This document shows, in pieces, positions 1-61,764 of a stretch of DNA of 61,764 nt. Position numbers and translations under genes: made by a program. Every line of letters begins with the position of its first letter. The first letter of the stretch is position 1. The stretch is from a virus. Lineage: Duplodnaviria > Caudoviricetes. The notes below the pieces were generated by a model. That model was not told the origin of the DNA and did no database searches. It saw nothing but the letters and a program-made list of their open reading frames with translations. The stretch lies in IMG/VR virus record IMGVR_UViG_3300027162_000003, positions 1 through 61,764 of that record. One strand, 5' to 3'.

Positions 1-949
<949 letters not shown>

Positions 950-995
950 AAATGATAGTCTTTTAACTGTCCATGAATATCATTGTCAAAACATA

Positions 996-1268
996 TCAAG
1001 AAATCTGTTCCATTTCTTCATAGCTTTCCGCCAAAAGAGTTCCCATATCTTCTACTGCTTCTTCTTCAAGATCGGGGAATCTTGCATGGAGCAATTCATG
1101 GCAGAGAACATTTAGTCTTGTTCTTTCACATTTCGGATTGATGAAAATAGTTCTGCTCGTGTAATCACAAATACCATCGTTATCGACTCCGTTTGTCTTT
1201 CCTGCATGGCCTAATCGTATCTTCCATGACTTTCCGTTTATTGTCTTTTTGATTATTTTCTTTTTCAT
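996..1268 (-). CDS. Small HExxH zinc-metallopeptidase-like protein
   Basis: DGICDYTSRTIFI...LCHELLHA motif followed by acidic helix EEEAVE. Confidence 0.65.
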   Translation of the reverse strand: MKKKIIKKTINGKSWKIRLGHAGKTNGVDNDGICDYTSRTIFINPKCERTRLNVLCHELLHARFPDLEEEAVEDMGTLLAESYEEMEQIS

Positions 1269-1500
1269 GGAATGAATAATATGGAATTTTTCTTTGACTG
1301 TCTTTTACTCGGAATTTTCTAGCGGACACATATCCGTGTTTCTTCCCATCCAAAATCCTTCGATTTGTATGCGTCCTGCTTAGACTCCACATTTCTGATA
1401 ATTCTTCCATCGAATACCATCCACTTGGAATATCATCAATCTGCGATGTTTCTGATTGAATGATTTTTAGGAAATCATTTGGTGTCATGGCAACCTCCAA
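1180..1500 (-). CDS. Hypothetical protein, possible HTH DNA-binding domain
   Basis: GWYSMEELSEMWSLSRTHT resembles an HTH; coupled to the upstream phosphoesterase. Confidence 0.5.
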   Translation of the reverse strand: MEVAMTPNDFLKIIQSETSQIDDIPSGWYSMEELSEMWSLSRTHTNRRILDGKKHGYVSARKFRVKDSQRKIPYYSFHEKENNQKDNKRKVMEDTIRPCRKDKRSR

Positions 1501-2231
1501 GGCTGATTTGCCTCGCGTGTTGTAATGTGAACACTGGACTGCTTCAACTCCTCACAATACTCACCCCACAGGAATCCTTGTTGCCAAGCCAGCGTAGCCC
1601 TTCGCCCTTTCGCATAATCCATAGCAGACCTCTTTGTGAGAGAACCAATGTTGTATCCGGTTCCTCCAACTAGATTGCGACCTGATTGCATAGAAACCTT
1701 GTGCGTGTGACCAAATACAATTTTACGCCTTGTGCTGTTACAGAACGCTTCAGCGGTATCACGAGCAGCCATTTCATTAAACAATACTCCGTGTTGGAAT
1801 CCAATGTCTGCAATGTCAAACATCTGGAATACTCCATCCCAAGGGATGAGCGGAGCGCGAAGTTTTTTGCAACAATCTCCAATCGCTTCAACGATCTTGT
1901 ATGCGGCATGAGCAACAACAGCATTGTTGCTTGATTGCAGTCTCCATGCGCGATCTTCGTGGTTTCCGCAAAGAACGATGTTTGCTTTCAGCATCTTTAG
2001 GTGCATTAATCCTGTGTCAATGTCTGGAATAAGAGGCTCTGCTTCACTTGCTCCTTTTGCTCCAGCCATAAGAGCTGTTAGATCAACGAAATCTCCTAGA
2101 TGAATTGTTGTATGCGGCTTGAAGTCTTTTTGAAACTTCAGAACTGCATCGAGTGCTTCAGGATCACAGAATTTTGCATGGGAGCAGGACACAGCTAGTA
2201 TCCGTTTCCACTTGTGGGTGATGTTTGCCAT
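1485..2231 (-). CDS. Calcineurin-like metallophosphoesterase
   Basis: Motifs SCSH (DxH variant), HLGDFVD, GNHE, QHG, GHTH in canonical order. Confidence 0.85.
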   Translation of the reverse strand: MANITHKWKRILAVSCSHAKFCDPEALDAVLKFQKDFKPHTTIHLGDFVDLTALMAGAKGASEAEPLIPDIDTGLMHLKMLKANIVLCGNHEDRAWRLQSSNNAVVAHAAYKIVEAIGDCCKKLRAPLIPWDGVFQMFDIADIGFQHGVLFNEMAARDTAEAFCNSTRRKIVFGHTHKVSMQSGRNLVGGTGYNIGSLTKRSAMDYAKGRRATLAWQQGFLWGEYCEELKQSSVHITTREANQPWRLP

Positions 2232-3689
2232 TTATTTATTGATGGAGCCGCTTGGATTAATCCGAATTAAATCTTTTACAAGAGTTTTTTTTCTTACTTT
2301 CCTCCAAACGCCATCACCAGACTCTGAATCTCGTTCGCCTTTTCCATTCGTATTTCCCTCTAGTGTTTCTATCCAGTGTCCGTTGTCACTGACAACAAAA
2401 CCAACATGAGAGAAGTCAAATGTCACAATATCTCCAAGTTTCGCTCTGTCTTTTTCAGAAAAAATACGAGTAGTATTTGGTCGCTTTTTTGCCCATGCAG
2501 TTAAGCCATAAGCAAGCGCAGTTTTTGGTCGCCAATCTTCGGGAGTTCTGTTTTTCAGATTGAGCCATTTAACAACTTGAGAATCTTCAAGCCACTCCTT
2601 GATGCACCAATCCGTAAAGGCAGCGCAATTCCCAGTAACAAATGGAGTGCCGCTTGAGTCTCTACAAATAATTATTTCACTCGGAACACTTATGCAATAC
2701 AAGTCGATTTCTTCCTCGTTTATTGAAATATGTTCTTTTTTTAGAGTTCTTGTTTTTTTGTTTGAAGTGGTTATTTCGTAACATGGTTTCTTTTTCTCAA
2801 TTTTTCTTGTTCTTAAATTTGGATGCTTCCCACATAAAATAGACATTGCTGCAAAAACATCAGCGTTTTGTTTTCTTGCCGTTGAAATAACTTTTGTTTT
2901 TATAGTTCCATCCCAAAAAACATATCTGTCTATGAAATATTCGGCTTGTTTTGAAGACAAGCTAAACGCCCAATCCCACCTAATTTCTTTGTAGTCAGAA
3001 AAAATAACTTCAAAATAATCTGGAATTTGAAATTCAAATGTTGTCAATGGAGATTTGCTTGAACCATATACTTTTTGGCTTTTGTGTTCTTGTCCTCCAA
3101 ATTTTTTAAGCTCTTGAATTTTTCTTTCTTTGCTTACTTGAATCCTTATTTTTTGATGTTCTCTTTCTTTTCTTGCAAAATATCCGTCAGCTATAAATGC
3201 AGCTATAAAATCTAAATCTAAAAATGAAAATTTTATATTATCATCATTGTTGATTTTAATTGATGGAATCGTAAGTGACGATGTTAGGCTTGATATTGGT
3301 TTAAGTTGTGGCGAATTTTCATATTTTGTAGTGTTCCAATAACCCCAAAATTTATGTCTTGCATCACACTTGAAATTCAATGAACGAGATTTAATTGTTG
3401 CAATGGAAATTTTGTTTTTTGTGTGAATTATTGCAGTGGGATTAACGAAAGAGACGCTTTTTGATTCTGAATCAACTTGAGCAACAATATCATTTTTTTT
3501 GATGTCTGATAATTTTTTCCATCCAGATATTGTTAGCGTTTCAACTGATTCATCAAAACACCAAGGCCAAGCGGCGGGTGCAAGTTCAGTTGCTTTCTGA
3601 TATTCACGGATTTGATCTCCGCGATTATTCCCGCCAATTTCTCTAACGCCAACCTGCGATTCAGCAATGGCAATTAGTTTTTCTAACAT
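2232..3689 (-). CDS. CHAP-family endolysin precursor containing an intein (spliced product about 174 aa)
   Basis: Exteins read IAESQVGVREIGGNNRG...WPW|CAAF...GDIVTFDFSHVGFV...TLEGNT, a typical phage CHAP amidase; lies in the lysis cassette. Confidence 0.9.
   Translation of the reverse strand: MLEKLIAIAESQVGVREIGGNNRGDQIREYQKATELAPAAWPWCFDESVETLTISGWKKLSDIKKNDIVAQVDSESKSVSFVNPTAIIHTKNKISIATIKSRSLNFKCDARHKFWGYWNTTKYENSPQLKPISSLTSSLTIPSIKINNDDNIKFSFLDLDFIAAFIADGYFARKEREHQKIRIQVSKERKIQELKKFGGQEHKSQKVYGSSKSPLTTFEFQIPDYFEVIFSDYKEIRWDWAFSLSSKQAEYFIDRYVFWDGTIKTKVISTARKQNADVFAAMSILCGKHPNLRTRKIEKKKPCYEITTSNKKTRTLKKEHISINEEEIDLYCISVPSEIIICRDSSGTPFVTGNCAAFTDWCIKEWLEDSQVVKWLNLKNRTPEDWRPKTALAYGLTAWAKKRPNTTRIFSEKDRAKLGDIVTFDFSHVGFVVSDNGHWIETLEGNTNGKGERDSESGDGVWRKVRKKTLVKDLIRINPSGSINK
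2628..3560 (-). mobile_element. Intein (311 aa) with LAGLIDADG-like endonuclease region
   Basis: Starts CFDESVETLTISGWKK (block A), has HKFW (block B) and FIAAFIADG / YVFWDG motifs, ends LYCISVPSEIIICR...VTGN followed by C+1; visibly AT-richer than the flanks. Confidence 0.9.
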
Positions 3690-3866
3690 TTATTTTTTGT
3701 CTTTGCGGATGATATTGATGAGTCCAACGAGGCTCAATCCAGCCGCAAGAATTCCTTCTTGCATCGAAGGATCAAGTTTTACGCCAAGAGCAGTCGCTAC
3801 CAAAATCAAACCGCGCCATGTGCTATTTTCGCTGAGTCGTTCAAGAATTGTATTTACAATTTTCAT
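3690..3866 (-). CDS. Putative holin (58 aa, two TM helices)
   Basis: Manual translation MKIVNTILERLSENSTWRGLILVATALGVKLDPSMQEGILAAGLSLVGLINIIRKDKK; basic C-tail; directly upstream of the lysin; below the ORF-track cutoff. Confidence 0.75.
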   Translation of the reverse strand: MKIVNTILERLSENSTWRGLILVATALGVKLDPSMQEGILAAGLSLVGLINIIRKDKK

Positions 3867-3867
3867 A

Positions 3868-4098
3868 TTATTTGTCTTTTATTGTTTTTGAGAAGTGTTC
3901 CCAAGCATACATCACACTTGGGTCTTCTTTTGGTTTATCTTCTTTTTGTTTATCTGGGTCGATGTATGGAATGTAGGATACTGCCAACTTTAATTGAACT
4001 GAACCGAGCTTACCTTGATTCTGTCCTGCTGGTGGTATTGGAATATTGACGCATGAAGTAAGCCCAAAAGCAAGCAGAATAATTACCAGTGATTTCAT
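3868..4098 (-). CDS. Lipoprotein, possible spanin component
   Basis: Signal peptide with lipobox LTSC, Pro-rich, in the lysis cassette. Confidence 0.6.
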   Translation of the reverse strand: MKSLVIILLAFGLTSCVNIPIPPAGQNQGKLGSVQLKLAVSYIPYIDPDKQKEDKPKEDPSVMYAWEHFSKTIKDK

Positions 4099-4289
4099 TT
4101 ATCTTTATATTTTTTAAGTTTTGCAAGCATGACATAGATCGAAACCCATGCGGCAATAATTGCACTAGCTGAAGCTAAAATTCTAAACCAAATGTCAAGT
4201 TCTGGTAACATAGAGACGGCAACTGCAAATACACTATAGATTGTGCCAGCATATCCAGTTCCATGTGAAAATCCACTATCTGAGTTCAT
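4095..4289 (-). CDS. Small membrane protein (holin/antiholin-like)
   Basis: Two hydrophobic segments and a Lys-rich C-terminus. Confidence 0.55.
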   Translation of the reverse strand: MNSDSGFSHGTGYAGTIYSVFAVAVSMLPELDIWFRILASASAIIAAWVSIYVMLAKLKKYKDK

Positions 4290-4295
4290 TTTTAA

Positions 4296-5047
4296 TTAAG
4301 GTCTTGAGTTTTTGTAAGGATGTCCTGCGGGAAGATTCCCTTGCAATCCCCATTTCCATGCAAGGTAACCCTCTGTGATTTCTTGGTTAGCGGCATCCGA
4401 GAACGCAATTGTTTCGGCAATGTATCCATCCAAATCTTGCGATTCGATTTCATTGTGTCCTAATGAAATGATTGTGAATGGATTTGTGCCGATATTCCCA
4501 GTATTAGTTTGTGCGCCATTTACCCTCCAAGCTGAAGTCGCGCCATTGAATTTGGGAAGCAGTATATAAGGTTGATCCCGAACGGCAGCACCTCCGCCCA
4601 TTTGTTGATTCACCCCAGTATTTGAGCCACCAATGATTTCCCAAGTATTACCAGAAGTAAATCTTCCTGACAATCTTGTTCCAGCAGTAGTCGATCCTAC
4701 CCTTCCAGCCATGAAGAAATGTTGAGCCGCCGCAGAACTATCAACCTGCAAGACCATTGCAATGTATAGACGGCTTGCTGCTTGGTCGTATGCAAACGCT
4801 GTGTTTTCCAAACAGTTGTTTCCAGTATATTCAAATACATTTAACCCGTTAAGATTTCTGGTTCCTGTATTCGGACCAACTGTCCCAGCAGCCCTTGTCA
4901 GGGTTCTGCTATTTCCAGACTTATCAAGAACTTGAGTAACTTGACTTCCTGTTGCGGTGATCGTTGCTGTATCAGCAGCATCATACCAAAAAATTGTTGG
5001 GATGCTAGCTGGTGTCCAATAAGAGGACGCAAACAGCATTTGATTAA

Positions 5048-5051
<4 letters not shown>
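4296..5051 (-). CDS. Fibre tip / lectin (LamG-like) domain protein
   Basis: [21 protein letters not shown]...[15 protein letters not shown]; paralog of 6549-7358. Confidence 0.65.
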
Positions 5052-6487
<1,436 letters not shown>

Positions 6488-6548
6488 ATTATTATATTGC
6501 TATAACAGCTTCTTTTAACTAGTCAAATCCATGATTATATCAAATTAC

Positions 6549-7358
6549 TCATGGCGGGAAATTTTTGTATTGATGGACTGCTGGAAGGTTGCCTTGTAGC
6601 CCCCACTTCCACGCGAGATAGCCTTCGACGGATGTGACATCGCTGGGGGCGGTGAACCCGACCATTTCGGCGATAAACCCGTCGAGGGCGAACCCTCCGT
6701 TTTCATTGCCGCCTAGCAAAAGGAGATTGCAGTCATTCGTGCCAACATTGCCCGTATTTGTGACAAGGCCGTTAGTTCGCCACGCTGACGAGTCAGAGTT
6801 GAGTTTCGGAACGACGAGGTAAGGGGTTTCGATGAATGCTGCCCCACCGCCCATCGCGATATTCGCTCCGCCCGCCGAGCCGCCGAGGATTTGGAAAGTG
6901 TTAGCATCTTGCCACCGGCAGGACATTCGCAGCCCAGCGGTGGTGCTTGTTGTTAAAGCCCAGAGGCCATACTGGACCGCACTCACATCAATAAAAAGAA
7001 CCTGCGCGATGTAGAGCGGCGTGGTGGCTTGGGCGTGAGTGAAAGTTGCGTTTTGCAACGAGACGCCAGATTGCCAGTCGAAAACATTTTTCCCGTTGAA
7101 TTGTCGAGTCCCCGTCTTTGGCCCTACCAGACCGCTCTTACGAGTGAGCGTGTAGTTGTTCCCGCTTTTGTCGAGGACTTGAGTGACCTCATTTGTCGCT
7201 GAGTTAAAAGTGATCGTGCTGGCGTCCGTGGCGTCATACCAAAATCGTGTCGTGATGTTCGCAGGAGTCCAATTCGGCCAAACTTTTGTCGTGCCAATGT
7301 AAGCCGCCGCAACAGACGAGTTGCCAATTTTAAGCTGTGATCCGGCGAGGGCTGGCAT
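6549..7358 (-). CDS. Fibre tip / lectin-like protein (paralog of 4296-5051)
   Basis: Same [23 protein letters not shown] motifs; N-terminal LKIG..AAAYIGTTKVWP adaptor motif. Confidence 0.65.
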   Translation of the reverse strand: MPALAGSQLKIGNSSVAAAYIGTTKVWPNWTPANITTRFWYDATDASTITFNSATNEVTQVLDKSGNNYTLTRKSGLVGPKTGTRQFNGKNVFDWQSGVSLQNATFTHAQATTPLYIAQVLFIDVSAVQYGLWALTTSTTAGLRMSCRWQDANTFQILGGSAGGANIAMGGGAAFIETPYLVVPKLNSDSSAWRTNGLVTNTGNVGTNDCNLLLLGGNENGGFALDGFIAEMVGFTAPSDVTSVEGYLAWKWGLQGNLPAVHQYKNFPP

Positions 7359-7685
7359 TTATGTGACGAGGTAAAGGGTGTTCGCGTCTTTGGGGGAGAT
7401 GGCGTCATACTGCGCCTGCGTGAGACATCGGATTGTGTTGACGGGAACAGCATCGGCGGGAGCTTTTGCCACCGCGAGGTCAGCTTTCGCTCCTTGCACG
7501 GCGGTAGCGTAAACGGAATCGTCAGTCGCGGCTACGGAGAGGATTGGTTTGTTTAGCACCTCGCCCCATGTGACGGCTCTCGCCTGAACTCCTACGACAA
7601 CCCACGATGTGCCGTTAAATTTCCAAGTCTTCTCGCCGCTCGTGAAAACATCGTTTGTGGAAGGATTGTTGGGGAAGTCGATCAT
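7359..7685 (-). CDS. Small fibre adaptor protein
   Basis: N-terminal IDFPNNPS..TWKFNGTSW and C-terminal LTQAQYDAISPKDANTLY motifs. Confidence 0.6.
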   Translation of the reverse strand: MIDFPNNPSTNDVFTSGEKTWKFNGTSWVVVGVQARAVTWGEVLNKPILSVAATDDSVYATAVQGAKADLAVAKAPADAVPVNTIRCLTQAQYDAISPKDANTLYLVT

Positions 7686-8902
7686 GGTGTCGAGAGGGCT
7701 GCGGCGAGTTGTTCGCCAGTAATTTCAGCAGTCGAGCAGTTTTTCAGACGCTCTCCAATAGAACCTGCTGTGGTCATGCCGCTGGTTGGAGCAGCCCACA
7801 AATCTTGGATGACCGAGGCGAGCGAGAGAACTGCTGTTCCTGTGGTGTTATCGACTGGCACACCAAGAGCGACAGACCCAGCGGCTGGGACGGCGCATGA
7901 ACCAGTAAGCGCACCAGAAGCGTAGTTGACTCCGCTGCGGACATCGCTGGCGGCTGGCATCGCTGCGTTTTGCGTGGCATCGATGAGGGTCTTCCGCCCA
8001 CCTGTGGTGGTGTAAAAGTTTGCGTTGTTTGAGCCGTTAGCGACCAGACGCACCGCACCGCTGGTTGGCGATTGGCCGAGTGCGCCAAACTCAATTTGCT
8101 CTACAGTGGTGATTGAGTTTGAACTGCTGCCAGAGACTCCCGGTGTGGCTGTCAACCCAGTCGCGCCGGGGCCAAATCCATTTCCCACAGCTTTTGTGAC
8201 ACGCAGAGTTCCCGAATTATTAAATGCTCCTACTCCATTGTTGGTTCCGCCTGTGGCCGTGCCAGTTATTTCGATAGTGCCGCTGGAACCATTAAACGCT
8301 CCGTGAGGACTGGTTGGATGTGTTCCTCCGGTGACATTTCCGGTGATGAAAATATTCCCTGTCGATGTATTTGTAACACCGTAGGCAGTTCCTCCAGCCC
8401 CCCCAAAAATTCCCCCGCTTGCGGTTAGGTAGATTGTTCCGCCGCTGGAATTTCGGACTCCATTTCCGTTTGTTCCGTTCCCGCTTCCTACCGTGCCGCT
8501 GACGGTGATCGTGAGCGTTCCGGTGCTTGAGTTGTCTACCGCCGAATTGTTCGTTCCAGCCGCAATAGTGCCAGCGACAATCGTTGCGGTGGATGGGGTT
8601 GTGGAGTTAAATACGACGCAATTTGCGTTGGTTCCGTTTGCGTTGCCGTAAACATTGGATGTCAGTGTGACGCCAGCCGCCAGCGTGAACCCTCCGCCGT
8701 TTGCGGCTCCGCCCGTGGTGTCATTGCGAACCTGTCCAGTTGCGCCAAGGTTGGTATCGACATTGACTGTAATGGCAAAAGTGTTTGCGACGAGGATGTC
8801 GCCGCTGGCAAAAGTGACCGCTGCGGCTGTGCCGCTTGGCGTGGTCGCCCAGACATCGGCGGCGTTTATGTTTCCGGCCTTTCGGGCAAAGTATGTAGCC
8901 AT
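7682..8902 (-). CDS. Gly/Thr/Asn-rich beta-solenoid fibre/spike protein
   Basis: Repeats of N.SSGT(I/L).ITG..TGG; located in the fibre cluster. Confidence 0.65.
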   Translation of the reverse strand: MATYFARKAGNINAADVWATTPSGTAAAVTFASGDILVANTFAITVNVDTNLGATGQVRNDTTGGAANGGGFTLAAGVTLTSNVYGNANGTNANCVVFNSTTPSTATIVAGTIAAGTNNSAVDNSSTGTLTITVSGTVGSGNGTNGNGVRNSSGGTIYLTASGGIFGGAGGTAYGVTNTSTGNIFITGNVTGGTHPTSPHGAFNGSSGTIEITGTATGGTNNGVGAFNNSGTLRVTKAVGNGFGPGATGLTATPGVSGSSSNSITTVEQIEFGALGQSPTSGAVRLVANGSNNANFYTTTGGRKTLIDATQNAAMPAASDVRSGVNYASGALTGSCAVPAAGSVALGVPVDNTTGTAVLSLASVIQDLWAAPTSGMTTAGSIGERLKNCSTAEITGEQLAAALSTP

Positions 8903-8905
8903 AGC

Positions 8906-9187
8906 TTAGAGTCCTTTCGCGGTGAGGTAGGCTTGCAATGCGGCTTGAATCGCGCCCACGGCTTGCTGGGTGGCTTCGTCAGCACCAGCCAATGAGCCGA
9001 GTGCGATGCCAATGGCGGCTTCGTCGGCGGTATAGACTTCGCCGTTTTCAATGCGGGTCGGGACAAGGCGCATTGCGACATTGGCATCGGTCGAACCGTC
9101 TCCGTTATATTTGCCCGTGATGGCGAGGTTTAGGTTAAATCGGTCAAATGTTTTGCCGTCAATTTGGATTGGATTATTTGAGATCAT
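8906..9187 (-). CDS. Hypothetical fibre-associated protein
   Basis: Clean ORF in the fibre operon. Confidence 0.6.
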   Translation of the reverse strand: MISNNPIQIDGKTFDRFNLNLAITGKYNGDGSTDANVAMRLVPTRIENGEVYTADEAAIGIALGSLAGADEATQQAVGAIQAALQAYLTAKGL

Positions 9188-9195
9188 ATGGATGA

Positions 9196-9939
9196 TTATG
9201 TGTAGGTTAGACTTGCTCTATCATTCCACACGCCAGATGCGGTGGTTTTGGTGGTTGTTCCTGAGGAGGAAATTTCTAGGCGGGTTATATTCCAGCCTGA
9301 TGCGGACTCGCTCGTTCCGTCAACAGCAGTTCCAGTATACGAATAAGGCGCAGCGTAAGCGTGACGGACTTCGTAGCTTTGCGAACCACTCAAGCCAAAC
9401 TCGACCCATTGAGAATCGTAATAGACAAAAGATCGTAGAGTTCCCTCTTCTAGCCAAAGCATCCCTGCGGATGGCGATGAGGGAGGAGTTGCTGAAACAG
9501 AAAATGTCGTTGGCTTATTTGTAAGGTCGTTGTAGCTTCCGCTGGTTGCAACTGCGGAAAGAGTTGGCTTGTTTAGAATTTGCGATGATCCGCTGGTCGC
9601 ATTCCAGTCTGCTTGCTGTCCTGCGCTTCCAACATCAGAAAGAGTTGCCAATGTCCCAGATGCACTAGGAAGGGTAAAAGTTTTTGCAGATGAATTGTCT
9701 GTTATAACAATCTGACCAGAATTATTGAGTTCTAATTCTGTGTTCTTGTCTGCGGACAAGAGCTGATCGTGCGAGTGAAGATAAGGCGCACCGATCTCAA
9801 CGATTGCACCCGTGCTTGGATGCTTGCCATACCATTGCTGGTCGGCATAATTAACGGCAACTTCTCCGCTTACCAAGTCGCTTGAACTTGGGACTTTGGA
9901 AATTGCGCTTTTTTTAGGAATGATCCTAGGGTTTGCCAT
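9196..9939 (-). CDS. Fibre protein with Mtd-N-like N-terminal domain
   Basis: PSSSDLVSGEVAVNYAD; ILNKPTLSAVATSGSYNDLTNKP repeat; PPSSPSAGMLW module. Confidence 0.7.
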   Translation of the reverse strand: MANPRIIPKKSAISKVPSSSDLVSGEVAVNYADQQWYGKHPSTGAIVEIGAPYLHSHDQLLSADKNTELELNNSGQIVITDNSSAKTFTLPSASGTLATLSDVGSAGQQADWNATSGSSQILNKPTLSAVATSGSYNDLTNKPTTFSVSATPPSSPSAGMLWLEEGTLRSFVYYDSQWVEFGLSGSQSYEVRHAYAAPYSYTGTAVDGTSESASGWNITRLEISSSGTTTKTTASGVWNDRASLTYT

Positions 9940-9955
9940 CTTATTGAAGAGGGTT

Positions 9956-9984
9956 GCCCCCGTGGGTTTTACCCCACGGAGGAC
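9956..9984 (-). terminator. GC-rich intergenic hairpin
   Basis: CCCCGTGGG-tttac-CCCACGGAGG inverted repeat between two fibre genes. Confidence 0.5.
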
Positions 9985-9998
9985 TTGTTTGTTTTATT

Positions 9999-10787
9999 TT
10001 AGTAGGTTCCGCCGTCGATGGTGGTTTCGAGAGCAGTAACACGGGTATCGAGAGCCGAGTCAGCATTGGCGCGAGTGGTCGCTTCGCTAGAGATGGCTCC
10101 AGCATTGGTAACGATATCAGCTTCAGCGGTGGTTACACGGGCTGCAAGAGCAGTCGCATCAGACTCAACACCATCAATACGAATACCGAGGGCGGTATCA
10201 GCATTCGTGCGATCAGTCACCTCTTGGGCGAGAGCTGCATTGTTGCTAGTAACATAACCAGCGAAAGCGGAGTCGTTAGCAGTATCAACGCTGTTGATGA
10301 GGGTAACGATTTCAGCAAAGCTGTCTTTGTCAGCGTCAGCGGCCAAGAGGATCGCGTCGATGCGATTTTTCTCAGTCGTGATCTTGCCGTCGAGGGCGGT
10401 GTCAGCATTGGTGCGAGCAGTGGCTTCTGCCGAAACAGCAGCGGTGCGGTCACTGATTTCCGTTGCGAGGTTGCTGGCGATAACGCCTTCAGCGGCGGTA
10501 GCGCGAGAAATCTCATTATTGAGGTTGGTGGTCAGAACACCATCAGCGGCGATACGAGCAGTCTCTTCAGCAGTGATAGCAGCGGAGAGGGTCGTGTTCG
10601 CAGTCGAGACTGCACTATCAGCATACGACTTGGTAGCGAAGGTTCCTTCACCGCCAATTGCGAGGGCTGATCCGTCAGCTTTACCAACGAAGAGGTTGAG
10701 GTTTGTCAGGTCGATAGCCAACTCACCAGAAGACAAGCTAACTGGAGTGCTGGAACCGCGTTTAATACGAATGATGGGATTTGCCAT
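9999..10787 (-). CDS. Coiled-coil fibre with Mtd-N-like N-terminus
   Basis: IRIKRG..LSSGELAIDLTNLNLFVG; repeated E..AR..AD..L heptads; ends IDGGTY. Confidence 0.8.
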   Translation of the reverse strand: MANPIIRIKRGSSTPVSLSSGELAIDLTNLNLFVGKADGSALAIGGEGTFATKSYADSAVSTANTTLSAAITAEETARIAADGVLTTNLNNEISRATAAEGVIASNLATEISDRTAAVSAEATARTNADTALDGKITTEKNRIDAILLAADADKDSFAEIVTLINSVDTANDSAFAGYVTSNNAALAQEVTDRTNADTALGIRIDGVESDATALAARVTTAEADIVTNAGAISSEATTRANADSALDTRVTALETTIDGGTY

Positions 10788-10843
10788 AGTTTTTTATTAT
10801 TTTGTTGTTGTTGTTTTTTGTTTTTCTGGTTATTCAGAAAGTT

Positions 10844-11020
10844 TTAAGGTGCTGGAGGACTATATTCTCCTGCATCAATTTCAGCTACATTTGTAAGTTC
10901 TCCACTTTGTATTTGAGCAATTTCATTTCCATTTGGCAGAGTTCCCTCTTCGCTAATTTGAAGCGTTGAATTAGAACTTAAGTCCAGCTTCCCAGTAAAT
11001 GGATTGAATCTCACTGCCAT
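10844..11020 (-). CDS. Small adaptor protein (58 aa)
   Basis: Manual translation [16 protein letters not shown]...EIDAGEYSPPAP; shares FNPFTGKLD with 5048-6487. Confidence 0.7.
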   Translation of the reverse strand: MAVRFNPFTGKLDLSSNSTLQISEEGTLPNGNEIAQIQSGELTNVAEIDAGEYSPPAP

Positions 11021-11022
11021 AT

Positions 11023-11292
11023 TTAAGATATGCTGACATTGATAAGATTAGCGTCATTAGAAGTCGGAGGCTGAACAGAATAGGTCAGAGTCAATGTTGC
11101 AACAGGAGTAGATGCTTTCTTGTAAACAACAGTAGCGATGTTATTGGTTACTCCGTAGTAAGTCAAAGAAAGCTCGTCATACTCTGGAATCTGAAACCCC
11201 TGAAGATTAGCTAGTGCAGTAGAAACGCTATCAACACCATCAAGAACCAAGTGACGATATTTTGCTGTGTCGAGAATAGAAGGGACATCCAT
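11023..11292 (-). CDS. Putative capsid decoration/fibre base protein
   Basis: Beta-rich small ORF right after the capsid gene, with its own TTTACA-N17-TACAAT promoter. Confidence 0.55.
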   Translation of the reverse strand: MDVPSILDTAKYRHLVLDGVDSVSTALANLQGFQIPEYDELSLTYYGVTNNIATVVYKKASTPVATLTLTYSVQPPTSNDANLINVSIS

Positions 11293-11340
11293 AATGGTAT
11301 TGTAGTTATTTTAATTTAGCTTGTAAAATGTAAACTGATT

Positions 11341-11373
11341 AGGTGAGGGGCGGGATTGGACCACCCCCCACCG
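11341..11373 (-). terminator. Hairpin after major capsid gene
   Basis: Minus strand GGTGGGGGGTGG-tccaat-CCCGCCCCTCACC stem-loop just after the stop. Confidence 0.55.
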
Positions 11374-11388
11374 ATACCAACTTACCAA

Positions 11389-12618
11389 TTACAGACCAGT
11401 CGAGCTAGTCGAACAAGGGAGAGGATTTACATCAAGCTGGCAACGCTTGTAGACGATGGCGCACACATTCTGCGGGCGAATCGGTTGAATCGCACGGCTG
11501 ATTTGATAGATGTGCTGACCGAAGTCGCCATACAGGTTGCAATCGTTGTCGCGGAAGTAGGTCCACTCAAGTTCACCCATAGCAAGCTGCGGGGCGAATT
11601 TGAAGGTTCCCTCGCCAACATACTGCTCAGGAATGAGACGCTTGAAGGCTTCACCAGCGATAACGAACATAACTTCGTAAGGAGCATCAACCCAGATTGG
11701 GTTTCGGCGTTGAGCAAATCCTGTGTCAACAGCTTGACTAATGATAGGATTCACGAGAACGAGGTTGCCGCTGCCATCGAAGCCAGTCGCACGAAGCGGC
11801 TGTTGGTCGATACCAAAGGCGAAACCACGATAACCCATGAACTGATAACCACTGATGCTCTCTTCGCCGAGCTTGAAGCTACCAGCAGTAAGATACAAGA
11901 GGTCTTCTTTGACATCTGCATCGTTGCGGAAGTTTTCAATCTGGTCAGAGGAAGCAAGAACTTGGAAGAACTCGCCATCTTTGCTGGCGAAAGGCTCTGC
12001 AAGCATCTCTTCGCGGAGGAAGGTTCCGATACGATAGAGGGTCTTGAAGTTCATCGGAGCATCTGGGAGATGTGAAGCCCAAGGTGCGCCCTGAACTTGC
12101 ATATCACCAGTCAGATTCTGAGAGAATGTTTTGGTGCTATTGACAACATACTTGATACCGCTCTGAATTAAATACTGATAACGGATGTCGGCGTTGATGA
12201 GCTGAAGGATCGTCTTTTCCAACGCAATTTGAGCTTGGAGGTAGGAACCCTTGAAGGCCGTGCGAGCTTGCTTGACACAAACGCGAGGACCAGCACCACG
12301 GAGGGTCTGGAGTTGGAATGTGTATTCAGTAGAACCAACTTGATCTGGAGTAGCACCAGCACCGCAAAGCGAGGTGTCATTCAAAAACAAAGGAGCGGCA
12401 AGCGCACCAGCGCCATTGACGCCAGCATTAGCTGGAACGGCCATTTCCTCAACAACGCTACGGACGACATCCGAGACATTTGGGAGGGTTCCGCCATCAA
12501 TCGAGTTGATGTATGGGGATTTGCGAGCAAGCACGCGGCCAATCTGACCGATGATGCGAAGGGTATCTTTACTGGCGAAGTCTTGGACTGCCGCCAAAGG
12601 AATGCAGGTATTAGACAT
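11389..12618 (-). CDS. Major capsid protein
   Basis: 409 aa, downstream of portal/scaffold in the late arm, high-expression codon bias, long structured leader, terminator after the stop. Confidence 0.75.
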   Translation of the reverse strand: MSNTCIPLAAVQDFASKDTLRIIGQIGRVLARKSPYINSIDGGTLPNVSDVVRSVVEEMAVPANAGVNGAGALAAPLFLNDTSLCGAGATPDQVGSTEYTFQLQTLRGAGPRVCVKQARTAFKGSYLQAQIALEKTILQLINADIRYQYLIQSGIKYVVNSTKTFSQNLTGDMQVQGAPWASHLPDAPMNFKTLYRIGTFLREEMLAEPFASKDGEFFQVLASSDQIENFRNDADVKEDLLYLTAGSFKLGEESISGYQFMGYRGFAFGIDQQPLRATGFDGSGNLVLVNPIISQAVDTGFAQRRNPIWVDAPYEVMFVIAGEAFKRLIPEQYVGEGTFKFAPQLAMGELEWTYFRDNDCNLYGDFGQHIYQISRAIQPIRPQNVCAIVYKRCQLDVNPLPCSTSSTGL

Positions 12619-12624
12619 ATTATT

Positions 12625-12900
12625 AGTTTTCTAGTTTTGTTTTGTTTGTTGTTTTACTCGACCTTTATTCCCATTGCATTTTTGCTAGAGGAGAATCGAG
12701 TGTGTTTGGGTTTTGTTCTGCTTGAACTACCCTCCGTTTAGAAAACTTTGGGCGACATTCAAGTGCGAGACGATCCATTGCTGGATAGCTTGCAAGTTGT
12801 TTGTTCGCCCCGGCACGCTGGGCTTATTGTGCGGCCTGTGATGTGGTTTCTTAAACTACCACGGAGTTGCCATTAACGCATAGCTCGTCGCCGATGTGTG
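12625..12900 (-). ncRNA. Structured 5' leader RNA of the capsid gene
   Basis: GGCGAC/GTCGCC closing stem (12892-12751) enclosing several hairpins, including ATCCA-GCAA-TGGAT; no credible ORF. Confidence 0.55.
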
Positions 12901-12985
12901 AACTGCTATAATATATTTAATATTTCGTCAAATCATTTTTTCTGAAAATATTTTTGACATTTTAAAAAACTCAATTATTGTGCTT
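12900..12985. promoter_or_regulatory. Divergent sigma70-like promoters
   Basis: TTGACA (12954-12959)-N16-TATTGT on +; TTGACG (12931-12926) followed by an AT-rich -10 region on -. Confidence 0.5.
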
Positions 12986-12995
12986 GCATCTTTCT

Positions 12996-13475
12996 TGAAT
13001 CGAAACAGGATTCATGGACACATTTCCCCAATAGAAATGCCCGTCTTGATGCTGTTTCCATCAAGGCGGGTTTTTCATTTCGCATGAAGCTAAAAAGCAG
13101 TTCCCGAAAATGAGCCTAAAGATGAGCGTAGCACGGCAGGGTTCTATCCCCTGACTACGGAACAAACCTGAAAAGGACTCCCGTGTGAAGGAGAGGAGTT
13201 GGGAGGGTTAAAAGACTACCAACTTAATACGCTTCTTCAGAAATGAAGGAGACTGCGGATCAAGCTGGCTCTCACCGAAAGGTGTAAACAAAGTAAGGCT
13301 AGGATAAGGACGACCTCTGGCCGAGTGATCTAAAAATGCACACGATTGGCTCCATGCGAGGAAGTGTATGTTTTAGCAGTTTCTTGACCTAGGAACTGCT
13401 ATGCTCCGATTTCACCATCTAGGAAGCATTATGTATTTGCTGTCTGCCAGACCCGCCGGAGGCATATCGAATGCT
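12996..13475 (+). ncRNA. Candidate large structured non-coding RNA
   Basis: About 480 nt with no ORF >=60 aa; many stems, two GAAA tetraloops (CTTCTTCA-GAAA-TGAAGGAG, CACC-GAAA-GGTG), long-range AGCAGTTCC/GGAACTGCT pairing. Confidence 0.6.
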
Positions 13476-13513
13476 AAACTTATCTTAAATGATAAGATAA
13501 GCGTGTGTAGAGT

Positions 13514-14083
13514 TCAGAGTTTGCGTAGAACAAATTCAATGAAGGCTTCTACGCGATTCTCGTATGGATATGTCTGATCGACGCGAGTTCCAATTTTGTA
13601 ATTATAGTTTGTGTCGATTAGCTCGCAGTAGACTATTTCGCAATTAAAGTTTGCCAACCACTCTGGCAAGCAAACATGGGTTGGTGCTGGAGAACCTTTT
13701 TGCCACAAAGACCAAGTTGACTTGTGGTCTGGATTGAATCGGCTAGGCCAAATCATGCCTTCGTAGAGTTCCCAAGATGGGATCGAGATAACTGCGTATC
13801 CTCCCTTGCGTAGAACTTTCAGCCAAGACTCCAATGCAGCTTTAGGGTCACGCATATGCTCCAAGCATTGAGAGGCATGAATGAAGTCGAACGATTCGGC
13901 TTCAAAGTATCGGTCTAGGTGATTTGCGTCCCCATCTTCCATGTCGAATCTACGAACATCTGGAACATTGATTAGATCGTTTCCTGCTCCAATGTCTATT
14001 CCTTCACCTTTGAATATCTCAGAAAATAGTTCTCGTTTTTCTGAGTTAAATCGACGCTCCATTGCCTTGCTTGATTCTTTCAT
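13514..14083 (-). CDS. Class I SAM-dependent methyltransferase
   Basis: IDIGAG motif I; FDFIHASQCLEH; VLRKGG. Confidence 0.85.
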   Translation of the reverse strand: MKESSKAMERRFNSEKRELFSEIFKGEGIDIGAGNDLINVPDVRRFDMEDGDANHLDRYFEAESFDFIHASQCLEHMRDPKAALESWLKVLRKGGYAVISIPSWELYEGMIWPSRFNPDHKSTWSLWQKGSPAPTHVCLPEWLANFNCEIVYCELIDTNYNYKIGTRVDQTYPYENRVEAFIEFVLRKL

Positions 14084-14781
14084 TTGATTAGTTTTAGTGG
14101 GTTTATTCTGTCTATAAAGTAATTTGCGCCTTCGTATCTAACAATGCTGTCTGGAGTATCAAGAGAAGTCTCTTGGATTAGCGGATGATGGAGTCCAGCG
14201 GCTATCCAGAATGGAGATGATTGATTTCCAATGAACATATCACTTCCAGCGATAGCTTGAGCTATATCCAGACAATTATTCGTCAAAAATCTATCAACCT
14301 TGCCGAATTTATTTACAAAATCACCATATTCATCGTGAACTCCGATAAAAACAGCACGATCTCTGATTTTATCAATAAGTTCCCGCCATGGGAACAAATC
14401 GTTTCGGTATCTAGGCGATCTACAACACACAATCTTACCTTGCAAGGTCAAGTTTGGCTTAACTTCTAGCCATTTTTCTATGCAAGGCTCAACTCCAAGC
14501 TCTTTAGCCTGCATTTCAATGATTGTTCCAGTCCCCCAGTATTTTCTGAAACCACAAGCATTAAAATCTATGTTTTTAGGGGCTTTCTCAAAAGACACCC
14601 CTGTAATGTAATCTTGTTGCTCCAATAAAGGCTTTATTGACTGGTATCTGAACCCTTCCATCTTCAATTGCGGAGTGGAATTGTGGTCTGTAATTACTAA
14701 ATGACCACCACCTAGCTTCCGCATAAGTGGAAGGAACGCAATTATGTCCCCAATATGACCAGAATGGAGAAATGTCTTCAC
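14080..14781 (-). CDS. GT-B glycosyltransferase, GT9/heptosyltransferase-like
   Basis: HSGHIGDII and DMFIGNQSSPFWIAAGL motifs; GTG start overlaps the upstream TGA (GTGA). Confidence 0.75.
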   Translation of the reverse strand: MKTFLHSGHIGDIIAFLPLMRKLGGGHLVITDHNSTPQLKMEGFRYQSIKPLLEQQDYITGVSFEKAPKNIDFNACGFRKYWGTGTIIEMQAKELGVEPCIEKWLEVKPNLTLQGKIVCCRSPRYRNDLFPWRELIDKIRDRAVFIGVHDEYGDFVNKFGKVDRFLTNNCLDIAQAIAGSDMFIGNQSSPFWIAAGLHHPLIQETSLDTPDSIVRYEGANYFIDRINPLKLIK

Positions 14782-15347
14782 GCCAACAACCGCATCACTT
14801 CTGAACGCTTCTTTTTGGGAGTGAATTGGCAATGTTTAACCAATTTGTTAGACAAATCTTTATCGACGGAATTTACCATACTCTTTTCCGTCAAATTGAA
14901 TATGTTTTGATTTATGAATTTAATAATTGCGGCAGAACACATTTCTCGTGTTGCGTAAAACAAGTATGCTGGCTCGCCACATAAATACAAAGATTGATTT
15001 TTCTCAATTTCATTAGCTTTATCTGGAGTGAAATCAAGATTAAACACATCATAGTCACTCATCCATCCACCACCAGCGGCGTGTAGTCCGCACCACCTAG
15101 AAAAGCGAGCTATAAGCCAATTAAATTCATCACTGCGCTCACGAGGTAATGTTGCCTTGGAATTAACCATTTTAGCAATGATCTTATTGTAGAGATGAGA
15201 GCCTTGAATGTGAGAGTTATTTAACAATTCTGCTTTCCAGCCAAGTTTTTCCCATGACTTTTTCCACAAATTAATGCAAGCGAATTCCTCGTTCTGGTCT
15301 GCAAGCTGAATGCTAGTGTAAAATGCGTAAATGTTTTTCATAATCAA
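14778..15347 (-). CDS. Putative DxD glycosyltransferase-like protein
   Basis: WKKSWEKLGW...RWCGL..GGGWMSDYDV resembles GT32-like sugar transferases. Confidence 0.55.
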   Translation of the reverse strand: MIMKNIYAFYTSIQLADQNEEFACINLWKKSWEKLGWKAELLNNSHIQGSHLYNKIIAKMVNSKATLPRERSDEFNWLIARFSRWCGLHAAGGGWMSDYDVFNLDFTPDKANEIEKNQSLYLCGEPAYLFYATREMCSAAIIKFINQNIFNLTEKSMVNSVDKDLSNKLVKHCQFTPKKKRSEVMRLLA

Positions 15348-16336
15348 TATGTTTTATATCCGACATGGAAGACTGGAAGCCCAAGATCAATGTGCGCTTG
15401 GTGTCCAGCTTGTTTTGCTCGCTTGCAGAATGACACATCTTCTCCAGTAACAGAGTTAATCGGGTGGAAATAGTCAAATTCGCCATTTGCGATTGGCGAT
15501 TTTAGCTCTGGATACTTTTCTTCGATGTCTTGGAAGACTTTTCGGTGAACAAGCATACATCCAGTAGCTACCCAGTCCACGGGAGCTACTTCATCTTGAT
15601 ATGCACGAGCTTTTGGCTCCAAAGACCTATCAGAACACATCAGCGGCCCTCCTTCTTGCCGTCCAAAGTATGCTCCACCAATCAGAGTCTTGTTTGCACC
15701 AATCAATCGTTGAAGCACATGACGCTGAAGCGGTGCATCTTGCATATTCCTAGCACTAGGAACAGTTGATTTCATCCATGCAGGACGACCAATACAAGGA
15801 ATGATGTCGTCATCAATCATCAGTAGCCACTTGGCATCTGTCTCAAGGAACTTTTGCGCTATCTTATTGCGAGAATGATAGATCATCGCATCGCCAATCG
15901 ACATATCGAAACGAATCTTGTCCTTTCCAAAGTCAAGTGCCATCGCAATCAGGGCAAATGCAGTGACTGGATTGGTAGTTTTGTAGCAAGGGAAGCCAAC
16001 AAAGATGTCCCTGCCTGCAAACTCACAACGATATGAAGGCATCCCATCTTGATTGCGGGATTGCATGATAGGATTGTTGAATTTATCAACTTCTTTTTCT
16101 TCTACTTTTGGCTTCCTCCCACGCTTTTGCGCTTGAGGTTCCTCTGGAGATTCTGTTTTCTTCACTTCTTGCTTTTTCTTTTCTACAGGATCATCGTAAT
16201 GAGAGAAGTCTCGTTGTGGTTTTTTTGGCATATTATGATTTATAGGTTTACTTTGAACGCCTTTTCTTGCAAATGGATCAGGAGACTCAAGAGCATTTAG
16301 TGTAATCTTCTCGTCAGGAGATACTTTTACTTCCAT
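15344..16336 (-). CDS. GT-A (GT2-like) glycosyltransferase with disordered N-terminus
   Basis: SRNKIAQKFL, LLMIDDD, VATGCMLVHRKVF, GEDVSFC motifs. Confidence 0.8.
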   Translation of the reverse strand: MEVKVSPDEKITLNALESPDPFARKGVQSKPINHNMPKKPQRDFSHYDDPVEKKKQEVKKTESPEEPQAQKRGRKPKVEEKEVDKFNNPIMQSRNQDGMPSYRCEFAGRDIFVGFPCYKTTNPVTAFALIAMALDFGKDKIRFDMSIGDAMIYHSRNKIAQKFLETDAKWLLMIDDDIIPCIGRPAWMKSTVPSARNMQDAPLQRHVLQRLIGANKTLIGGAYFGRQEGGPLMCSDRSLEPKARAYQDEVAPVDWVATGCMLVHRKVFQDIEEKYPELKSPIANGEFDYFHPINSVTGEDVSFCKRAKQAGHQAHIDLGLPVFHVGYKTY

Positions 16337-16355
16337 ATGTTGTATTTATTATAAA

Positions 16356-16389
16356 GTTATACAAAAATGTAATAACTTTTGTATAACTA
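16356..16389. promoter_or_regulatory. Perfect 12-bp inverted repeat upstream of the glycosyltransferase operon
   Basis: AGTTATACAAAA-N10-TTTTGTATAACT overlapping an AT-rich promoter-like region. Confidence 0.5.
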
Positions 16390-16408
16390 TAGTATCGTTT
16401 ATCAATAC

Positions 16409-17695
16409 TTACCCGCCAAGAGCTTCATCCAAACCAAGATCAATAGCGTCAGCGGCATTCATCTTGATACGATCACTAATGCCAGATGGTTTGTTGACCG
16501 ATTGATTTGCTGTTGATTGCTTTGGCATCTTGCTTGATGACTTCAAAGCATTATTCTCGGCAGTCAACTTCTTGACCTGATCTAGCAATGCGTTCTTTTG
16601 CGTTTGTTCTGTGCGTAACTGGTCCGAAAGCACATGACTGAAGACTGCGGCAGCGGCAATGTTCGTGCGATCCTTGGCGGTTGTAGGCCAAAGTGCAGCT
16701 TCAAACTTTGTTGCTAGTTCAGAGACACGAGCATTGTGAGATTGAATTTGCTGGATTTGTTCTGGAGTAGCATTAGCGGGAGCTTCTGCATACCTAGCCC
16801 AAGGCAACTCTTTTGTGATGTTATCAAGCTCTTGGTCAATCTCGGTAACAGTTTTCTCATACCACTGACCCTTCTCTTGCTCGCGCTCTTGAAGAATCTT
16901 GTCAGCATTTTCAGCAGCATATTGGATTTCCTGTTCTTGCTTCTCACGAAGATCAGCAACATCAACAAGATTGCGCTTCAGCTTTTCAGCATCAGTAAAT
17001 GGAAGATTTCCAAATGCAGGATTGCGCCAGAACTCGTCATTGATCTTATCTGGTCCACCAGCTTTCTCAATGCTAGCAATGACTTCATCAGATGCTCCAT
17101 GTTTACGAAGGATGCCATAGACATTGCCCTTCGCAGTTTCAATCGGTTTAGAATACTTCGATTGGAACTCTGGATCGTTCTTGATGTCGAAAATCTGACG
17201 GAACTTCTTTAGTTCTTCGTAGTCTTGCGGCGTTTGGGCTGGGGCTTGCTCAAGCTGCGCGATCCTTTGACGGAGGGCTTCCGCTTCTTCGGCTTGCTTT
17301 TTGTAGGTGCTTGCAGTTTCTTGGAGCTTACGCCAGTTGCTTTGGTTTTTTTCCGAAAGATTTCGGGGTTGTTCAATAGCCGCGATTTCAGGGTCGATTT
17401 CGACTTGGGGTTTCGCTTGCTCCAGTTGTCCAGCGTCAACTTGATCTGGCACATTTCCCTCTTCAGTTTTGGTTTCCAAAACAGGCTCCACATCATCTTG
17501 AAGTAGATTTTGTTCAGGAACATCACTATTGCTTGTTTCAATTTCATTGCTTGGTTCTTCTTGTTGTTTAATTACCTCATCAAGCAAGTTATCAATTTGC
17601 TGTTCGGTAGAGTCATCAATCTTGTCCGAATCAAGTGATGGGTTTCCGAATCCAGTAACATCGGATTCGACAATGTTCTCGTCTGTATCTGCCAT
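16409..17695 (-). CDS. Capsid scaffolding protein
   Basis: Acidic N-terminus, extended coiled-coil, located between portal and capsid. Confidence 0.65.
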   Translation of the reverse strand: MADTDENIVESDVTGFGNPSLDSDKIDDSTEQQIDNLLDEVIKQQEEPSNEIETSNSDVPEQNLLQDDVEPVLETKTEEGNVPDQVDAGQLEQAKPQVEIDPEIAAIEQPRNLSEKNQSNWRKLQETASTYKKQAEEAEALRQRIAQLEQAPAQTPQDYEELKKFRQIFDIKNDPEFQSKYSKPIETAKGNVYGILRKHGASDEVIASIEKAGGPDKINDEFWRNPAFGNLPFTDAEKLKRNLVDVADLREKQEQEIQYAAENADKILQEREQEKGQWYEKTVTEIDQELDNITKELPWARYAEAPANATPEQIQQIQSHNARVSELATKFEAALWPTTAKDRTNIAAAAVFSHVLSDQLRTEQTQKNALLDQVKKLTAENNALKSSSKMPKQSTANQSVNKPSGISDRIKMNAADAIDLGLDEALGG

Positions 17696-17755
17696 ATTTA
17701 TTTTTGGTTGGTTGGTTGGTTGATTGATTTATTAGATAAAAACTTTTATCTAAAT

Positions 17756-18043
17756 TTATTTTATAGTTCCATCTGGCTGAACTCTGCCATGATATTTTTT
17801 AGCCCAAGAGTCAGCTTCTTCTACAGTATTAAAAGCAGGATATTTATCAAACCCATATTGTTTTGCAGTATTAAATGCGTCTCTGTCTGATAATTGCTTG
17901 CCTTCTACCATTGTTGGAATGACATATTGCTTATCATCAATTCCAAATGTGCCAAGCAATACATTACTCTCACCACCATCCTTGTTTTTCACATAAGGAT
18001 GCTTTGTTGGGAATTGTCTATATTGTGCAGTAGTGCCACCCAT
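17756..18043 (-). CDS. Hypothetical virion-associated protein (MGG start)
   Basis: VKNKDGGES...YVIPTMVEGKQLS...FNTVEEADSWAK, a motif set common in phage virion proteins. Confidence 0.6.
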   Translation of the reverse strand: MGGTTAQYRQFPTKHPYVKNKDGGESNVLLGTFGIDDKQYVIPTMVEGKQLSDRDAFNTAKQYGFDKYPAFNTVEEADSWAKKYHGRVQPDGTIK

Positions 18044-18044
18044 A

Positions 18045-18314
18045 TTATTTCTTACGCACAGATTTTGCGCCTTTGCACTTCCATTTTTTTCGACTTAAAT
18101 TATTTGGAGAATTTGGGTCGTTTTGTTTGGATTTTGGTAAACGCTTTTTGATTCCATAACTGCGAGCGCAATAACCTGACGCCTTTTTAGTGCCGGGGCG
18201 AATACGATCCTTGCCATCTGCCGCTTTCCCTGCTTGCCCATACTTAACTGTGCGAGTGCGGCCAGTTGCTTTATTAACCACGATCTTTGTGAATCGTTTT
18301 TTAATAGTTGCCAT
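18045..18314 (-). CDS. Small basic protein (possible DNA-condensing)
   Basis: Lys/Arg-rich; YCARS...NDPNSPNNLSRKKWKC motif seen in phage basic proteins. Confidence 0.65.
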   Translation of the reverse strand: MATIKKRFTKIVVNKATGRTRTVKYGQAGKAADGKDRIRPGTKKASGYCARSYGIKKRLPKSKQNDPNSPNNLSRKKWKCKGAKSVRKK

Positions 18315-18316
18315 AA

Positions 18317-18556
18317 TTACATTGTTGTGAATGTGCCATTTGAAGCATCGTCTTCATTTGTCTTGGAAGAAACAATACTATCAATTTCTTTCAAAACTCG
18401 CTCATATCCCTCTTTGTATTTTGCCTGCAAAGCAACCTCTTCGATTGTCTTGCCGTCACAAAGTGGAACCATTGATTGCAAATATGCTCGTAGCTTATAG
18501 CCACTCTTTTGTGAGTAGTCTCTAAACTTGGCTGAGTCTTCACTCGTCCAATTCAT
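18317..18556 (-). CDS. Hypothetical head-assembly protein
   Basis: Small helical ORF after the portal. Confidence 0.55.
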   Translation of the reverse strand: MNWTSEDSAKFRDYSQKSGYKLRAYLQSMVPLCDGKTIEEVALQAKYKEGYERVLKEIDSIVSSKTNEDDASNGTFTTM

Positions 18557-18559
18557 TTA

Positions 18560-18817
18560 TTATTTATTTTTTGTATTATCAGCAGTCGCAGCAGGAGAGG
18601 CATCGCGGCCAGTAAAGTTCTGGCTGAATGCTCCCTTAGCGGAGTTGTAAAGATCACGAGCAAGACTGCGAAGCATCTCTTGATCGTTAGCGTTAGCACG
18701 CTGAGAATAGAATTTATCGTATGCTTCAGGCTCGTAAGGAGTGTCCAGTTTAGCAGGCTGGCTAGGCATAGCCGCGCCAGCTTCATTCTTTCGCATTTCT
18801 GTAGGTGATCCGCCCAT
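18560..18817 (-). CDS. Hypothetical protein (MGG start)
   Basis: A-rich start context, co-oriented with the operon. Confidence 0.55.
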   Translation of the reverse strand: MGGSPTEMRKNEAGAAMPSQPAKLDTPYEPEAYDKFYSQRANANDQEMLRSLARDLYNSAKGAFSQNFTGRDASPAATADNTKNK

Positions 18818-18859
18818 ATTTTTATTAGTTATATGTTATTTTGTTATTGTGCAAATGTT

Positions 18860-21283
18860 TTATCCAGCAGTTGGAGGCTTTGGAGGGTTAGCTACATCAT
18901 TAACCATTCCAAATTGTGTAGGAACTTCGCCTTCAAGTTTTCCAAACTCGCGTGATTGACCAAGTGCAACTCGTCCAGTGCGTCCGCCTGCGGCTGGAGA
19001 TGGTGCGCCGCCTGCGGCGGCTGGCATCAACTCTTCTGGAGGAGGAGTGCCATGCCCTGCGGTAAGATGACTGAACGCTTGTTGTGCGGCAGAACGGAAT
19101 TGCGAAATCATCTTTGAGTCCATTCCCTTTGCCTCTGCTTGCATGATATGCCCCATGAAATGCTCCAATGCTTTGTTCAGCGGTTGAACCATCTCTGGAG
19201 GCAGAGAGCCAGCAGGAGCGTTTTCGATGAGCGGCATGAGCTTTTGAGCCATGACGCTCAAGTGAACCATGTCATTATCTCGCGGAGAAACTGGAACCTC
19301 TTGACCAGCGATTATGCTCTGAAGCTCGATAATCTGCTGACGGGTTGCTTCGATAGCAAGCGACTCAACTTGGTCTTTTGGAAGAATGACGCTATTCGCA
19401 ATACTCTCACCAAGTTTACGACTCCAATCCAACTTGAGCAATTCGTCTTGATTGACATTAGGATTGCCCATGTAGCGTTGGATCATCATGTCGAGAATCT
19501 GATCGTTCTGCGCCTGAGTATCTGGCAACAACTCTTCAGCAGGGCTGTATGCCATAAGAAGAATATCCGAAGGAGGAAGATTTCGCTCAAGCATATTCAA
19601 GACGCACGAAATCGCTTCCTCATCCAAATGATCTGGCACTTGGAATGGAACCATGAACGATGGCAATTCCATGACGCTACGATCAAACGCATCGACAACA
19701 TCAGCCCTAGCCCAAACAGCGTTAGGAACCATCTGGCGAGCGATGTCTAGCTTGGTCTTCAATTCAGCGGCAGCTTTAATATGCTCTGGGTGGCAGATGC
19801 CTCGTTGCATACGCTCAACGGCTTTGCTGTATTGCTTCGTGAAACGCATCAAGATTCCTTCGCGGATTTGATTCTCGATAGCCGCCACCCTGTTAATTTC
19901 AGAAGCGGTAACTTTCTGGTCACGGACTCCAAGAGCAGAGCTAGGAAGGAATGTGCCAATTTGAATTTCAGCAAGACCAGAGATGAAACGATCCAAGTTC
20001 AAGAAGTCTTGGACATTCGCTGGCATATTCTGCGGAATCACCTCATATCCTTCCGCGATATAAGCGACAGGATGATGGACAGTCAGAGGAGTAGCCCCAG
20101 CCTTGGCATTCGGGCCTTTCTTGAGAAGCAACATTCCAGAGAGATAGGAATTATCCACAACAAGGTTACGAGCCTTCTCAACAGCAATATGAGTATTGTA
20201 AAGATCGCGCCCAGCACCACGAGAACTCATCAATGCACCACTTCCAATCTCAACAGAAAACAATGCGAGGCATTCGCTCATTTTGCTGTAACGATCAATC
20301 TGTGTGCAAATCTCATCGCCAGATTTATCGTCAAAAAGAAAACGGCTAATCTTACCATTTGGCTCACGAACCAAAAGCTCACCTAGCTCAACATACTTCG
20401 CATCGTTCTCGTAGCTTGCTCCGTAGCTTCCTTCACGAATCCAGTCCTCGTATCGGCGAGCGTCGTCATCGGAATCAAGTGTGCGTCCAGCAGGGATAGC
20501 ATTGTTAATTGCTTTAACGAGATTCTTGATGTGCCAACCTGCCATTGCGGACATCTGCGGGTCTTCAAGAACTGGCAACAACTCTGCAATTTGATAGCGG
20601 CGTTTCCGCGCCCAGATTGGAGTTGCTTCGGTTTCTTGAGGAGTCTCGATAGAAAAGAATGTGTAGTCTTGGCGAAGGAACTCTGGCTTCCAATCACGAA
20701 GATCATCCCAGCACAATGCACAGAATCCGAATGTGGTATTCTCGTGAACAACTTGGGCAACAATATCGTCATGGCCCTTCCATCCACGGATACATTTTGT
20801 GATCTCTTCGCGGAAAATTTTGGTCTTATTTTCAGAGTCAACTCCCTCAACAGGATACTTGGTGTATGTCAGCGTAGGAGCCTGCTCAATGACTTGTTTG
20901 AACGGAGGCTGGATGCGGCTAACCATCGTGGACAAGAATCCTGTCGGACGATTGCTGCGCCAGTTTTGCCCCATGCTTTCGAGCTTCTTCGCGCTATATG
21001 GAGGCTCGTTATTGAGCTTCTTCTGAATCAGTTGATTCTTGCGATTGCGCTCAACATTCTGTTGCTTCAAGCGGCGATAGGCAGAGTGAGCTTGAGCAGC
21101 ATCTTTGAATGTACGACGAACTTGTAGCGTTTTTGGATCAACAGTATCTCCATTGCTAGTAGGAGAAGGATCAACAACATCAAGATTTAGCTTCCTTGGT
21201 TTGCTTTGATCCGAAATGCGCGGAGCCTTGTTAGCGTAAGTATCGGTAACAATTGCGGGTAGCGGTTTTAAAACATCTGCCAT
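18860..21283 (-). CDS. Portal protein
   Basis: 807 aa helical protein after the terminase; KVTASEINR (TAxE) motif; Pro/Ala-rich tail typical of podophage portals. Confidence 0.75.
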   Translation of the reverse strand: MADVLKPLPAIVTDTYANKAPRISDQSKPRKLNLDVVDPSPTSNGDTVDPKTLQVRRTFKDAAQAHSAYRRLKQQNVERNRKNQLIQKKLNNEPPYSAKKLESMGQNWRSNRPTGFLSTMVSRIQPPFKQVIEQAPTLTYTKYPVEGVDSENKTKIFREEITKCIRGWKGHDDIVAQVVHENTTFGFCALCWDDLRDWKPEFLRQDYTFFSIETPQETEATPIWARKRRYQIAELLPVLEDPQMSAMAGWHIKNLVKAINNAIPAGRTLDSDDDARRYEDWIREGSYGASYENDAKYVELGELLVREPNGKISRFLFDDKSGDEICTQIDRYSKMSECLALFSVEIGSGALMSSRGAGRDLYNTHIAVEKARNLVVDNSYLSGMLLLKKGPNAKAGATPLTVHHPVAYIAEGYEVIPQNMPANVQDFLNLDRFISGLAEIQIGTFLPSSALGVRDQKVTASEINRVAAIENQIREGILMRFTKQYSKAVERMQRGICHPEHIKAAAELKTKLDIARQMVPNAVWARADVVDAFDRSVMELPSFMVPFQVPDHLDEEAISCVLNMLERNLPPSDILLMAYSPAEELLPDTQAQNDQILDMMIQRYMGNPNVNQDELLKLDWSRKLGESIANSVILPKDQVESLAIEATRQQIIELQSIIAGQEVPVSPRDNDMVHLSVMAQKLMPLIENAPAGSLPPEMVQPLNKALEHFMGHIMQAEAKGMDSKMISQFRSAAQQAFSHLTAGHGTPPPEELMPAAAGGAPSPAAGGRTGRVALGQSREFGKLEGEVPTQFGMVNDVANPPKPPTAG

Positions 21284-21285
21284 AA

Positions 21286-21867
21286 TTATTTATTATTCAA
21301 CCAGCAAAATTCTGGCAAATCATTTGATTCTGATAGATTGTCTTTGTCAAAGAAAATCGCCGTTCGGTTATCGTGTCGCAATAACTTACATCCGCCTAGA
21401 ACTTGTGATGATTTTGTATCTCTAGCATTTCGGATACTCGCACAGATGCGATCCGTTGCCGCAATGCAAGAAGAGCATCCTCCACGCCAGTTCACATTAT
21501 TCGGACATTGCCTACAAATCTTAGCTCGTTGTTCAGCCAATTCATCGCTGACAAGTTGAGTCTGCTTTGTAGAGTGCAATATATTCCTAGCCCAAGTGGA
21601 GATGTCACTCATCAAGTCGCCTTGCCGAGTAGGAGGTTTTATGCTCGTTACAGTAACCATATCGACACCATGACAAAAATGCGGCCAATTACCGCAAATG
21701 TAGTTGGTTATATCTCCCTCAACATCGTTAATAGGCAAGTGGTTTTCTGCCCTATAACTTGTTACATTATCTATAAGGTTGCGATATGTATAACCCACAA
21801 TTTTAACATCGCCATCAATATAGTGATAGCCTCCGGGTGGAACCATTCCTTGAATTAATCTTGGCAT
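21286..21867 (-). CDS. Cys-rich hypothetical protein
   Basis: Nine Cys, including CRQC and CSSC; between terminase and portal. Confidence 0.7.
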   Translation of the reverse strand: MPRLIQGMVPPGGYHYIDGDVKIVGYTYRNLIDNVTSYRAENHLPINDVEGDITNYICGNWPHFCHGVDMVTVTSIKPPTRQGDLMSDISTWARNILHSTKQTQLVSDELAEQRAKICRQCPNNVNWRGGCSSCIAATDRICASIRNARDTKSSQVLGGCKLLRHDNRTAIFFDKDNLSESNDLPEFCWLNNK

Positions 21868-21870
21868 ATA

Positions 21871-23727
21871 TTATTCAGAAAAATCAACATATTCCATTTT
21901 CTCGATTCCTTGCAAGGCTTTTGTTCTTGTTGGTAACTCTGGCTTTGCGTCGGTCATAGTCGCAATTGCGCCTCCTCGTTGTCTCAAAAGAAACACAAGC
22001 AAGGAAAGCGAATCCAATGCGTCAGGAGAATGTTGCCGTGTTCGCTTGCAATAATCGCCTTTACTTTCCACTCGAACCAAGCCTTGGCCTTTCTGCTTGT
22101 AGCGTCTCGCAGTAGCTTGGCGCACCAACTCTTCGCTACGGAACCCCGGCGATATTTTCAAATACTCAAACTCCAAATACTTCGCTAGACCGAAAATCAA
22201 TTCGGTAACAACGCCAGAATAAAGTTGTGACGCTGGCAAGGAATCGTCGCCAAGAATGTGAGTATCCGTAGCCATAGTTGAGTAGTTGACTCCAAGCACA
22301 TCTCCCCACACGGACTTCAACGAATCATGGATGCCAGCACCATTACCTGTTCGGTCAACGCATACCCAGTTCGGAGCAATACGCATATTCTTACAGAATT
22401 TGATAATATTTGTGGACTGCTCCAATGTCGCGGCCTTCGGGAATGGAATCTGTGAGTCAAGTTGTAAGACAACCTTGGGCTTCTTATACTCAACAAATCT
22501 ACCACTCATTGGCGTATAGCCGTCAGAAAGCCCAAATCTGCCGTAAGAACAGATTACTTGGTCATTGCCCTCCAAAGCCAAGTCGAACGCACACAGAGGC
22601 ACTACAGGCCCAATAAAGCGGGTAATTCCCATGGCATTGTCCATCATGCTTGGCGTCATGATTGCCATGGACACGCCTTCCTGCGGGAACCAGCCCCTAG
22701 CCATGGTATAATATTCTGCCGTCTTACCCTTGGATTCGTAGGCTTGATAGCCTTCGTGAGTCTGAAGACCGGGGAATACGATCTTTTTCTCAATCACATT
22801 CTCGCACTTTGCGGCATCCAATCGCAAGATATGCCAACCATCTCGACTCTTCCATTCCAAGTCATCCTCGCAGTCAATAGAACCCCAGCCTGCTGTTGGC
22901 TCACAACGCTTGCCAAATTCGCTAGTCCTATCCTTCGGGTTGCTTGCCGCAAATATCTTGATTCGACCCTTCGCTCCTTCCGTATCCGCCGCAGACAGGA
23001 TGTTCTGCAATCCTTCCCAGACACCAGCAGGAACTTCTTCCGCTTCGTCCAGCACAACATGAGTCCTAGACATCCTGCCCCATTTCGGATGCGGCTTACC
23101 ACTTCTTGGGCTAGGGTGGAAACCACGGAGCGTTCCAGTTCCGCTATCACCTTTAGGAACAGCAACAAGATGAATCCCGTTCTTGCTATCGTTATTCGCT
23201 TGGATACTTTTTACAAGTGTCTCACTGCCTTCAAATTCTGGTCTAACCAATGCAGTTGTATAGAACTTCTTAATAGCTGCAAATACATTTCGCTGTGCGT
23301 GTTCGGCAGTCAATGACACAACTTTAATACAAGTATAGTGAGGATCACGCATCCAATCCAACAAAAACCAAGCCGCTGCACCGAATGTTTTTCCCATCGC
23401 GCCAGCACCTTGGATCAGCAATTTATCGTGATCGAACAAACATCTCCATGTGTTTTGACTGGACATTGGTCGCCAATCATAGACTTGTGGCCCCCAGAGA
23501 ATCGTTGCCGCTGCCTCAAACTGATCTGCATCCAGCAAGCTCTGGACATAGTTTTTCACTATTTCCTTCGCTTTTGGTATATCCAATTCGACCTTTCCCT
23601 TCACAGATGCCGCATTTAGAATGATATGCTTTGCCGCATATACAATTCCAACATCTTCATCCCTGTCAGCCTCTTCCCGAATCTCCTCGGCTAACTTAAT
23701 CGTCCTATTTACGCTTCCGCCAATCAT
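21871..23727 (-). CDS. terL: Terminase large subunit
   Basis: Walker A GAGAMGKT, Walker B VVLDEAEE, ASNP coupling motif, nuclease FDLALEGND and SPDALD. Confidence 0.9.
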   Translation of the reverse strand: MIGGSVNRTIKLAEEIREEADRDEDVGIVYAAKHIILNAASVKGKVELDIPKAKEIVKNYVQSLLDADQFEAAATILWGPQVYDWRPMSSQNTWRCLFDHDKLLIQGAGAMGKTFGAAAWFLLDWMRDPHYTCIKVVSLTAEHAQRNVFAAIKKFYTTALVRPEFEGSETLVKSIQANNDSKNGIHLVAVPKGDSGTGTLRGFHPSPRSGKPHPKWGRMSRTHVVLDEAEEVPAGVWEGLQNILSAADTEGAKGRIKIFAASNPKDRTSEFGKRCEPTAGWGSIDCEDDLEWKSRDGWHILRLDAAKCENVIEKKIVFPGLQTHEGYQAYESKGKTAEYYTMARGWFPQEGVSMAIMTPSMMDNAMGITRFIGPVVPLCAFDLALEGNDQVICSYGRFGLSDGYTPMSGRFVEYKKPKVVLQLDSQIPFPKAATLEQSTNIIKFCKNMRIAPNWVCVDRTGNGAGIHDSLKSVWGDVLGVNYSTMATDTHILGDDSLPASQLYSGVVTELIFGLAKYLEFEYLKISPGFRSEELVRQATARRYKQKGQGLVRVESKGDYCKRTRQHSPDALDSLSLLVFLLRQRGGAIATMTDAKPELPTRTKALQGIEKMEYVDFSE

Positions 23728-24005
23728 GTCAGCTCTGGCAAATTCCTTTCCTGCTTAAACCTAAGCAATACATTCCACACTTGCTCCAGTGTATCATCGC
23801 AAGCCCTTACCCGCCGATTTACTTTGTTCCCGTCATCGTCGTAGCTTTCAACATTAAACTCCTTAAACTCGCCAGAATCATATCTAAGTTTACTTCTAAT
23901 CTCTTGCTCCAAGTCGTTAATGACTATCAATGCATCCAATCCATGGATAGCATAAGCATGGTCGTCCTGTTCTTCGGGTAGGTTGAATTCAAGTATAGCT
24001 TTCAT
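23724..24005 (-). CDS. Hypothetical phage protein
   Basis: MKAILEFNLPEE N-terminus, common in phages. Confidence 0.65.
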   Translation of the reverse strand: MKAILEFNLPEEQDDHAYAIHGLDALIVINDLEQEIRSKLRYDSGEFKEFNVESYDDDGNKVNRRVRACDDTLEQVWNVLLRFKQERNLPELT

Positions 24006-24514
24006 ATGTTTTTATTTATCCATTCTGCAACTCGTTTAGCTTGTGGTGTTTCTTCTTTTATTATTTGCTCATAGCAAACATCTCCGTATGACTTAAATAT
24101 CTGGACATTATTTACTAACCATCCCATATGGTATCCAGAACGCATAAAGTCAATGAAATTCTGCGTTGCTTCTCTATCAACGACAAAGTTTAACTTACCA
24201 AATTTATGCTCCCAATACTCTTTTGGCTGACAATTAATATGCCCATGCCCACCTTGCCCCGGCACTGCTGCTGAGAAGATAATCGTTGGAGCCAACTCTG
24301 TTAGCTTCTCTACAACATAATCCGCTTCATACGGATCAATATGCTCGGCAACCTCTAGGCACAATGCCAAGTCATACTTTCCATCCTCATCAAACATCGA
24401 CTTGATTGTTTCTGGACAACGCTTATCTGGATCAATGCCAATAACATCGTGACCCAACTCACGCAATGCTTGGACATAAATCCCCGGCCCACAACCTACA
24501 TCAATTATTTTCAT
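24002..24514 (-). CDS. SAM-dependent methyltransferase
   Basis: IDVGCGPG; YDLALCLEVAEH; AAVPGQGGHGHINCQPKEYW (glycan-associated MTase type). Confidence 0.85.
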   Translation of the reverse strand: MKIIDVGCGPGIYVQALRELGHDVIGIDPDKRCPETIKSMFDEDGKYDLALCLEVAEHIDPYEADYVVEKLTELAPTIIFSAAVPGQGGHGHINCQPKEYWEHKFGKLNFVVDREATQNFIDFMRSGYHMGWLVNNVQIFKSYGDVCYEQIIKEETPQAKRVAEWINKNI

Positions 24515-24571
24515 ATTTATTCATTAAGAAATATACAAAACAATAAACACCAACACCTAAAACAATATAGT

Positions 24572-25678
24572 TCATGGATAATTCTTCATTCCTGCATACA
24601 ATCCATTGCCATCAGCATACCAGCCCCTATCCGTATAAACATTCATCACATCTTTGAAGTATTTCTCATACATCGGGGCAACTTTCTCAAGACTAAAATT
24701 CATTCCCCACTTCCTGCAATCCATAGGCTTAATGTCATCAATATTTTTGATCGCATCTACAAAGTCACCCATCGTCCGACACCGAAATCCTGTGATGCCA
24801 TGCAAATTATTCTCTGCAAAGCTACCCCAATCTGTCGTTATCGTTGGCGTTCCACATAGCAAATTCTCAACCTGAACACCACCGAATGGCTCGATATACT
24901 GGCTAGGAACGAAACTTGCCTTGGCGTTAGCCATCAATTTTTTTCTGGTTTCCACATCAGCATATCCAACATATTCCACATGGTCAGGTAACTTATAGCC
25001 TTCTTCTTTCTGCCCTGCGATTACCAACTTCACTCCTGCCTTCTCTGTGGCTTGGATCGCTACATCAACGCCCTTTCCACTGTAAACCCTTCCCAGATAC
25101 AGAAAATAATCTTCCTTCTTAGCGTTAAACTCGAAATCCTCCACATCGAAATAATTCGGGATGACAACATCATACCAGTCCTGTTTGCATGAACCCACTG
25201 CCGACATTCCATAATAGGCATGATAAATTGCGTAGGACTCAAACACCTTCCACCTTGCCCAATGTCCACCCGCATACCCAATCCCCGGCTCCACGCAAAT
25301 CATGTCTTGATGCGCGTCACAGATAGGACGAACGCCTGAACCCCAGAAGGGCAGAATAAAATCATGCTTCTGCTTTCTTTTCCCTACTTCCCTAATCGCG
25401 TTCTTGTAAAATGTCTGATAGGCGTGATCGTTCGTGTTAAACTTAAAGAATGTTTTTCTCCAATCATGCGAGCCGTAGCTTTTCGCAAAATCATCGTTAG
25501 TCAGAACTGGCACATTCTCCGAGCAAATCAAGTCGCTCTCTTCATGCCCATAGTGAATGACCTCATGTCCTCGTTCAACCATCATCTTGCCGAACTTCAC
25601 AACCTTTTGAGTATATGCACAGGCGTTGAACTCTTTTGATGTGACTGTGTGCGGGAGTCCTAAAATGTGAAATCTCAT
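24572..25678 (-). CDS. GT4-like (GT-B) glycosyltransferase
   Basis: YLGRVYSGKG and EPFGGVQVE (Ex7E) motifs. Confidence 0.85.
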   Translation of the reverse strand: MRFHILGLPHTVTSKEFNACAYTQKVVKFGKMMVERGHEVIHYGHEESDLICSENVPVLTNDDFAKSYGSHDWRKTFFKFNTNDHAYQTFYKNAIREVGKRKQKHDFILPFWGSGVRPICDAHQDMICVEPGIGYAGGHWARWKVFESYAIYHAYYGMSAVGSCKQDWYDVVIPNYFDVEDFEFNAKKEDYFLYLGRVYSGKGVDVAIQATEKAGVKLVIAGQKEEGYKLPDHVEYVGYADVETRKKLMANAKASFVPSQYIEPFGGVQVENLLCGTPTITTDWGSFAENNLHGITGFRCRTMGDFVDAIKNIDDIKPMDCRKWGMNFSLEKVAPMYEKYFKDVMNVYTDRGWYADGNGLYAGMKNYP

Positions 25679-26190
25679 GTGTTTTTTAAAAGCTTTTCCC
25701 CTTCTGCATATCCTCCGCGATAAATTTCAACTCCGTTTTCTTTCACAACAAACATCGACGGTTTCGTTGAATGATCCCAATATGAGGAAAATCGTTTATC
25801 CTGTAACCGAATCAACTCTATCCCGAAATCTATTGCAAGCGTTATACTCGTGATGTCTCGATCATAAATATCACGATAGATCACCCTCTTGATTCCATAG
25901 CTTGCAATAGAACGCAAGCAATCATTGCATGGCAACAATGTCACGGCAATCAAAGCGCATTCATCAGGCTTCACATACCTCAACGCATTTTGCTCGGCGT
26001 GGACGATATAGAGCCTTCGTTTATCTCGATCCACCCAATCTTCACGCATTCCAGCGGGAAAGCCGTTGTATCCAATCCCCGCGACTGTATTGTCATGGCG
26101 CAATAAACAAGCCCCTACTTGTCTCCATGGGTCTTTACTTTTCTTCGCGGCAATCGTCGCCAATTCTAAAGCGTATTCATTCCAGTTCAT
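25675..26190 (-). CDS. dCMP deaminase
   Basis: SKDP..QVGA, GYNG, HAEQNA and PCNDC zinc motifs. Confidence 0.9.
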   Translation of the reverse strand: MNWNEYALELATIAAKKSKDPWRQVGACLLRHDNTVAGIGYNGFPAGMREDWVDRDKRRLYIVHAEQNALRYVKPDECALIAVTLLPCNDCLRSIASYGIKRVIYRDIYDRDITSITLAIDFGIELIRLQDKRFSSYWDHSTKPSMFVVKENGVEIYRGGYAEGEKLLKNT

Positions 26191-26507
26191 AGTTCAAACG
26201 CTCGCAACTCTCCGGGGATGTCATCTGGGAATCTAATGCTGTCGATGTTCGCCTTGTGGAATTCTTCAATTTCTATTGCGTCCTTTAATTCACCACGCAG
26301 GAAAATCAAAGCGGTTTCGTATTTATCAAAAGTAGATCGCTCCGTTTCGTGCAGATATCCTTTATGTTCCACGATGAAAACAGGATCGTTGCCATAGCTC
26401 CATTTTACTTCGATATGCCAATGGCAATCCCTATCCTTGTGATGGTCTCCAGCGATTAGCTTGTGGTATTTCTCAGCTAACTCTGTGATTTGCTTTTCAA
26501 TCTTCAT
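26187..26507 (-). CDS. Hypothetical protein
   Basis: Overlapping stop/start coupling within the operon. Confidence 0.55.
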   Translation of the reverse strand: MKIEKQITELAEKYHKLIAGDHHKDRDCHWHIEVKWSYGNDPVFIVEHKGYLHETERSTFDKYETALIFLRGELKDAIEIEEFHKANIDSIRFPDDIPGELRAFEL

Positions 26508-26880
26508 CGGTGTTCAGTCCTCGCTCCATCATGTTCAACGCATGGTTTAGTTCGTGGTGAAAATGTTCCTCGGTGAAATCCTTTTGATTTAAACGGAAAA
26601 TGCAAGCCGATACAACTCGAAGAAGTCTTGCGTAGGTGAACGCGGCGGCGAGTCCGGCGATTGTCGCGTCAGAATAGTTTGAATATATCGGTCCGCCTTC
26701 ATCGTCTATCTCATCGCTTCCGTTGTTTTGAATCAATCCCATGAGCCAGCCAGCAAACAAGTCGAGCGTTTGAATAAACTCGTTCGGGTTGATTGTTTGC
26801 TCTTCAATGTTCATCTGGGCTTCAATGTCGCGCTGACCATCGGCGAAGCCTTCCCAATAGTCTTGAGACTTGTCACTCAT
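26497..26880 (-). CDS. Hypothetical protein
   Basis: Likely start MSDKSQDYWEG overlapping the MazG-like stop. Confidence 0.55.
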   Translation of the reverse strand: MSDKSQDYWEGFADGQRDIEAQMNIEEQTINPNEFIQTLDLFAGWLMGLIQNNGSDEIDDEGGPIYSNYSDATIAGLAAAFTYARLLRVVSACIFRLNQKDFTEEHFHHELNHALNMMERGLNTDED

Positions 26881-27356
26881 TGGCATGATTCGCATTCTTC
26901 ATCTTCTAGGCTACAGGCGCGAGGAACTACTTCGTCGAAATCCTCGTCGGCCTCTACCTCTGGGCCTTTTATCTCGCTTCCGTGGTCTTTGTCCATGCTC
27001 TGCATCTTATCGGCTCGTTCCACTGCGGCGGCGTTGCTGTACGATTTCCCGTATCTAGTGGAAAGCTTTGCCATATTTTCAGCGATGACTGAATCTAGTT
27101 CGGTGTCGATGCTGTCGAGAATGCCGACAATGTAGAAAAGCAAGTCGCCGCATTCTTCTCGGACATTGGCAATATCTAAAGGTTTTCGGTAGATTGTGGC
27201 TTTCTTCACGGCGTCCAGTAATTCTCCGGCTTCTCCGCTGATTCCGATTGCCATGTGCAGGCGGTGACAATCTTGTGGAGTTAATTCGGCGGCGATTGCA
27301 TTCCCCGGCTTTGCTAGGCTCCGAACGAAGTCGCGATATCTATTTAGATTTTCCAT
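26877..27356 (-). CDS. MazG-like nucleotide pyrophosphohydrolase with Cys-rich tail
   Basis: GISGEAGELLDAVKK, EECGDLLFY, N..KL..RY motifs. Confidence 0.85.
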   Translation of the reverse strand: MENLNRYRDFVRSLAKPGNAIAAELTPQDCHRLHMAIGISGEAGELLDAVKKATIYRKPLDIANVREECGDLLFYIVGILDSIDTELDSVIAENMAKLSTRYGKSYSNAAAVERADKMQSMDKDHGSEIKGPEVEADEDFDEVVPRACSLEDEECESCQ

Positions 27357-27589
27357 GGCCTTCCCTCTATCATGGTTTTTTCCGTCCGCAATCGGTTTTT
27401 TCAGATAGGAAAAGTTCTAGTGTCCGCACTCCCTTTTCTAGTTCGTCAATGGCCTCCTCTCTGCTCTTTAGTGCGTCCAGTAGGGTCTTGATAAATAGGG
27501 CGGAGTTCTCAGCGGTAGGGTTCTTGGCGTAGGCGTGTGAAAGAATCTCTAGTTCGGTCTTGGTTTTTTTGGACATAGGGGGGCGAATG

Positions 27590-27950
27590 ATGCCCGAAAA
27601 GCTGAACGAGTCAAACATGGGGCTTATGGCTTCAGCAATGGCATTGCATGGGGCATTTTACTGATCGGTAAAAATACCGAATGCGGGAGAAGTTCCTGCG
27701 AGATTATTCCCGGTCGGTAAAAGTTGGCAATCACCGACACTTTGAAAAGTGGCTCATAGCATACAATCGGCGAAAAGTTCGGTGATGCCATTGGGCGAAA
27801 TTAACCTATCCGTTAATTACTCACATTCGGGGAAAATATGCGGTTCTGAGAATATGCAGGAAAGTGTCACAATATGACAGATTGAAGCAAATCCCTATCT
27901 GGTATAGTTTCGGGGAATCTAGCTAGATTCTCCCCTTTTCGGGTATAACA
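27590..27950. repeat. Array of degenerate palindromes downstream of terS
   Basis: About nine variants of WWCCCGATCGGGAA (e.g. TTACTGATCGGTAA, TTCCCGGTCGGTAA) plus the perfect palindrome GAATCTAGCTAGATTC (27915-27930). Confidence 0.5.
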
Positions 27951-27980
27951 AAAACCTGCGCTGAGATTGTGTCTCGTTAT

Positions 27981-28463
27981 CTATTCTGATTCCACTATCT
28001 CGGCCTCTATCGGCTCGGCGTCGGATATCCTAGCAACTGGTGCAGATAGTTCTTTCAGGCTGTCGCGGGTGTCTCGTTCTGGAACCGCGAAAGAGATTTT
28101 AAAGTTGGTATTGCCAGTCTGCTCCACTTCTACCTTGTCGCCGTATTTCTTGGGCGCAAGTTTGGAAGCCGTCCACTTTAGAGCGTCGATTCTTAGTCTG
28201 CCGATTTGTGCGTCATGTGAATTAAACGCCTCCGTCATTACCATGTCCGCGAAAGTATCGGCCTGTTTACTCCTCGCTCGTGCGTAGTCTTGAAAGAAGT
28301 CGGGATGATTGTCGAGCCATTTGTAAACCGTGGGAATGCTTGGAACATCGGGAAGCTGGCAAATTGCGTTGAGTGTCATTCCCGATTCTATCATATCGCA
28401 AATCTGTTTTGCGGTATCTTGATCAAAAGGGATTTCTGGTCTTCCGAGTTGTTTTTCTGTCAT
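27981..28463 (-). CDS. terS: Terminase small subunit (Sf6/P22-like)
   Basis: GRP..FDQDTAKQICDMIESGMTLNAIC..PSIPTVYKWL..YARAR..RLRIDALKW.ASKLAPKKYGDK. Confidence 0.9.
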   Translation of the reverse strand: MTEKQLGRPEIPFDQDTAKQICDMIESGMTLNAICQLPDVPSIPTVYKWLDNHPDFFQDYARARSKQADTFADMVMTEAFNSHDAQIGRLRIDALKWTASKLAPKKYGDKVEVEQTGNTNFKISFAVPERDTRDSLKELSAPVARISDAEPIEAEIVESE

Positions 28464-28469
28464 GTTGTG

Positions 28470-28940
28470 AGGGGTAACGAAAATTTATCGTTTGACAAGG
28501 TTTTTTTGGTCTTTAGTGTTCTAATGCTTTCAGCGTTTACGCTGAGAAAAGAATCCATTTGCATGGCTTCTATTCTTGCGCTTCACCTCGTCAATGTTGG
28601 CATGATTCTTGATTATTTCCTTTCTGATCTTGGCATGATTTTTGAATGTTTGGAATGATTCTAAATTATCAGCAACACGACCCTGCCTCTTACGGGCGGT
28701 CGGTTGCAAAATCTGATTTTTCTTTTGGTCTCTCAAAATGTTTTTTTCAATTATTTTCATGAATTGAAAAGCCCGCAGACCCGCATGGGATGCGGTTCCG
28801 TGGGCTAGTCAATAAAATAAATGCGTGCGCGAGAAATTATTTTTTACGATTTTTCTTGGTGTTCGCGTGAGTCTGCGCGAGTCTCTTTTCAGTGAACGAC
28901 GCACAACGCGACGACACGAAAAACCAAACGAAAAACCAAA
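28470..28940. promoter_or_regulatory. Divergent early/late control region
   Basis: Strand switch point; hairpin GCCCGCAGACCCGCAT..ATGCGGTTCCGTGGGC (about 28771-28805). Confidence 0.45.
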
Positions 28941-28945
28941 TCAAA

Positions 28946-29218
28946 ATGACAGCACGCGAAAAATTCCAAAACATCATTGACCGCCTAAGCAACCTTGGTC
29001 TCAACGAAGTTGAAATTTGCGAAAGAAAATCTTTAGGGGGCCGTATTGAAACCGAAGCCAGCTTGACCGTTGGCCCAAATTTTATTTGCGCGACCTATTC
29101 CCCATCGGGCTATCTACACCCTCGCACCAGTTGTAAAGTTTTTGCTCGCGTAAAAGGCAAGCCCTCCACGCTTGAGCATTGGATTGCTTACACTCGTAGC
29201 AGCAACTTGCCCGCCTAA
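28946..29218 (+). CDS. Early hypothetical protein
   Basis: ATG after the A-rich tract CAAATCAAAATG. Confidence 0.6.
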   Translation: MTAREKFQNIIDRLSNLGLNEVEICERKSLGGRIETEASLTVGPNFICATYSPSGYLHPRTSCKVFARVKGKPSTLEHWIAYTRSSNLPA

Positions 29219-29271
29219 CCTTCCCGTTCCCCCCAGAACAAACCCAAACCAAACCTCAAACGAAAAATCAA

Positions 29272-29514
29272 ATGAACAACACCATTGAAAACATGATAAG
29301 CAACGCAATTGAAATGGGCGATATTTACCTTGCTCTGTCTCTTGCGAACTCTGTTGAATATGCAAACGAGATTGAAAGCGCAACGCTCGCCTTCCGCGCA
29401 CGCCCGAAGCCCGCAATCGATACAACGGCGGCGGATAACGCATCAAAACGCTTCGGCTTTGATTTTGAGGGCGCAATCTTAACACGCGACGAAAACCGCT
29501 TTTTCGGGATTTAA
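29272..29514 (+). CDS. Early hypothetical protein
   Basis: Preceded by the GTTC-N6-GAAC motif and an A-rich tract. Confidence 0.65.
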   Translation: MNNTIENMISNAIEMGDIYLALSLANSVEYANEIESATLAFRARPKPAIDTTAADNASKRFGFDFEGAILTRDENRFFGI

Positions 29515-29561
29515 TCTTCCTCGTTCCCCTCAGAACAAACCCAAATAGAAAAACCAATCAA

Positions 29562-29783
29562 ATGAAAACCACCAAAAAAACCCTGCTCTTGTCCTTGGAC
29601 TATTTATCTAATGTCACTGGTCTAAAATATAACCTTTCTTGCCAGTGTGCTGGCAATGGGAAAGGCTATTCTGTCATGTGCGATGGTTCCCATGTTCTAA
29701 CATTCGGCCATGTTCCGGCTTCAACCTTGGAAGCTTGTATTTCTGCATATGTTAAAGGCTACCTGAAAGGAGAGGGAAAATGA
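29562..29783 (+). CDS. Early hypothetical protein
   Basis: Preceded by the second copy of the same motif. Confidence 0.65.
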   Translation: MKTTKKTLLLSLDYLSNVTGLKYNLSCQCAGNGKGYSVMCDGSHVLTFGHVPASTLEACISAYVKGYLKGEGK

Positions 29784-30454
29784 ACATCCACCTTTCCCCT
29801 ATTTCTTCGAATGTTAAAACTGGACCCATACCAGTGACAACATCGTCGGCGGAAACCTGCCCCGATTCTTGTCCTTTAAAGTCCGGCGGATGTTACGCTA
29901 AAAGCGGACCGCTTGCCATGCATTGGAAAAAGGTGACAATCGGAGAGCGTGGGAATTCTGTTGATCTATTGGCAAAACAGATTCGCGCATTCCCTCGTGG
30001 TCAAGTGTGGCGTCACAATCAAGCGGGTGATCTTCCCGGCATTGGTGACAATATCGATTCCGCTGATCTTAAAAAAATAGTGGTTGCGAATAAAGGGCGG
30101 CGTGGATTCACATATACTCACAAACCATGTGAGGAAAACGAAAGCAATCGGGAAGCGGTCAAGTCCGCTAATGCTGAGGGCTTTACAATTAACTTGTCAG
30201 CGAATAATCTTGCCCATGCTGATCGTCTTGTTAATTTAAAGGCTGGTCCGGTTGTTTGTGTTGTGCCGGAAAGCACAGATGCAACATTTTACACCCCACA
30301 AGGGCGGAAGGGTATCGTTTGTCCTGCACAACAGCGCGACGATATCACCTGCGCCAATTGTCAATTGTGTTCCCGTGTCATGCGGTCCGTTATTATTGGA
30401 TTCCGTGCGCATGGCACAAGCAAAAAGAAAGCGGAAGCAATTTCCAAAAACTAA
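29780..30454 (+). CDS. Cys-cluster protein, radical-SAM-derived (gp88-like) family
   Basis: N.KTG..TCPDSCPL..GCYA; WRHNQAGD; YTH; CPAQ..TCANCQLC. Confidence 0.6.
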   Translation: MNIHLSPISSNVKTGPIPVTTSSAETCPDSCPLKSGGCYAKSGPLAMHWKKVTIGERGNSVDLLAKQIRAFPRGQVWRHNQAGDLPGIGDNIDSADLKKIVVANKGRRGFTYTHKPCEENESNREAVKSANAEGFTINLSANNLAHADRLVNLKAGPVVCVVPESTDATFYTPQGRKGIVCPAQQRDDITCANCQLCSRVMRSVIIGFRAHGTSKKKAEAISKN

Positions 30455-30455
30455 A

Positions 30456-30695
30456 ATGAGAACCTTTTTAATCCACAAACAAAAACCATTTCAAACCATG
30501 CAACGCGAACCATTGAAAGAAATTCCATCTGTTTACCTTTCCCGAAACTCTGAGGGCTGGTCTCTAATAAAAGACGGGATGCCATTGTGCGCCGTTACAA
30601 CGCGAGAGAATGCCGAAAATGTAGCCTCTCGTTTTAATCTGTCCTTGCCCTCTGTTTATTGGCAAGGGGAACAAGGTCAATTCGTTTCCATTTAA
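30456..30695 (+). CDS. Early hypothetical protein
   Basis: Start MRTFLIHK immediately after the previous stop. Confidence 0.5.
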   Translation: MRTFLIHKQKPFQTMQREPLKEIPSVYLSRNSEGWSLIKDGMPLCAVTTRENAENVASRFNLSLPSVYWQGEQGQFVSI

Positions 30696-30836
30696 TAATA
30701 TGCAAACCTTTAATTCTAACCGACTCCGCAATAAATTCCGCGACACTATGCAAGAAGGTCTTGCGCCTATCTCAGACGCTGAATTCTCCCGCATCGTTCG
30801 CGCTTTTCAATATCTAACCAAAAGACTCATCAGAAA

Positions 30837-31142
30837 ATGAAAAACCAACATACTCCCGGCCCTTGGGAAGTTAAAAGCAAAAAAATGTTGCTCGGCAACA
30901 AGGGTCCGCTTTGCATTATTTCAAGGAAAGAGCAAGTAAAGATAGTTTGCGAAATAGGCGCGCACTCATCACTTGAAAACCATGCCAACGCAAATCTGAT
31001 CGCCTCCGCTCCCGATTTATTGGAAGCCCTGCGTTTCCTTGTGGCCGATTATATCGCAATAGAAGGCGAAAAGCTCACGGGATCGAGCGTGCCGCTTGAA
31101 ATGGCAAGGGCCGCAATCTTAAAAGCGGAGGGCTTGAAATGA
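30837..31142 (+). CDS. Conserved phage hypothetical protein
   Basis: HTPGPW...ANANLIASAPDLLEAL signature. Confidence 0.75.
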   Translation: MKNQHTPGPWEVKSKKMLLGNKGPLCIISRKEQVKIVCEIGAHSSLENHANANLIASAPDLLEALRFLVADYIAIEGEKLTGSSVPLEMARAAILKAEGLK

Positions 31143-31794
31143 AAACCACAAACCAAAAACGCAATAGCCGTTTTGCTATTCTTAAAAGAACATCCCAAGA
31201 AATGCAAGACGCCTTGCAAGCCATTGTTGACGCGTTTGGCGATCAAGACAGCCTTCTAATTGACCAAGCAAAAGCGGCACTTGCCAAGGCGAAAGGAGAA
31301 GCATGAACCTCCCGCCATGCCATCAAGACAACCCAAGGCATTCTCTGTGGTTCGCAAGGGTTCAAGAACTCGAAAACGAGGGGCTTGATACCAGTGACGC
31401 CCAAGGCATCGCCGACATGGAATTTGAACCAATAAAGAAGCCCTAATAATGAACCGCGCAAAAACTATCCAAGACATCTTAGAAGAACAACGCGAAGAAC
31501 GCGAAAGGCAACGCCTAGCGGATTTCCTTCTTAAAATCTTCTTTGCTCATATAATAATCGTGACCCTCTATTTTTACTTCTCAAAATGAAATCCATACTT
31601 TTAGAAATTAAAGACTTGTTAGAATTTGAAACTCGTCAAGCCAAACGACACGACCTTGACGAAATCCGCATCACAGTTCCAAGGGCTGTCACCCTTTCCC
31701 ACGCAATCAGAGAAGCTTTAAAGCAATATAAGACTAACACAAAATAATTTGTTCCCCTCAGAACATAAACCAATAAATAATAAATATATATATA

Positions 31795-32637
31795 ATGAAT
31801 AATCAAATCGTAGTTCATAATCAATCAGTTCAAGACATCACGGCAATGGCGCAAGCTATTACCAAGTCCGGCCTTTTCGGAATCAAGACACCCGACCAAG
31901 CCGTGGCACTAATGCTCGTGGCACAATCCGAGGGCAGGCATCCTGCATCAGTGGCAAGTGAGTTTGATATAATCCAAGGAAGGCCCGCCCTTAAGAGTCA
32001 AGCCGCCCTTGCGCGATTCCAAGCGGCAGGGGGTAAGATTCAATGGACAAGCCGAGGCCCGACTAAGTGCGCCGCTAAGTTCTCGCATCCACAAGGCGGA
32101 GATTTGGAAATCACTTGGACGATGGATCGCGCCAACGCTGCGGGACTCACGGGAAAACAGACTTGGAAGCAATACCCCGATCAAATGCTGTCAGCTCGTG
32201 TAGTCGCTGAAGGTGTCCGAGCCGTCTTCCCCGCTTGTCTTAATGGTGTTTATCTCGCCGAGGAAGTTCAAGACTTCGATACCAAGCCAAGACCAGCCAA
32301 GGAGGTTGTCGAACTCGTTCAAGAGGCTCCTAGCGCAAAAGAAGTGCCATCCTTGCCTGAGCCTCACAAGGAGTCTGTCAATAATGTCGAGTCACCTAAT
32401 AATGCGGAAATCCAAGGGGAGATTGTAGAGGGCGAAATCTCGTGGGAAGCTAACTGGTGGACTCCAGAAGTAGCGGCAACGCTCGCGGATCTCCAAGAGG
32501 TAAACGCATTCCTCGTCAAGAAGGGTAAAATCCAAGAAGGCCAGACTTGGAAAGATGTCGAGGATGCCACATACCGCAAAAACATCAATGGCAAGCTGGC
32601 GAAGTTTGTCGAAGCCGTTGAGAAAGGAACTAAATAA
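31795..32637 (+). CDS. RecT/Bet-like ssDNA annealing protein
   Basis: IIQGRPAL...RANAAGL..WKQYPDQML.AR..AEGVRAVFP..LNGVYLAEE. Confidence 0.8.
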   Translation: MNNQIVVHNQSVQDITAMAQAITKSGLFGIKTPDQAVALMLVAQSEGRHPASVASEFDIIQGRPALKSQAALARFQAAGGKIQWTSRGPTKCAAKFSHPQGGDLEITWTMDRANAAGLTGKQTWKQYPDQMLSARVVAEGVRAVFPACLNGVYLAEEVQDFDTKPRPAKEVVELVQEAPSAKEVPSLPEPHKESVNNVESPNNAEIQGEIVEGEISWEANWWTPEVAATLADLQEVNAFLVKKGKIQEGQTWKDVEDATYRKNINGKLAKFVEAVEKGTK

Positions 32638-32703
32638 TGGAAAGCGCACGCTATTCCGTCCGCCCTCAAGACGAACCTCAAGACAATCCACAAGAGCCAC
32701 AAA

Positions 32704-32934
32704 ATGAAAATCAATAATACTATCAACTTCCAAGGAGAGCGGACAGCAATGTCCGACTCTGGGAACACAGAGTGGTTTGAGTTTACTATCATCAGCGACA
32801 AGAAGTTGCACGATGATACTGTCAACGAGTTGATCAACGCTCATGGATGCGGAGGTCAAACCTCCTCATTTGAATACTCCATGAGTGATGGCCAACACCT
32901 ATATAATGGAAAATCAAAGAGATATTCAGACTAA
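32704..32934 (+). CDS. Hypothetical protein
   Basis: Co-oriented ORF in the early operon. Confidence 0.5.
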   Translation: MKINNTINFQGERTAMSDSGNTEWFEFTIISDKKLHDDTVNELINAHGCGGQTSSFEYSMSDGQHLYNGKSKRYSD

Positions 32935-33040
32935 TGAATCCAGACCAGCTTCTTTTCATTATGTGTGCGGGATTTGAGATTTCCAAGATACTCATTCCAG
33001 CATTAATAATAGGATATATCACACTTAAACTCAATTAATA

Positions 33041-33244
33041 ATGATAACAAGATATACATTGGAAATGGATTGTGGTGTAACAGTTCAAGCTCAATTTAAT
33101 GTAAAAAGTGGTTCATTCAAGTGCAAGTGGACTCCCGAGCCTCCTTTTACTGAAAAAATGGTTGAACTAATTAAAAAAGAATATGTTCCATGGAGAGATG
33201 AAATTTTCAATGAATGGATTAAAGAAATTACTGTAAAAATATGA
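33041..33244 (+). CDS. Hypothetical protein
   Basis: ATGA overlap with the downstream exonuclease. Confidence 0.5.
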   Translation: MITRYTLEMDCGVTVQAQFNVKSGSFKCKWTPEPPFTEKMVELIKKEYVPWRDEIFNEWIKEITVKI

Positions 33245-34248
33245 TTAGACATTCACTACTACCAAAGCTGGCCGAATGCCCTTGCTATGAGTCAAAACAA
33301 GGCGAAGCGGGACCAGCGGCACAACGAGGAACCAAGCTAGATGGACGATTCCGTGAGGCTCTAGCAACTGGAGAGTTGAACGAGGTTGACTTGCCCAAGG
33401 ATGACATTAAGGCTCTGAAATGGGCCTTGAAGCAAGTCCGCAAGATTGCGGGGAATAATCCTATAATATCGGATGAGGCACTTCTAAAGGTTCAAACCCC
33501 CGGCATTGAGCATGAAGGAACAGAAGATGTTAGGATTCCAGATATTCAGACCAGCCTAGATTTGAAGACGGGAATCCAGCGGAGTTACTACGCACAAATG
33601 GGGGCATACGCTTGGGGGAACATGGAGGCACATTTCTGCGAGGAATGGACTTGCTACCTTGTGTTCTGCGATCAAAAAGAAATCGTAGAGCATAAGTTCA
33701 CGCTTGAGCAAGCCAAGGGCATCGTTAATCGCATTCTGGACGCTCACAGCAATCCAGACAAGCAACCATCCGTTTGTGGCTATTGTAGCTGGTGCGCCAA
33801 GAAGGACACTTGTCCCGCTGTTGTCCAGCCAGTCCAAGAGGCTCACGCTATAATGGAGTCAGCTAACCTTGCGGTATTGCGCGATGAAATCGCCAATGAT
33901 CCAGCAAGGCACGCTCGGTTCCTTGAAATCAACAAGGTGTTTGAGTCTGAGCTAGTCAAGCCACTCAAGGATTTGGCAAAGAAGAAGCTGGAATCTGGCG
34001 ATTATCTGCCGGGGTTCAGGCTATCCAGCGTCAAGGGATCAGAGTATTTTGACAGGGTATCCATCGTCCGTGCGGCCATCAAGGGCAAGTGGGGCATGGA
34101 TGATCTGGTTGATGCCCTTGGAGGCACAATGTCTGGATCAACATTCCGCGAGTTGTGCGAGAAGTATAGGACTCCAGTTGTCGAGGAAGAGGCTAAAAGA
34201 AAAGATGGATTTAACAAAGTTATCGAAGATAAGAAATCAAAGAAATGA
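33241..34248 (+). CDS. PD-(D/E)XK (Cas4/RecB-like) recombination exonuclease
   Basis: CP..AAQRGT, GTED, DLKTG, Q..AY, CSWC..CP. Confidence 0.8.
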   Translation: MIRHSLLPKLAECPCYESKQGEAGPAAQRGTKLDGRFREALATGELNEVDLPKDDIKALKWALKQVRKIAGNNPIISDEALLKVQTPGIEHEGTEDVRIPDIQTSLDLKTGIQRSYYAQMGAYAWGNMEAHFCEEWTCYLVFCDQKEIVEHKFTLEQAKGIVNRILDAHSNPDKQPSVCGYCSWCAKKDTCPAVVQPVQEAHAIMESANLAVLRDEIANDPARHARFLEINKVFESELVKPLKDLAKKKLESGDYLPGFRLSSVKGSEYFDRVSIVRAAIKGKWGMDDLVDALGGTMSGSTFRELCEKYRTPVVEEEAKRKDGFNKVIEDKKSKK

Positions 34249-34592
34249 GAATCAGAACAGGATATAAACAAAAGAGTCGGCATCATATGTCACTCATTGA
34301 AAAGGAAGCGATCCGCGAGTGGAAGTCACTTCAAAAGCTCCAGCCAACCCAATGGATGGAACGAATCAAGAGCCTACCAGAACGAGCGCAAGGGCAGATT
34401 GCTCGCATGGTATGGTGGGACTTCTGGAGCAATCGCGTTGTCAGCGAACGCTGGAGCGAGTTTGACCACTGGCTTCAATTTGATGAGCGTGAGGAAACTG
34501 ATCCAGTTCCCAAGACAACGCTGATCAAATGCCTCAAGGCTGTTGGATACCCAAAATACAGAATTGATCTGCGTCTAATGGCATTTCAATAA
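34245..34592 (+). CDS. Hypothetical protein
   Basis: ATGA coupling. Confidence 0.55.
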   Translation: MRIRTGYKQKSRHHMSLIEKEAIREWKSLQKLQPTQWMERIKSLPERAQGQIARMVWWDFWSNRVVSERWSEFDHWLQFDEREETDPVPKTTLIKCLKAVGYPKYRIDLRLMAFQ

Positions 34593-34618
34593 TAAACAAA
34601 ACATTAATTAATAAATAT

Positions 34619-34936
34619 ATGACAAAGAAAGAAGTATTAAATAATCAAGTCGATGAAATCATGGATTCATTCGACTTTCGCCAAGTTGAATCAGTAATGA
34701 AGCATCTCAACTGGACATGGAAGGATAGCAAGACTCCGCCAGACGAATATCAGATTAGGAAAGAAGCAAGGAACATCATGCGTGTGGCAATCCAGTCAGG
34801 CGATTCTGTCAGCACTGGAGGCTTTATTGCAAGATTGCATTGTGGTGAGGAAAATGGAGAGAAGTGGGCAAGAATTGATCTTGTTTTTGCTATCGAACAA
34901 ACATTCGGCGAAGGAGAAGTATATGACCAAGAATGA
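34619..34936 (+). CDS. Conserved phage hypothetical protein
   Basis: DEIMDSFDF.QV..VM..LNW.W...STGGF motif. Confidence 0.65.
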   Translation: MTKKEVLNNQVDEIMDSFDFRQVESVMKHLNWTWKDSKTPPDEYQIRKEARNIMRVAIQSGDSVSTGGFIARLHCGEENGEKWARIDLVFAIEQTFGEGEVYDQE

Positions 34937-35147
34937 ATTGTGGAGAATATATGTTAAGAAGAATCCTTCATTTGAAGGAGATGGCAATGTCACCATGTCA
35001 GCCAAAGGATTGCGTAAGCTATTCGATACGACATGGGATACGGCATATTGGGATGGAGAAGATGAGCCTGTTGAAAAAACAGAACAGAGTTTTCAACCAA
35101 GGTCAGCATCAGTAAATGACATATTGTCCATGTTTGGAATAAAATAA
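34923..35147 (+). CDS. Hypothetical protein
   Basis: Start MTKNELW overlapping the upstream gene. Confidence 0.55.
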   Translation: MTKNELWRIYVKKNPSFEGDGNVTMSAKGLRKLFDTTWDTAYWDGEDEPVEKTEQSFQPRSASVNDILSMFGIK

Positions 35148-35327
35148 ATATATGAGCCTAATAATAAATCAAAAACAACTCGCAGATACAATCGAATCAC
35201 TTGAGCATAGAATCAAGAAACACGAAGCAGCCATTCAAATAATCAGAAAAGCAATTAAAGAAAAGCCAAGTGGCTTTAAACCAAGCGTAGCAGAAGATAT
35301 CCTTAACCAAATAGAAAACATATACAA

Positions 35328-35678
35328 ATGAATATCATACAAAAACTAATCTACTCAATGCAGAATAAGAATGATGACAACTCAATTCCAGCAAGGTTTG
35401 AGCGATTCCATCAAGATAATCCTGATGTATATCGTTCACTAGTATTGCTCACAAGGCAAGTCATGGAGCGAAATAAAAGCCGTAAGATTGGCATTGGAAT
35501 GATGTATGAAGTATTGCGCTGGCAATATTACATTAACTCTGATGCTAAAGAGGATTACAAGCTCCCGAATGAATATCGGGCTTGCTATGCTCGCAAGATC
35601 ATGGCCCAAGAGTCTGACCTAGCTGGATGCTTTAACACACGCAAATCCGTTGCTGACACTAAAAGCATTTTACAATAA
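35328..35678 (+). CDS. Conserved phage hypothetical (winged-helix-like) protein
   Basis: FERFH..NP.VY...EVLRW...YKLPNEY..YAR motif. Confidence 0.65.
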   Translation: MNIIQKLIYSMQNKNDDNSIPARFERFHQDNPDVYRSLVLLTRQVMERNKSRKIGIGMMYEVLRWQYYINSDAKEDYKLPNEYRACYARKIMAQESDLAGCFNTRKSVADTKSILQ

Positions 35679-35704
35679 ATACTTTAATATTTAAATTGTT
35701 TATT

Positions 35705-35812
35705 CCCAAGTCAGGGAACATCGACTAGAACCCGATGCAACAAAAAACACAAATTTACCCCGTCTCATGGCATTTCCACTTGGTAATGCGGTTCTACTTG
35801 AGGCGGGGTTCT
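35705..35812 (+). promoter_or_regulatory. Structured leader with kissing-loop potential upstream of the replication initiator
   Basis: ATCG-ACTAGAACC-CGAT hairpin; downstream CCCCGTCTCA...TGAGGCGGGG stem containing GGTTCTA, complementary to TAGAACC. Confidence 0.55.
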
Positions 35813-35820
35813 CTTTAATT

Positions 35821-36624
35821 ATGCAATTCAAAATAGAACAATATGAAAGATGCCAGTCAATGGCAGAAGGCTCTATTGAGGATCATCTCATAGGAATTAC
35901 AAAGCCAACGATTGACCGAATACTCAAGATGGATAATCCATCAGACTGCATAGCATTGTATACCTTCTATGCCTACACAAGAAAGTGGCAGAAGAATAAT
36001 GCTGTCTACGCAACATCTGAATATGCGATGAAGGCCATGTCTTGGGGCAGGGAAAGGTTTGCAAAGGCAAAGTCTCAGTTGAAGGAATCTGGATTCATTG
36101 AGGACATCCAGCGCAAAGATGCAGGAGGAAAGGTCATTGGTTGGTATGTCGGAGTTAAGTTTGCACAGAACGCAACCATGGGGAATTTCTCTATTGCTGA
36201 TGTTCAAGAAAACCACCCTCCGGTTTTACCACAGGGTGGTTCCACCAGAGTGTGGCTAAACCGCACCCAAATACCTATTACTGATATTAAAATACCTAAT
36301 ACTGGTAAAGAAATGCAAGAGACAGTAGCTGAACAAGGGGCTTCATTGCCTTCACCCTGTGAAGTCAATAAGCCAAAACGCACATCCAAAGACAATAGAA
36401 CAACTGAAGAATTTGTGGAATACCTCAAGAAAACATACGAATGGATAAATGTTGATATAGAACTCAAGAAAATTGATGCTTGGATTTCAACTCATCCAGA
36501 CCGCAAGAAAACTCGTCGCTTCGTCATAAACTGGATGAACCGAATTGAAAAACCAATGGAGAAACAACCATATGTTCCCGGCTCAATGCTTGGAATCAAT
36601 CAACCATACACGCCATGTCTTTAA
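35821..36624 (+). CDS. Replication initiator (N-terminal wHTH, C-terminal helicase-loading domain)
   Basis: ALYTFY...MSWGRERFAKAKSQLKESGFIE; C-terminal RRFVINWMNR; directly upstream of dnaB. Confidence 0.75.
   Translation: MQFKIEQYERCQSMAEGSIEDHLIGITKPTIDRILKMDNPSDCIALYTFYAYTRKWQKNNAVYATSEYAMKAMSWGRERFAKAKSQLKESGFIEDIQRKDAGGKVIGWYVGVKFAQNATMGNFSIADVQENHPPVLPQGGSTRVWLNRTQIPITDIKIPNTGKEMQETVAEQGASLPSPCEVNKPKRTSKDNRTTEEFVEYLKKTYEWINVDIELKKIDAWISTHPDRKKTRRFVINWMNRIEKPMEKQPYVPGSMLGINQPYTPCL
36208..36312. repeat. Iteron-like repeats inside the initiator gene (candidate origin)
   Basis: About 15-bp periodic ACCA..N..GG units followed by two 21-bp-spaced AAATACCTAWTACTG repeats. Confidence 0.5.
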
Positions 36625-37868
36625 TCCCTATCGCAAACACAGCAGAGAATGCAGCCATTTCTTTGCTCGTATCCAATCCAGATTGTTATTCACAGCTTCA
36701 CTGGGAACCCTCGTATTTCTTCCAGAATGCCACCAGAAGCGTTTTTGAGGCAATTGAGACCATCCATAGCCGAACTGGAGTTATCACGGCTGTTTCTGTC
36801 ATTTCAGAGCTAGAGACAACTGGTAAACTCGCAGAGGTTGGTGGAACTGATTCCGTGATGGAGATGATTAAGACCATCTACATTGCCCCCGGCCCAGTAT
36901 CGGTATCCATTGCTGATGACTACCGCCAGCAACTCATCAAGGCTAAATCCTACCGAGATGCTATCAAGCTAATCACAAATTCAGATCGAGATATTCGTGA
37001 GATGCGAATGGACTTGAATGAACTATCAGAGCAAATCGCAGGATGCGTTGTCACCGATTCCGAAATCAAAACAATCAAACAACACATTAATGAGCTGGTC
37101 GATGATCTTGAGAACAAGAACAAGCTGGATACATTCAAAACTGGAATGCACGATCTCGACATGGGATTCGGCGGTGGATTCCATCGTGGAGAAATGGTTG
37201 TTGTCGGGGCGCAGACTTCGGGCGGTAAATCAATCCTGCTTTACCAAATTGCTCTTGAGGCTCTGATGGACAATAAATCTGTTGCGATATTCTCGCTTGA
37301 AATGCCGTGCAAAACGATCCTTCGCCGCATGGCTTCAAACATCATCGGAAAGAAGATTGTGAACCAAGGTGACTTTGGAGATGGAACATCATTCGTCGCA
37401 TCATTCAAGGAAATCGCCAACTCACTTCAAGCTCTGAATAAAATGCCAATCACTCTCCGCGATGATATCTCTGAAGTTGGAGCAATCGACGCAGAAGCAC
37501 AAAGATTGGCATCGCTAGGAAAGGCTGATGTGATTATCGTTGACTACCTGCAAATTGTATCCATGCCGAAAGCTGATAATCGTGAGCAAGCGATCTCAGA
37601 ATTGACTCGCAGATTAAAATTGACTGCCCTAAAAAGTCAGTCTCTTGTGGTCACTGCAAGCCAACTGAACGATGACGGAAAGCTCCGCGAGTCTCGCGCA
37701 ATCGGGCATCATGCAGACCATGCACTATTCATCATTCACGAGAAAAACAATTCCAGCATCGTTGTGGAGAAGAACCGCAGAGGCGCACGGGGAGTAGGTT
37801 TCCCAGTTGTCATGCGCGGAGAAATTTCACGATTTGAGCAAACAGAAAAACAAGAAAAGAAAAGATGA
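36615..37868 (+). CDS. dnaB: Replicative DNA helicase DnaB
   Basis: Walker A GAQTSGGKS, FSLEM, IVDYLQ, SQLN, LRESRAI, KNRRG. Confidence 0.95.
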   Translation: MSLIPIANTAENAAISLLVSNPDCYSQLHWEPSYFFQNATRSVFEAIETIHSRTGVITAVSVISELETTGKLAEVGGTDSVMEMIKTIYIAPGPVSVSIADDYRQQLIKAKSYRDAIKLITNSDRDIREMRMDLNELSEQIAGCVVTDSEIKTIKQHINELVDDLENKNKLDTFKTGMHDLDMGFGGGFHRGEMVVVGAQTSGGKSILLYQIALEALMDNKSVAIFSLEMPCKTILRRMASNIIGKKIVNQGDFGDGTSFVASFKEIANSLQALNKMPITLRDDISEVGAIDAEAQRLASLGKADVIIVDYLQIVSMPKADNREQAISELTRRLKLTALKSQSLVVTASQLNDDGKLRESRAIGHHADHALFIIHEKNNSSIVVEKNRRGARGVGFPVVMRGEISRFEQTEKQEKKR

Positions 37869-38050
37869 GTGACACTGATGCAGCATTCATTGAGGCGAGT
37901 AATTGCTTTGATTTCGCAAATCATATCTGGGCATCTAGGCAGAAAGATAAATACGATGATGCTCAGAAAGCCTACGAAATTGGAGTGAAAATCTACCAAG
38001 AGAAGTTCGTAGAAAAAAAGATTTGCGCTGAAGATGATTTTGAGTTCTGA
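37865..38050 (+). CDS. Hypothetical protein
   Basis: ATGA overlap with dnaB. Confidence 0.55.
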   Translation: MSDTDAAFIEASNCFDFANHIWASRQKDKYDDAQKAYEIGVKIYQEKFVEKKICAEDDFEF

Positions 38051-38083
38051 TCTCTCGCGTAGCAACGCTACTAAATAAATACT

Positions 38084-38584
38084 ATGGATAAAAAATACAT
38101 TGATAAACCCGGAAAGTATATTTGCACAGTCAAATCCCCCGGCAACGGATGGCTAGATCATCCAGAAGGCAAAGCACCATTCATTCGCATTCCTTGCATT
38201 GTTGATATGCCAGAGAGTGATCAGCATGGATGCGAGTCAGTCTGGTATGGATACCTAACAGAGAAAAGCCGTGAACGAACAGAGGAGACTCTTAAACAAG
38301 TTTTCCAATGGGACGGAAACTGGGACAACGAAGATAGTCTTGATGCATTCATTGGCCGCAGGGTTCGCTTGCAATGCGACGAATCTGAATGGCAAGGTAA
38401 GACGCAAGTCAAAGCTCGCTGGCTTAATCCTCTTGCTACAAAGCGTGAGAAGAACCGCGATGAATACGACAAGAAGCGCAAGTCAGTTCTTGAGCAGTTG
38501 AAGAAAGATTACCCACATCTTGGCATCGGAGGTAAGCATACTCCGAAAACCCATGATGATGAAGGAGATGCCATACCCTTCTAG
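38084..38584 (+). CDS. Putative ssDNA-binding protein
   Basis: OB-like beta pattern and acidic C-tail DDEGDAIPF. Confidence 0.7.
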   Translation: MDKKYIDKPGKYICTVKSPGNGWLDHPEGKAPFIRIPCIVDMPESDQHGCESVWYGYLTEKSRERTEETLKQVFQWDGNWDNEDSLDAFIGRRVRLQCDESEWQGKTQVKARWLNPLATKREKNRDEYDKKRKSVLEQLKKDYPHLGIGGKHTPKTHDDEGDAIPF

Positions 38585-38589
38585 CCTTT

Positions 38590-38671
38590 GAGAGAACAAG
38601 GGGATTGTGGCGGAGTGGTATCTGGTTATCATTTGCCCCTGAGCCGTAACCACATAAAACGGCTCGCTCTC
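38590..38671 (+). ncRNA. Candidate pseudoknotted RNA element after the SSB gene
   Basis: GAGAG/CTCTC closing stem; AGGGG/CCCCT; GAGCCGT/ACGGCTC hairpin whose loop CCACA complements bulged TGTGG. Confidence 0.45.
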
Positions 38672-38816
38672 AACCTATAAATATGAAAACAACTACTATA
38701 ACAGCATTTATATTGCTGGTAATAGCCTATATGTCATTCTGTATGGCATGGGAAAAGGTAATGACAAAGCCAGACTTCAAGAAATGTCCTCTATGTGGAC
38801 AGACAATTAAATAAAT

Positions 38817-39008
38817 ATGAGTGACCGACCTACACCAGAGACAGATGCGGAAATCGAGGGAATTAGAAATTCAATCAAAAAAGAATATCAATTCGATTGG
38901 GCTATAGAAGTCGCAAGAAAACTAGAACGCGAGCGAGATGAGGCGAGAGAGCTAGTTGATTGCTTCCGTGAAAAACACGATTTAACTCCTATGTGTTGGA
39001 ATGTTTAA
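38817..39008 (+). CDS. Conserved phage hypothetical protein
   Basis: TPETDA...ARKLERERDEAR signature. Confidence 0.7.
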   Translation: MSDRPTPETDAEIEGIRNSIKKEYQFDWAIEVARKLERERDEARELVDCFREKHDLTPMCWNV

Positions 39009-39160
39009 TATGAATTGCCCAACCAGAATGGAAGAACAGCGCAGGATTAACGATCTATATGCATCCGGCCAAATGTCACGCGAAGAGTGGAGTAAACTAT
39101 ACGACGAACTATCTTCTCCAAGGTGGACAGCAGAAGGAAAGGTCAAAGAAGAAAAATAGA

Positions 39161-40171
39161 ATGAACTTTACCCATGAGATTCTGCAACAAATGGGATATA
39201 AGGCCAACGCAGACGGATCATATTCCAGAACTGAGACATTTTCTCCACGGCAATTTTGGAGCGAATTGGAAATTAAAACTTTAACTGATTATTATTTAAA
39301 CACTCCAGAGAATTTATTTAATATATCTGATTTATCAAAGAAGCTAAATAGAACCGAAGCATCAATACATTGCAAGGCAAATGATCTAAAGTTAACCATG
39401 CCAAGAGGAGTAAGAAAAAGATCGGATGATTGCAAAAAAGAAATGTCAGAAATAAGGAAAGGCATATATGTAGATCATCTTAAAAAAGCAAACGAAGATA
39501 GAAAAGGGAAGCCGGGAACGAATAAAGGCAAGAAAATTTGGTCTTCAGAACAAAAGCAAGATATATCAGATAGATCAAAAGAATATCTTAAAAAACATCC
39601 TCACCCAAAAGGATTTTTAGGCAAAAAACACACAGAAAAGTCAAGAAAAGCAATGTCAATTGCTGGAAAGGGAAGGGAGAAGTCGCCAGAATCCACACTT
39701 AAAATGATTCAAACAAAAGTTTTAAAATATGGAAGTTTAGCTCCTAATGTAAAAAGAGGATCATGGAAGGCACAATGGTATGAAGTTGGAAGCAAAAGAT
39801 TCTATGCAAGATCATCTTGGGAGATAAATCATGCAAACTGGCTTGAATCATTAAAGAAAAACAAATCAATAATTGATTGGGAACATGAACCTGAAACATT
39901 TTGGTTTACTGGAATTAAACGAGGCGCAATGTCTTATTTGCCAGATTTTAAGATAACACTTAATGATAATTCCGTTGAGTTTCATGAAATCAAAGGGTGG
40001 ATGGATTCAAGAAGCAGAACTAAAATAAAAAGATTTAGGAAGCAATTTAAAGATTATACTTTAAAGATTTTCGGGAAATCAAAAGACGAATTAATACAAT
40101 TCAAAATACCCGGATGTTACATGATAAATGAATACTACAAATTAAATGAATTAGAAATCAAGGAGTTGTAA
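39161..40171 (+). CDS. NUMOD3-type DNA-binding plus PD-(D/E)XK endonuclease (homing-endonuclease-like)
   Basis: GKKHTEKSRKAMS; RSSWE..A.WL; YLPDF..HEIKG; AT-rich; start MNFTHE. Confidence 0.75.
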   Translation: MNFTHEILQQMGYKANADGSYSRTETFSPRQFWSELEIKTLTDYYLNTPENLFNISDLSKKLNRTEASIHCKANDLKLTMPRGVRKRSDDCKKEMSEIRKGIYVDHLKKANEDRKGKPGTNKGKKIWSSEQKQDISDRSKEYLKKHPHPKGFLGKKHTEKSRKAMSIAGKGREKSPESTLKMIQTKVLKYGSLAPNVKRGSWKAQWYEVGSKRFYARSSWEINHANWLESLKKNKSIIDWEHEPETFWFTGIKRGAMSYLPDFKITLNDNSVEFHEIKGWMDSRSRTKIKRFRKQFKDYTLKIFGKSKDELIQFKIPGCYMINEYYKLNELEIKEL

Positions 40172-40179
40172 AAAATAAT

Positions 40180-40224
40180 ACCTATTATCAGGGAAAAATC
40201 ACAAAATTCCCTGTTAGTAGGTTT
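40180..40224. terminator. Hairpin at the convergence of the two transcription arms
   Basis: ACCTATTA.CAGGGAA...TTCCCTG.TAGTAGGT followed by T residues. Confidence 0.55.
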
Positions 40225-40397
40225 TCAAGATAATAAATACATCAATAGAAAAGAGTAGCAGGAACGGGTATGCATTCCCTTTTCAGATGTGGGCTTTCGG
40301 GAGTCTAGGACTTGTAGTAAGCCGCCCATCCCACCAGTTGAAGTGTGCTTCCACGAGAGGCCCAACTGGTCGTATAGTCCACCTGCCTGCTAAAATC

Positions 40398-40556
40398 TCA
40401 ATACTTGATTCGCTCTTTTTTGCGATCAGTATTTTTCTTTTTCTTACGATGCTCTGACCAATCAATCTCATCGTAGTTGTCTTGCCAATTACGCTCCCAA
40501 GTCTTGGTGCGAGGCTTATCGCCTTTTCCGTTACGACTCCACTCGTTGTCCTTCAT
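40398..40556 (-). CDS. Small conserved phage peptide (52 aa)
   Basis: Manual translation containing GKGDKPR..NYDEIDW. Confidence 0.6.
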   Translation of the reverse strand: MKDNEWSRNGKGDKPRTKTWERNWQDNYDEIDWSEHRKKKKNTDRKKERIKY

Positions 40557-40782
40557 TTTCTTTTCCTTGTTCAATAGATTCGGTTTTTTCTTTAATAAGA
40601 ACTTTCTCCATTAAAGAGCAGGCAACCATCAGTTCAAAGTTAAAACGCTTTGCTCGGTTGATGATGTCAGCAAAGACATCATGAGCAGATACAGTAGTGA
40701 TGTCGATCTGCTTCAGCACATGGTCAATAGCCTTAGCATGGTCTTCACTGATTTGTTCTGGTTGTGTATTTTCTTGGCTCAT
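40531..40782 (-). CDS. Hypothetical protein
   Basis: A-rich start context. Confidence 0.55.
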   Translation of the reverse strand: MSQENTQPEQISEDHAKAIDHVLKQIDITTVSAHDVFADIINRAKRFNFELMVACSLMEKVLIKEKTESIEQGKENEGQRVES

Positions 40783-40920
40783 ATTATTTTTTCTTTTTAT
40801 TTATTTTTGATTTCTTAGGTTTCATAATGGAAACGCTAATATTTGTTTTCTTCGGCTTGCTGTCTGCTGTTGTTTTTATTATTGGAGTCTCAAATTTAAG
40901 ACTCGCAGATGTTTGTTTTT

Positions 40921-41172
40921 TCATTGCTTCTCTCGTTGTTCAATCATGGCATTTGCCATTTCAAAAGCAAATTCTGCCACATCTTTAACGGGAACTTCCT
41001 CTCCGAACTCCTCTGAATTAGCAAGGATTCCATTCATGGCTTGTGCGGCAAAATAATCCCTCATGCTCATTCCAGTATTCGGACGCACCTTTGGATTTGC
41101 CGCATCGCCGGGATATGCTTGCACAGGAAATGCAGGGTGACTACCATTCAATGTATTTAATTTATTAACCAT
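40921..41172 (-). CDS. Conserved phage hypothetical protein
   Basis: PAFP...GMSMRDYFAAQAM signature. Confidence 0.75.
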   Translation of the reverse strand: MVNKLNTLNGSHPAFPVQAYPGDAANPKVRPNTGMSMRDYFAAQAMNGILANSEEFGEEVPVKDVAEFAFEMANAMIEQREKQ

Positions 41173-41174
41173 AT

Positions 41175-41369
41175 TTATATTCTGCCCCACCTAGATTTAT
41201 AGTAAAGTTCGTTAAGCCTAACTCGTTCTGCTGTCATTGTCCAGAATTTATCGCAAGCCATATTAACTAACCTGCAAGTCTCATAAAACCATGGATCATA
41301 TTCGTTGTTATCAACGCCAGATTTCCTATGGTCATGCGCCGAATCTCTTATATAAGTCTTTTTGTCCAT
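41175..41369 (-). CDS. Hypothetical protein
   Basis: Co-oriented, overlaps the upstream stop. Confidence 0.5.
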   Translation of the reverse strand: MDKKTYIRDSAHDHRKSGVDNNEYDPWFYETCRLVNMACDKFWTMTAERVRLNELYYKSRWGRI

Positions 41370-41950
41370 AAATTCTCTGCTTCAGAAAGCGACAATACTG
41401 GCCTTCCGTTTCGCATATTGACATCATTGTGAAGACCAATTCCCCATTTCCACAGGTCTGAAAAATCTGGAGGAAAATGCTTGCAATAGTCTTCAAAATG
41501 TTGTTGGCACGGACAACCATTCCACGGGATAGAATCAGCCCAGTTATTAAACCAACTCTCGATGAATGCGCGATCCTCGCAGTTCCTATTGCGAAGCGAA
41601 AACAAATGTAGTTCTGCCCAGTATCTAGGCCCATCGCGGAGTATCACAGATTGAATTAGCGCACGGCTGCGCTCCGATTCATCCAATGCTCGTTGAACCC
41701 AGTCGCAATGCTCATCCCAGTTCAGTCCGATATGCTCACAGACCATCTTCTCAACATCATCAGCAATCGAATAACCACTAATCGACTTTGAGCGGACGAA
41801 TGTTTCGACCAGTTTACCAAGTGCTACGAGGAACGAATGATCTTCCCTAGCACCATAATCAACCACAGGGATAATCAGATGATCACCGATAATCTCGGAA
41901 TCACTAAATGGCATTAGTGATGGATCAACTGACTTCGCCTCAAACTTCAT
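41348..41950 (-). CDS. Erv1/Alr-family FAD sulfhydryl oxidase domain fused to an unknown N-terminal domain
   Basis: GPRYWAELH ... IPWNGCPCQQHF ... PPD..DLWKW..LHNDVNMRNGRP..SLSEAENLW matches the Erv consensus G..W..LH / PC..C..HF / W...HN.VN..L.KP. Confidence 0.8.
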   Translation of the reverse strand: MKFEAKSVDPSLMPFSDSEIIGDHLIIPVVDYGAREDHSFLVALGKLVETFVRSKSISGYSIADDVEKMVCEHIGLNWDEHCDWVQRALDESERSRALIQSVILRDGPRYWAELHLFSLRNRNCEDRAFIESWFNNWADSIPWNGCPCQQHFEDYCKHFPPDFSDLWKWGIGLHNDVNMRNGRPVLSLSEAENLWTKRLI

Positions 41951-42071
41951 TTATTTATTTATCTTTTTTGGGATTATTTATCCCACCAGAATGCCGATGC
42001 CATCGCATATCCACCTCCGACGAAAGTAGCAATAGCAAGAACAAGAGAAACCAGAGAATCATGTGACATGG

Positions 42072-42233
42072 CTATTTATCCATCTTACGAGTCATAGCAG
42101 CCTTCTTAGCGCGAGCTTTGCGCTGAACACTATAGGCGATTGCTACGGCTTGCTTTACTGGCTTACCAGATTTAACTTCCGCAGAGACATTACGATCAAA
42201 ACAATTTTGTGAGGCACATTTACGGATTGGCAT
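42072..42233 (-). CDS. Small basic phage protein (53 aa)
   Basis: Manual translation MPIRKCASQNCFDRNVSAEVKSGKPVKQAVAIAYS..., KQAVAIA family. Confidence 0.7.
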   Translation of the reverse strand: MPIRKCASQNCFDRNVSAEVKSGKPVKQAVAIAYSVQRKARAKKAAMTRKMDK

Positions 42234-42275
42234 AGTTTTTATGTTGTATGTTAATTTTACTTTGAATGCAATGAA

Positions 42276-45269
42276 TTATTCTTCCTCAAAAGAAATTTCA
42301 GCTTCTGGAGTTTCGCCTTCTGGTTGCTCTGTTTTCAATCCAAAGTCAGACGCCTTTAGATTCTTAATTCCATAAGTAGCAAACATTCTTTGAATAGCAG
42401 GGAAGTTTTCTTCATTAACCTTCAGAAGCAATTTACGAGCAAGCTCTGGATCAGTCATTGAATCAATCATCATATTCTTGAACAGATCAATGACTTCCTT
42501 ATTATATTGACGCTGAACTTTCTTAACAAGGTCAGTAGATTTCCAAGCTACATAACCCTTAATGCCTGCAAGGCCAATTCCAGCAAGCTCAAGAACAGTG
42601 TCTTTTATGTCTTGTGCTTTGTCTTCTGGAGACTCAAATCCGGCAACCTTTAGCTTTGAACGACGAGACATCATGTCAAGTTGCTGACGAATAGTATCCA
42701 TTGCCTCAAGCTCTGGAGAATTTTTTCCAAAGACCATCTCAAGAGAATTTCTTGTTGCAGAACCTTTCTGCATCAAATCATTCATCTTTTTAAGATCAAC
42801 TTGGAAGTCAGCAATATTTGCCTCATGTGAAGCAATTCCCTTGCCTACGCTCTCTTTTGATGTTGTCCTTGCTTGGCTATTAAGCCATCCCCTAAATGCG
42901 TTTTTAAGACCTTCTGTAGCCTTTCCAGTGGTGTCTTGAGCGGCCTGTTCTAACAGGTTCTGAACCTGTTGCTCAGCGTTCACCTTGTTAGACATTACTT
43001 TATTAACAACCTCGTATGGATTTCCTCCAATAAACCTTGCGGCTGGATTAGAGTTTGGATTAGTCGCAAGTTTTATTTCGTCATCAAGTTTTCTGACTTG
43101 TTCTTGATATTGTTTTTCAATTTGTTTTGATAGAGCTTCAGCTTGCTTTTCAACAATAGAAGCTTTTTGTCCTTCTAAAATTCTTTGTTTCTTGAAATCA
43201 TTAACTGCTTTATTGGCATTAGAAACTTGATCCTCAAGGGTTGCAAATTTCTCTTGAATTTCAGATATTCTTTTTCTAGATTCAGGGAAAATCTCAAGGA
43301 TTCGATTTCCCTTGGTTTGCAGCCAATTTTCAATAGATTTAGATGTCTTAGCTCCCTTTACTTCACCAGACATCTTACTTAACACCCAGTCAGAAACATC
43401 TCGAATGGCCGTTGCTCTATCAGCTTCAGCGGCTACAAGTTGATCTGGAGTTAGATTAGGAATATCCTTTTTACCAATAATGGCATCGCGCAATCTTTGT
43501 ATTTCTTCAGGAGAAGCAGAGGCTTCGCTTCTTCCAATAAATTTATCTATAGTTTCAGAAGCAAGCGACTTCGGGCCAAAAGCATCTCTAGATGCTCCCT
43601 CCTTGTATCTTTGAGCATACTCATAATAAGCTCTATTTGCTTTTTTTAAGTTATCACTAACTCCTTCAAGCGATTCAATATCTTTATTAAGTGACTCTTT
43701 GAATTTAATCAATGCAGGAACTTCTGCCTGCCTAGCAGAGCTTGACTGAGCTGCGCGAATTTCAGAATTGATAGCACGAATATCTGCACGGAGCTGATTG
43801 AGCGTCCGCAATTTCATGTTTCCTTTTACATCTTGAACTTCGCCAAGAATTTTTTGAACTTCAGTTGGGATTCGTCGTTCCTCGCCAAATTCTTTTACCA
43901 ATCCAGCTTTAGCCTCTGCTGTATTTTTTTGATAGAATTTAGGAACTTCTTTTTCAGCAGCATCATAAAGATCATTGATATAAATTTTCTCACGATCCTT
44001 CTGACGCTTTATTACTTCAAATGCGCTTTTACTCAAATCATCTTTTGCGGTTGATTCTTTAAGCCTTGAAAGATCAGTAAAAAGATTTTCATATTCATCT
44101 TTTACCTTCTGAAAAGCATCTTCAGCATTCAAAACGCCCTTGTCTGCCTCGGCTCTGATTGCTGCTGCTTTTATCCCAGCATCTTCAATCAATTTAGCTG
44201 CCTCTGCGTCACCTTGAGATAATGCAGCCTGCTTATTCTTCTCTGATTCAGAAACGATATTATCAATTACTGATTTTAAATACTGCTGAGTTTCTTCAGG
44301 GGAAGCTCCAACTGGAGCAAGTCCTTCGCCTAGTTTACGAGACATTCCAGCGATGTTTTCGAGCTTCCTACTAGAAAGAACATTGGATTCACGCTCAAGC
44401 ATATCTTGCATAGCAAGAAGTCCCGGATCGCCAGTAATGTCACCAGTCATCATTTTAACCTGAGCATCACTTACCTCTTGCGAGCGAGCTAAATCATCAA
44501 GTGCTTGCTTCTTATCAAATACCATTCGTTGATATGCAGCCGCACCCAATTCTTCTGCTTGTGCAGCTTTTTGTGCGGCAGTCTTTGGAAGCAGTGTTAA
44601 TGCACCTCTACCAAGTCCAGCCGCCACAGGAACAGCAATGCCAGTGGCAAGCCCTCCGCCAAGTTGAGCCAATGGGCCTGCTCCCTCTTGTCCCATCTTT
44701 TCCATGACACCACCAGCGGCAGCACCAGCGGCAGCTTGCACGACAGGACGCTCTCCCATTAATTTAGTAAATTTACGAGTCGCTTCAGCGGAAATTCTTT
44801 CGCTAACAGGAAGGATTGTTTCGGGCTGAATTGCTTTACTAATTGTTCCAAGTGCTTTTGCACCACCGCCCATTTGAGATGTGCCAGCAGAAACAGCCTC
44901 AATAATCTTTTCTCCAGAAGATTCGGGTTCAGGAACTCCAATTTTATCCAAAAGGTGAGTTACGGCATCTTTAGTATTTGAATACTTTGTTCCAAAGTTT
45001 GAATTAACTAAATCAATAGTAAGGTCTGCAAGTTGACCTGCAACAACGCCACCAGCAGCACCAACAGCCATTCCGGGAGGGCCAAACGGAATCCCAAGCA
45101 ATGCTCCCGCTCCAGCTTGAGCAAGAGTTGGGGAAACGCCACGAACTACAGCCCCAGCGGCTCCCTTTGCCGTCATTGAAGGTTCTTCTTCAGGAGAAAC
45201 CTCGTCCTCTGGAATAAATTCATTGTTATTTTTTTTATCCTCTTCTTCTGGAATAAAATCAGGTTCCAT
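42276..45269 (-). CDS. Large internal virion (DNA ejection) protein
   Basis: 997 aa, helical, Gly/Ala-rich membrane-like segments, last gene of the ejection cluster. Confidence 0.65.
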   Translation of the reverse strand: MEPDFIPEEEDKKNNNEFIPEDEVSPEEEPSMTAKGAAGAVVRGVSPTLAQAGAGALLGIPFGPPGMAVGAAGGVVAGQLADLTIDLVNSNFGTKYSNTKDAVTHLLDKIGVPEPESSGEKIIEAVSAGTSQMGGGAKALGTISKAIQPETILPVSERISAEATRKFTKLMGERPVVQAAAGAAAGGVMEKMGQEGAGPLAQLGGGLATGIAVPVAAGLGRGALTLLPKTAAQKAAQAEELGAAAYQRMVFDKKQALDDLARSQEVSDAQVKMMTGDITGDPGLLAMQDMLERESNVLSSRKLENIAGMSRKLGEGLAPVGASPEETQQYLKSVIDNIVSESEKNKQAALSQGDAEAAKLIEDAGIKAAAIRAEADKGVLNAEDAFQKVKDEYENLFTDLSRLKESTAKDDLSKSAFEVIKRQKDREKIYINDLYDAAEKEVPKFYQKNTAEAKAGLVKEFGEERRIPTEVQKILGEVQDVKGNMKLRTLNQLRADIRAINSEIRAAQSSSARQAEVPALIKFKESLNKDIESLEGVSDNLKKANRAYYEYAQRYKEGASRDAFGPKSLASETIDKFIGRSEASASPEEIQRLRDAIIGKKDIPNLTPDQLVAAEADRATAIRDVSDWVLSKMSGEVKGAKTSKSIENWLQTKGNRILEIFPESRKRISEIQEKFATLEDQVSNANKAVNDFKKQRILEGQKASIVEKQAEALSKQIEKQYQEQVRKLDDEIKLATNPNSNPAARFIGGNPYEVVNKVMSNKVNAEQQVQNLLEQAAQDTTGKATEGLKNAFRGWLNSQARTTSKESVGKGIASHEANIADFQVDLKKMNDLMQKGSATRNSLEMVFGKNSPELEAMDTIRQQLDMMSRRSKLKVAGFESPEDKAQDIKDTVLELAGIGLAGIKGYVAWKSTDLVKKVQRQYNKEVIDLFKNMMIDSMTDPELARKLLLKVNEENFPAIQRMFATYGIKNLKASDFGLKTEQPEGETPEAEISFEEE

Positions 45270-45274
45270 ATAAT

Positions 45275-46966
45275 TTATTGTGTCAATGGGGCCAATGTAA
45301 ATCCTTCAGATAATTTTTTATCAACCTTTGATTTAGGAACTGTTCCAAAAACATCTTTCCCTTCTTTTTGATAAGGAGCTTTCATTCTTACCATTTCTTC
45401 AGAAGATTTTGTTTTTTTTGATTTTTTTTCCTCTTTAGGATATTCAATTGCAGGAGGAGTATATCCGGGATTATTAGCTTTTAATATTTCAACAGAATCA
45501 TTATAGATTTTAAGACGCTTTCGTTTAAGTTCTTCCAAAACTGGTAATATATCTTTTTTTTCTAATGAAGGATCAAGAGGGCCTTCAGTATTTGAAAACA
45601 TTTCATTTTCTTGATTAGAAACATTTCCAACAGCAGCACCTGTTGGAGATGCGCTTCTCATAGAATTTAAAGCATTAATAGTTACACCAGACTTGATTGT
45701 CTCAAACTTTTTTCTTACCTTATAAGCATCTGTATCAATTGGAATAGCCGCAACAGATGCGCTCAATCTTCCAACAGACCAAGGATTATTATTAATTGTT
45801 GAAATTATATCATCAATTTCTCTCAATGATGTAGCTGCTGTTTCAACATGGTCAGCAAGAACCTTGTTTTCGTCTTTTACTTTTTGCTGACGAATCTGCA
45901 TTTCTTGTTCAGCTTTTTTAGCTTCTCTCTCTTCTTTCTTTACTTCTCTTTCTTCTTTCTTTTTAGCTATATCTAATTTTTCTTCTTCTATTTTAGTTTT
46001 CTTTTCTTCACGACCACTCTCGACTACTTCTTTTTTAATAGCTTGTTCTTCAGCAAGTCTTTCTTTTCTAATACTTACTGGCGCAACAGTTTTAAATTCA
46101 TCCGATTTGCCCAAGTTAATAACTTGGTATTTATAATCTGGGTTTGTATTCTTTAATTGATTATTTAATTTGGATGCTAAATTTTGAGCTTCAGCATCAG
46201 TCTCAATATTCCCGTAGGTTGGAGGTTCTTCGTATTTAGTGTAATCAACTTCAGTAGAAATTTTCTCAAGAGGCTTTTCTTTGGTTGCAACAGCCTGTGC
46301 AGGGAATTTTGGTGCTGGCAAGTCTTCTAACACTGGAGCGGGTGCGGCAGTTGTTGAAACTGGGACAGCCTCCAATGCTGGTTTTTCTTGCGGAACTCTT
46401 GGAGAAGGCTTCCAACTAAATACTCCGGGTCTTTCTTCAGGAAAATCACCAGTTGGAGTTTCAAAATTAGCTTTCAGTTCTGGCTGTTGCTCTGGAAGCG
46501 GCTCTTCTACAGTTTCATAATCAGAAGGCTCCTTATCAACTTTAGTCTCTGGAACTCTGTCAGAAAATCCAGAATAAGCCTTCCTGAATCTAGCAAGATT
46601 AGCAGCAAATCCCGGCTTGCCACTATTTTCAGCGATCCACCTAGCCTCTTCTTTTGCGAAGAAGTCTGCGTTTTCAGATTTTTCCTTAACTCCATAGAGC
46701 ATAAGCTCGTGGGCAAACTTACGCTTCTCTTTCTCTTTCTCCTCTTCCTTCTCGTATTTAGCAGTAATCCCACCCAACGCACCTTTAGCGATACTAGAAA
46801 CAGCACTAGCGATGCCTTCAGCTACAAGCTCTGGTCGAGAAGACTGAATCTGGATAGCTTGAAGCGGCTGGAACTGCAATGCAGCACCGCGAGTCACATC
46901 GAGTGCTGGCAATGGTTGCAGACCACTAAGATTAGCGAATTGAGGAGAGAAGGAATAATCAGCCAT
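45275..46966 (-). CDS. Internal virion (ejection) protein
   Basis: Coiled-coil; ASPTGAAVGNVSNQE motif typical of ejection proteins. Confidence 0.65.
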   Translation of the reverse strand: MADYSFSPQFANLSGLQPLPALDVTRGAALQFQPLQAIQIQSSRPELVAEGIASAVSSIAKGALGGITAKYEKEEEKEKEKRKFAHELMLYGVKEKSENADFFAKEEARWIAENSGKPGFAANLARFRKAYSGFSDRVPETKVDKEPSDYETVEEPLPEQQPELKANFETPTGDFPEERPGVFSWKPSPRVPQEKPALEAVPVSTTAAPAPVLEDLPAPKFPAQAVATKEKPLEKISTEVDYTKYEEPPTYGNIETDAEAQNLASKLNNQLKNTNPDYKYQVINLGKSDEFKTVAPVSIRKERLAEEQAIKKEVVESGREEKKTKIEEEKLDIAKKKEEREVKKEEREAKKAEQEMQIRQQKVKDENKVLADHVETAATSLREIDDIISTINNNPWSVGRLSASVAAIPIDTDAYKVRKKFETIKSGVTINALNSMRSASPTGAAVGNVSNQENEMFSNTEGPLDPSLEKKDILPVLEELKRKRLKIYNDSVEILKANNPGYTPPAIEYPKEEKKSKKTKSSEEMVRMKAPYQKEGKDVFGTVPKSKVDKKLSEGFTLAPLTQ

Positions 46967-47460
46967 TAGGAACCTCCGAAGGTAAGATTAGAAGCAGAAG
47001 GAAGTTTGAACATATTAGCAGGTTGACCAGTTCCGCCAGCACCAAGGTTTGCGGCCATAGCAGCTCCGGGCATTGCGGTTGGGGCAGCAACTGCTCCAGC
47101 ACCACCAATACCCATAGCAGCGGCTTTCTGAGCTTGAGTAGCTTGTCCATCACCACCAGCGGTTGCGCTAGTTCCAATAGCTCCTTGAGCCTGTTGCGAG
47201 GCCGCAAGTGACGCTTGATCTGATGCCTTTTGTTGAGTTCCGTAAGCTCCGAGTTGTTGACGAGCGGCAGCTTCACCTTGTTGTGCAGTAGCAAGAGCAG
47301 ATTGCTGTTGTTGTTCCGCCATTGCTTTTTTCTTGGCTTCTTCAGCAGCGCGAGCTTGTTCGGCAGCTTGCTGTTGTTGCATCATCATCATCGCCATCAT
47401 TGGGTCTGGCCCAGATGGTTGACTAGAGCCTCCGCCGCTTGATTTTTTACTTCCACCCAT
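46966..47460 (-). CDS. Gln/Ala-rich virion protein (MGG start), paralog of 47462-47944
   Basis: Shared SGPDPMMA and AN.F.LP...LTFGG. Confidence 0.7.
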   Translation of the reverse strand: MGGSKKSSGGGSSQPSGPDPMMAMMMMQQQQAAEQARAAEEAKKKAMAEQQQQSALATAQQGEAAARQQLGAYGTQQKASDQASLAASQQAQGAIGTSATAGGDGQATQAQKAAAMGIGGAGAVAAPTAMPGAAMAANLGAGGTGQPANMFKLPSASNLTFGGS

Positions 47461-47461
47461 A

Positions 47462-47944
47462 TTATTGACCTCCGAATGTTAGACCAGTAGATTTAGGAAG
47501 GTTAAAAATATTAGCAGAACGAGTATCGGGAGTCATCGTGGAAGTATCACCCATTCCATAAAACGGCAGCTTGGTGGAAGGAATAGCTCCTGTGCCAGCA
47601 AGGTTTGCCATTTGTTCTTGGCGAGCTTTAGAGACATCAAAACCACCACCAATAGCAGATTCTCCAGCAGCGGTTGAGGCTTGTTGTTGCGCTTGTTGAG
47701 CAGCAATATCTTTAGCCTGTTGCATAGCTCCAGCCTGAGACAAGGTTTGCTGTGCTGCCATCTCCCCTTGACGAGAGGAGGCGATAGCAGATTGTTTTTG
47801 CGACTCAGCCAATGCTTGCTTTTGAGCTTCAGCAGCAGCCTTAGCTTGAGCTGCTTGCTGCTGTTGCATCATTGCAAGATATGCCATCATTGGGTCTGGC
47901 CCCGATTGTTTTTTTGGTTTTGATCCGCCTCCACCTCCGCCCAT
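47462..47944 (-). CDS. Gln/Ala-rich virion protein (MGG start)
   Basis: Paralog of 46966-47460. Confidence 0.7.
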   Translation of the reverse strand: MGGGGGGSKPKKQSGPDPMMAYLAMMQQQQAAQAKAAAEAQKQALAESQKQSAIASSRQGEMAAQQTLSQAGAMQQAKDIAAQQAQQQASTAAGESAIGGGFDVSKARQEQMANLAGTGAIPSTKLPFYGMGDTSTMTPDTRSANIFNLPKSTGLTFGGQ

Positions 47945-47957
47945 AGTATTAAGTAGG

Positions 47958-48254
47958 TTAAGTTTTAATGTTTAGTTTTTTTCTTGCTTCAAGGCACAAA
48001 TCGCCATTCGGCTTAAAATGCCTACAAGAATCAGGTCTGTCAAAGTAAATTGAGCATGATACGCAATTTCCCAAAATTCCTTTTAATGCCACACATCTGT
48101 TGTTTTCAGTTTTCATCAAAGGATAGTCTCCTCGTTGCATTTCTTTCGGTATCTTTTCTGCATCCGATCTGTCACGCTTAAAAAGCGGCCAAGACCATTT
48201 GTAAGAACAGCAAGCACCGCAAGAAATACAGTCTTCACTTGTTACTTCTTCCAT
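47958..48254 (-). CDS. YkgJ-like CxxCxxCC cysteine-cluster protein
   Basis: CISCGACC ... RCVAL ... CSIYFDRPDSCR. Confidence 0.85.
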   Translation of the reverse strand: MEEVTSEDCISCGACCSYKWSWPLFKRDRSDAEKIPKEMQRGDYPLMKTENNRCVALKGILGNCVSCSIYFDRPDSCRHFKPNGDLCLEARKKLNIKT

Positions 48255-49078
48255 TCAACAGGTCGGAATCCAAGATCATCAATAACTATGTCCTCGTATG
48301 GAGCCATTTCGCTTATATTCGTGATAGTAGCGTTTAGTTTTGGGCAATGCACATGGCGACCTAAATGGCGATTCACGCAATTAAAGCAAGTCGGGTAGAA
48401 GTCAGCATTTAGTGACTTATCTGGATTGTTATACCACTTATCATCTTTTTTAATATACCGAGTTGGATCAGGCTCAATTCCGTTTTCCTCTAAATACTCA
48501 AATATATCATCATCAGTCCAGTCGCGCATTGGATATAGTGATACTGGCGAACCATCAACAATGCGGATGTCTTGAGCCAACGGAACATGACCTTTGATTA
48601 GATCTGTATCCTCGTATTTAGTTCCGATAAATACTGCTCCCCAAGGCCAGTTAAATGTTCCAGTAGGACGCTGTAAGAAGTCCGTAACGCCACACAAGAA
48701 CTTTTCATCTGGCTTTGGAGTCTCTGTTCCAAGCGAAAGCACAACGCAATTCTTTCCCCATTGAAAATAATGGAGCATATCAAATCTAACCTCGCCAGTA
48801 TTCACATCAGGCCCATCTGCCAATGCCACCTTCATTGGAGGATACTCATATACCTCTAAGCCCCATTCTTTGATCAGTTGATCAGAGTAGGCATATCGCT
48901 CACGGAACTTTGGCTGACGATACTGGATAACAGGAATATCAATCTCTGCTCCGTATCGAATAAGATGAAGTAATGCAGTAGAGTCCTTTCCTCCACTCCA
49001 TAACACAACTGATCTAGGCCATCTTTTGTTCCACTCTTTTATTCTATTTATTGTTTTATTTATTAGGTGATGTCTCAT
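48242..49078 (-). CDS. PAPS-reductase-family PP-loop protein
   Basis: WSGGKDS PP-loop, G.K..D, YPMRDWTDDDIFEYL, CFNC. Confidence 0.85.
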   Translation of the reverse strand: MRHHLINKTINRIKEWNKRWPRSVVLWSGGKDSTALLHLIRYGAEIDIPVIQYRQPKFRERYAYSDQLIKEWGLEVYEYPPMKVALADGPDVNTGEVRFDMLHYFQWGKNCVVLSLGTETPKPDEKFLCGVTDFLQRPTGTFNWPWGAVFIGTKYEDTDLIKGHVPLAQDIRIVDGSPVSLYPMRDWTDDDIFEYLEENGIEPDPTRYIKKDDKWYNNPDKSLNADFYPTCFNCVNRHLGRHVHCPKLNATITNISEMAPYEDIVIDDLGFRPVEWKK

Positions 49079-49896
49079 TAAATAATAATCGCACCAACAG
49101 CGGCTCCAGCCACAGCACCTCCAGCACCAATTAACGATCCAGTCATTGCATTCTGCGATGCTGCATTTTGAACAGCATTTTGATACATTGACTCTTCGTA
49201 ATTTTGTTTATTCTGTTGAGATACTTGATTGGCCTGTTGCAACTCGCCAAGGTTCTGATTGATCCAATCAGAAGTAGATTGTTGCAATCTCTGACCTCCT
49301 GCAAATACATTTTGCTGGTATTGTTGCATCGCTTGCAAGTTTGCGGCTTTTGCTTGCATTTCAGCCTGAATTGCCGTTGCTGGATCAAGTCCACCAATTG
49401 GAGCAGGTGTTTGAGCAAGGTATCCTTGTTGAAGTGAAAGATTGCGAAGCCTAGCCTGACGCCCAGCTTCTGTTCCCATGTCATACATTGCGGATCGACC
49501 AATAGTGCTTGCCCCAAGTCCTGTTTGGTATCCAGAAATTAAGCCCTGTCGTTTAGCCCAATCATCCATGCTTCTCTGCGTAGCTGCAATATCTGTGAGT
49601 TCTGCAACTCTGCCCCCCATTTCGCTACGCATTCTTGCAGCCGCTGGATCAGTTAGCCTTTCAATCTCGCGGGAACGGAATATGTTTTCTAAACCAAACT
49701 CAGACGCTTCTTTTGATACTTTTCCAGAATCAAATGCCTGCATTTTTGGTGGAAGTTTTGCATACTCCTTCAATAGTTCAGCTTGTCCTTGAAGGAACTG
49801 TCCTCCGCCAGCTTGTTTAGCGGCAAGAAGTGCATACATTGCCGTATCATCTGGCTTTTGTAGATATTTACTGGCATCAACGCTTTGTCCACCCAT
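49078..49896 (-). CDS. Ejection/pilot protein (MGG start), paralog of 49901-50902
   Basis: True start MGGQSVDASKY at 49896; C-terminal Gly-zipper GSLIGAGGAVAGAAVGAIII. Confidence 0.7.
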   Translation of the reverse strand: MGGQSVDASKYLQKPDDTAMYALLAAKQAGGGQFLQGQAELLKEYAKLPPKMQAFDSGKVSKEASEFGLENIFRSREIERLTDPAAARMRSEMGGRVAELTDIAATQRSMDDWAKRQGLISGYQTGLGASTIGRSAMYDMGTEAGRQARLRNLSLQQGYLAQTPAPIGGLDPATAIQAEMQAKAANLQAMQQYQQNVFAGGQRLQQSTSDWINQNLGELQQANQVSQQNKQNYEESMYQNAVQNAASQNAMTGSLIGAGGAVAGAAVGAIII

Positions 49897-49900
49897 AGTT

Positions 49901-50902
49901 TTACCTTCCGAAAGAGCCTGCTGGTGTGTAGTAGTATCCGCCCTGTTTTCCAAGACCAGCAAATCCGCTTAGCCCTGTTGATGGTTGATACGAAAGTTGG
50001 CTTGTTGGAACATTATAAGCACCAGCGGCTTGCTCTGCTCCACCATAAAATCCAGCAGGATTCAATCCGCCACCACTCCCACCCATTTTACCATAAGAAC
50101 TAATCGCTCCAGAAGCAATATTTCCAGCAGCACCAACCAATGCTCTATTAATTGCATTCTGAGCTTCTGCGTTTTGTTGCTCTCCACCAAGAAGCATTTG
50201 ATTATATGCTTGTTGAGATTGCTGTTGTGTATTCTGCAATCCAGCAAGATTAGCAAATTGTTGATTAAGTAACTGCGCTCCAGTTTGCCCAAATCCAGCA
50301 ACGCTACCAAACATTCCTTGCTTATATGCCTCTTGAGCGGCAAGGTTCTGGGCTTCCATTGCTTGTTTGGCGGCAACTGATGTCTCAGGGGAAATTCCGC
50401 CAATAGGTTCTGCTGTCTGAGCCAAAAATGCTTGCCTTTGAGCGGCAAGATTTTCTTCATACGCTTGTCGAGCAGCCAGCGCACGATCATACATTGCGGC
50501 ACGGCCAATACTGGAATCAGCAAGTCCTGTTTCGTATTGTGTTGGAAGACCCTGCGTTCGCATATACTCGCGCATATACTTGTCAACATTTTCTTTGCTG
50601 GTTAAATCTTCCATCTGCTTTGCTCTAGCCTCTCGCATTGCAGCAGCTTCTGGATTTGTAATGCGCTCCAGTTCTTTTTGCCTTAAAATGTTTTGCAATC
50701 CAAGTGATGCCGCCCTACGAGATTGAGCCAAAGCATCATATTGTTGTGGCTGTGGGGCCATTCCTGCATACTGCCTCAACATTTCAGCCTGATTCGCCAT
50801 CTGTTGCTGTTGAGCCTGTTGCATCATCGTAGCAATAGCAACATCACGCGATGGATCGCGTCTCGACATATATTTACTTGGATCAACAGTTTTTCCGCCC
50901 AT
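49901..50902 (-). CDS. Ejection/pilot protein (MGG start)
   Basis: Gln/Ala helical; shares Y.TGL..S.IGR.AMYD and AQT..PIGG with the downstream paralog. Confidence 0.7.
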   Translation of the reverse strand: MGGKTVDPSKYMSRRDPSRDVAIATMMQQAQQQQMANQAEMLRQYAGMAPQPQQYDALAQSRRAASLGLQNILRQKELERITNPEAAAMREARAKQMEDLTSKENVDKYMREYMRTQGLPTQYETGLADSSIGRAAMYDRALAARQAYEENLAAQRQAFLAQTAEPIGGISPETSVAAKQAMEAQNLAAQEAYKQGMFGSVAGFGQTGAQLLNQQFANLAGLQNTQQQSQQAYNQMLLGGEQQNAEAQNAINRALVGAAGNIASGAISSYGKMGGSGGGLNPAGFYGGAEQAAGAYNVPTSQLSYQPSTGLSGFAGLGKQGGYYYTPAGSFGR

Positions 50903-50903
50903 T

Positions 50904-51293
50904 TTAAGTCAATGAATCGTAACTATAAATCTCTCTGTTCATCTTAGTCAATCCCAATTTACCCATAACATCATTAGTAAACTTTGGTCGATCATCAATA
51001 AGTGGAACGCCAATATATCCAAGTCCTCCAGAAAGTTGGGCGTGCGCCCTCCAATCGCTCATCACCTGAATCACATCCTGCGGCCTAGTATGATTCGGGT
51101 GAAAAGCTGGATAGACAACAGGAAGGTAAACATGGTCAGAATAGCCAAACAACTCGCCATTCCTATAATGAGCGTAAACATTGATGTTAGGATGTTCGAC
51201 AATTTTGTGGTCAAACGATTCAGCGAAGTCTTGTAAATTTCCAAATTCAAATGAGTCTTTAGGAACGAGTCGATAGTCGATTCTGGTTTTCAT
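50904..51293 (-). CDS. Putative GNAT-fold protein
   Basis: 129 aa alpha/beta pattern ending MGKLGL; sits between nozzle and ejection genes, where podophages often carry a GNAT-like gene. Confidence 0.45.
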   Translation of the reverse strand: MKTRIDYRLVPKDSFEFGNLQDFAESFDHKIVEHPNINVYAHYRNGELFGYSDHVYLPVVYPAFHPNHTRPQDVIQVMSDWRAHAQLSGGLGYIGVPLIDDRPKFTNDVMGKLGLTKMNREIYSYDSLT

Positions 51294-51298
51294 ATTTA

Positions 51299-51553
51299 TT
51301 AATTGAATCCTACTCTTGGATTATTTCCTATAATTTCGTTAGGGATATAATCCTTAAATCGGTTTGCTTGTTGTGCAATGATTTTTTTGCGGTCAGCGTA
51401 ATTCCCGCAAGCAGCACAAGGCAGACATCCTTTCTCTGGATTGAATAGAGGAATGGAAGAATACAATGGAACAACAGGATCATTTTTGAAAGGAGTGATG
51501 TATTTAAACGGGAAGCTAGTTACTTCTCTAGTTGCTGTTGTAATTGATGGCAT
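51299..51553 (-). CDS. Small Cys-motif protein (84 aa)
   Basis: True start MPSITT right after the nozzle stop; GCLPCAAC. Confidence 0.6.
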   Translation of the reverse strand: MPSITTATREVTSFPFKYITPFKNDPVVPLYSSIPLFNPEKGCLPCAACGNYADRKKIIAQQANRFKDYIPNEIIGNNPRVGFN

Positions 51554-51554
51554 A

Positions 51555-53687
51555 TTAGCAAGGGTTTTGTGCAAGATATTGGTTTGCCGCACTACTTGCT
51601 GCATTTTCAGCAAGAATGCCAGCTTGGATTTTTGCATCAATTTGAGATATGCTAGAAAGAAAGCTCGCTGATGCTGTCGCAGAAATTGATTTACTTGGAT
51701 CGGCAGTGCAAGTGAGGCTAACTGTCCTATACTCTTTAGCCCACCAAGATTTCTGAGTTGTGTCAGCCTGTTCGTATGGACTTGGTAGAAGATCAACAGT
51801 GAGGCTGGTTCCATCTTGAGAAATAACACACGATTTGACTTCTGGAGAATTAGGAACGCCAGTGCTTTTTTCAGTCCAAGGATCAATGAATATCCTCAAT
51901 GATTCAACGCCAAACTCACCGCACCACTCGATAAGCATGGAGAATGCTTTATCAATGTCATTGGTCAGTTTTGATTCACAAGTAATGGACGATGCTTTTC
52001 TGCTGACACTTTCTGTTATCAGCCTGCGGTATTGCGTATTTAGAAAACCAAGGCTCTCTATCTCGTCAGAAAAATCTGTATTGACCCACTGATAATCGTC
52101 AGTGACTGCCAATATTTTTGTTTCAAGAATATTTTGGTATATCCCTTTTGACCCTCGATACGAAGCCTTAACATCCACAGTCCCGCCAATTTCACAAGCC
52201 TCAATTTCACCATACTGGAATTGCTTGAAATCAAGGCCATCACCAAGAAGTCCAGTCTCCATCTGGCAGTAAATTCGATTGACTTTTTCAACGATTCCAC
52301 CATCTGGATTTATATCGAAATAGGTGTCCGCCCTGCGCTCAGTGAATGTCTCCCAAAGATGGTTGTATGAGCCATCATTTGTTGCTGAGTAGTCAACAGA
52401 AAAATGGAAGCAACGAGGTGCGCCATTTACAACGCCAGAAATCCACTCTACGGGACGAGTTCCAGTCCACACGCCACACCATGCTGGAATCTTTTGAGTC
52501 CCCCACTCTGCTGCTGGGGCGTAATCAAGAACCATCGTAGCAGAGTTGCAAGTCTCCAGATAAGGCACAGAATACAGAAGGTAATTCTCAAACGACATCG
52601 CGCAAATCTTGGATGTATCTCCAGCCATGTATGCTTTGATGCGAGCCATCTCAACATCTCGATAAAGCGATTCCGATGTAACATAGACTGACGCTGCAAT
52701 GTCAGCAGATATTAGTCCCCCTTGGGAATACCACCACATTTGTCCAGCCTGAAACGAAATAGATTTGCCAGCAACGCAGCCAATCGTCGGATACAATGTC
52801 GTTTGGAAATTTGCAGTAGTTACCCATTGAGTTCGATCATAGATTCCACTTGCCAGTGAGTATGTCGCACGATCAGTGAATACAATCAGCTTTGTGTCGT
52901 TATCCTGACCAATGTAATTCGTCATTCCAGTGACAACGCGAGCAAATGCAAAGTCACCACGGCCAGTTCCAGTCAGTCTTTCCGTAAAAGAAGTCGGGTC
53001 TCCAAGGTCTGACGCCAATACAATATTCTTGGAGGAAACCCAAAGACGATTTCCACTAAATGCCATCCAATATCCAACAGGAATTGAAGTTGTCTGGATG
53101 CCCGTCTGATTTGATCCATCCCAGTATGCAGGAGTAGAAATGCCATCTTGGATTACAACGATACGATGAGATGGAGTTACTGTGACATCACCACCAGTTG
53201 ATACCTTTGCGGTTTGCGTTGCTAGAGTGAAAACAAACTGGTCAACACTTGGGTCTAGCTTGATATTTTTGAGTCGATAATCTTCCCAGTTTTTCGGTTG
53301 AGTCAGAGGGAATGGCGAGTAGTAAACATTTCCGTTGACTGCGAACACTACAAACGGCAATTCATCAGCAAAAGATGTTGTGCCGTCTGGATTGTAGATT
53401 TGCGCTGGAATGGTTTTCGTTACTCCATTTTGAACGATTGTGTCCGATGCGCTTGCTTGCTTATTTGACGAAAAAAAGATTCCTCCTTGGAAATTGCCTT
53501 GAGGCAGCGAGAGACGCATTGAGTATCCCGGCCTAGTCTGAACAACTCCACCACGAACAGCACAATTTACTGCCCACTTAATCTGGTTGTCTGGTAATGC
53601 CCACGGATTCCTTACCGAATTGACACCAAGAATCCAACCAGAAGAAACCTTTACTTCTCTTCCTGAAGTTATCTGTGCGCTTTTCAT
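51555..53687 (-). CDS. Tail nozzle / tail tubular protein B-like
   Basis: N-terminal G..GVNS..P..LPDNQ..AVN..RGG...RPG; beta-propeller-like; IGCVA; follows the adaptor. Confidence 0.75.
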   Translation of the reverse strand: MKSAQITSGREVKVSSGWILGVNSVRNPWALPDNQIKWAVNCAVRGGVVQTRPGYSMRLSLPQGNFQGGIFFSSNKQASASDTIVQNGVTKTIPAQIYNPDGTTSFADELPFVVFAVNGNVYYSPFPLTQPKNWEDYRLKNIKLDPSVDQFVFTLATQTAKVSTGGDVTVTPSHRIVVIQDGISTPAYWDGSNQTGIQTTSIPVGYWMAFSGNRLWVSSKNIVLASDLGDPTSFTERLTGTGRGDFAFARVVTGMTNYIGQDNDTKLIVFTDRATYSLASGIYDRTQWVTTANFQTTLYPTIGCVAGKSISFQAGQMWWYSQGGLISADIAASVYVTSESLYRDVEMARIKAYMAGDTSKICAMSFENYLLYSVPYLETCNSATMVLDYAPAAEWGTQKIPAWCGVWTGTRPVEWISGVVNGAPRCFHFSVDYSATNDGSYNHLWETFTERRADTYFDINPDGGIVEKVNRIYCQMETGLLGDGLDFKQFQYGEIEACEIGGTVDVKASYRGSKGIYQNILETKILAVTDDYQWVNTDFSDEIESLGFLNTQYRRLITESVSRKASSITCESKLTNDIDKAFSMLIEWCGEFGVESLRIFIDPWTEKSTGVPNSPEVKSCVISQDGTSLTVDLLPSPYEQADTTQKSWWAKEYRTVSLTCTADPSKSISATASASFLSSISQIDAKIQAGILAENAASSAANQYLAQNPC

Positions 53688-56600
53688 TAGAACATTACTG
53701 GGTCAGTCGTATCGCCATAAGTGATCGCATTGATCTGCGGGACTGACATTGCATGACCATCAATACTCTCTTGCTGATTCTTGAGATAAGCAAAAGCAAT
53801 CTGCCAGTATCGAGCTGATTGATCAGCAAAATCTTTATCTTCCAAGTCGCAAGCGTGAACAGCAGTGATGATTGCTCGCTCTTGCTCTAGCGGAATGAAG
53901 TCGTAGATGCTCGTGATACTTGGAGTCTGGATGCGATAAGAAATCCTAGCCCATGCACAAGGCTTACCAATACGAATCCTGCGGTATTGAGGATTAACTT
54001 CAGATGGATGATATTGACCGATCAGAGTCATGTCATTGCTACGGCCATAATCGTAAGCGTAGAGCGACACATAGCCCTCAGTAATTGGCTTGTCGATTTG
54101 AGCCACAGACTTCACAAATGTTGGCAGGGTTACAGAGTCAACAAAGAATGTTGATATCACAGTCTCGCCAGTTGTAGTGTATTCTTTGCGGCCAGTAGTG
54201 GAAGGAGTATTTTTCGATTGAGCAAGCGTGTCGTAAAGCTCAAACGAATTATTATCTAGCCTACGAGCGTAGCATGTCGTTCCAGCAGTCAATCCAGTTG
54301 GCAATATATCGCCTTCTTTAGCGCGAGGAACAACAGCATCACCAGTGTTGAAGTGAGCTTGGTCAGCATCAATACTCGTGGATGGCGAGACATTGAATTC
54401 TCTAAGAATGTCTAGGCTTAACTGACCAGTTCCCGGTGTTGTCAATTCCTGCAAGATTCCACCCAAGTAAACTTTTATTGAGTCACCAAACAATTTGATC
54501 GTATAGTCAGTTCCAGCAACAAGGGGGGCGGGAAGCGTATCTGTCGTAGAGAATCCAACAATTTGATCTTCGTTCAAGAATGCAATTTCAGATGGAGTAA
54601 TTAGATTTCCAAATGGCAAAGAACGGAATGATTTCCTCAATGCATAATATGTCTGACCAGCACCGAACGACTGAATTACAATAAGACCAGTCGTTCCCCC
54701 AGCAATAGCGTATGCGTCTGGAGCAGATGGCAACGGAGCAGCAATATAAATCTTGCCAGTCGTATTGTTAATTTTATTGAGATAAAATGGAGTTACACCA
54801 TTATCAATTGAAGGATTGGTCGAAGGCAGAAGATAATCAGTTCCAAAATAAATTTGCTGACCAGTCGCAAGATTCGTGAAGTCGCCTTCCCAGTTATTAT
54901 TAAATGTAACACTAAATGCACGGGACAACGAAACATAGAATGTTCCAGTTCCAGATGAAGTAATGTTTACATCGCTGAAGTCAGTATTTTTAACAGTAAA
55001 AGTTCCAGATGACAAAGGAAGTTCTGCCCTGTATGCAGTTCCAGCAACAAGCGGAGATGGAAGTGATCCAGTAGAAGTAAAGCTAACAAAAACGCCAGTT
55101 GATGGAGTTATCACAACGATTGGCGTTGTCGTATAACCACTTCCAGCAGTAACAGCTTTTACTTCAGTTACATTTCCAGATGTTGATGTTATTCCAGCAT
55201 TTGAAGCCGTTCCATTTGGAGCAGAAACTGCTGCAAATGTAAATGTTGTTGCAGTAGCATCTGGAATATATGATGTAGGGCTTGCTCCAAGCGTTGGAGA
55301 TACGCTGGTTGTTGTTATTGTAAATTTAAATGTAGTTGCATCATAAACCTCAACAACAAATGGTGTGTCTGCATACTGGAATGGAGTTACATCGCTAAAT
55401 CTTACGACATCACCAGTTGAGTAATTGTGATTTGATGAAGTAACAACAGTCACAACATCTCCACCACTTACCCTTGTCATTGATGAAATGTTTTTGCTAG
55501 TAACTGGAACTGATGTGATCGCATTTTCTCCGTTTAGATATGTGGCAAGCGAGCCAGTCACATTAGATATTTCAATTGTTTGACCATCATCATATCCATG
55601 AGGAGAAGTTGTTGTTACTGTAGCAACTCCAGACGAAACAGATATTTGATTTACATTTAAAATAGAACTATTTACTTGAGCAGTTGCTACAGCACCAGAA
55701 CCTCCACCTCCAGTAATTTTAACTTGCGGAGATGTTAGGTATCCATAGCCGCCAGATATTTTGTTGAAATGAGAAACAAACGACCTTGTAATTGTAGCTA
55801 CAGCAGTAGCTGGAGAACCTGATATTTTTTGAGATTCAATAGAAACTCCTGTAGCTGGACTTCCAAGTAGAGATGATACTGTATATGTAAATGTTTTTGC
55901 TCCAGCATTTACAGCTATAATAGTTTTCTCCCCATTAAATCCACTAGGGCTTGCTCCACTAATTATTACTTTATCTCCAGCAACATATCCATGAGTTTCA
56001 TTTGTAGTAGCCGTTGCTACAGTTCCAGTATATGCGGTAGATATAATTGTTCCTGTTGCTGGACTTGCAGTTATGGTTGAAAGAGTTGTATATGTGAATG
56101 TGCTGGAATTTACTACATTTATTGTAAATGTTCCATTATATTCAGTCTCATTAGCTCCACTAATTGTAACAACTTGACCATCTCCATATCCATGGGATGA
56201 GATAACGCAAGTTGCAGTAGTTCCTGAGCCAGTAAGATTGCCAGCAGATACTGTTTTATTTGCACCAACTTTTGTTATTGATGTGACTGCTAATAATTGC
56301 TGAACCGGTCCTTCAATTGTAATTGTTGGAGCCTCAGTGTATCCAAGGCCGGGATCAGTAATAACAACATTTAGAACTTTATTGTTTACTGTATCTCTAA
56401 TTGAATATCCAGTTGCTTGTTTTTGAAGTCCGTAGAAAGGGCTAGACTCTGGCAATATTGGAGGGCTTGAGAAAGTTACTTGCGGATCAGAAACATATCC
56501 ACTTCCTTGAGAAATAACCCTAACTGATGTTACTGATCCAATCGTTACAGCTTGGAAGTTAGCTCCAGTTCCTGATGGCGTATCTATATTTAATCCAGAT

Positions 56601-57955
56601 GCGCTTATTTGCTGAGTTGTCCCAGTTATTGATGTTGCTGGAATCAATTTAACAAGAGAATTTGTTCCGCTTCCAGAATCTTTAAGAACAATAGGATTTA
56701 CAAGATTTGTTTGGTCTGATGCAATCGCATCGGCTTGATTCTCGTGAAGCGAAACGCTAAAATCATCAATAATATTAACAAAGTAGTTTTGATTCGCAAT
56801 GAGTGGCTTGGGAAGATTTCCAGATGCAGTAAATGCTTGGACTTGATCTCCATCATTGTAGTAGTGACGAACAGCAAATGTCAGCGTTGTTTGAGGATCA
56901 ATGTTCTTGCGAATATCTACATTGAGAGGTGCAGTGCTTCCAGTCGTGTAAACTGGATTGATATTCTTTTTAGCATCGTCCGATGTTTCAAATGCAGTCA
57001 AATGCGTTGAATCAACAGCATTGACATAATATGTTTGATTTGAATTAAGCGGAGGAGGAAGGGATTGACCAGTAGGGAATGTAATTTGATTTGCAGTCTC
57101 AAGAGTAAATTCTGGTGCTTCAGAAAGCTCAAGTGCAGTTATAACTTGCGATTCGCGGCTATCTTTGAATTCAAGATTTCCAGCACCAACGATACTCTGA
57201 AGATTGATTGGATAATTTAATGCTTGAGCATTAAGCGGGTCATTGAAAAGCTGGACTGTGAATGCATCAATGACTCCAATGTAGTATGTCTGGCCATTCT
57301 CCAATGCTACAGGAATCGCTCCAGCAGTGGTAACACTCATTCCCTGACCAGATGATAGTCCATGAGCAGTTGCGCTAGTAAATAGGTTAATCGGCGTTAT
57401 AGCGACACTGCGGGTCTTTACAGTAGCATCATCTGGAGTAATCGTTCCATACGCAAAATCACTTTGCGAGTGAATCGGCACAAGTAACCCATCAACACCA
57501 GTTCCATTCGCAAGTTGCGAACGAAGTGTTCGATTATTCTGATCGTTACCAAGAACACGAATAACCTTGCCAACATCGTTCTCCATTTCAGCCACAGCAA
57601 CAAGCTGAGAAGGCTGAATGATGTCCATGAGTGTCGCAACATAACCGCGATCATCCCACGCCCATTCAACGGAATTAAACATCCCGCCTTTGTTTACATG
57701 GTATTGAAATAAACGATTACGGAAGTATGTAGGAGAGCCATCAATGTTGACCGCAAGAGGAACATCGATATTGCGAGGAAGCGTGATAGAACAACGATCC
57801 CAGCCTGTGCAAACATCAACATCAGCAACCGAATGAGTCCAGTGACCAGACTCCATCAAGGTCGCTACTGCCTGCTGAATCTTACGAAAGATTTTACTTT
57901 CGTCAGTCGTTCCTAGAATTTCAGCACATTCCTCAAAGATTTGCGAGACAAACAT
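53687..57955 (-). CDS. Tail adaptor (tubular protein A-like) with about 1100-aa repeat insertion
   Basis: Adaptor-like helical N- and C-terminal parts flanking repeated beta domains. Confidence 0.65.
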   Translation of the reverse strand: MFVSQIFEECAEILGTTDESKIFRKIQQAVATLMESGHWTHSVADVDVCTGWDRCSITLPRNIDVPLAVNIDGSPTYFRNRLFQYHVNKGGMFNSVEWAWDDRGYVATLMDIIQPSQLVAVAEMENDVGKVIRVLGNDQNNRTLRSQLANGTGVDGLLVPIHSQSDFAYGTITPDDATVKTRSVAITPINLFTSATAHGLSSGQGMSVTTAGAIPVALENGQTYYIGVIDAFTVQLFNDPLNAQALNYPINLQSIVGAGNLEFKDSRESQVITALELSEAPEFTLETANQITFPTGQSLPPPLNSNQTYYVNAVDSTHLTAFETSDDAKKNINPVYTTGSTAPLNVDIRKNIDPQTTLTFAVRHYYNDGDQVQAFTASGNLPKPLIANQNYFVNIIDDFSVSLHENQADAIASDQTNLVNPIVLKDSGSGTNSLVKLIPATSITGTTQQISASGLNIDTPSGTGANFQAVTIGSVTSVRVISQGSGYVSDPQVTFSSPPILPESSPFYGLQKQATGYSIRDTVNNKVLNVVITDPGLGYTEAPTITIEGPVQQLLAVTSITKVGANKTVSAGNLTGSGTTATCVISSHGYGDGQVVTISGANETEYNGTFTINVVNSSTFTYTTLSTITASPATGTIISTAYTGTVATATTNETHGYVAGDKVIISGASPSGFNGEKTIIAVNAGAKTFTYTVSSLLGSPATGVSIESQKISGSPATAVATITRSFVSHFNKISGGYGYLTSPQVKITGGGGSGAVATAQVNSSILNVNQISVSSGVATVTTTSPHGYDDGQTIEISNVTGSLATYLNGENAITSVPVTSKNISSMTRVSGGDVVTVVTSSNHNYSTGDVVRFSDVTPFQYADTPFVVEVYDATTFKFTITTTSVSPTLGASPTSYIPDATATTFTFAAVSAPNGTASNAGITSTSGNVTEVKAVTAGSGYTTTPIVVITPSTGVFVSFTSTGSLPSPLVAGTAYRAELPLSSGTFTVKNTDFSDVNITSSGTGTFYVSLSRAFSVTFNNNWEGDFTNLATGQQIYFGTDYLLPSTNPSIDNGVTPFYLNKINNTTGKIYIAAPLPSAPDAYAIAGGTTGLIVIQSFGAGQTYYALRKSFRSLPFGNLITPSEIAFLNEDQIVGFSTTDTLPAPLVAGTDYTIKLFGDSIKVYLGGILQELTTPGTGQLSLDILREFNVSPSTSIDADQAHFNTGDAVVPRAKEGDILPTGLTAGTTCYARRLDNNSFELYDTLAQSKNTPSTTGRKEYTTTGETVISTFFVDSVTLPTFVKSVAQIDKPITEGYVSLYAYDYGRSNDMTLIGQYHPSEVNPQYRRIRIGKPCAWARISYRIQTPSITSIYDFIPLEQERAIITAVHACDLEDKDFADQSARYWQIAFAYLKNQQESIDGHAMSVPQINAITYGDTTDPVMF

Positions 57956-57964
57956 GGCGCGACA

Positions 57965-58291
57965 TTATCGCATCGAACCTTCTGCCGCAAGTGATTTAAG
58001 AAACTCTTCGTCTTCAGCGGTTGCAACAGCCTCTGGAGCCATTGCTTCACCAGTAGGAGCAACTTCGCCACTTTTTTGAGCGTCAACTTCAGCTTTGAGT
58101 GTTTCAAGACCAGATTGGAGTTGGCTAACAAGTGTGTAGATAGAATCAAACGCATCAGATGGCATTTGAACCATAACCTTGCCACCAGCAGGAGGAGCCA
58201 TGTCAGGAGTTGGTGCGGCCATTTCCCCCGGCATCGCTTCTGGTGTTGGTGTTGGAGCCTCGGTTGGAGGCATGGTTTTATCTTGTGCCAT
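57965..58291 (-). CDS. Acidic Pro/Met-rich hypothetical protein
   Basis: Co-oriented ORF, A-rich start. Confidence 0.6.
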   Translation of the reverse strand: MAQDKTMPPTEAPTPTPEAMPGEMAAPTPDMAPPAGGKVMVQMPSDAFDSIYTLVSQLQSGLETLKAEVDAQKSGEVAPTGEAMAPEAVATAEDEEFLKSLAAEGSMR

Positions 58292-58295
58292 AAAA

Positions 58296-58694
58296 TTAAT
58301 CTTCGTATTCCTCTTCGGTTTCGTCCTCTTCGCCCTCAGCTTCTTTTAAGCCTTTTTCAATAGCGTCTTCATCATCCTCTTCTTCTTCCATTGGCTCCAT
58401 CTTGGATTTACCATTGGATTTGATGCCGTGGATTTCAAGTTCAACGCAGTAGCGTTTCTTCTCTTCACCATCACGCATCATGGTTTCTTTCTTCTCCATG
58501 ACTTTCTTGAAGTGAATTACAGCAGTTCCCTCATTTGGGAAATCCATCAACTCTTTAGCATCGCTAAAATACAGAGAGGGATAGTGAACGGAAGCAGGCT
58601 CACGCTCAATTTCAATAGCCGTCATTGGCTTCATTTCTTCTCCAAGGTCAACAAAGCCCTCTGGCAAGCTTACTTTTTTAGATGTGTATGGCAT
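58296..58694 (-). CDS. Acidic hypothetical virion protein
   Basis: YPSLYF..VELEI core, poly-acidic tail. Confidence 0.6.
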   Translation of the reverse strand: MPYTSKKVSLPEGFVDLGEEMKPMTAIEIEREPASVHYPSLYFSDAKELMDFPNEGTAVIHFKKVMEKKETMMRDGEEKKRYCVELEIHGIKSNGKSKMEPMEEEEDDEDAIEKGLKEAEGEEDETEEEYED

Positions 58695-58790
58695 ATTAGT
58701 ATATTGTAATCCGACCTTCTTTTTTGGCTTGCTCGTATTCTTCTTTCGTCACTTTGTTTTTAGAAAGGATTTCTTTGGCTTGTTCAGTTG

Positions 58791-60623
58791 TCATAAGTTA
58801 GAAAGTTTCCAATGAACATATGCAGCATTAAGTGAAAGCAGTTCTTCATACCTTACGCTATACATTTCTCCTGCTGGATTTTGTAAATTTCCTTCATCAT
58901 CAAACTCGTCTTCCCATTTATCATAGCATAGCAATCCGTATTCAAATGCATCCAATCCCTCAGATTCAAATGCTTCTTTTACTTCTTGCGCTATAACTCC
59001 ATAATGCCATCTTGCTTTTTCTTTTTTTGAATCAACAGCATGATTAAATTTATATTGCTTGAATTTAATTTTTCCAAAAGCCCTTAATGCAGATTCTGGA
59101 ATTTCTTGGATTTGTTGTTTGTAATTTGCATCAGATGTATTAATTGTTCCATTTACAGCAAAGACTTCAGTCCATCTTACTCCGCTAACTCCAAGGCTTG
59201 CTGTATTATTTGTAATTGGTCTTACTGCCCCAATTGATCTATGGTCTTCTGCAAATCTTTGAACTTGAGTAGTCCCTTGAAACAATGCAAAATATTTATT
59301 TGCTGGAGTTGGATCAGAACCATCAAATGATGCAACTAATCCATTTGCGCTAAATTTAAAACCCTCCTCTGTGTGTTCAGAAGAATTTTCCGATGCAGCA
59401 GATTTTGCAATAGTTGAATTAATTATGCTAGTTGTTTGTTCATCCCCAACATTTTTTATATCCCAGCTTTTGCAACCAGTTTGTAAATTTATAGCTGGAT
59501 TGAAGTCATCTGTTACATTTGTGCCAGAATGCCTTGGCGATGCGCCATTAATTAATGTATATGTTGAAATCGCATCTATATCAACACAATATTGATATGG
59601 CCTAATAAATCTATTGTTTATTAAAACATTATTTTTCCCTTTAACATATATGCCTTTTACCAATGCAGCCGTTCCGCCACTTGCTAATGTTCCTTGAGTT
59701 GTATTTGTCCCTCCCAACTGACCTTGTGGGCCACTAACAGCACAACCAACGATTGATATATTGTCAGCATATTGAAGTTGAATTACATGATTTGCATATG
59801 GACTTAATGTAGTATTTCCTCCGCAAAAGAAAAATTCGCAATTCAAAAGATATAGCCTATATGCAGCAAGATTTGCTCCTGATTCATTATTTGCATCCCC
59901 AGCAAATAAAGCGCAACAGTCAGTTCGTCCAGCACGGCAAGTATCAAATGTTATAATTCCACACTCCGCATATCCACTTGTTGAATTAATAGCACCATCA
60001 TCTACATAATAAGCGTGTCCCTTGCAATACTCTACTGTTACCTGCGTTAATTTTGTGCTTGGGCATTCTTTAGATAAATATACTCCAATTCCCGGCTCTT
60101 GGTAAACTTGGACTCGTTCAAGCAATGTTTGAACACAATTTCTAATATAGATTGCTCCTACAGTTCCATTAACGCTTCCAGAAGATGTCCAGCGAACAGT
60201 ATCTGAACCATAAATCTCTATATCGCGCATAACAAAACAACTTTTGTCATCGGCAGTAATTACCCATCCACCAGTAAAATCTGCAAGAAGTCTTGTTCCT
60301 ATATTTTCTGAAACTGACAACGACCTACCAAATCCATCTCCATAAATTGTTATTCCGTCATCTGGAATAGTTAGTCCAGATGTTAAGCGATAAACTCCAT
60401 CTGGAATATAAACTACACCTTTCCCTCCGCTTGCTGAATTAATTGCAGCTTGAATAAAAGAAGTAGAATCAAAAGTTGAGTAGCCAGACTCAGTAATCGA
60501 ATGCGCGCCAAAATCCCTTACATTTATTACATCAGCAAAGTGATCTTGCAATAGACGCGATGTATTTCCTCCAGTAGATGTAATTCCATCAATTACTCTT
60601 TGTGTTGCTTTTGTAATAGGCAT
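58791..60623 (-). CDS. Tail spike: pectate-lyase-like beta-helix with C-terminal intramolecular chaperone (peptidase S74)
   Basis: INVRDFGA..D.T..IQAAIN..VYIPDGVY; TSDANYK..HYGVIAQEV..YSVRYEEL. Confidence 0.9.
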   Translation of the reverse strand: MPITKATQRVIDGITSTGGNTSRLLQDHFADVINVRDFGAHSITESGYSTFDSTSFIQAAINSASGGKGVVYIPDGVYRLTSGLTIPDDGITIYGDGFGRSLSVSENIGTRLLADFTGGWVITADDKSCFVMRDIEIYGSDTVRWTSSGSVNGTVGAIYIRNCVQTLLERVQVYQEPGIGVYLSKECPSTKLTQVTVEYCKGHAYYVDDGAINSTSGYAECGIITFDTCRAGRTDCCALFAGDANNESGANLAAYRLYLLNCEFFFCGGNTTLSPYANHVIQLQYADNISIVGCAVSGPQGQLGGTNTTQGTLASGGTAALVKGIYVKGKNNVLINNRFIRPYQYCVDIDAISTYTLINGASPRHSGTNVTDDFNPAINLQTGCKSWDIKNVGDEQTTSIINSTIAKSAASENSSEHTEEGFKFSANGLVASFDGSDPTPANKYFALFQGTTQVQRFAEDHRSIGAVRPITNNTASLGVSGVRWTEVFAVNGTINTSDANYKQQIQEIPESALRAFGKIKFKQYKFNHAVDSKKEKARWHYGVIAQEVKEAFESEGLDAFEYGLLCYDKWEDEFDDEGNLQNPAGEMYSVRYEELLSLNAAYVHWKLSNL

Positions 60624-60636
60624 ATTTTTATTTAAG

Positions 60637-61290
60637 TTAAGCTATAGAAAGTGATACAATTGTTGCTTCTGAAGATAATGGAACCGGTTGAGAGAATGTT
60701 ATAGTCCTTGGAGTTGTTAAACTAATTGTGTAATTTGTAGGATTTTGAAAAATGCCATCAATTGTAACTAAATATGCAATGGAGTTAGTAGAAAGACCTC
60801 CAGTAATTCCAAAAACATCCGTCACCCCATCTCCAATATAAGACCAGATATTGCCAAAATTTGAAGGTGGCAATACCCCAGTTGCACCCGTGGCTCCTGT
60901 TGGCCCTGTTGGGCCTGTTGCTCCACCTGATGGGCCTGTTGCACCAATTAGCCCAGTTGCACCAATTAGCCCAGTTGCACCAATTGGCCCAGTTGCGCCA
61001 ACTGGCCCAGTTGCACCAATAAATGTTCCATTATTTGCAAGACGAATAAAATAGCACATCAACCCCTCATCCGTGAGTCGGGGTTGATTGAAAATCTCTA
61101 CTGTATTATTGGGATCGCAAGGAATATCCCATACTACGCGACCATTTACAATGGATTTATTGATTGTTCCATAAAGCGCATAAACAAGATTATCAATCAA
61201 TGATGGAACTGACTCAGAAGAAATAGATGGATACGGAACTTCTGGGCAGCAAGTGCTGGAATATGTTGAGCTATTGCAATTGCAGGACAT
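60637..61290 (-). CDS. Short collagen-like fibre with Cys-rich N-terminus
   Basis: [15 protein letters not shown]; G-A-T tract; C-terminal [18 protein letters not shown] domain. Confidence 0.8.
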
Positions 61291-61333
61291 GATTTTTATG
61301 TTTTAAATTTTTAAATTAAATAGTCAATTACTT

Positions 61334-61764
61334 TTATGCTGTAGAAAGAGAAACTACAACCATTGAACTTCCACTTGGAACTGTTGAAATTGTCAATGTC
61401 CTTGGAGAAACATTATTGATAGTATAATTTGCTGGTGGTTGCAAAATGCCATCAATCGATACTAAATAAAGTGCTGATACAAGTGTACCTGATGTATTTC
61501 CTGTAAGAGTCCAAGTTGTAGTTGCGCCATTTCCTGAAAATGTCCAAACATTACCTGCGTTTGAGGCGGGAATAACTCCAGTTGCGCCTTGTGGCCCAGT
61601 GGCTCCAGTTGCTCCTTGTATCCCAGTAACTCCAGTCGCACCCGTAGCACCAGTTGCGCCTTGTGGCCCAGTGGCTCCAGTTGCTCCTTGTATCCCAGTA
61701 ACTCCAGTCGCACCCGTAGCACCAGTTGCTCCTGTCGTGCCTCTAACACCAGTGGCTCCAGTAG
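61334..61764 (-). CDS. C-terminal part of the junction-spanning collagen-like fibre (joins 1-949)
   Basis: Reads ...[18 protein letters not shown]...[17 protein letters not shown]...VVSLSTA*, paralogous to the C-terminus of 60637-61290. Confidence 0.85.

What the first reader, a model, noticed from the sequence alone, without database searches (positions are those of the whole stretch)
12996..13475. Orphan ~480-nt highly structured RNA transcribed against the late operon
Seen: an ORF-free interval in a gene-dense genome, downstream of a TTGACA promoter on +. It contains stems CGTAG/CTACG, GTTGG/CCAAC, CTTCTTCA-GAAA-TGAAGGAG, CACC-GAAA-GGTG, CTAAAA.TGCACAC/GTGTATG.TTTTAG and AGCATT/AATGCT. AGCAGTTCC (13096-13104) can pair with GGAACTGCT (13392-13400) to close a ~300-nt domain, in competition with the local hairpin 13374-13401, which suggests two conformations. 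GNRA loops and G-U pairs support the + strand. I could not match it to tRNA, tmRNA or group I/II intron cores, so it may be a new large ncRNA or ribozyme class, or a structured ssDNA origin.
Basis: partly seen in the sequence, partly recalled or inferred. Interest (0 to 1): 0.75.

Follow-up and report, generated by a model that had tools for sequence, protein, structure and literature searches.

The report
New large structured phage RNA
Beside the likely capsid gene of an uncultivated freshwater phage lies a gene of about 450 bases for a tightly folded non-coding RNA that matches no described RNA family, and dozens of related phages keep its folds through compensating mutations.

Summary
Window 12619-13513 has no credible ORF. 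Plus-strand 12987-~13436 is a conserved, highly structured RNA gene behind a conserved sigma-70-type promoter (12954-12981). I collected 41 homologues (39 distinct) from viral and metagenome contigs. A 17-helix model is 96.3% paired (38-45% when partners are slid). 36 of its 93 pairs change on both sides (8-15 slid). No shuffle of 500 reached the observed covariation. Substitutions show no codon periodicity. No Rfam 15 family matches, and ARAGORN finds no tRNA or tmRNA.

The RNA has two parts. A ~135-nt 5' leader holds two hairpins joined by a 7-bp kissing loop; the second hairpin looks like an intrinsic terminator. A ~310-nt core follows. In relatives the same leader carries a second, unrelated structured core ("type B") or homing-endonuclease-like ORFs. 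Five near-complete relatives lack both RNAs, so the element is an accessory cassette. It occurs in two genomic settings: converging on late genes (this window), or directly upstream of dCMP deaminase and replication genes.

Function is unknown. My best reading is an autonomously transcribed, trans-acting folded RNA of a new class. The main rival is a cis-acting leader or attenuator. No transcript was seen.

The parts
12954..12981 (+). Sigma-70-type promoter, TTGACA-16 nt-TATTGT. It predicts a start at about 12987-12989.
   Evidence: 10 of 12 matches; the only promoter-like site in 12500-13700. The same arrangement is in L128. The TTGAC box is kept in 9 of 9 relatives. Consensus match only; no start was mapped.
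12987..13436 (+). The whole conserved type A RNA, about 450 nt.
   Evidence: nhmmer and blastn homologues cover this span. Alignments A1 and A2. 17-helix covariation test.
12987..13124 (+). 5' leader domain, closed by P1 (12987-92 with 13119-24). It is shared with type B RNAs.
   Evidence: P1 is 98.7% paired, with 2 of its 6 pairs changed on both sides. The type B HMM matches window 12987-13110 at E = 2.3e-26. One search shows which parts are shared.
12996..13014 (+). Hairpin H1. Its loop, 13002-13008, is one side of the kissing loop.
   Evidence: helices 2 and 3..
13039..13076 (+). Hairpin H2 (13 pairs) plus a U tract. It looks like an intrinsic terminator. Its loop, 13052-13058, pairs with the H1 loop.
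   Evidence: terminator-like site; helix 4 is 96.6% paired, and all 7 pairs of helix 3 change on both sides; 38 of 38 type A and 17 of 17 type B sequences have 6 or more complementary bases loop to loop, with 26 and 22 distinct loops in type A. The U tract is intact in 33 of 39 sequences.
13077..13118 (+). Conserved joining region of the leader. It contains 13082-86 and 13096-13104, which can pair with the 3' segment 13392-13404.
   Evidence: 96.5% and 98.4% paired. One change on both sides at 13083:13403.
13119..13415 (+). Type A core, about 300 nt with at least 12 helices. They include a T-loop-like hairpin (13137-13153), GNRA-capped hairpins (13167-76, 13232-51, 13273-84) and invariant unpaired stretches.
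   Evidence: helices 5-17. Core identity to relatives is 85-95%, against 75-84% (p409 CDS) and 81-87% (pmt CDS) in 11 of 11 comparisons. The 'T-loop' and 'GNRA' labels are my reading of the loop sequences.
13375..13404 (+). 3' segment with three mutually exclusive conserved partners: the local hairpin, P2 with 13126-33, or the leader.
13416..13436 (+). 3' tail with a Shine-Dalgarno-like AGGAAG (13421-26) and an ATG (13431). It looks like a vestige of the arrangement in which dCMP deaminase follows the RNA.
   Evidence: context-2 phages. The ORF is not conserved in context 1.

Best explanation
Plus-strand 12987-~13436 is a gene for a folded non-coding RNA of a previously undescribed family ('type A'). 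Host RNA polymerase would start at the conserved sigma-70-type promoter. The first ~135 nt fold into a leader domain. Its 5' end is tucked into helix P1, and two hairpins are locked by a 7-bp loop-loop (kissing) interaction. The second hairpin plus its U tract resembles an intrinsic terminator. Transcripts that pass it continue into a ~310-nt multi-helix core, and the 3' end of that core can pair back to the leader. I infer that the product acts as an RNA in trans, either as a compact tertiary fold that binds a phage or host partner or as a catalyst. I also infer that it is an accessory, exchangeable cassette rather than an essential genome element, and that the leader sets how much full-length RNA is made. 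Shown here: conservation, covarying structure, strand, non-coding nature, modularity, dispensability, and absence from Rfam. Inferred only: transcription, the 5' and 3' ends, termination at H2, action in trans, and any activity.
For: Structure is under selection. On 39 distinct sequences, 93 pairs are 96.3% paired against 38-45% in six slid controls. 36 pairs change on both sides against 8-15. The covariation score is 0.253 against 0.03-0.07, and 0 of 500 shuffles reach it. The core is more conserved than the flanking CDSs in 11 of 11 comparisons. It is not coding (stops in all frames). It matches no Rfam 15 family: 0 matches at gathering score in the window and in 10 relatives' loci, apart from one unrelated tRNA, and only scattered chance-level matches at E up to 10. 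The promoter is conserved at a fixed distance. The unit is independent of its neighbours: the same RNA sits in two different settings, and in this window no plus-strand gene follows it. It behaves as a cassette. The leader is shared with a second structured core, type B, which has 74 predicted pairs of which 31 change on both sides. Two contig ends share 97%-identical flanks but carry A in one and B in the other. Homing-endonuclease-like ORFs occupy the same slot. It is dispensable: 0 of 5 near-complete relatives with the short gap hold type A, and type B gave only one 28-nt match.
Against: No transcript is shown. In context 2 the RNA lies directly in front of dCMP deaminase with no terminator after it, and its 3' tail supplies the ribosome-binding site in several phages; that fits a cis-acting leader. 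H2 looks like a terminator placed before the core, so full-length RNA may be rare. No partner, target or activity is known, and no antisense target of 13 nt or more exists in the phage's own genome. The sequences are related to each other, so shuffle controls overstate significance; the slid controls are the fairer test. The structure was partly derived from these same sequences.
Confidence: 0.55

Rival explanations
1. It is a cis-acting leader or attenuator. The RNA is the long 5' untranslated region of an early or middle operon (dCMP deaminase, helicase loader, DnaB). The H2 terminator and the alternative pairings of the 3' segment switch read-through or translation in response to a factor. 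The copy in this window would be a displaced version of that leader.
For: In context 2 the RNA is followed in the same direction by dCMP deaminase in most loci where the downstream flank is visible. In several of them the start codon lies 40-50 nt after the last conserved helix, and an AAGGA or AGGAAG motif in the RNA tail is placed like a ribosome-binding site. There is a terminator-like hairpin near the 5' end and none at the 3' end. Three mutually exclusive, conserved pairings of 13392-13404 look like a switch. The window keeps a vestigial AGGAAG-ATG.
Against: In context 1 no plus-strand gene follows: the window, 9 of 20 viral loci and 8 of 28 metagenome loci. Yet structure and sequence are kept there at 85-95% identity. 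The distance to the deaminase varies from about 0 to more than 1000 nt. Two unrelated cores (A and B) precede the same gene. At about 450 nt with 15 or more helices it is far larger than the riboswitches and attenuators I recall. The same H1-H2 pair precedes endonuclease ORFs.
Confidence: 0.25
2. It is a self-assembling or strain-specific interacting RNA. The H1 and H2 loops pair between molecules rather than within one, building dimers or rings. In that case the loop code gives each phage strain its own specificity.
For: Loop-loop complementarity is kept in 38 of 38 type A and 17 of 17 type B sequences. The loops themselves are the most variable paired element (26 and 22 distinct loops in type A), and loops from different sequences reach 7 bp in only 1.6% of combinations. 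The H2 stem beside them is almost invariant. The published abstract reports that the large phage-associated RNAs GOLLD and ROOL form homo-oligomers (PMC12286853, abstract seen in the listing).
Against: A 24-45-nt linker allows the two loops to pair within one molecule. Freely drifting compensatory change is also expected for a purely structural intramolecular contact. Nothing here tests stoichiometry.
Confidence: 0.1
3. It is a mobile ribozyme or intron-like element, which would explain why it swaps with homing-endonuclease genes.
For: It behaves as a cassette with sharp swap boundaries. HNH-like and T5orf172 ORFs sit in the same slot. A remnant of the type B 3' end lies behind the T5orf172 ORF (L215).
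Against: There is no interrupted host gene or exons; the flanks are an intergenic leader and the 3' flank of pmt. The Rfam group I and group II intron models and all self-cleaving ribozyme models gave no match even at E up to 10. The endonuclease ORFs replace the RNA rather than sit inside it.
Confidence: 0.05
4. It is a DNA-level element (a structured single-strand origin or packaging site), or a decayed protein gene.
For: It is ORF-free and rich in inverted repeats, and it lies near the packaging and structural genes.
Against: G-U pairs hold on one strand only. It has a promoter at a fixed distance. It is absent from 5 of 5 near-complete relatives, which an origin or pac site would not be. 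There is no codon periodicity, and many gap runs are not multiples of three.
Confidence: 0.03

Closest known systems
ROOL and GOLLD (large 'ornate' RNAs of phages and prophages)
   Same: They are several hundred nucleotides long, multi-helix and non-coding, are carried by phages, have unknown function and make loop-loop contacts. Per the abstract of PMC12286853 they form homo-oligomers.
   Different: Their Rfam models gave no match, even at E up to 10. This RNA is smaller (about 450 nt). It has a shared leader with exchangeable cores. I saw no tRNA gene next to it. Oligomerisation is untested.
phi29-type packaging RNA (pRNA)
   Same: It is a phage-encoded structured RNA with its own promoter near structural genes. 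As I recall, its two loops are complementary and co-vary between related phages.
   Different: The Rfam pRNA model gave no match. This phage has an ordinary large terminase. The RNA is dispensable in relatives. Its size and architecture are unrelated.
Promoter-proximal leader RNAs of phage operons (lambda nut, HK022 put, attenuators) and leader-derived immunity RNAs (P4 CI, P1/P7 c4); all recalled, not tested
   Same: Hairpins lie directly behind an early promoter and ahead of an operon. There is a terminator-like hairpin, and loop complementarity is strain-specific.
   Different: As I recall, those elements are roughly 60-100 nt. Here a 310-nt conserved core follows, and in this window no operon follows. 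No protein factor or target site was identified.
HEARO / omega RNAs (HNH-endonuclease-associated RNAs)
   Same: A large structured RNA is found at loci that can also hold an HNH-like ORF.
   Different: Here the RNA and the ORF are alternatives, not partners. The ORF is 230 aa with only a weak HNH match, E = 0.0034 and below Pfam's cut-off. The Rfam HEARO model gave no match.

Membership tests
Any described RNA family (Rfam 15, 4227 models, including group I/II introns, RNase P, tmRNA, T-box, riboswitches, GOLLD, ROOL, HEARO, OLE, pRNA, self-cleaving ribozymes) | A covariance-model score at or above the family's gathering score. | tested here: not met
   There were 0 matches in the whole window. 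In 10 relatives' loci the only match was one unrelated tRNA. At E up to 10 there were only scattered chance-level matches, none recurring across 6 homologous loci.
tRNA / tmRNA | Cloverleaf or tRNA-like domain with a tag reading frame, as recognised by ARAGORN. | tested here: not met
   0 genes in the window.
Conserved structured RNA gene (generic) | Base pairs are maintained by compensatory changes beyond controls, and there is no coding signal. | tested here: met
   (96.3% paired; 36 of 93 pairs changed on both sides; slid controls 8-15). (no periodicity).
Intrinsic (Rho-independent) terminator, for H2 | A G+C-rich hairpin followed directly by a U tract. | tested here: met
   (13 pairs, 7 of them G-C, then TTTTT). 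The tract is intact in 33 of 39 homologues and interrupted in 6. Actual termination cannot be tested with these tools.
Cis-regulatory 5' leader / riboswitch | It lies consistently upstream of, and in the same direction as, the gene it regulates. | tested here: inconclusive
   Met in context 2. Not met in context 1, which includes this window.
Group I / group II intron | It interrupts a host gene, with exons on both sides. | tested here: not met
   The flanks are intergenic. No split ORF or RNA gene was seen.
Homo-oligomeric ornate RNAs (ROOL/GOLLD-like behaviour) | The RNA assembles into defined multimers. | not testable with these tools
   The only hint is the covarying loop-loop code.

The most novel reading that the evidence does not exclude
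This may be a new class of large modular phage RNAs. A common leader domain carries a strain-specific kissing-loop code and presents one of at least two unrelated, exchangeable ~300-350-nt cores (A or B). These cores could be ribozymes or self-assembling RNA machines used in phage-host or phage-phage conflict. On this reading the three competing pairings of the 3' segment are a built-in conformational switch.
Probability: 0.2. Interest if true: 0.9.

Novelty: new variant of a known kind. Interest (0 to 1): 0.7.

Why it matters
As far as I recall, bacterial and phage RNAs longer than about 400 nt with many conserved helices are few, and those with known function are ribozymes or cores of ribonucleoproteins. 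A new one is therefore a candidate for new RNA biochemistry.

This one has features that make it experimentally approachable. Its likely start is defined by a promoter and a 5'-terminal helix. There are 41 natural variants. A sister RNA shares the same leader. Natural "knock-outs" exist, namely relatives without it and relatives in which an endonuclease gene took its place.

The exchange of unrelated structured cores on one leader, and the private loop-loop code of each strain, are unusual. They hint at an arms-race function.

Tried and rejected
- **Known families.** Rfam at gathering score and at E up to 10 and ARAGORN gave nothing.
- **GenBank phages.** No DNA match to 12600-13600, and no tblastn match for p409 or the large terminase. 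There is therefore no cultured relative and no host.
- **Bacterial genomes.** An invariant 17-mer hit 19 stretches of genome contigs, but 0 of 19 matched the RNA profile. These are chance matches. The one extra viral hit of that 17-mer (L151) also failed the profile.
- **Metatranscriptomes.** I laid the contigs of 4 RNA runs on 12600-13600. They cover only 12600-12905, plus a relative that carries a different 838-nt cargo. None covers the RNA. This shows neither presence nor absence of a transcript.
- **Antisense targets in the phage's own genome.** Two 12-mers and no longer match were found; by my own estimate that is about chance level.
- **Column-based tests that failed.** The test of the 13330-13375 hairpin was defeated by misalignment, and a proposed GAGCC:GGCTC pairing was hit by a coordinate slip of mine, so neither is informative. 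The hairpin was rescued only by single-sequence folds.
- **First test of the long-range helix.** It used a coordinate one base off and was repeated correctly.
- **Constrained folding of the leader-closure conformer.** This is invalid because that pairing crosses P1 as a pseudoknot, so I do not use its energy.
- **All-against-all covariation screen.** It was too noisy to use.
- **Generic terminator pattern.** It returned 119 stretches, mostly unrelated. Only 8 of 93 new loci hold the leader, and no new cargo type appeared.
- **Earlier notes of this scan.** Nothing was found.
- **Literature.** Searches found no description of this RNA. PMC10690425 (passages read) lists more than 10,000 unnamed candidate structured RNAs in viruses. 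Its supplementary tables, which I could not open, might include part of this element or of the capsid-gene leader. In bioRxiv 10.64898/2026.09.15.751765 (passages read) the terms 'phage' and 'capsid' do not occur.

Full report
**What the window is.** The window is a complete or near-complete IMG/VR virus record of 61,764 bases with a completeness estimate of 98% and 43.7% G+C. Genes run on the minus strand from about 1.2 to 29.5 kb, on the plus strand from 29.8 to 40.2 kb, and on the minus strand again to the end. The first block holds a large terminase (PHROG phrog_2, E = 1.4e-11), a glycosyltransferase, a dCMP deaminase and a MazG-like protein. The plus-strand block holds replication genes: DnaB, a DnaD-like loader, an exonuclease and a resolvase. 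The 409-aa ORF 11389-12618 (p409) has no Pfam or PHROG match. Language-model features place it with clusters annotated as phage major capsid proteins, at score 0.97-0.98; this is a lead, not proof. No GenBank phage record resembles p409 or the terminase, so this is an uncultivated lineage. DNA runs that hold the stretch are mostly labelled riverine metagenomes, with aquaculture and estuary as well.

**The observation.** Between p409 and the 189-aa methyltransferase-domain ORF 13514-14083 (pmt) lie 895 bases with stops in all six frames. The promoter-like site TTGACA-16-TATTGT at 12954-12981 is the only such site in 12500-13700. The strongest terminator-like hairpin of that stretch follows it at 13039-13071. 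The single sequence folds better than shuffles on the plus strand (z = -2.94) than on the minus strand (z = -1.66).

**Homologues.**
- Searching with the two flanking proteins gave 110 loci from related viral contigs.
- blastn showed that window 12701-13432 is conserved at 74-90% in eight distinct contigs.
- Invariant motifs from their alignment retrieved more viral contigs.
- The same approach retrieved 29 metagenome stretches. A profile search confirmed 28 of the 29; 5 of those are the same sequences as viral contigs.
- I aligned 41 full-length copies, 39 of them distinct (A2). Left out were three truncated copies (L158, L169, L180), L114 (a 3' fragment) and the duplicates.
- The core 13119-13415 is 85-95% identical to eleven relatives. 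In the same relatives the flanking coding sequences are 75-87% identical, and the rest of the spacer is often unalignable.

**Structure.** RNAalifold on 21 sequences gave 92 pairs, 29 of them with changes on both sides. I then wrote a 17-helix, 93-pair model that includes one pseudoknot and counted it on A2.

| Measure | Model | Six slid controls |
|---|---|---|
| Cells paired | 96.3% | 37.8-45.0% |
| Pairs with changes on both sides | 36 | 8-15 |
| Cells with such changes | 275 | 25-64 |
| Covariation score | 0.253 | 0.033-0.067 |

- Four of the five measures were reached by 0 of 500 shuffles. The fifth, further pair types (87 against a shuffled mean of 86.7), was not exceeded.
- Helices with several compensated pairs are P1, the kissing loop, H2, 13137-41:13149-53, 13232-39:13244-51, 13257-62:13326-31, 13273-76:13281-84 and 13297-300:13319-22.
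- Some helices are invariant and so uninformative, for example 13126-33:13397-404 and 13178-81:13190-93.
- G-U pairs specific to the plus strand occur in H2 (33 of 39 at one position) and elsewhere.
- Substitutions are not three-periodic (814/896/857, p = 0.14). The same test on the p409 CDS gives 922/196/95. Gap runs of one or two bases are common.

**Anatomy.**
- The first bases after the predicted start (12987-92) pair with 13119-24, enclosing a leader domain.
- Inside it are H1 (12996-13014), a weak A/U-rich hairpin (about 13021-13039) and H2 (13039-13071) with a U tract.
- The 7-nt H1 loop is complementary to the H2 loop in every sequence, although the loops differ widely. Of 38 type A sequences, 34 have exactly 7 complementary bases, 2 have 8 and 2 have 6. 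There are 26 distinct H1 loops and 22 distinct H2 loops. Loops taken from different sequences reach 7 bases in 1.6% of combinations.
- The U tract is intact in 33 of 39 sequences and broken in the six most divergent.
- The core contains a 5-bp hairpin with a 7-nt loop that I read as T-loop-like, three hairpins capped by GNRA-type tetraloops, and long invariant unpaired runs.
- The 3' segment 13392-13404 has three conserved, mutually exclusive partners: the local hairpin (95.6% paired), the invariant strand 13126-33 (99.4%), and the leader segments 13096-13104 (96.5%) and 13082-86 (98.4%). In the last, the single G-to-A change at 13403 occurs only where the leader has U.

**Modularity.**
- Profile searches showed that many relatives share only the first ~140 nt. 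In these a different ORF-free sequence follows. This "type B" is itself a structured RNA: on 17 sequences it has 74 predicted pairs, 31 of them with changes on both sides. It has no Rfam match either.
- A scan for the H2 sequence found 17 further leader instances. All 17 hit the B-core profile (E from 5e-118 to 1.7e-4) and none hit the A-core profile.
- Two loci reported from one 68,965-base contig have flanks 97-98% identical over 132 and 165 bases, but hold core A in one (311 nt) and core B in the other (354 nt). I read this as the two overlapping ends of a contig assembled from a mixed population, that is, as alleles. The swap boundaries fall at about RNA position 143 and at the 3' end.
- In other relatives only H1-H2, again with complementary loops, precedes an ORF. 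One is a 230-aa ORF with a weak HNH match (E = 0.0034, below cut-off). The other is a 147-aa T5orf172/MUG113 ORF. Behind the latter a ~60-nt remnant of the B core survives.
- Relatives with a 250-nt pmt-p409 gap lack the module. In five such records, 91-100% complete, BLAST finds no type A. For type B it finds only one 28-nt match.
- The window holds one copy, of type A.

**Two genomic contexts.**
- Context 1 is this window, 9 of the 20 other viral loci and 8 of 28 metagenome loci. The RNA is transcribed divergently from p409 and converges on pmt, and no plus-strand gene follows.
- Context 2 is 11 of 20 viral loci and 20 of 28 metagenome loci. The RNA diverges from a homologue of the 250-aa ORF 14080-14832 and points at dCMP deaminase and the replication genes.
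- In several context-2 phages the deaminase start codon lies 40-50 nt after the last helix, and the RNA's purine-rich tail is placed like a ribosome-binding site.
- The window keeps AGGAAG (13421-26) and an ATG (13431), but the ORF behind it is not conserved.
- Neither context has a terminator-like site after the RNA.

**Interpretation.**
- Shown: a conserved, plus-strand, non-coding, highly structured element with its own promoter-like site. It is modular, exchangeable, dispensable, and has no match in Rfam 15.
- Inferred: that it is made and acts as an RNA.
- I favour an autonomous trans-acting RNA (confidence about 0.55). My reasons are that it keeps sequence and structure where nothing lies downstream, that it is far larger and more ornate than the cis-regulators I know, and that two unrelated cores can replace each other.
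- The cis-leader reading (0.25) is the serious rival, because of context 2 and the terminator-like H2. The two are not exclusive: the leader may gate read-through into both the core and the operon.
- The intermolecular-assembly reading (0.1) rests only on the hypervariable loop code.
- The intron-like and DNA-level readings are disfavoured.

**Limits.**
- Expression is unproven. The four metatranscriptome runs I could lay are contigs and do not cover the RNA.
- The host is unknown.
- The structure was partly derived from the sequences it was tested on, and those sequences are related.
- The covariance-model tool's 400-column limit kept me from building a model, so distant members may have been missed.
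- All members were found through exact conserved words.
- Supplementary tables of PMC10690425 could not be opened.

Noticed in passing
window 12619-12900, minus strand (most conserved 12701-12870): The leader of the capsid-like gene p409 is itself conserved, and in far more relatives than the type A RNA, including those with the 250-nt gap. The 37-sequence alignment shows hairpins with compensatory changes, and a conserved TTGAC box lies at 12928-12933 (minus strand). Short metatranscriptome contigs from three runs of three studies lie on it: 12706-12872, 12688-12889 and 12600-12724. It is a candidate structured 5' UTR of the capsid gene.
   Followed up: partly
L009:3157-3663 (-) and 16 other loci (alignment A3): 'Type B' is a second ORF-free structured RNA of about 470-530 nt. 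It shares the first ~140 nt (leader) with type A but has an unrelated core. It has 74 predicted pairs, 31 of them with changes on both sides, and no Rfam match. It occurs in both genomic contexts.
   Followed up: partly
L088:4621-5313 (-), L082:4663-5106 (-), L215: Homing-endonuclease-like ORFs occupy the RNA's slot behind the same H1-H2 leader hairpins. One is 230 aa with a weak HNH match; the other is 147 aa with T5orf172/MUG113 domains. Behind the T5orf172 ORF about 60 nt of the type B 3' end remain, as if the ORF had invaded the RNA gene.
   Followed up: partly
L121:1-608 and L188:8517-9165: Two stretches reported from one 68,965-base viral contig share flanks at 97-98% identity, but hold core A in one and core B in the other. 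They are probably the overlapping ends of a contig assembled from a mixed population.
   Followed up: partly
window 13479-13496: A small A/T-rich hairpin lies just after the stop of pmt (read on the minus strand). It is conserved in context-1 relatives carrying either RNA type. It may be the end of the minus-strand operon.
   Followed up: no
window 13401-13577 (+), ATG 13431: A small ORF starts behind an AGGAAG motif in the RNA's tail and runs antisense into pmt. It is not conserved in relatives. It is probably a vestige of the deaminase start seen in context 2.
   Followed up: partly
L128:12538-12611: A related 68-kb phage carries a tRNA gene (Rfam, 71 bits) about 8 kb from its copy of the RNA. 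The window itself has none.
   Followed up: no

What the first reader, a model, noticed from the sequence alone, without database searches (positions are those of the whole stretch)
41348..41950. Bacteriophage-encoded Erv1/Alr sulfhydryl oxidase with an unusual CxC site
Seen: residues about 107-195 carry the full Erv/ALR pattern (G..W..LH, P..C.C..HF, W...HN.VN...G.P, terminal W). Known: this FAD enzyme family is characteristic of eukaryotes and large eukaryotic DNA viruses (vaccinia E10R, ASFV pB119L), where it makes disulfides in virion proteins inside a reducing cytoplasm. Here the redox site reads NGCPC (C146-x-C148) rather than CxxC. It is fused to a ~100-aa N-terminal domain with its own Cys pair (CEH..HC), which could act as a shuttle. 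Inference: the phage brings its own cytoplasmic disulfide-forming enzyme, expressed at the end of the late arm.
Basis: partly seen in the sequence, partly recalled or inferred. Interest (0 to 1): 0.88.

Follow-up and report, generated by a model that had tools for sequence, protein, structure and literature searches.

The report
Phage Erv-fold thiol oxidase, CxC site
An uncultivated bacteriophage encodes a protein with the fold and flavin-binding residues of the eukaryotic and giant-virus Erv/ALR disulfide-forming enzymes, but with a Cys-x-Cys pair instead of Cys-x-x-Cys, and it belongs to a large phage family that seems not to have been described.

Summary
Window 41348..41950 (minus strand) is a 200-aa ORF. 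Residues ~101-200 are an Erv/ALR domain: Pfam Evr1_Alr E 2e-5, ASFV pB119L E 8e-8 (7e-10 with a profile), and an AlphaFold model whose top 23 listed PDB matches are all Erv/ALR enzymes. The redox site reads WNGCPC and is invariant in 15 of 15 aligned relatives. C148 aligns with the second Cys of the canonical CxxC.

First, CxC is not a one-off. Of 149 more distant metagenomic relatives, 114 have CxC and 32 have CxxC. At least 485 IMG/VR contigs encode relatives, several of them complete tailed-phage genomes. Second, the proposed N-terminal Cys pair is not conserved, so the shuttle idea lacks support.

New context: in 13 of 15 clusters of single-domain phage relatives, the gene directly upstream encodes a tail-module protein with 18-48 cysteines. 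The window's own two-domain clade lacks this partner.

I found no relative in 50,697 GenBank phage records apart from one giant-virus record, no PHROG family, and no paper describing one. [quoted passage not shown]

Best reading (0.6): an FAD-dependent thiol oxidase that matures phage proteins late in infection. It is a new variant of a known kind. Activity is untested.

The parts
41348..41950 (-). Whole ORF, 200 aa plus stop: a two-domain protein (N-terminal domain plus Erv-like domain).
   Evidence: ORF list. Full-length homologues at 56-98% identity in 12 syntenic viral loci. 39 homologues in metagenomes.
41651..41950 (-). N-terminal domain, residues 1-100: three beta-strands plus three helices. 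No known family and no conserved Cys pair.
   Evidence: Folded alone, it gives pLDDT 85.3 and pTM 0.76. No Pfam or PHROG hit. Structure matches are weak only: selecase Z 5.2, then other zincin-like proteins at Z 3.5-4.2; Foldseek gives nothing at E <= 0.001. No invariant Cys.
41351..41650 (-). Erv/ALR-fold domain, residues 101-200: five helices.
   Evidence: Pfam Evr1_Alr over residues 110-195. 3gwl at E 7.9e-8 and 7e-10. Helices H102-120, H127-140, H147-158, H166-180 and H188-199. Foldseek matches to Erv/ALR enzymes.
41507..41515 (-). C146-P147-C148, the putative FAD-proximal redox pair. C146 sits just before helix 3 and C148 on its first turn.
   Evidence: The DNA reads TGT CCG TGC on the minus strand. 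Invariant in 15 of 15. C148 aligns with the second Cys of pB119L and Erv1 CxxC, with a two-residue insertion before it. Helix 3 starts at residue 147.
41606..41620 (-). W111-A-E-L-H115 on helix 1, the Erv family W-x3-H signature.
   Evidence: Invariant in A1. W in 113 of 114 and H in 113 of 114 CxC relatives; W in 31 of 32 and H in 32 of 32 CxxC relatives. Their role as flavin contacts is recalled from Erv structures, not tested here.
41417..41431 (-). H174-N175-D-V177-N178 on helix 4, the Erv family HNxVN signature.
   Evidence: H and N are present in 114 of 114 CxC and 32 of 32 CxxC relatives. Aligned to the HNNVN of pB119L and the HNKVN of Erv1.
41483..41581 (-). C124 (loop between helices 1 and 2) and C156 (end of helix 3). 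A possible extra disulfide specific to this clade; this is inference only.
   Evidence: Both are invariant in the 15 close relatives. In distant relatives, C156 occurs in 6 of 114 and the C124 column is mostly a gap.
42072..42233 (-). Conserved upstream neighbour, 53 aa with 2 Cys, unknown function.
   Evidence: Present next to the Erv-like gene in 12 of 12 related loci. No Pfam family.
41175..41369 (-). Conserved downstream neighbour, 64 aa with 2 Cys. It overlaps the Erv ORF end by 22 nt. Unknown function.
   Evidence: Present in 12 of 12 related loci. No PHROG or Pfam family.
42276..46966 (-). Two large upstream proteins without any Cys (997 aa and 563 aa). These are probably internal or ejected virion proteins and give structural-arm context.
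   Evidence: The 563-aa protein matches phrog_2534, 'released from the phage upon host infection', at E 5.5e-10. Cys counts are 0 and 0. Syntenic in the 10 of 12 related loci whose upstream ORFs matched the window at all; nothing upstream of the 53-aa ORF matched in L005 and L008.
58791..60623 (-). Tailspike-like protein, 610 aa with 14 Cys. A candidate substrate by inference only.
   Evidence: PHROG tail fibre/spike families, best E 2.7e-56. Pfam Peptidase_S74 and pectate-lyase-like. Cys count.

Best explanation
The ORF encodes a cytoplasmic two-domain protein. Its C-terminal half is a divergent Erv/ALR-fold flavoprotein.

Proposed mechanism:
- FAD is held in the helical bundle by the conserved W-x3-H and H-N-x-V-N residues.
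- C148, on the first turn of helix 3, sits next to the flavin.
- C146, two residues earlier and at the helix cap, forms a strained CxC disulfide with C148.
- This disulfide oxidises substrate thiols. The electrons pass to FAD and then to O2.

The enzyme is made with the late structural genes. It would put disulfides into phage proteins, most likely Cys-containing tail or tailspike proteins, inside the reducing host cytoplasm. The N-terminal domain is a non-redox module, perhaps for substrate or virion targeting.

Shown here: homology, fold, residue conservation, gene position, and the family-wide link to cysteine-rich tail proteins.
Inferred: FAD binding, oxidase chemistry, the electron acceptor, and the substrates in this particular phage.
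For: Homology and fold:
- Pfam, PDB sequence and PDB profile matches.
- AlphaFold model plus Foldseek; ranks 1-23 as listed are all Erv/ALR.

Conservation:
- WNGCPC, W111, H115, H151, H174, N175, V177 and N178 are invariant in 15 of 15.
- W111, H115, H174 and N175 are kept in 113-114 of 114 CxC relatives and 31-32 of 32 CxxC relatives.
- CxC and CxxC forms interleave on a poorly resolved quick tree: 17 changes, at least 2 forced by well-supported branches. This fits the two spacings doing the same job.

Phage origin:
- The window is a viral record rated 98% complete, with terminase, tail fibres and a replication module.
- PF04777 scores over its cut-off in 5 of 5 other viral records of 25-65 kb. 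Four of these are at least 90% complete and one has terminal repeats. It is found in 0 of 14 control bacterial genomes.
- Neighbours include tape-measure proteins, terminase and integrase.

Functional context:
- In 13 of 15 single-domain clusters the ORF just upstream has 18-48 Cys (4.3-9.3%). Other neighbours have 0.1-1.8% and the tape-measure-sized ORFs have 0.
- The same pair occurs twice in a Pirellula MAG, in prophage-like loci.
- One relative is an Erv-glycosyltransferase fusion (L067), and another (L091) shows a weak sub-threshold GT8 match. This fits a role in protein maturation.
- The gene order is conserved in 12 of 12 close loci.

Chemical precedent, from papers:
- CxC disulfides are redox-active as Erv shuttle motifs (PMC3509050, passages).
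- Mia40 has an active-site CPC (PMC4019985, abstract in the listing).
Against: - No biochemical data exist. FAD binding and activity are inferred.
- The window protein alone scores 25.2 bits, under Pfam's 27.6 cut-off.
- The canonical FAD-proximal CxxC is absent. A CxC next to a flavin has, as far as I found, no characterised example.
- The window's own two-domain clade lacks the cysteine-rich upstream partner: 0-1.9% Cys in 6 of 6 clusters. Its four nearest upstream proteins have no Cys at all. The substrate here is therefore unknown, and the family-wide context transfers only by analogy.
- One relative (P0054) has lost both cysteines, so non-redox roles exist in the family.
- Transcription is not shown. 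The only RNA-library cover is an 11-kb contig that could be DNA.
- No promoter-like site lies directly upstream, and site counts in the region are no more than chance.
Confidence: 0.6

Rival explanations
1. It is an active Erv-type oxidase aimed at the host rather than at phage proteins. It could be carried in or made after the ejected internal proteins. It would oxidise host thiol systems (thioredoxin or glutaredoxin targets, defence proteins) or generate H2O2 to reprogramme the cell. The N-terminal domain would select the target or load the protein into the virion.
For: The gene follows two Cys-free proteins, one of which matches a PHROG annotated 'released from the phage upon host infection'. 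The two-domain clade has no cysteine-rich partner gene. A glycosyltransferase in the window is 75% identical to ones in Synechococcus phages, with 51 of 52 matching records being Synechococcus phages. This hints at a gene pool shared with cyanophages, whose hosts rely on thiol-based regulation (the latter point is general knowledge).
Against: Nothing shows that the protein is packaged. It has no match to virion protein families. Single-domain relatives are tightly linked to cysteine-rich tail genes, which points to phage substrates for the family. The host is unknown: terminase and portal have no match in GenBank phages.
Confidence: 0.17
2. The Erv fold is retained but the chemistry differs. 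The CxC pair with H151 could bind a metal. Alternatively, the protein could act as a disulfide isomerase or reductase, or as a flavoprotein that passes electrons to an acceptor other than O2.
For: CxC instead of CxxC. H151 is invariant in the close clade. Erv1 and ALR use cytochrome c as acceptor in cells (titles in the reference list of PMC8557897).
Against: H151 is His in only 62 of 114 CxC relatives, whereas the flavin-signature residues are near-invariant. CxC and CxxC forms interleave among close relatives. That is hard to reconcile with a change of chemistry.
Confidence: 0.13
3. It is a redox-dead structural or adaptor protein that merely keeps an Erv-like helical bundle.
For: One relative (P0054) lacks both cysteines. 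The Pfam score is below the cut-off.
Against: The Cys pair and the W/H/HN signature are invariant across 56-98% identical relatives, and near-invariant across relatives mostly 28-45% identical. That pattern indicates selection on a catalytic site.
Confidence: 0.07

Closest known systems
ASFV pB119L (PDB 3gwl), a compact viral Erv-family FAD-linked sulfhydryl oxidase
   Same: Best sequence match (E 7.9e-8; 7e-10 with a profile) and best structural match (TM by target 0.71-0.73, 28% identity). It has the same five-helix domain, the W-x3-H and HNxVN signatures, and viral origin.
   Different: pB119L has PCTRC (CxxC). The phage protein has PWNGCPC, a two-residue insertion with the first Cys moved to i-2. 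pB119L is single-domain and comes from a eukaryotic virus. The phage protein carries a 100-aa N-terminal domain.
Cellular Erv1/ALR and Erv2 sulfhydryl oxidases (Pfam PF04777)
   Same: Same fold (Foldseek TM by target 0.46-0.66) and the same conserved helix-1 and helix-4 residues.
   Different: They use an FAD-proximal CxxC plus a shuttle disulfide on a flexible tail (CxC, CxxC or Cx4C; PMC3509050 passages). Here CxC is at the FAD-proximal position and no conserved shuttle pair exists. Sequence similarity is weak (Erv1 E 0.003).
Baculovirus Ac92 (P33) and mimivirus R596: viral Erv enzymes with extra fused domains
   Same: An Erv module is fused to an additional folded domain. [quoted passage not shown] This parallels the N-domain here, which has no conserved Cys pair.
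   Different: No sequence or fold similarity between the extra domains was found. Those enzymes keep CxxC and belong to viruses of eukaryotes.
Mia40 CPC active site and the Erv2 CGC shuttle (redox-active CxC disulfides)
   Same: The same Cys-x-Cys spacing, here even Cys-Pro-Cys. These motifs are known to cycle between dithiol and disulfide (PMC4019985 abstract; PMC3509050).
   Different: These are not flavin-adjacent sites, and Mia40 has an unrelated fold. The resemblance is chemical, not homology.
Poxvirus E10R-A2.5L-G4L cytoplasmic disulfide pathway
   Same: The same concept: a virus brings its own oxidase to make virion disulfides in a reducing cytoplasm. It is cited as Senkevich et al. 2002 in PMC13576161 (Discussion passage).
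   Different: E10R is filed under a different Pfam family (PF04805, per PMC10598087) and works with two virus-encoded thioredoxin-like partners. I did not look for such partners in the window beyond the family scans, which named none.

Membership tests
Erv/ALR sulfhydryl oxidase family (Pfam PF04777 Evr1_Alr) | Significant sequence-profile similarity to the family | tested here: met
   E 2.1e-5, although the 25.2 bits fall 2.4 bits under Pfam's curated cut-off of 27.6. 35 of 39 close homologues carry PF04777. pB119L at E 7.9e-8 and 7e-10, Erv1 at E 0.003. 10 of 10 sampled distant relatives pass the cut-off.
Erv/ALR sulfhydryl oxidase family (Pfam PF04777 Evr1_Alr) | Helical-bundle Erv fold (four-helix bundle plus a fifth short helix) | tested here: met
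   AlphaFold model with five helices and block-mean pLDDT 82-94 over residues 111-190. Foldseek ranks 1-23 as listed are all Erv/ALR enzymes, probability 1.00.
Erv/ALR sulfhydryl oxidase family (Pfam PF04777 Evr1_Alr) | Conserved flavin-pocket residues (W-x3-H on helix 1, H-N-x-V-N on helix 4) | tested here: met
   W111, H115, H174, N175, V177 and N178 are present and invariant in 15 of 15, and are aligned to the same residues of pB119L and Erv1. That these residues contact FAD is recalled from published Erv structures.
Erv/ALR sulfhydryl oxidase family (Pfam PF04777 Evr1_Alr) | FAD-proximal Cys-x-x-Cys at the start of helix 3 | tested here: not met
   The site reads C146-P-C148. Only the second Cys aligns with the canonical motif. 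I therefore file it as a variant of the family, not as a canonical member.
Erv/ALR sulfhydryl oxidase family (Pfam PF04777 Evr1_Alr) | Bound FAD and O2- or cytochrome-c-linked thiol oxidase activity | not testable with these tools
   Needs purified protein.
Erv/ALR sulfhydryl oxidase family (Pfam PF04777 Evr1_Alr) | Shuttle disulfide outside the core (cellular members; optional in viral ones) | tested here: not met
   No Cys is invariant in the N-domain. C71 is present in 10 of 15 and C82 in 6 of 15 close relatives. There is no C-terminal tail after helix 5.
Zincin-like (minigluzincin / M78 / SprT-like) metallopeptidase fold, for the N-terminal domain | Fold similarity plus an HExxH metal site | tested here: inconclusive
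   The best match is selecase at Z 5.2 (rmsd 3.6, 81 aligned). Jannalysin, abylysin, PprI, YbeY, CapP and BlaR1 score Z 3.7-4.2, and all are below the tool's stated reliability level. The window has GKLVE where longer relatives have HE[LM]VE, and none has HExxH.

The most novel reading that the evidence does not exclude
Tailed bacteriophages carry a large, so far undescribed clade of Erv-fold flavoenzymes that use a flavin-proximal Cys-x-Cys disulfide. This would be the first dedicated, virus-encoded cytoplasmic disulfide-forming machinery found in phages. In many lineages it is paired with a tail-tip protein carrying 18-48 cysteines, its likely client. In the window's lineage it has instead gained an N-terminal targeting domain and a different client.
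Probability: 0.5. Interest if true: 0.88.

Novelty: new variant of a known kind. Interest (0 to 1): 0.78.

Why it matters
**Gap in current knowledge.** Disulfide formation in a reducing cytoplasm is known for poxviruses, other large DNA viruses of eukaryotes and baculoviruses, all of which encode Erv-type oxidases. [quoted passage not shown]

**What this finding adds.**
- If the phage proteins are active, many environmental phages bring their own oxidase.
- The pairing with cysteine-rich tail proteins gives ready-made enzyme-substrate pairs to test.
- The Erv active site would be shown to tolerate a CxC spacing next to the flavin. That matters for the enzymology of the family and for engineering cytoplasmic disulfide formation.
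- It reopens the question of where the Erv genes of eukaryotes and giant viruses came from.

Tried and rejected
**Homodimer with FAD.** Complex prediction on residues 100-200, two copies plus two FAD, returned 'no answer' (score 0.14 against a mark of 0.42). I do not use it as evidence either way.

**Transcription.** The look-up of sequencing runs found the stretch in riverine, estuary, aquaculture and wastewater DNA runs. Six of the best holders may be the source sample. In read laying, one metatranscriptomic run holds a relative (140 differing letters and 8 gaps over the 2101 bases laid) on a single 11,349-nt contig at depth 63. The tool warns that this may be DNA. The second RNA run gave only short fragments. 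Expression is therefore not shown.

**Host.**
- No tRNA genes.
- Terminase and portal have no match in GenBank phages.
- DnaB matches only at 26-28% identity.
- No relative was found in 185,579 species genomes with the close-family patterns.
- The only host hint is the cyanophage-like glycosyltransferase.

**Promoter and terminator scan.** Counts are no more than chance.

**N-terminal domain.**
- ESM Atlas by features gave no usable hit. By structure it gave only sub-threshold rows.
- Foldseek gave nothing at E <= 0.001.
- The shuttle-disulfide idea is rejected on conservation.

**C124-C156 disulfide.** I could not measure it, because model coordinates are not exposed.

**Tree.** The careful search did not finish. 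Only the quick, poorly resolved tree was used (82 of 147 inner branches unresolved). I draw no conclusion from it on origin or direction of transfer. No eukaryotic or NCLDV sequences were in the tree.

**Rows dropped.**
- 4 of 80 IMG/VR loci (L017, L041, L068, L089) gave no ORF with my HNxVN pattern and were left out and later counts.
- L030 (the window's own clade) was left out of the 98-protein neighbour scan.
- Three of the 149 distant hits have no Cys pair. Two of them (P0050, P0171), like close-family P0039, look truncated or frameshifted.

**Literature.** Eight valid searches found no paper describing a phage-encoded Erv-family oxidase or a flavin-proximal CxC. One search was badly designed (min_terms 2) and is uninformative. 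The library lacks most subscription journals, and supplements were closed, so an earlier mention cannot be excluded.

Full report
**1. The observation**

The window is a complete or nearly complete uncultivated virus record: 61,764 bp, with a CheckV estimate of 98%. On the minus strand, 41348..41950 is a 200-aa ORF with an ATG start. Its cysteines are at 71, 82, 124, 146, 148 and 156.

Several independent searches place residues ~101-200 in the Erv/ALR family:
- Pfam Evr1_Alr matches residues 110-195 at E 2.1e-5 and 25.2 bits, just under the curated cut-off of 27.6.
- Against PDB sequences the only clear hit is the African swine fever virus sulfhydryl oxidase pB119L (3gwl) at E 7.9e-8.
- A profile of 15 relatives raises that to E 7e-10 and adds yeast Erv1 at E 0.003.
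- An AlphaFold model built on those relatives gives five helices, with block-mean pLDDT of 82-94 over residues 111-190.
- Foldseek ranks 1-23, as listed, are all Erv/ALR enzymes: pB119L, Erv1, Erv2, ALR and Arabidopsis Erv1, with TM by target 0.46-0.73.

**2. The redox site**

In both HMMER alignments the canonical P-C-x-x-C of pB119L and Erv1 aligns to P142-W-N-G-C146-P-C148. The second Cys and the following xxH[F/A] line up. The first canonical Cys falls on W143, and two residues are inserted. The model starts helix 3 at residue 147. C146 is therefore at the helix cap and C148 on the first turn.

The nonapeptide SIPWNGCPC is invariant in 15 of 15 relatives spanning 63-95% identity. So are W111, H115, H151, H174, N175, V177 and N178.

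**3. A large family, not an oddity**

- A full HMMER pass over 1.84 billion cluster representatives gave 672 hits at E <= 0.001.
- Of the 149 listed hits outside the close family, 114 have CxC at this position, 32 have CxxC and 3 have neither. Two of those three look truncated or frameshifted. One, P0054, truly lacks both Cys.
- W111, H115, H174 and N175 are kept in 113-114 of 114 CxC members and 31-32 of 32 CxxC members.
- Ten of ten sampled members pass Pfam's cut-off. None of the ten matches a PHROG family.
- On a quick and poorly resolved tree the two spacings interleave: 17 changes, at least 2 forced by well-supported branches. The window's two-domain clade is a 15-row group with support 93, all CxC.

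I read this as two interchangeable solutions for one catalytic site. I draw no conclusion about origins.

**4. These are phages**

It confirmed 485 contigs.
- Among the best 80, I could ORFs: 75 are CxC and 1 is CxxC.
- PF04777 scores over its cut-off in 5 of 5 further viral records of 25-65 kb. Four are at least 90% complete and one has direct terminal repeats. It is absent from 14 of 14 control bacterial genomes.
- Neighbouring genes include tape-measure proteins, large terminases, integrases and Sak4-like and exonuclease genes.
- A few contigs are from giant viruses (L043-L045).
- Two prophage-like loci in a MAG titled Pirellula sp. also carry the gene, one of them next to an integrase-like ORF.

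By contrast, tblastn with five different family members against 50,697 GenBank phage records found only one record. That record is a giant virus labelled 'Mollyvirus Mo1-1'. This would explain why the family has escaped notice.

**5. Context in the window**

- The minus strand carries the large terminase (21871-23727), tail fibres and spikes, and large virion proteins.
- A plus-strand replication module runs from about 29.8 to 40.2 kb.
- The Erv-like gene lies at the downstream end of the minus-strand arm. It follows a 563-aa protein matching a PHROG 'released from the phage upon host infection', then a 997-aa protein and a 53-aa ORF. Small ORFs of 64, 89, 83 and 58 aa come after it.
- The core of this order (53-aa ORF, Erv-like gene, 64-aa ORF) is conserved in 12 of 12 related contigs; the two large upstream proteins are seen in 10 of 12 (L005 and L008 showed no matching ORF there), and the small downstream ORFs wherever the contig reaches them.

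So 'end of the late arm' is reasonable as a position. Timing of expression is not shown.

**6. The strongest functional clue comes from the relatives**

I clustered the 76 IMG/VR proteins at about 60% identity into 21 groups.

- In 13 of the 15 single-domain or C-terminally extended groups, the ORF directly upstream has 18-48 cysteines (4.3-9.3%). Other neighbouring ORFs have 0.1-1.8%, and the tape-measure-sized ORFs in the same loci have none.
- The two exceptions are a giant-virus contig (L043) and the only CxxC member (L088, 3.9%).
- These cysteine-rich proteins sit where tail-tip or receptor-binding proteins are usually encoded, two to four genes after the tape measure. They match no PHROG family, and nine of ten match no Pfam family; the tenth (L040) carries a DUF11 domain.
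- The Pirellula loci repeat the pattern: 209 aa with 12 Cys, and 426 aa with 25 Cys.
- One relative (L067) is a fusion of the Erv-like domain to a glycosyltransferase domain. Another (L091) shows only a weak, sub-threshold GT8 match.

An oxidase encoded next to an extremely cysteine-rich virion protein is what a dedicated disulfide-forming enzyme and its client would look like.

**7. Where the window's clade differs**

- All six two-domain groups, which are the window's kin, lack the cysteine-rich neighbour. Their upstream ORFs have 0-1.9% Cys.
- In the window the four upstream proteins have no Cys.
- Candidate clients elsewhere in the genome are the tailspike-like protein (610 aa, 14 Cys, with pectate-lyase-like and S74 chaperone domains), a 710-aa protein (13 Cys) and a 217-aa fibre protein (6 Cys).
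- These are ordinary cysteine contents, so the client here is open.

The clade instead has the extra N-terminal domain. Folded alone, that domain is confident (pLDDT 85.3): a three-stranded sheet plus three helices. Its best structural neighbours are small zincin-type metallopeptidases: selecase at Z 5.2, then jannalysin, abylysin, PprI, YbeY, CapP and BlaR1 at Z 3.7-4.2. All are below the level the tool calls reliable. Longer relatives carry HE[LM]VE followed by Cys and a 28-residue insert. The window has GKLVE followed by Arg, and no insert.

No cysteine is invariant across the N-domain. C71 is present in 10 of 15 and C82 in 6 of 15 close relatives. A non-redox targeting role is the more economical guess. 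[quoted passage not shown]

C124 and C156 are invariant only in the close clade. By helix topology they could lie at the same end of the bundle. That is inference, and I could not measure it.

**8. Mechanism**

The most likely reading (0.6) is an FAD-dependent thiol oxidase.
1. The flavin is held by the conserved helix-1 and helix-4 residues.
2. C148 lies next to the flavin.
3. C146-C148 form a strained, oxidising disulfide that takes electrons from client thiols.
4. O2 is the probable acceptor.

CxC disulfides are established redox motifs. They serve as shuttle motifs in cellular Erv enzymes (PMC3509050) and as the CPC of Mia40 (PMC4019985 abstract). None is known at the flavin-proximal position. 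The identification of the W/H/HN residues as flavin contacts is recalled from published Erv structures, not tested here.

The rivals are a host-directed oxidase (0.17), altered chemistry such as metal binding or another electron acceptor (0.13), and a redox-dead scaffold (0.07).

**9. Comparison and novelty**

By homology and fold this is an Erv/ALR-domain protein. By the family's defining CxxC it is not a canonical member, so I file it as a new variant of a known kind.

I found no description in print. Eight valid full-text searches returned nothing on phage Erv oxidases. [quoted passage not shown] A 2023 pangenomic study reports that all viral sequences in its Erv/Alr tree form a single clade stemming from a eukaryotic branch. 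In the passages I read, that clade holds NCLDV families, nudiviruses and baculoviruses, and no phages are mentioned (PMC10598087, passages). The library is incomplete and supplements were closed, so this is absence of evidence within those limits.

**10. Verdict**

The Erv fold, the CxC site, the phage origin and the position in the late arm all stand. The N-terminal shuttle does not.
- The 'unusual' CxC turns out to be the hallmark of a large phage family.
- The enzyme activity and the client in this phage remain to be shown.
- Interest is high (0.78). The finding is unexpected for both the disulfide and the phage fields, and it yields directly testable enzyme-client pairs.

Noticed in passing
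L062:3511-4899, L028:3466-4923, L065:3349-4899, L037:3823-4884, L024:4120-4983 and others; L094:5294-5923; L095:107-1387: Orphan tail-module proteins with 12-48 cysteines (4.3-9.3%) sit directly upstream of single-domain Erv-like genes. This holds in 13 of 15 phage clusters and in two prophage-like loci of a Pirellula MAG. They match no PHROG family; of the ten scanned against Pfam, only L040:2243-4405 has a hit (DUF11).
   Followed up: partly
L067:4896-6209; L091:2365-3747: The Erv-like domain is fused to a glycosyltransferase domain: GT group 1/GT4 in L067, and a weak GT8 match in L091. In L074 and L040 a calcineurin-like metallophosphoesterase follows the Erv-like gene.
   Followed up: no
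window 24572-25678 (-): A group-1 glycosyltransferase is 72-75% identical to genes of Synechococcus phages (S-CAM7, ACG-2014f). 51 of 52 matching GenBank records are Synechococcus phages. This is the only host hint for the window. Terminase and portal have no GenBank phage match.
   Followed up: partly
window 47958-48254 (-) and 48242-49078 (-): A 98-aa protein with 9 Cys (Pfam PF03692 CxxCxxCC, a putative Zn/Fe-chelating domain) overlaps the end of a PAPS-reductase-like gene, in the middle of the structural arm.
   Followed up: no
window 39059-40171 (+): A 370-aa ORF matches Holliday-junction-resolvase/endonuclease and D5-like regulator PHROGs. In most of the related contigs that reach this position it is matched over only ~30 aa (64 aa in L006). 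It looks like a variable, possibly mobile, insert at the end of the replication module.
   Followed up: no
window 41651-41950 (-) versus L012:6001-6393, L052:2690-3088 and kin: Longer relatives of the N-terminal domain carry HE[LM]VE..C plus a 28-residue acidic, proline-rich insert ending in QH. The window's version has lost the His-Glu, the Cys and the insert. Weak structural similarity to minigluzincins suggests a degenerate zincin-like module.
   Followed up: partly
P0054 (226 aa, metagenomic relative): A two-domain relative in which both redox cysteines are replaced and HNxVN is degraded to HNRWN. It is probably a redox-dead offshoot.
   Followed up: no
P0039 (121 aa): The C-terminus of this database 'protein' is unrelated, low-complexity sequence that I recognise (from memory, not from a tool) as translated sequencing adapter. 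It is a truncated contig, not a stand-alone N-domain.
   Followed up: no
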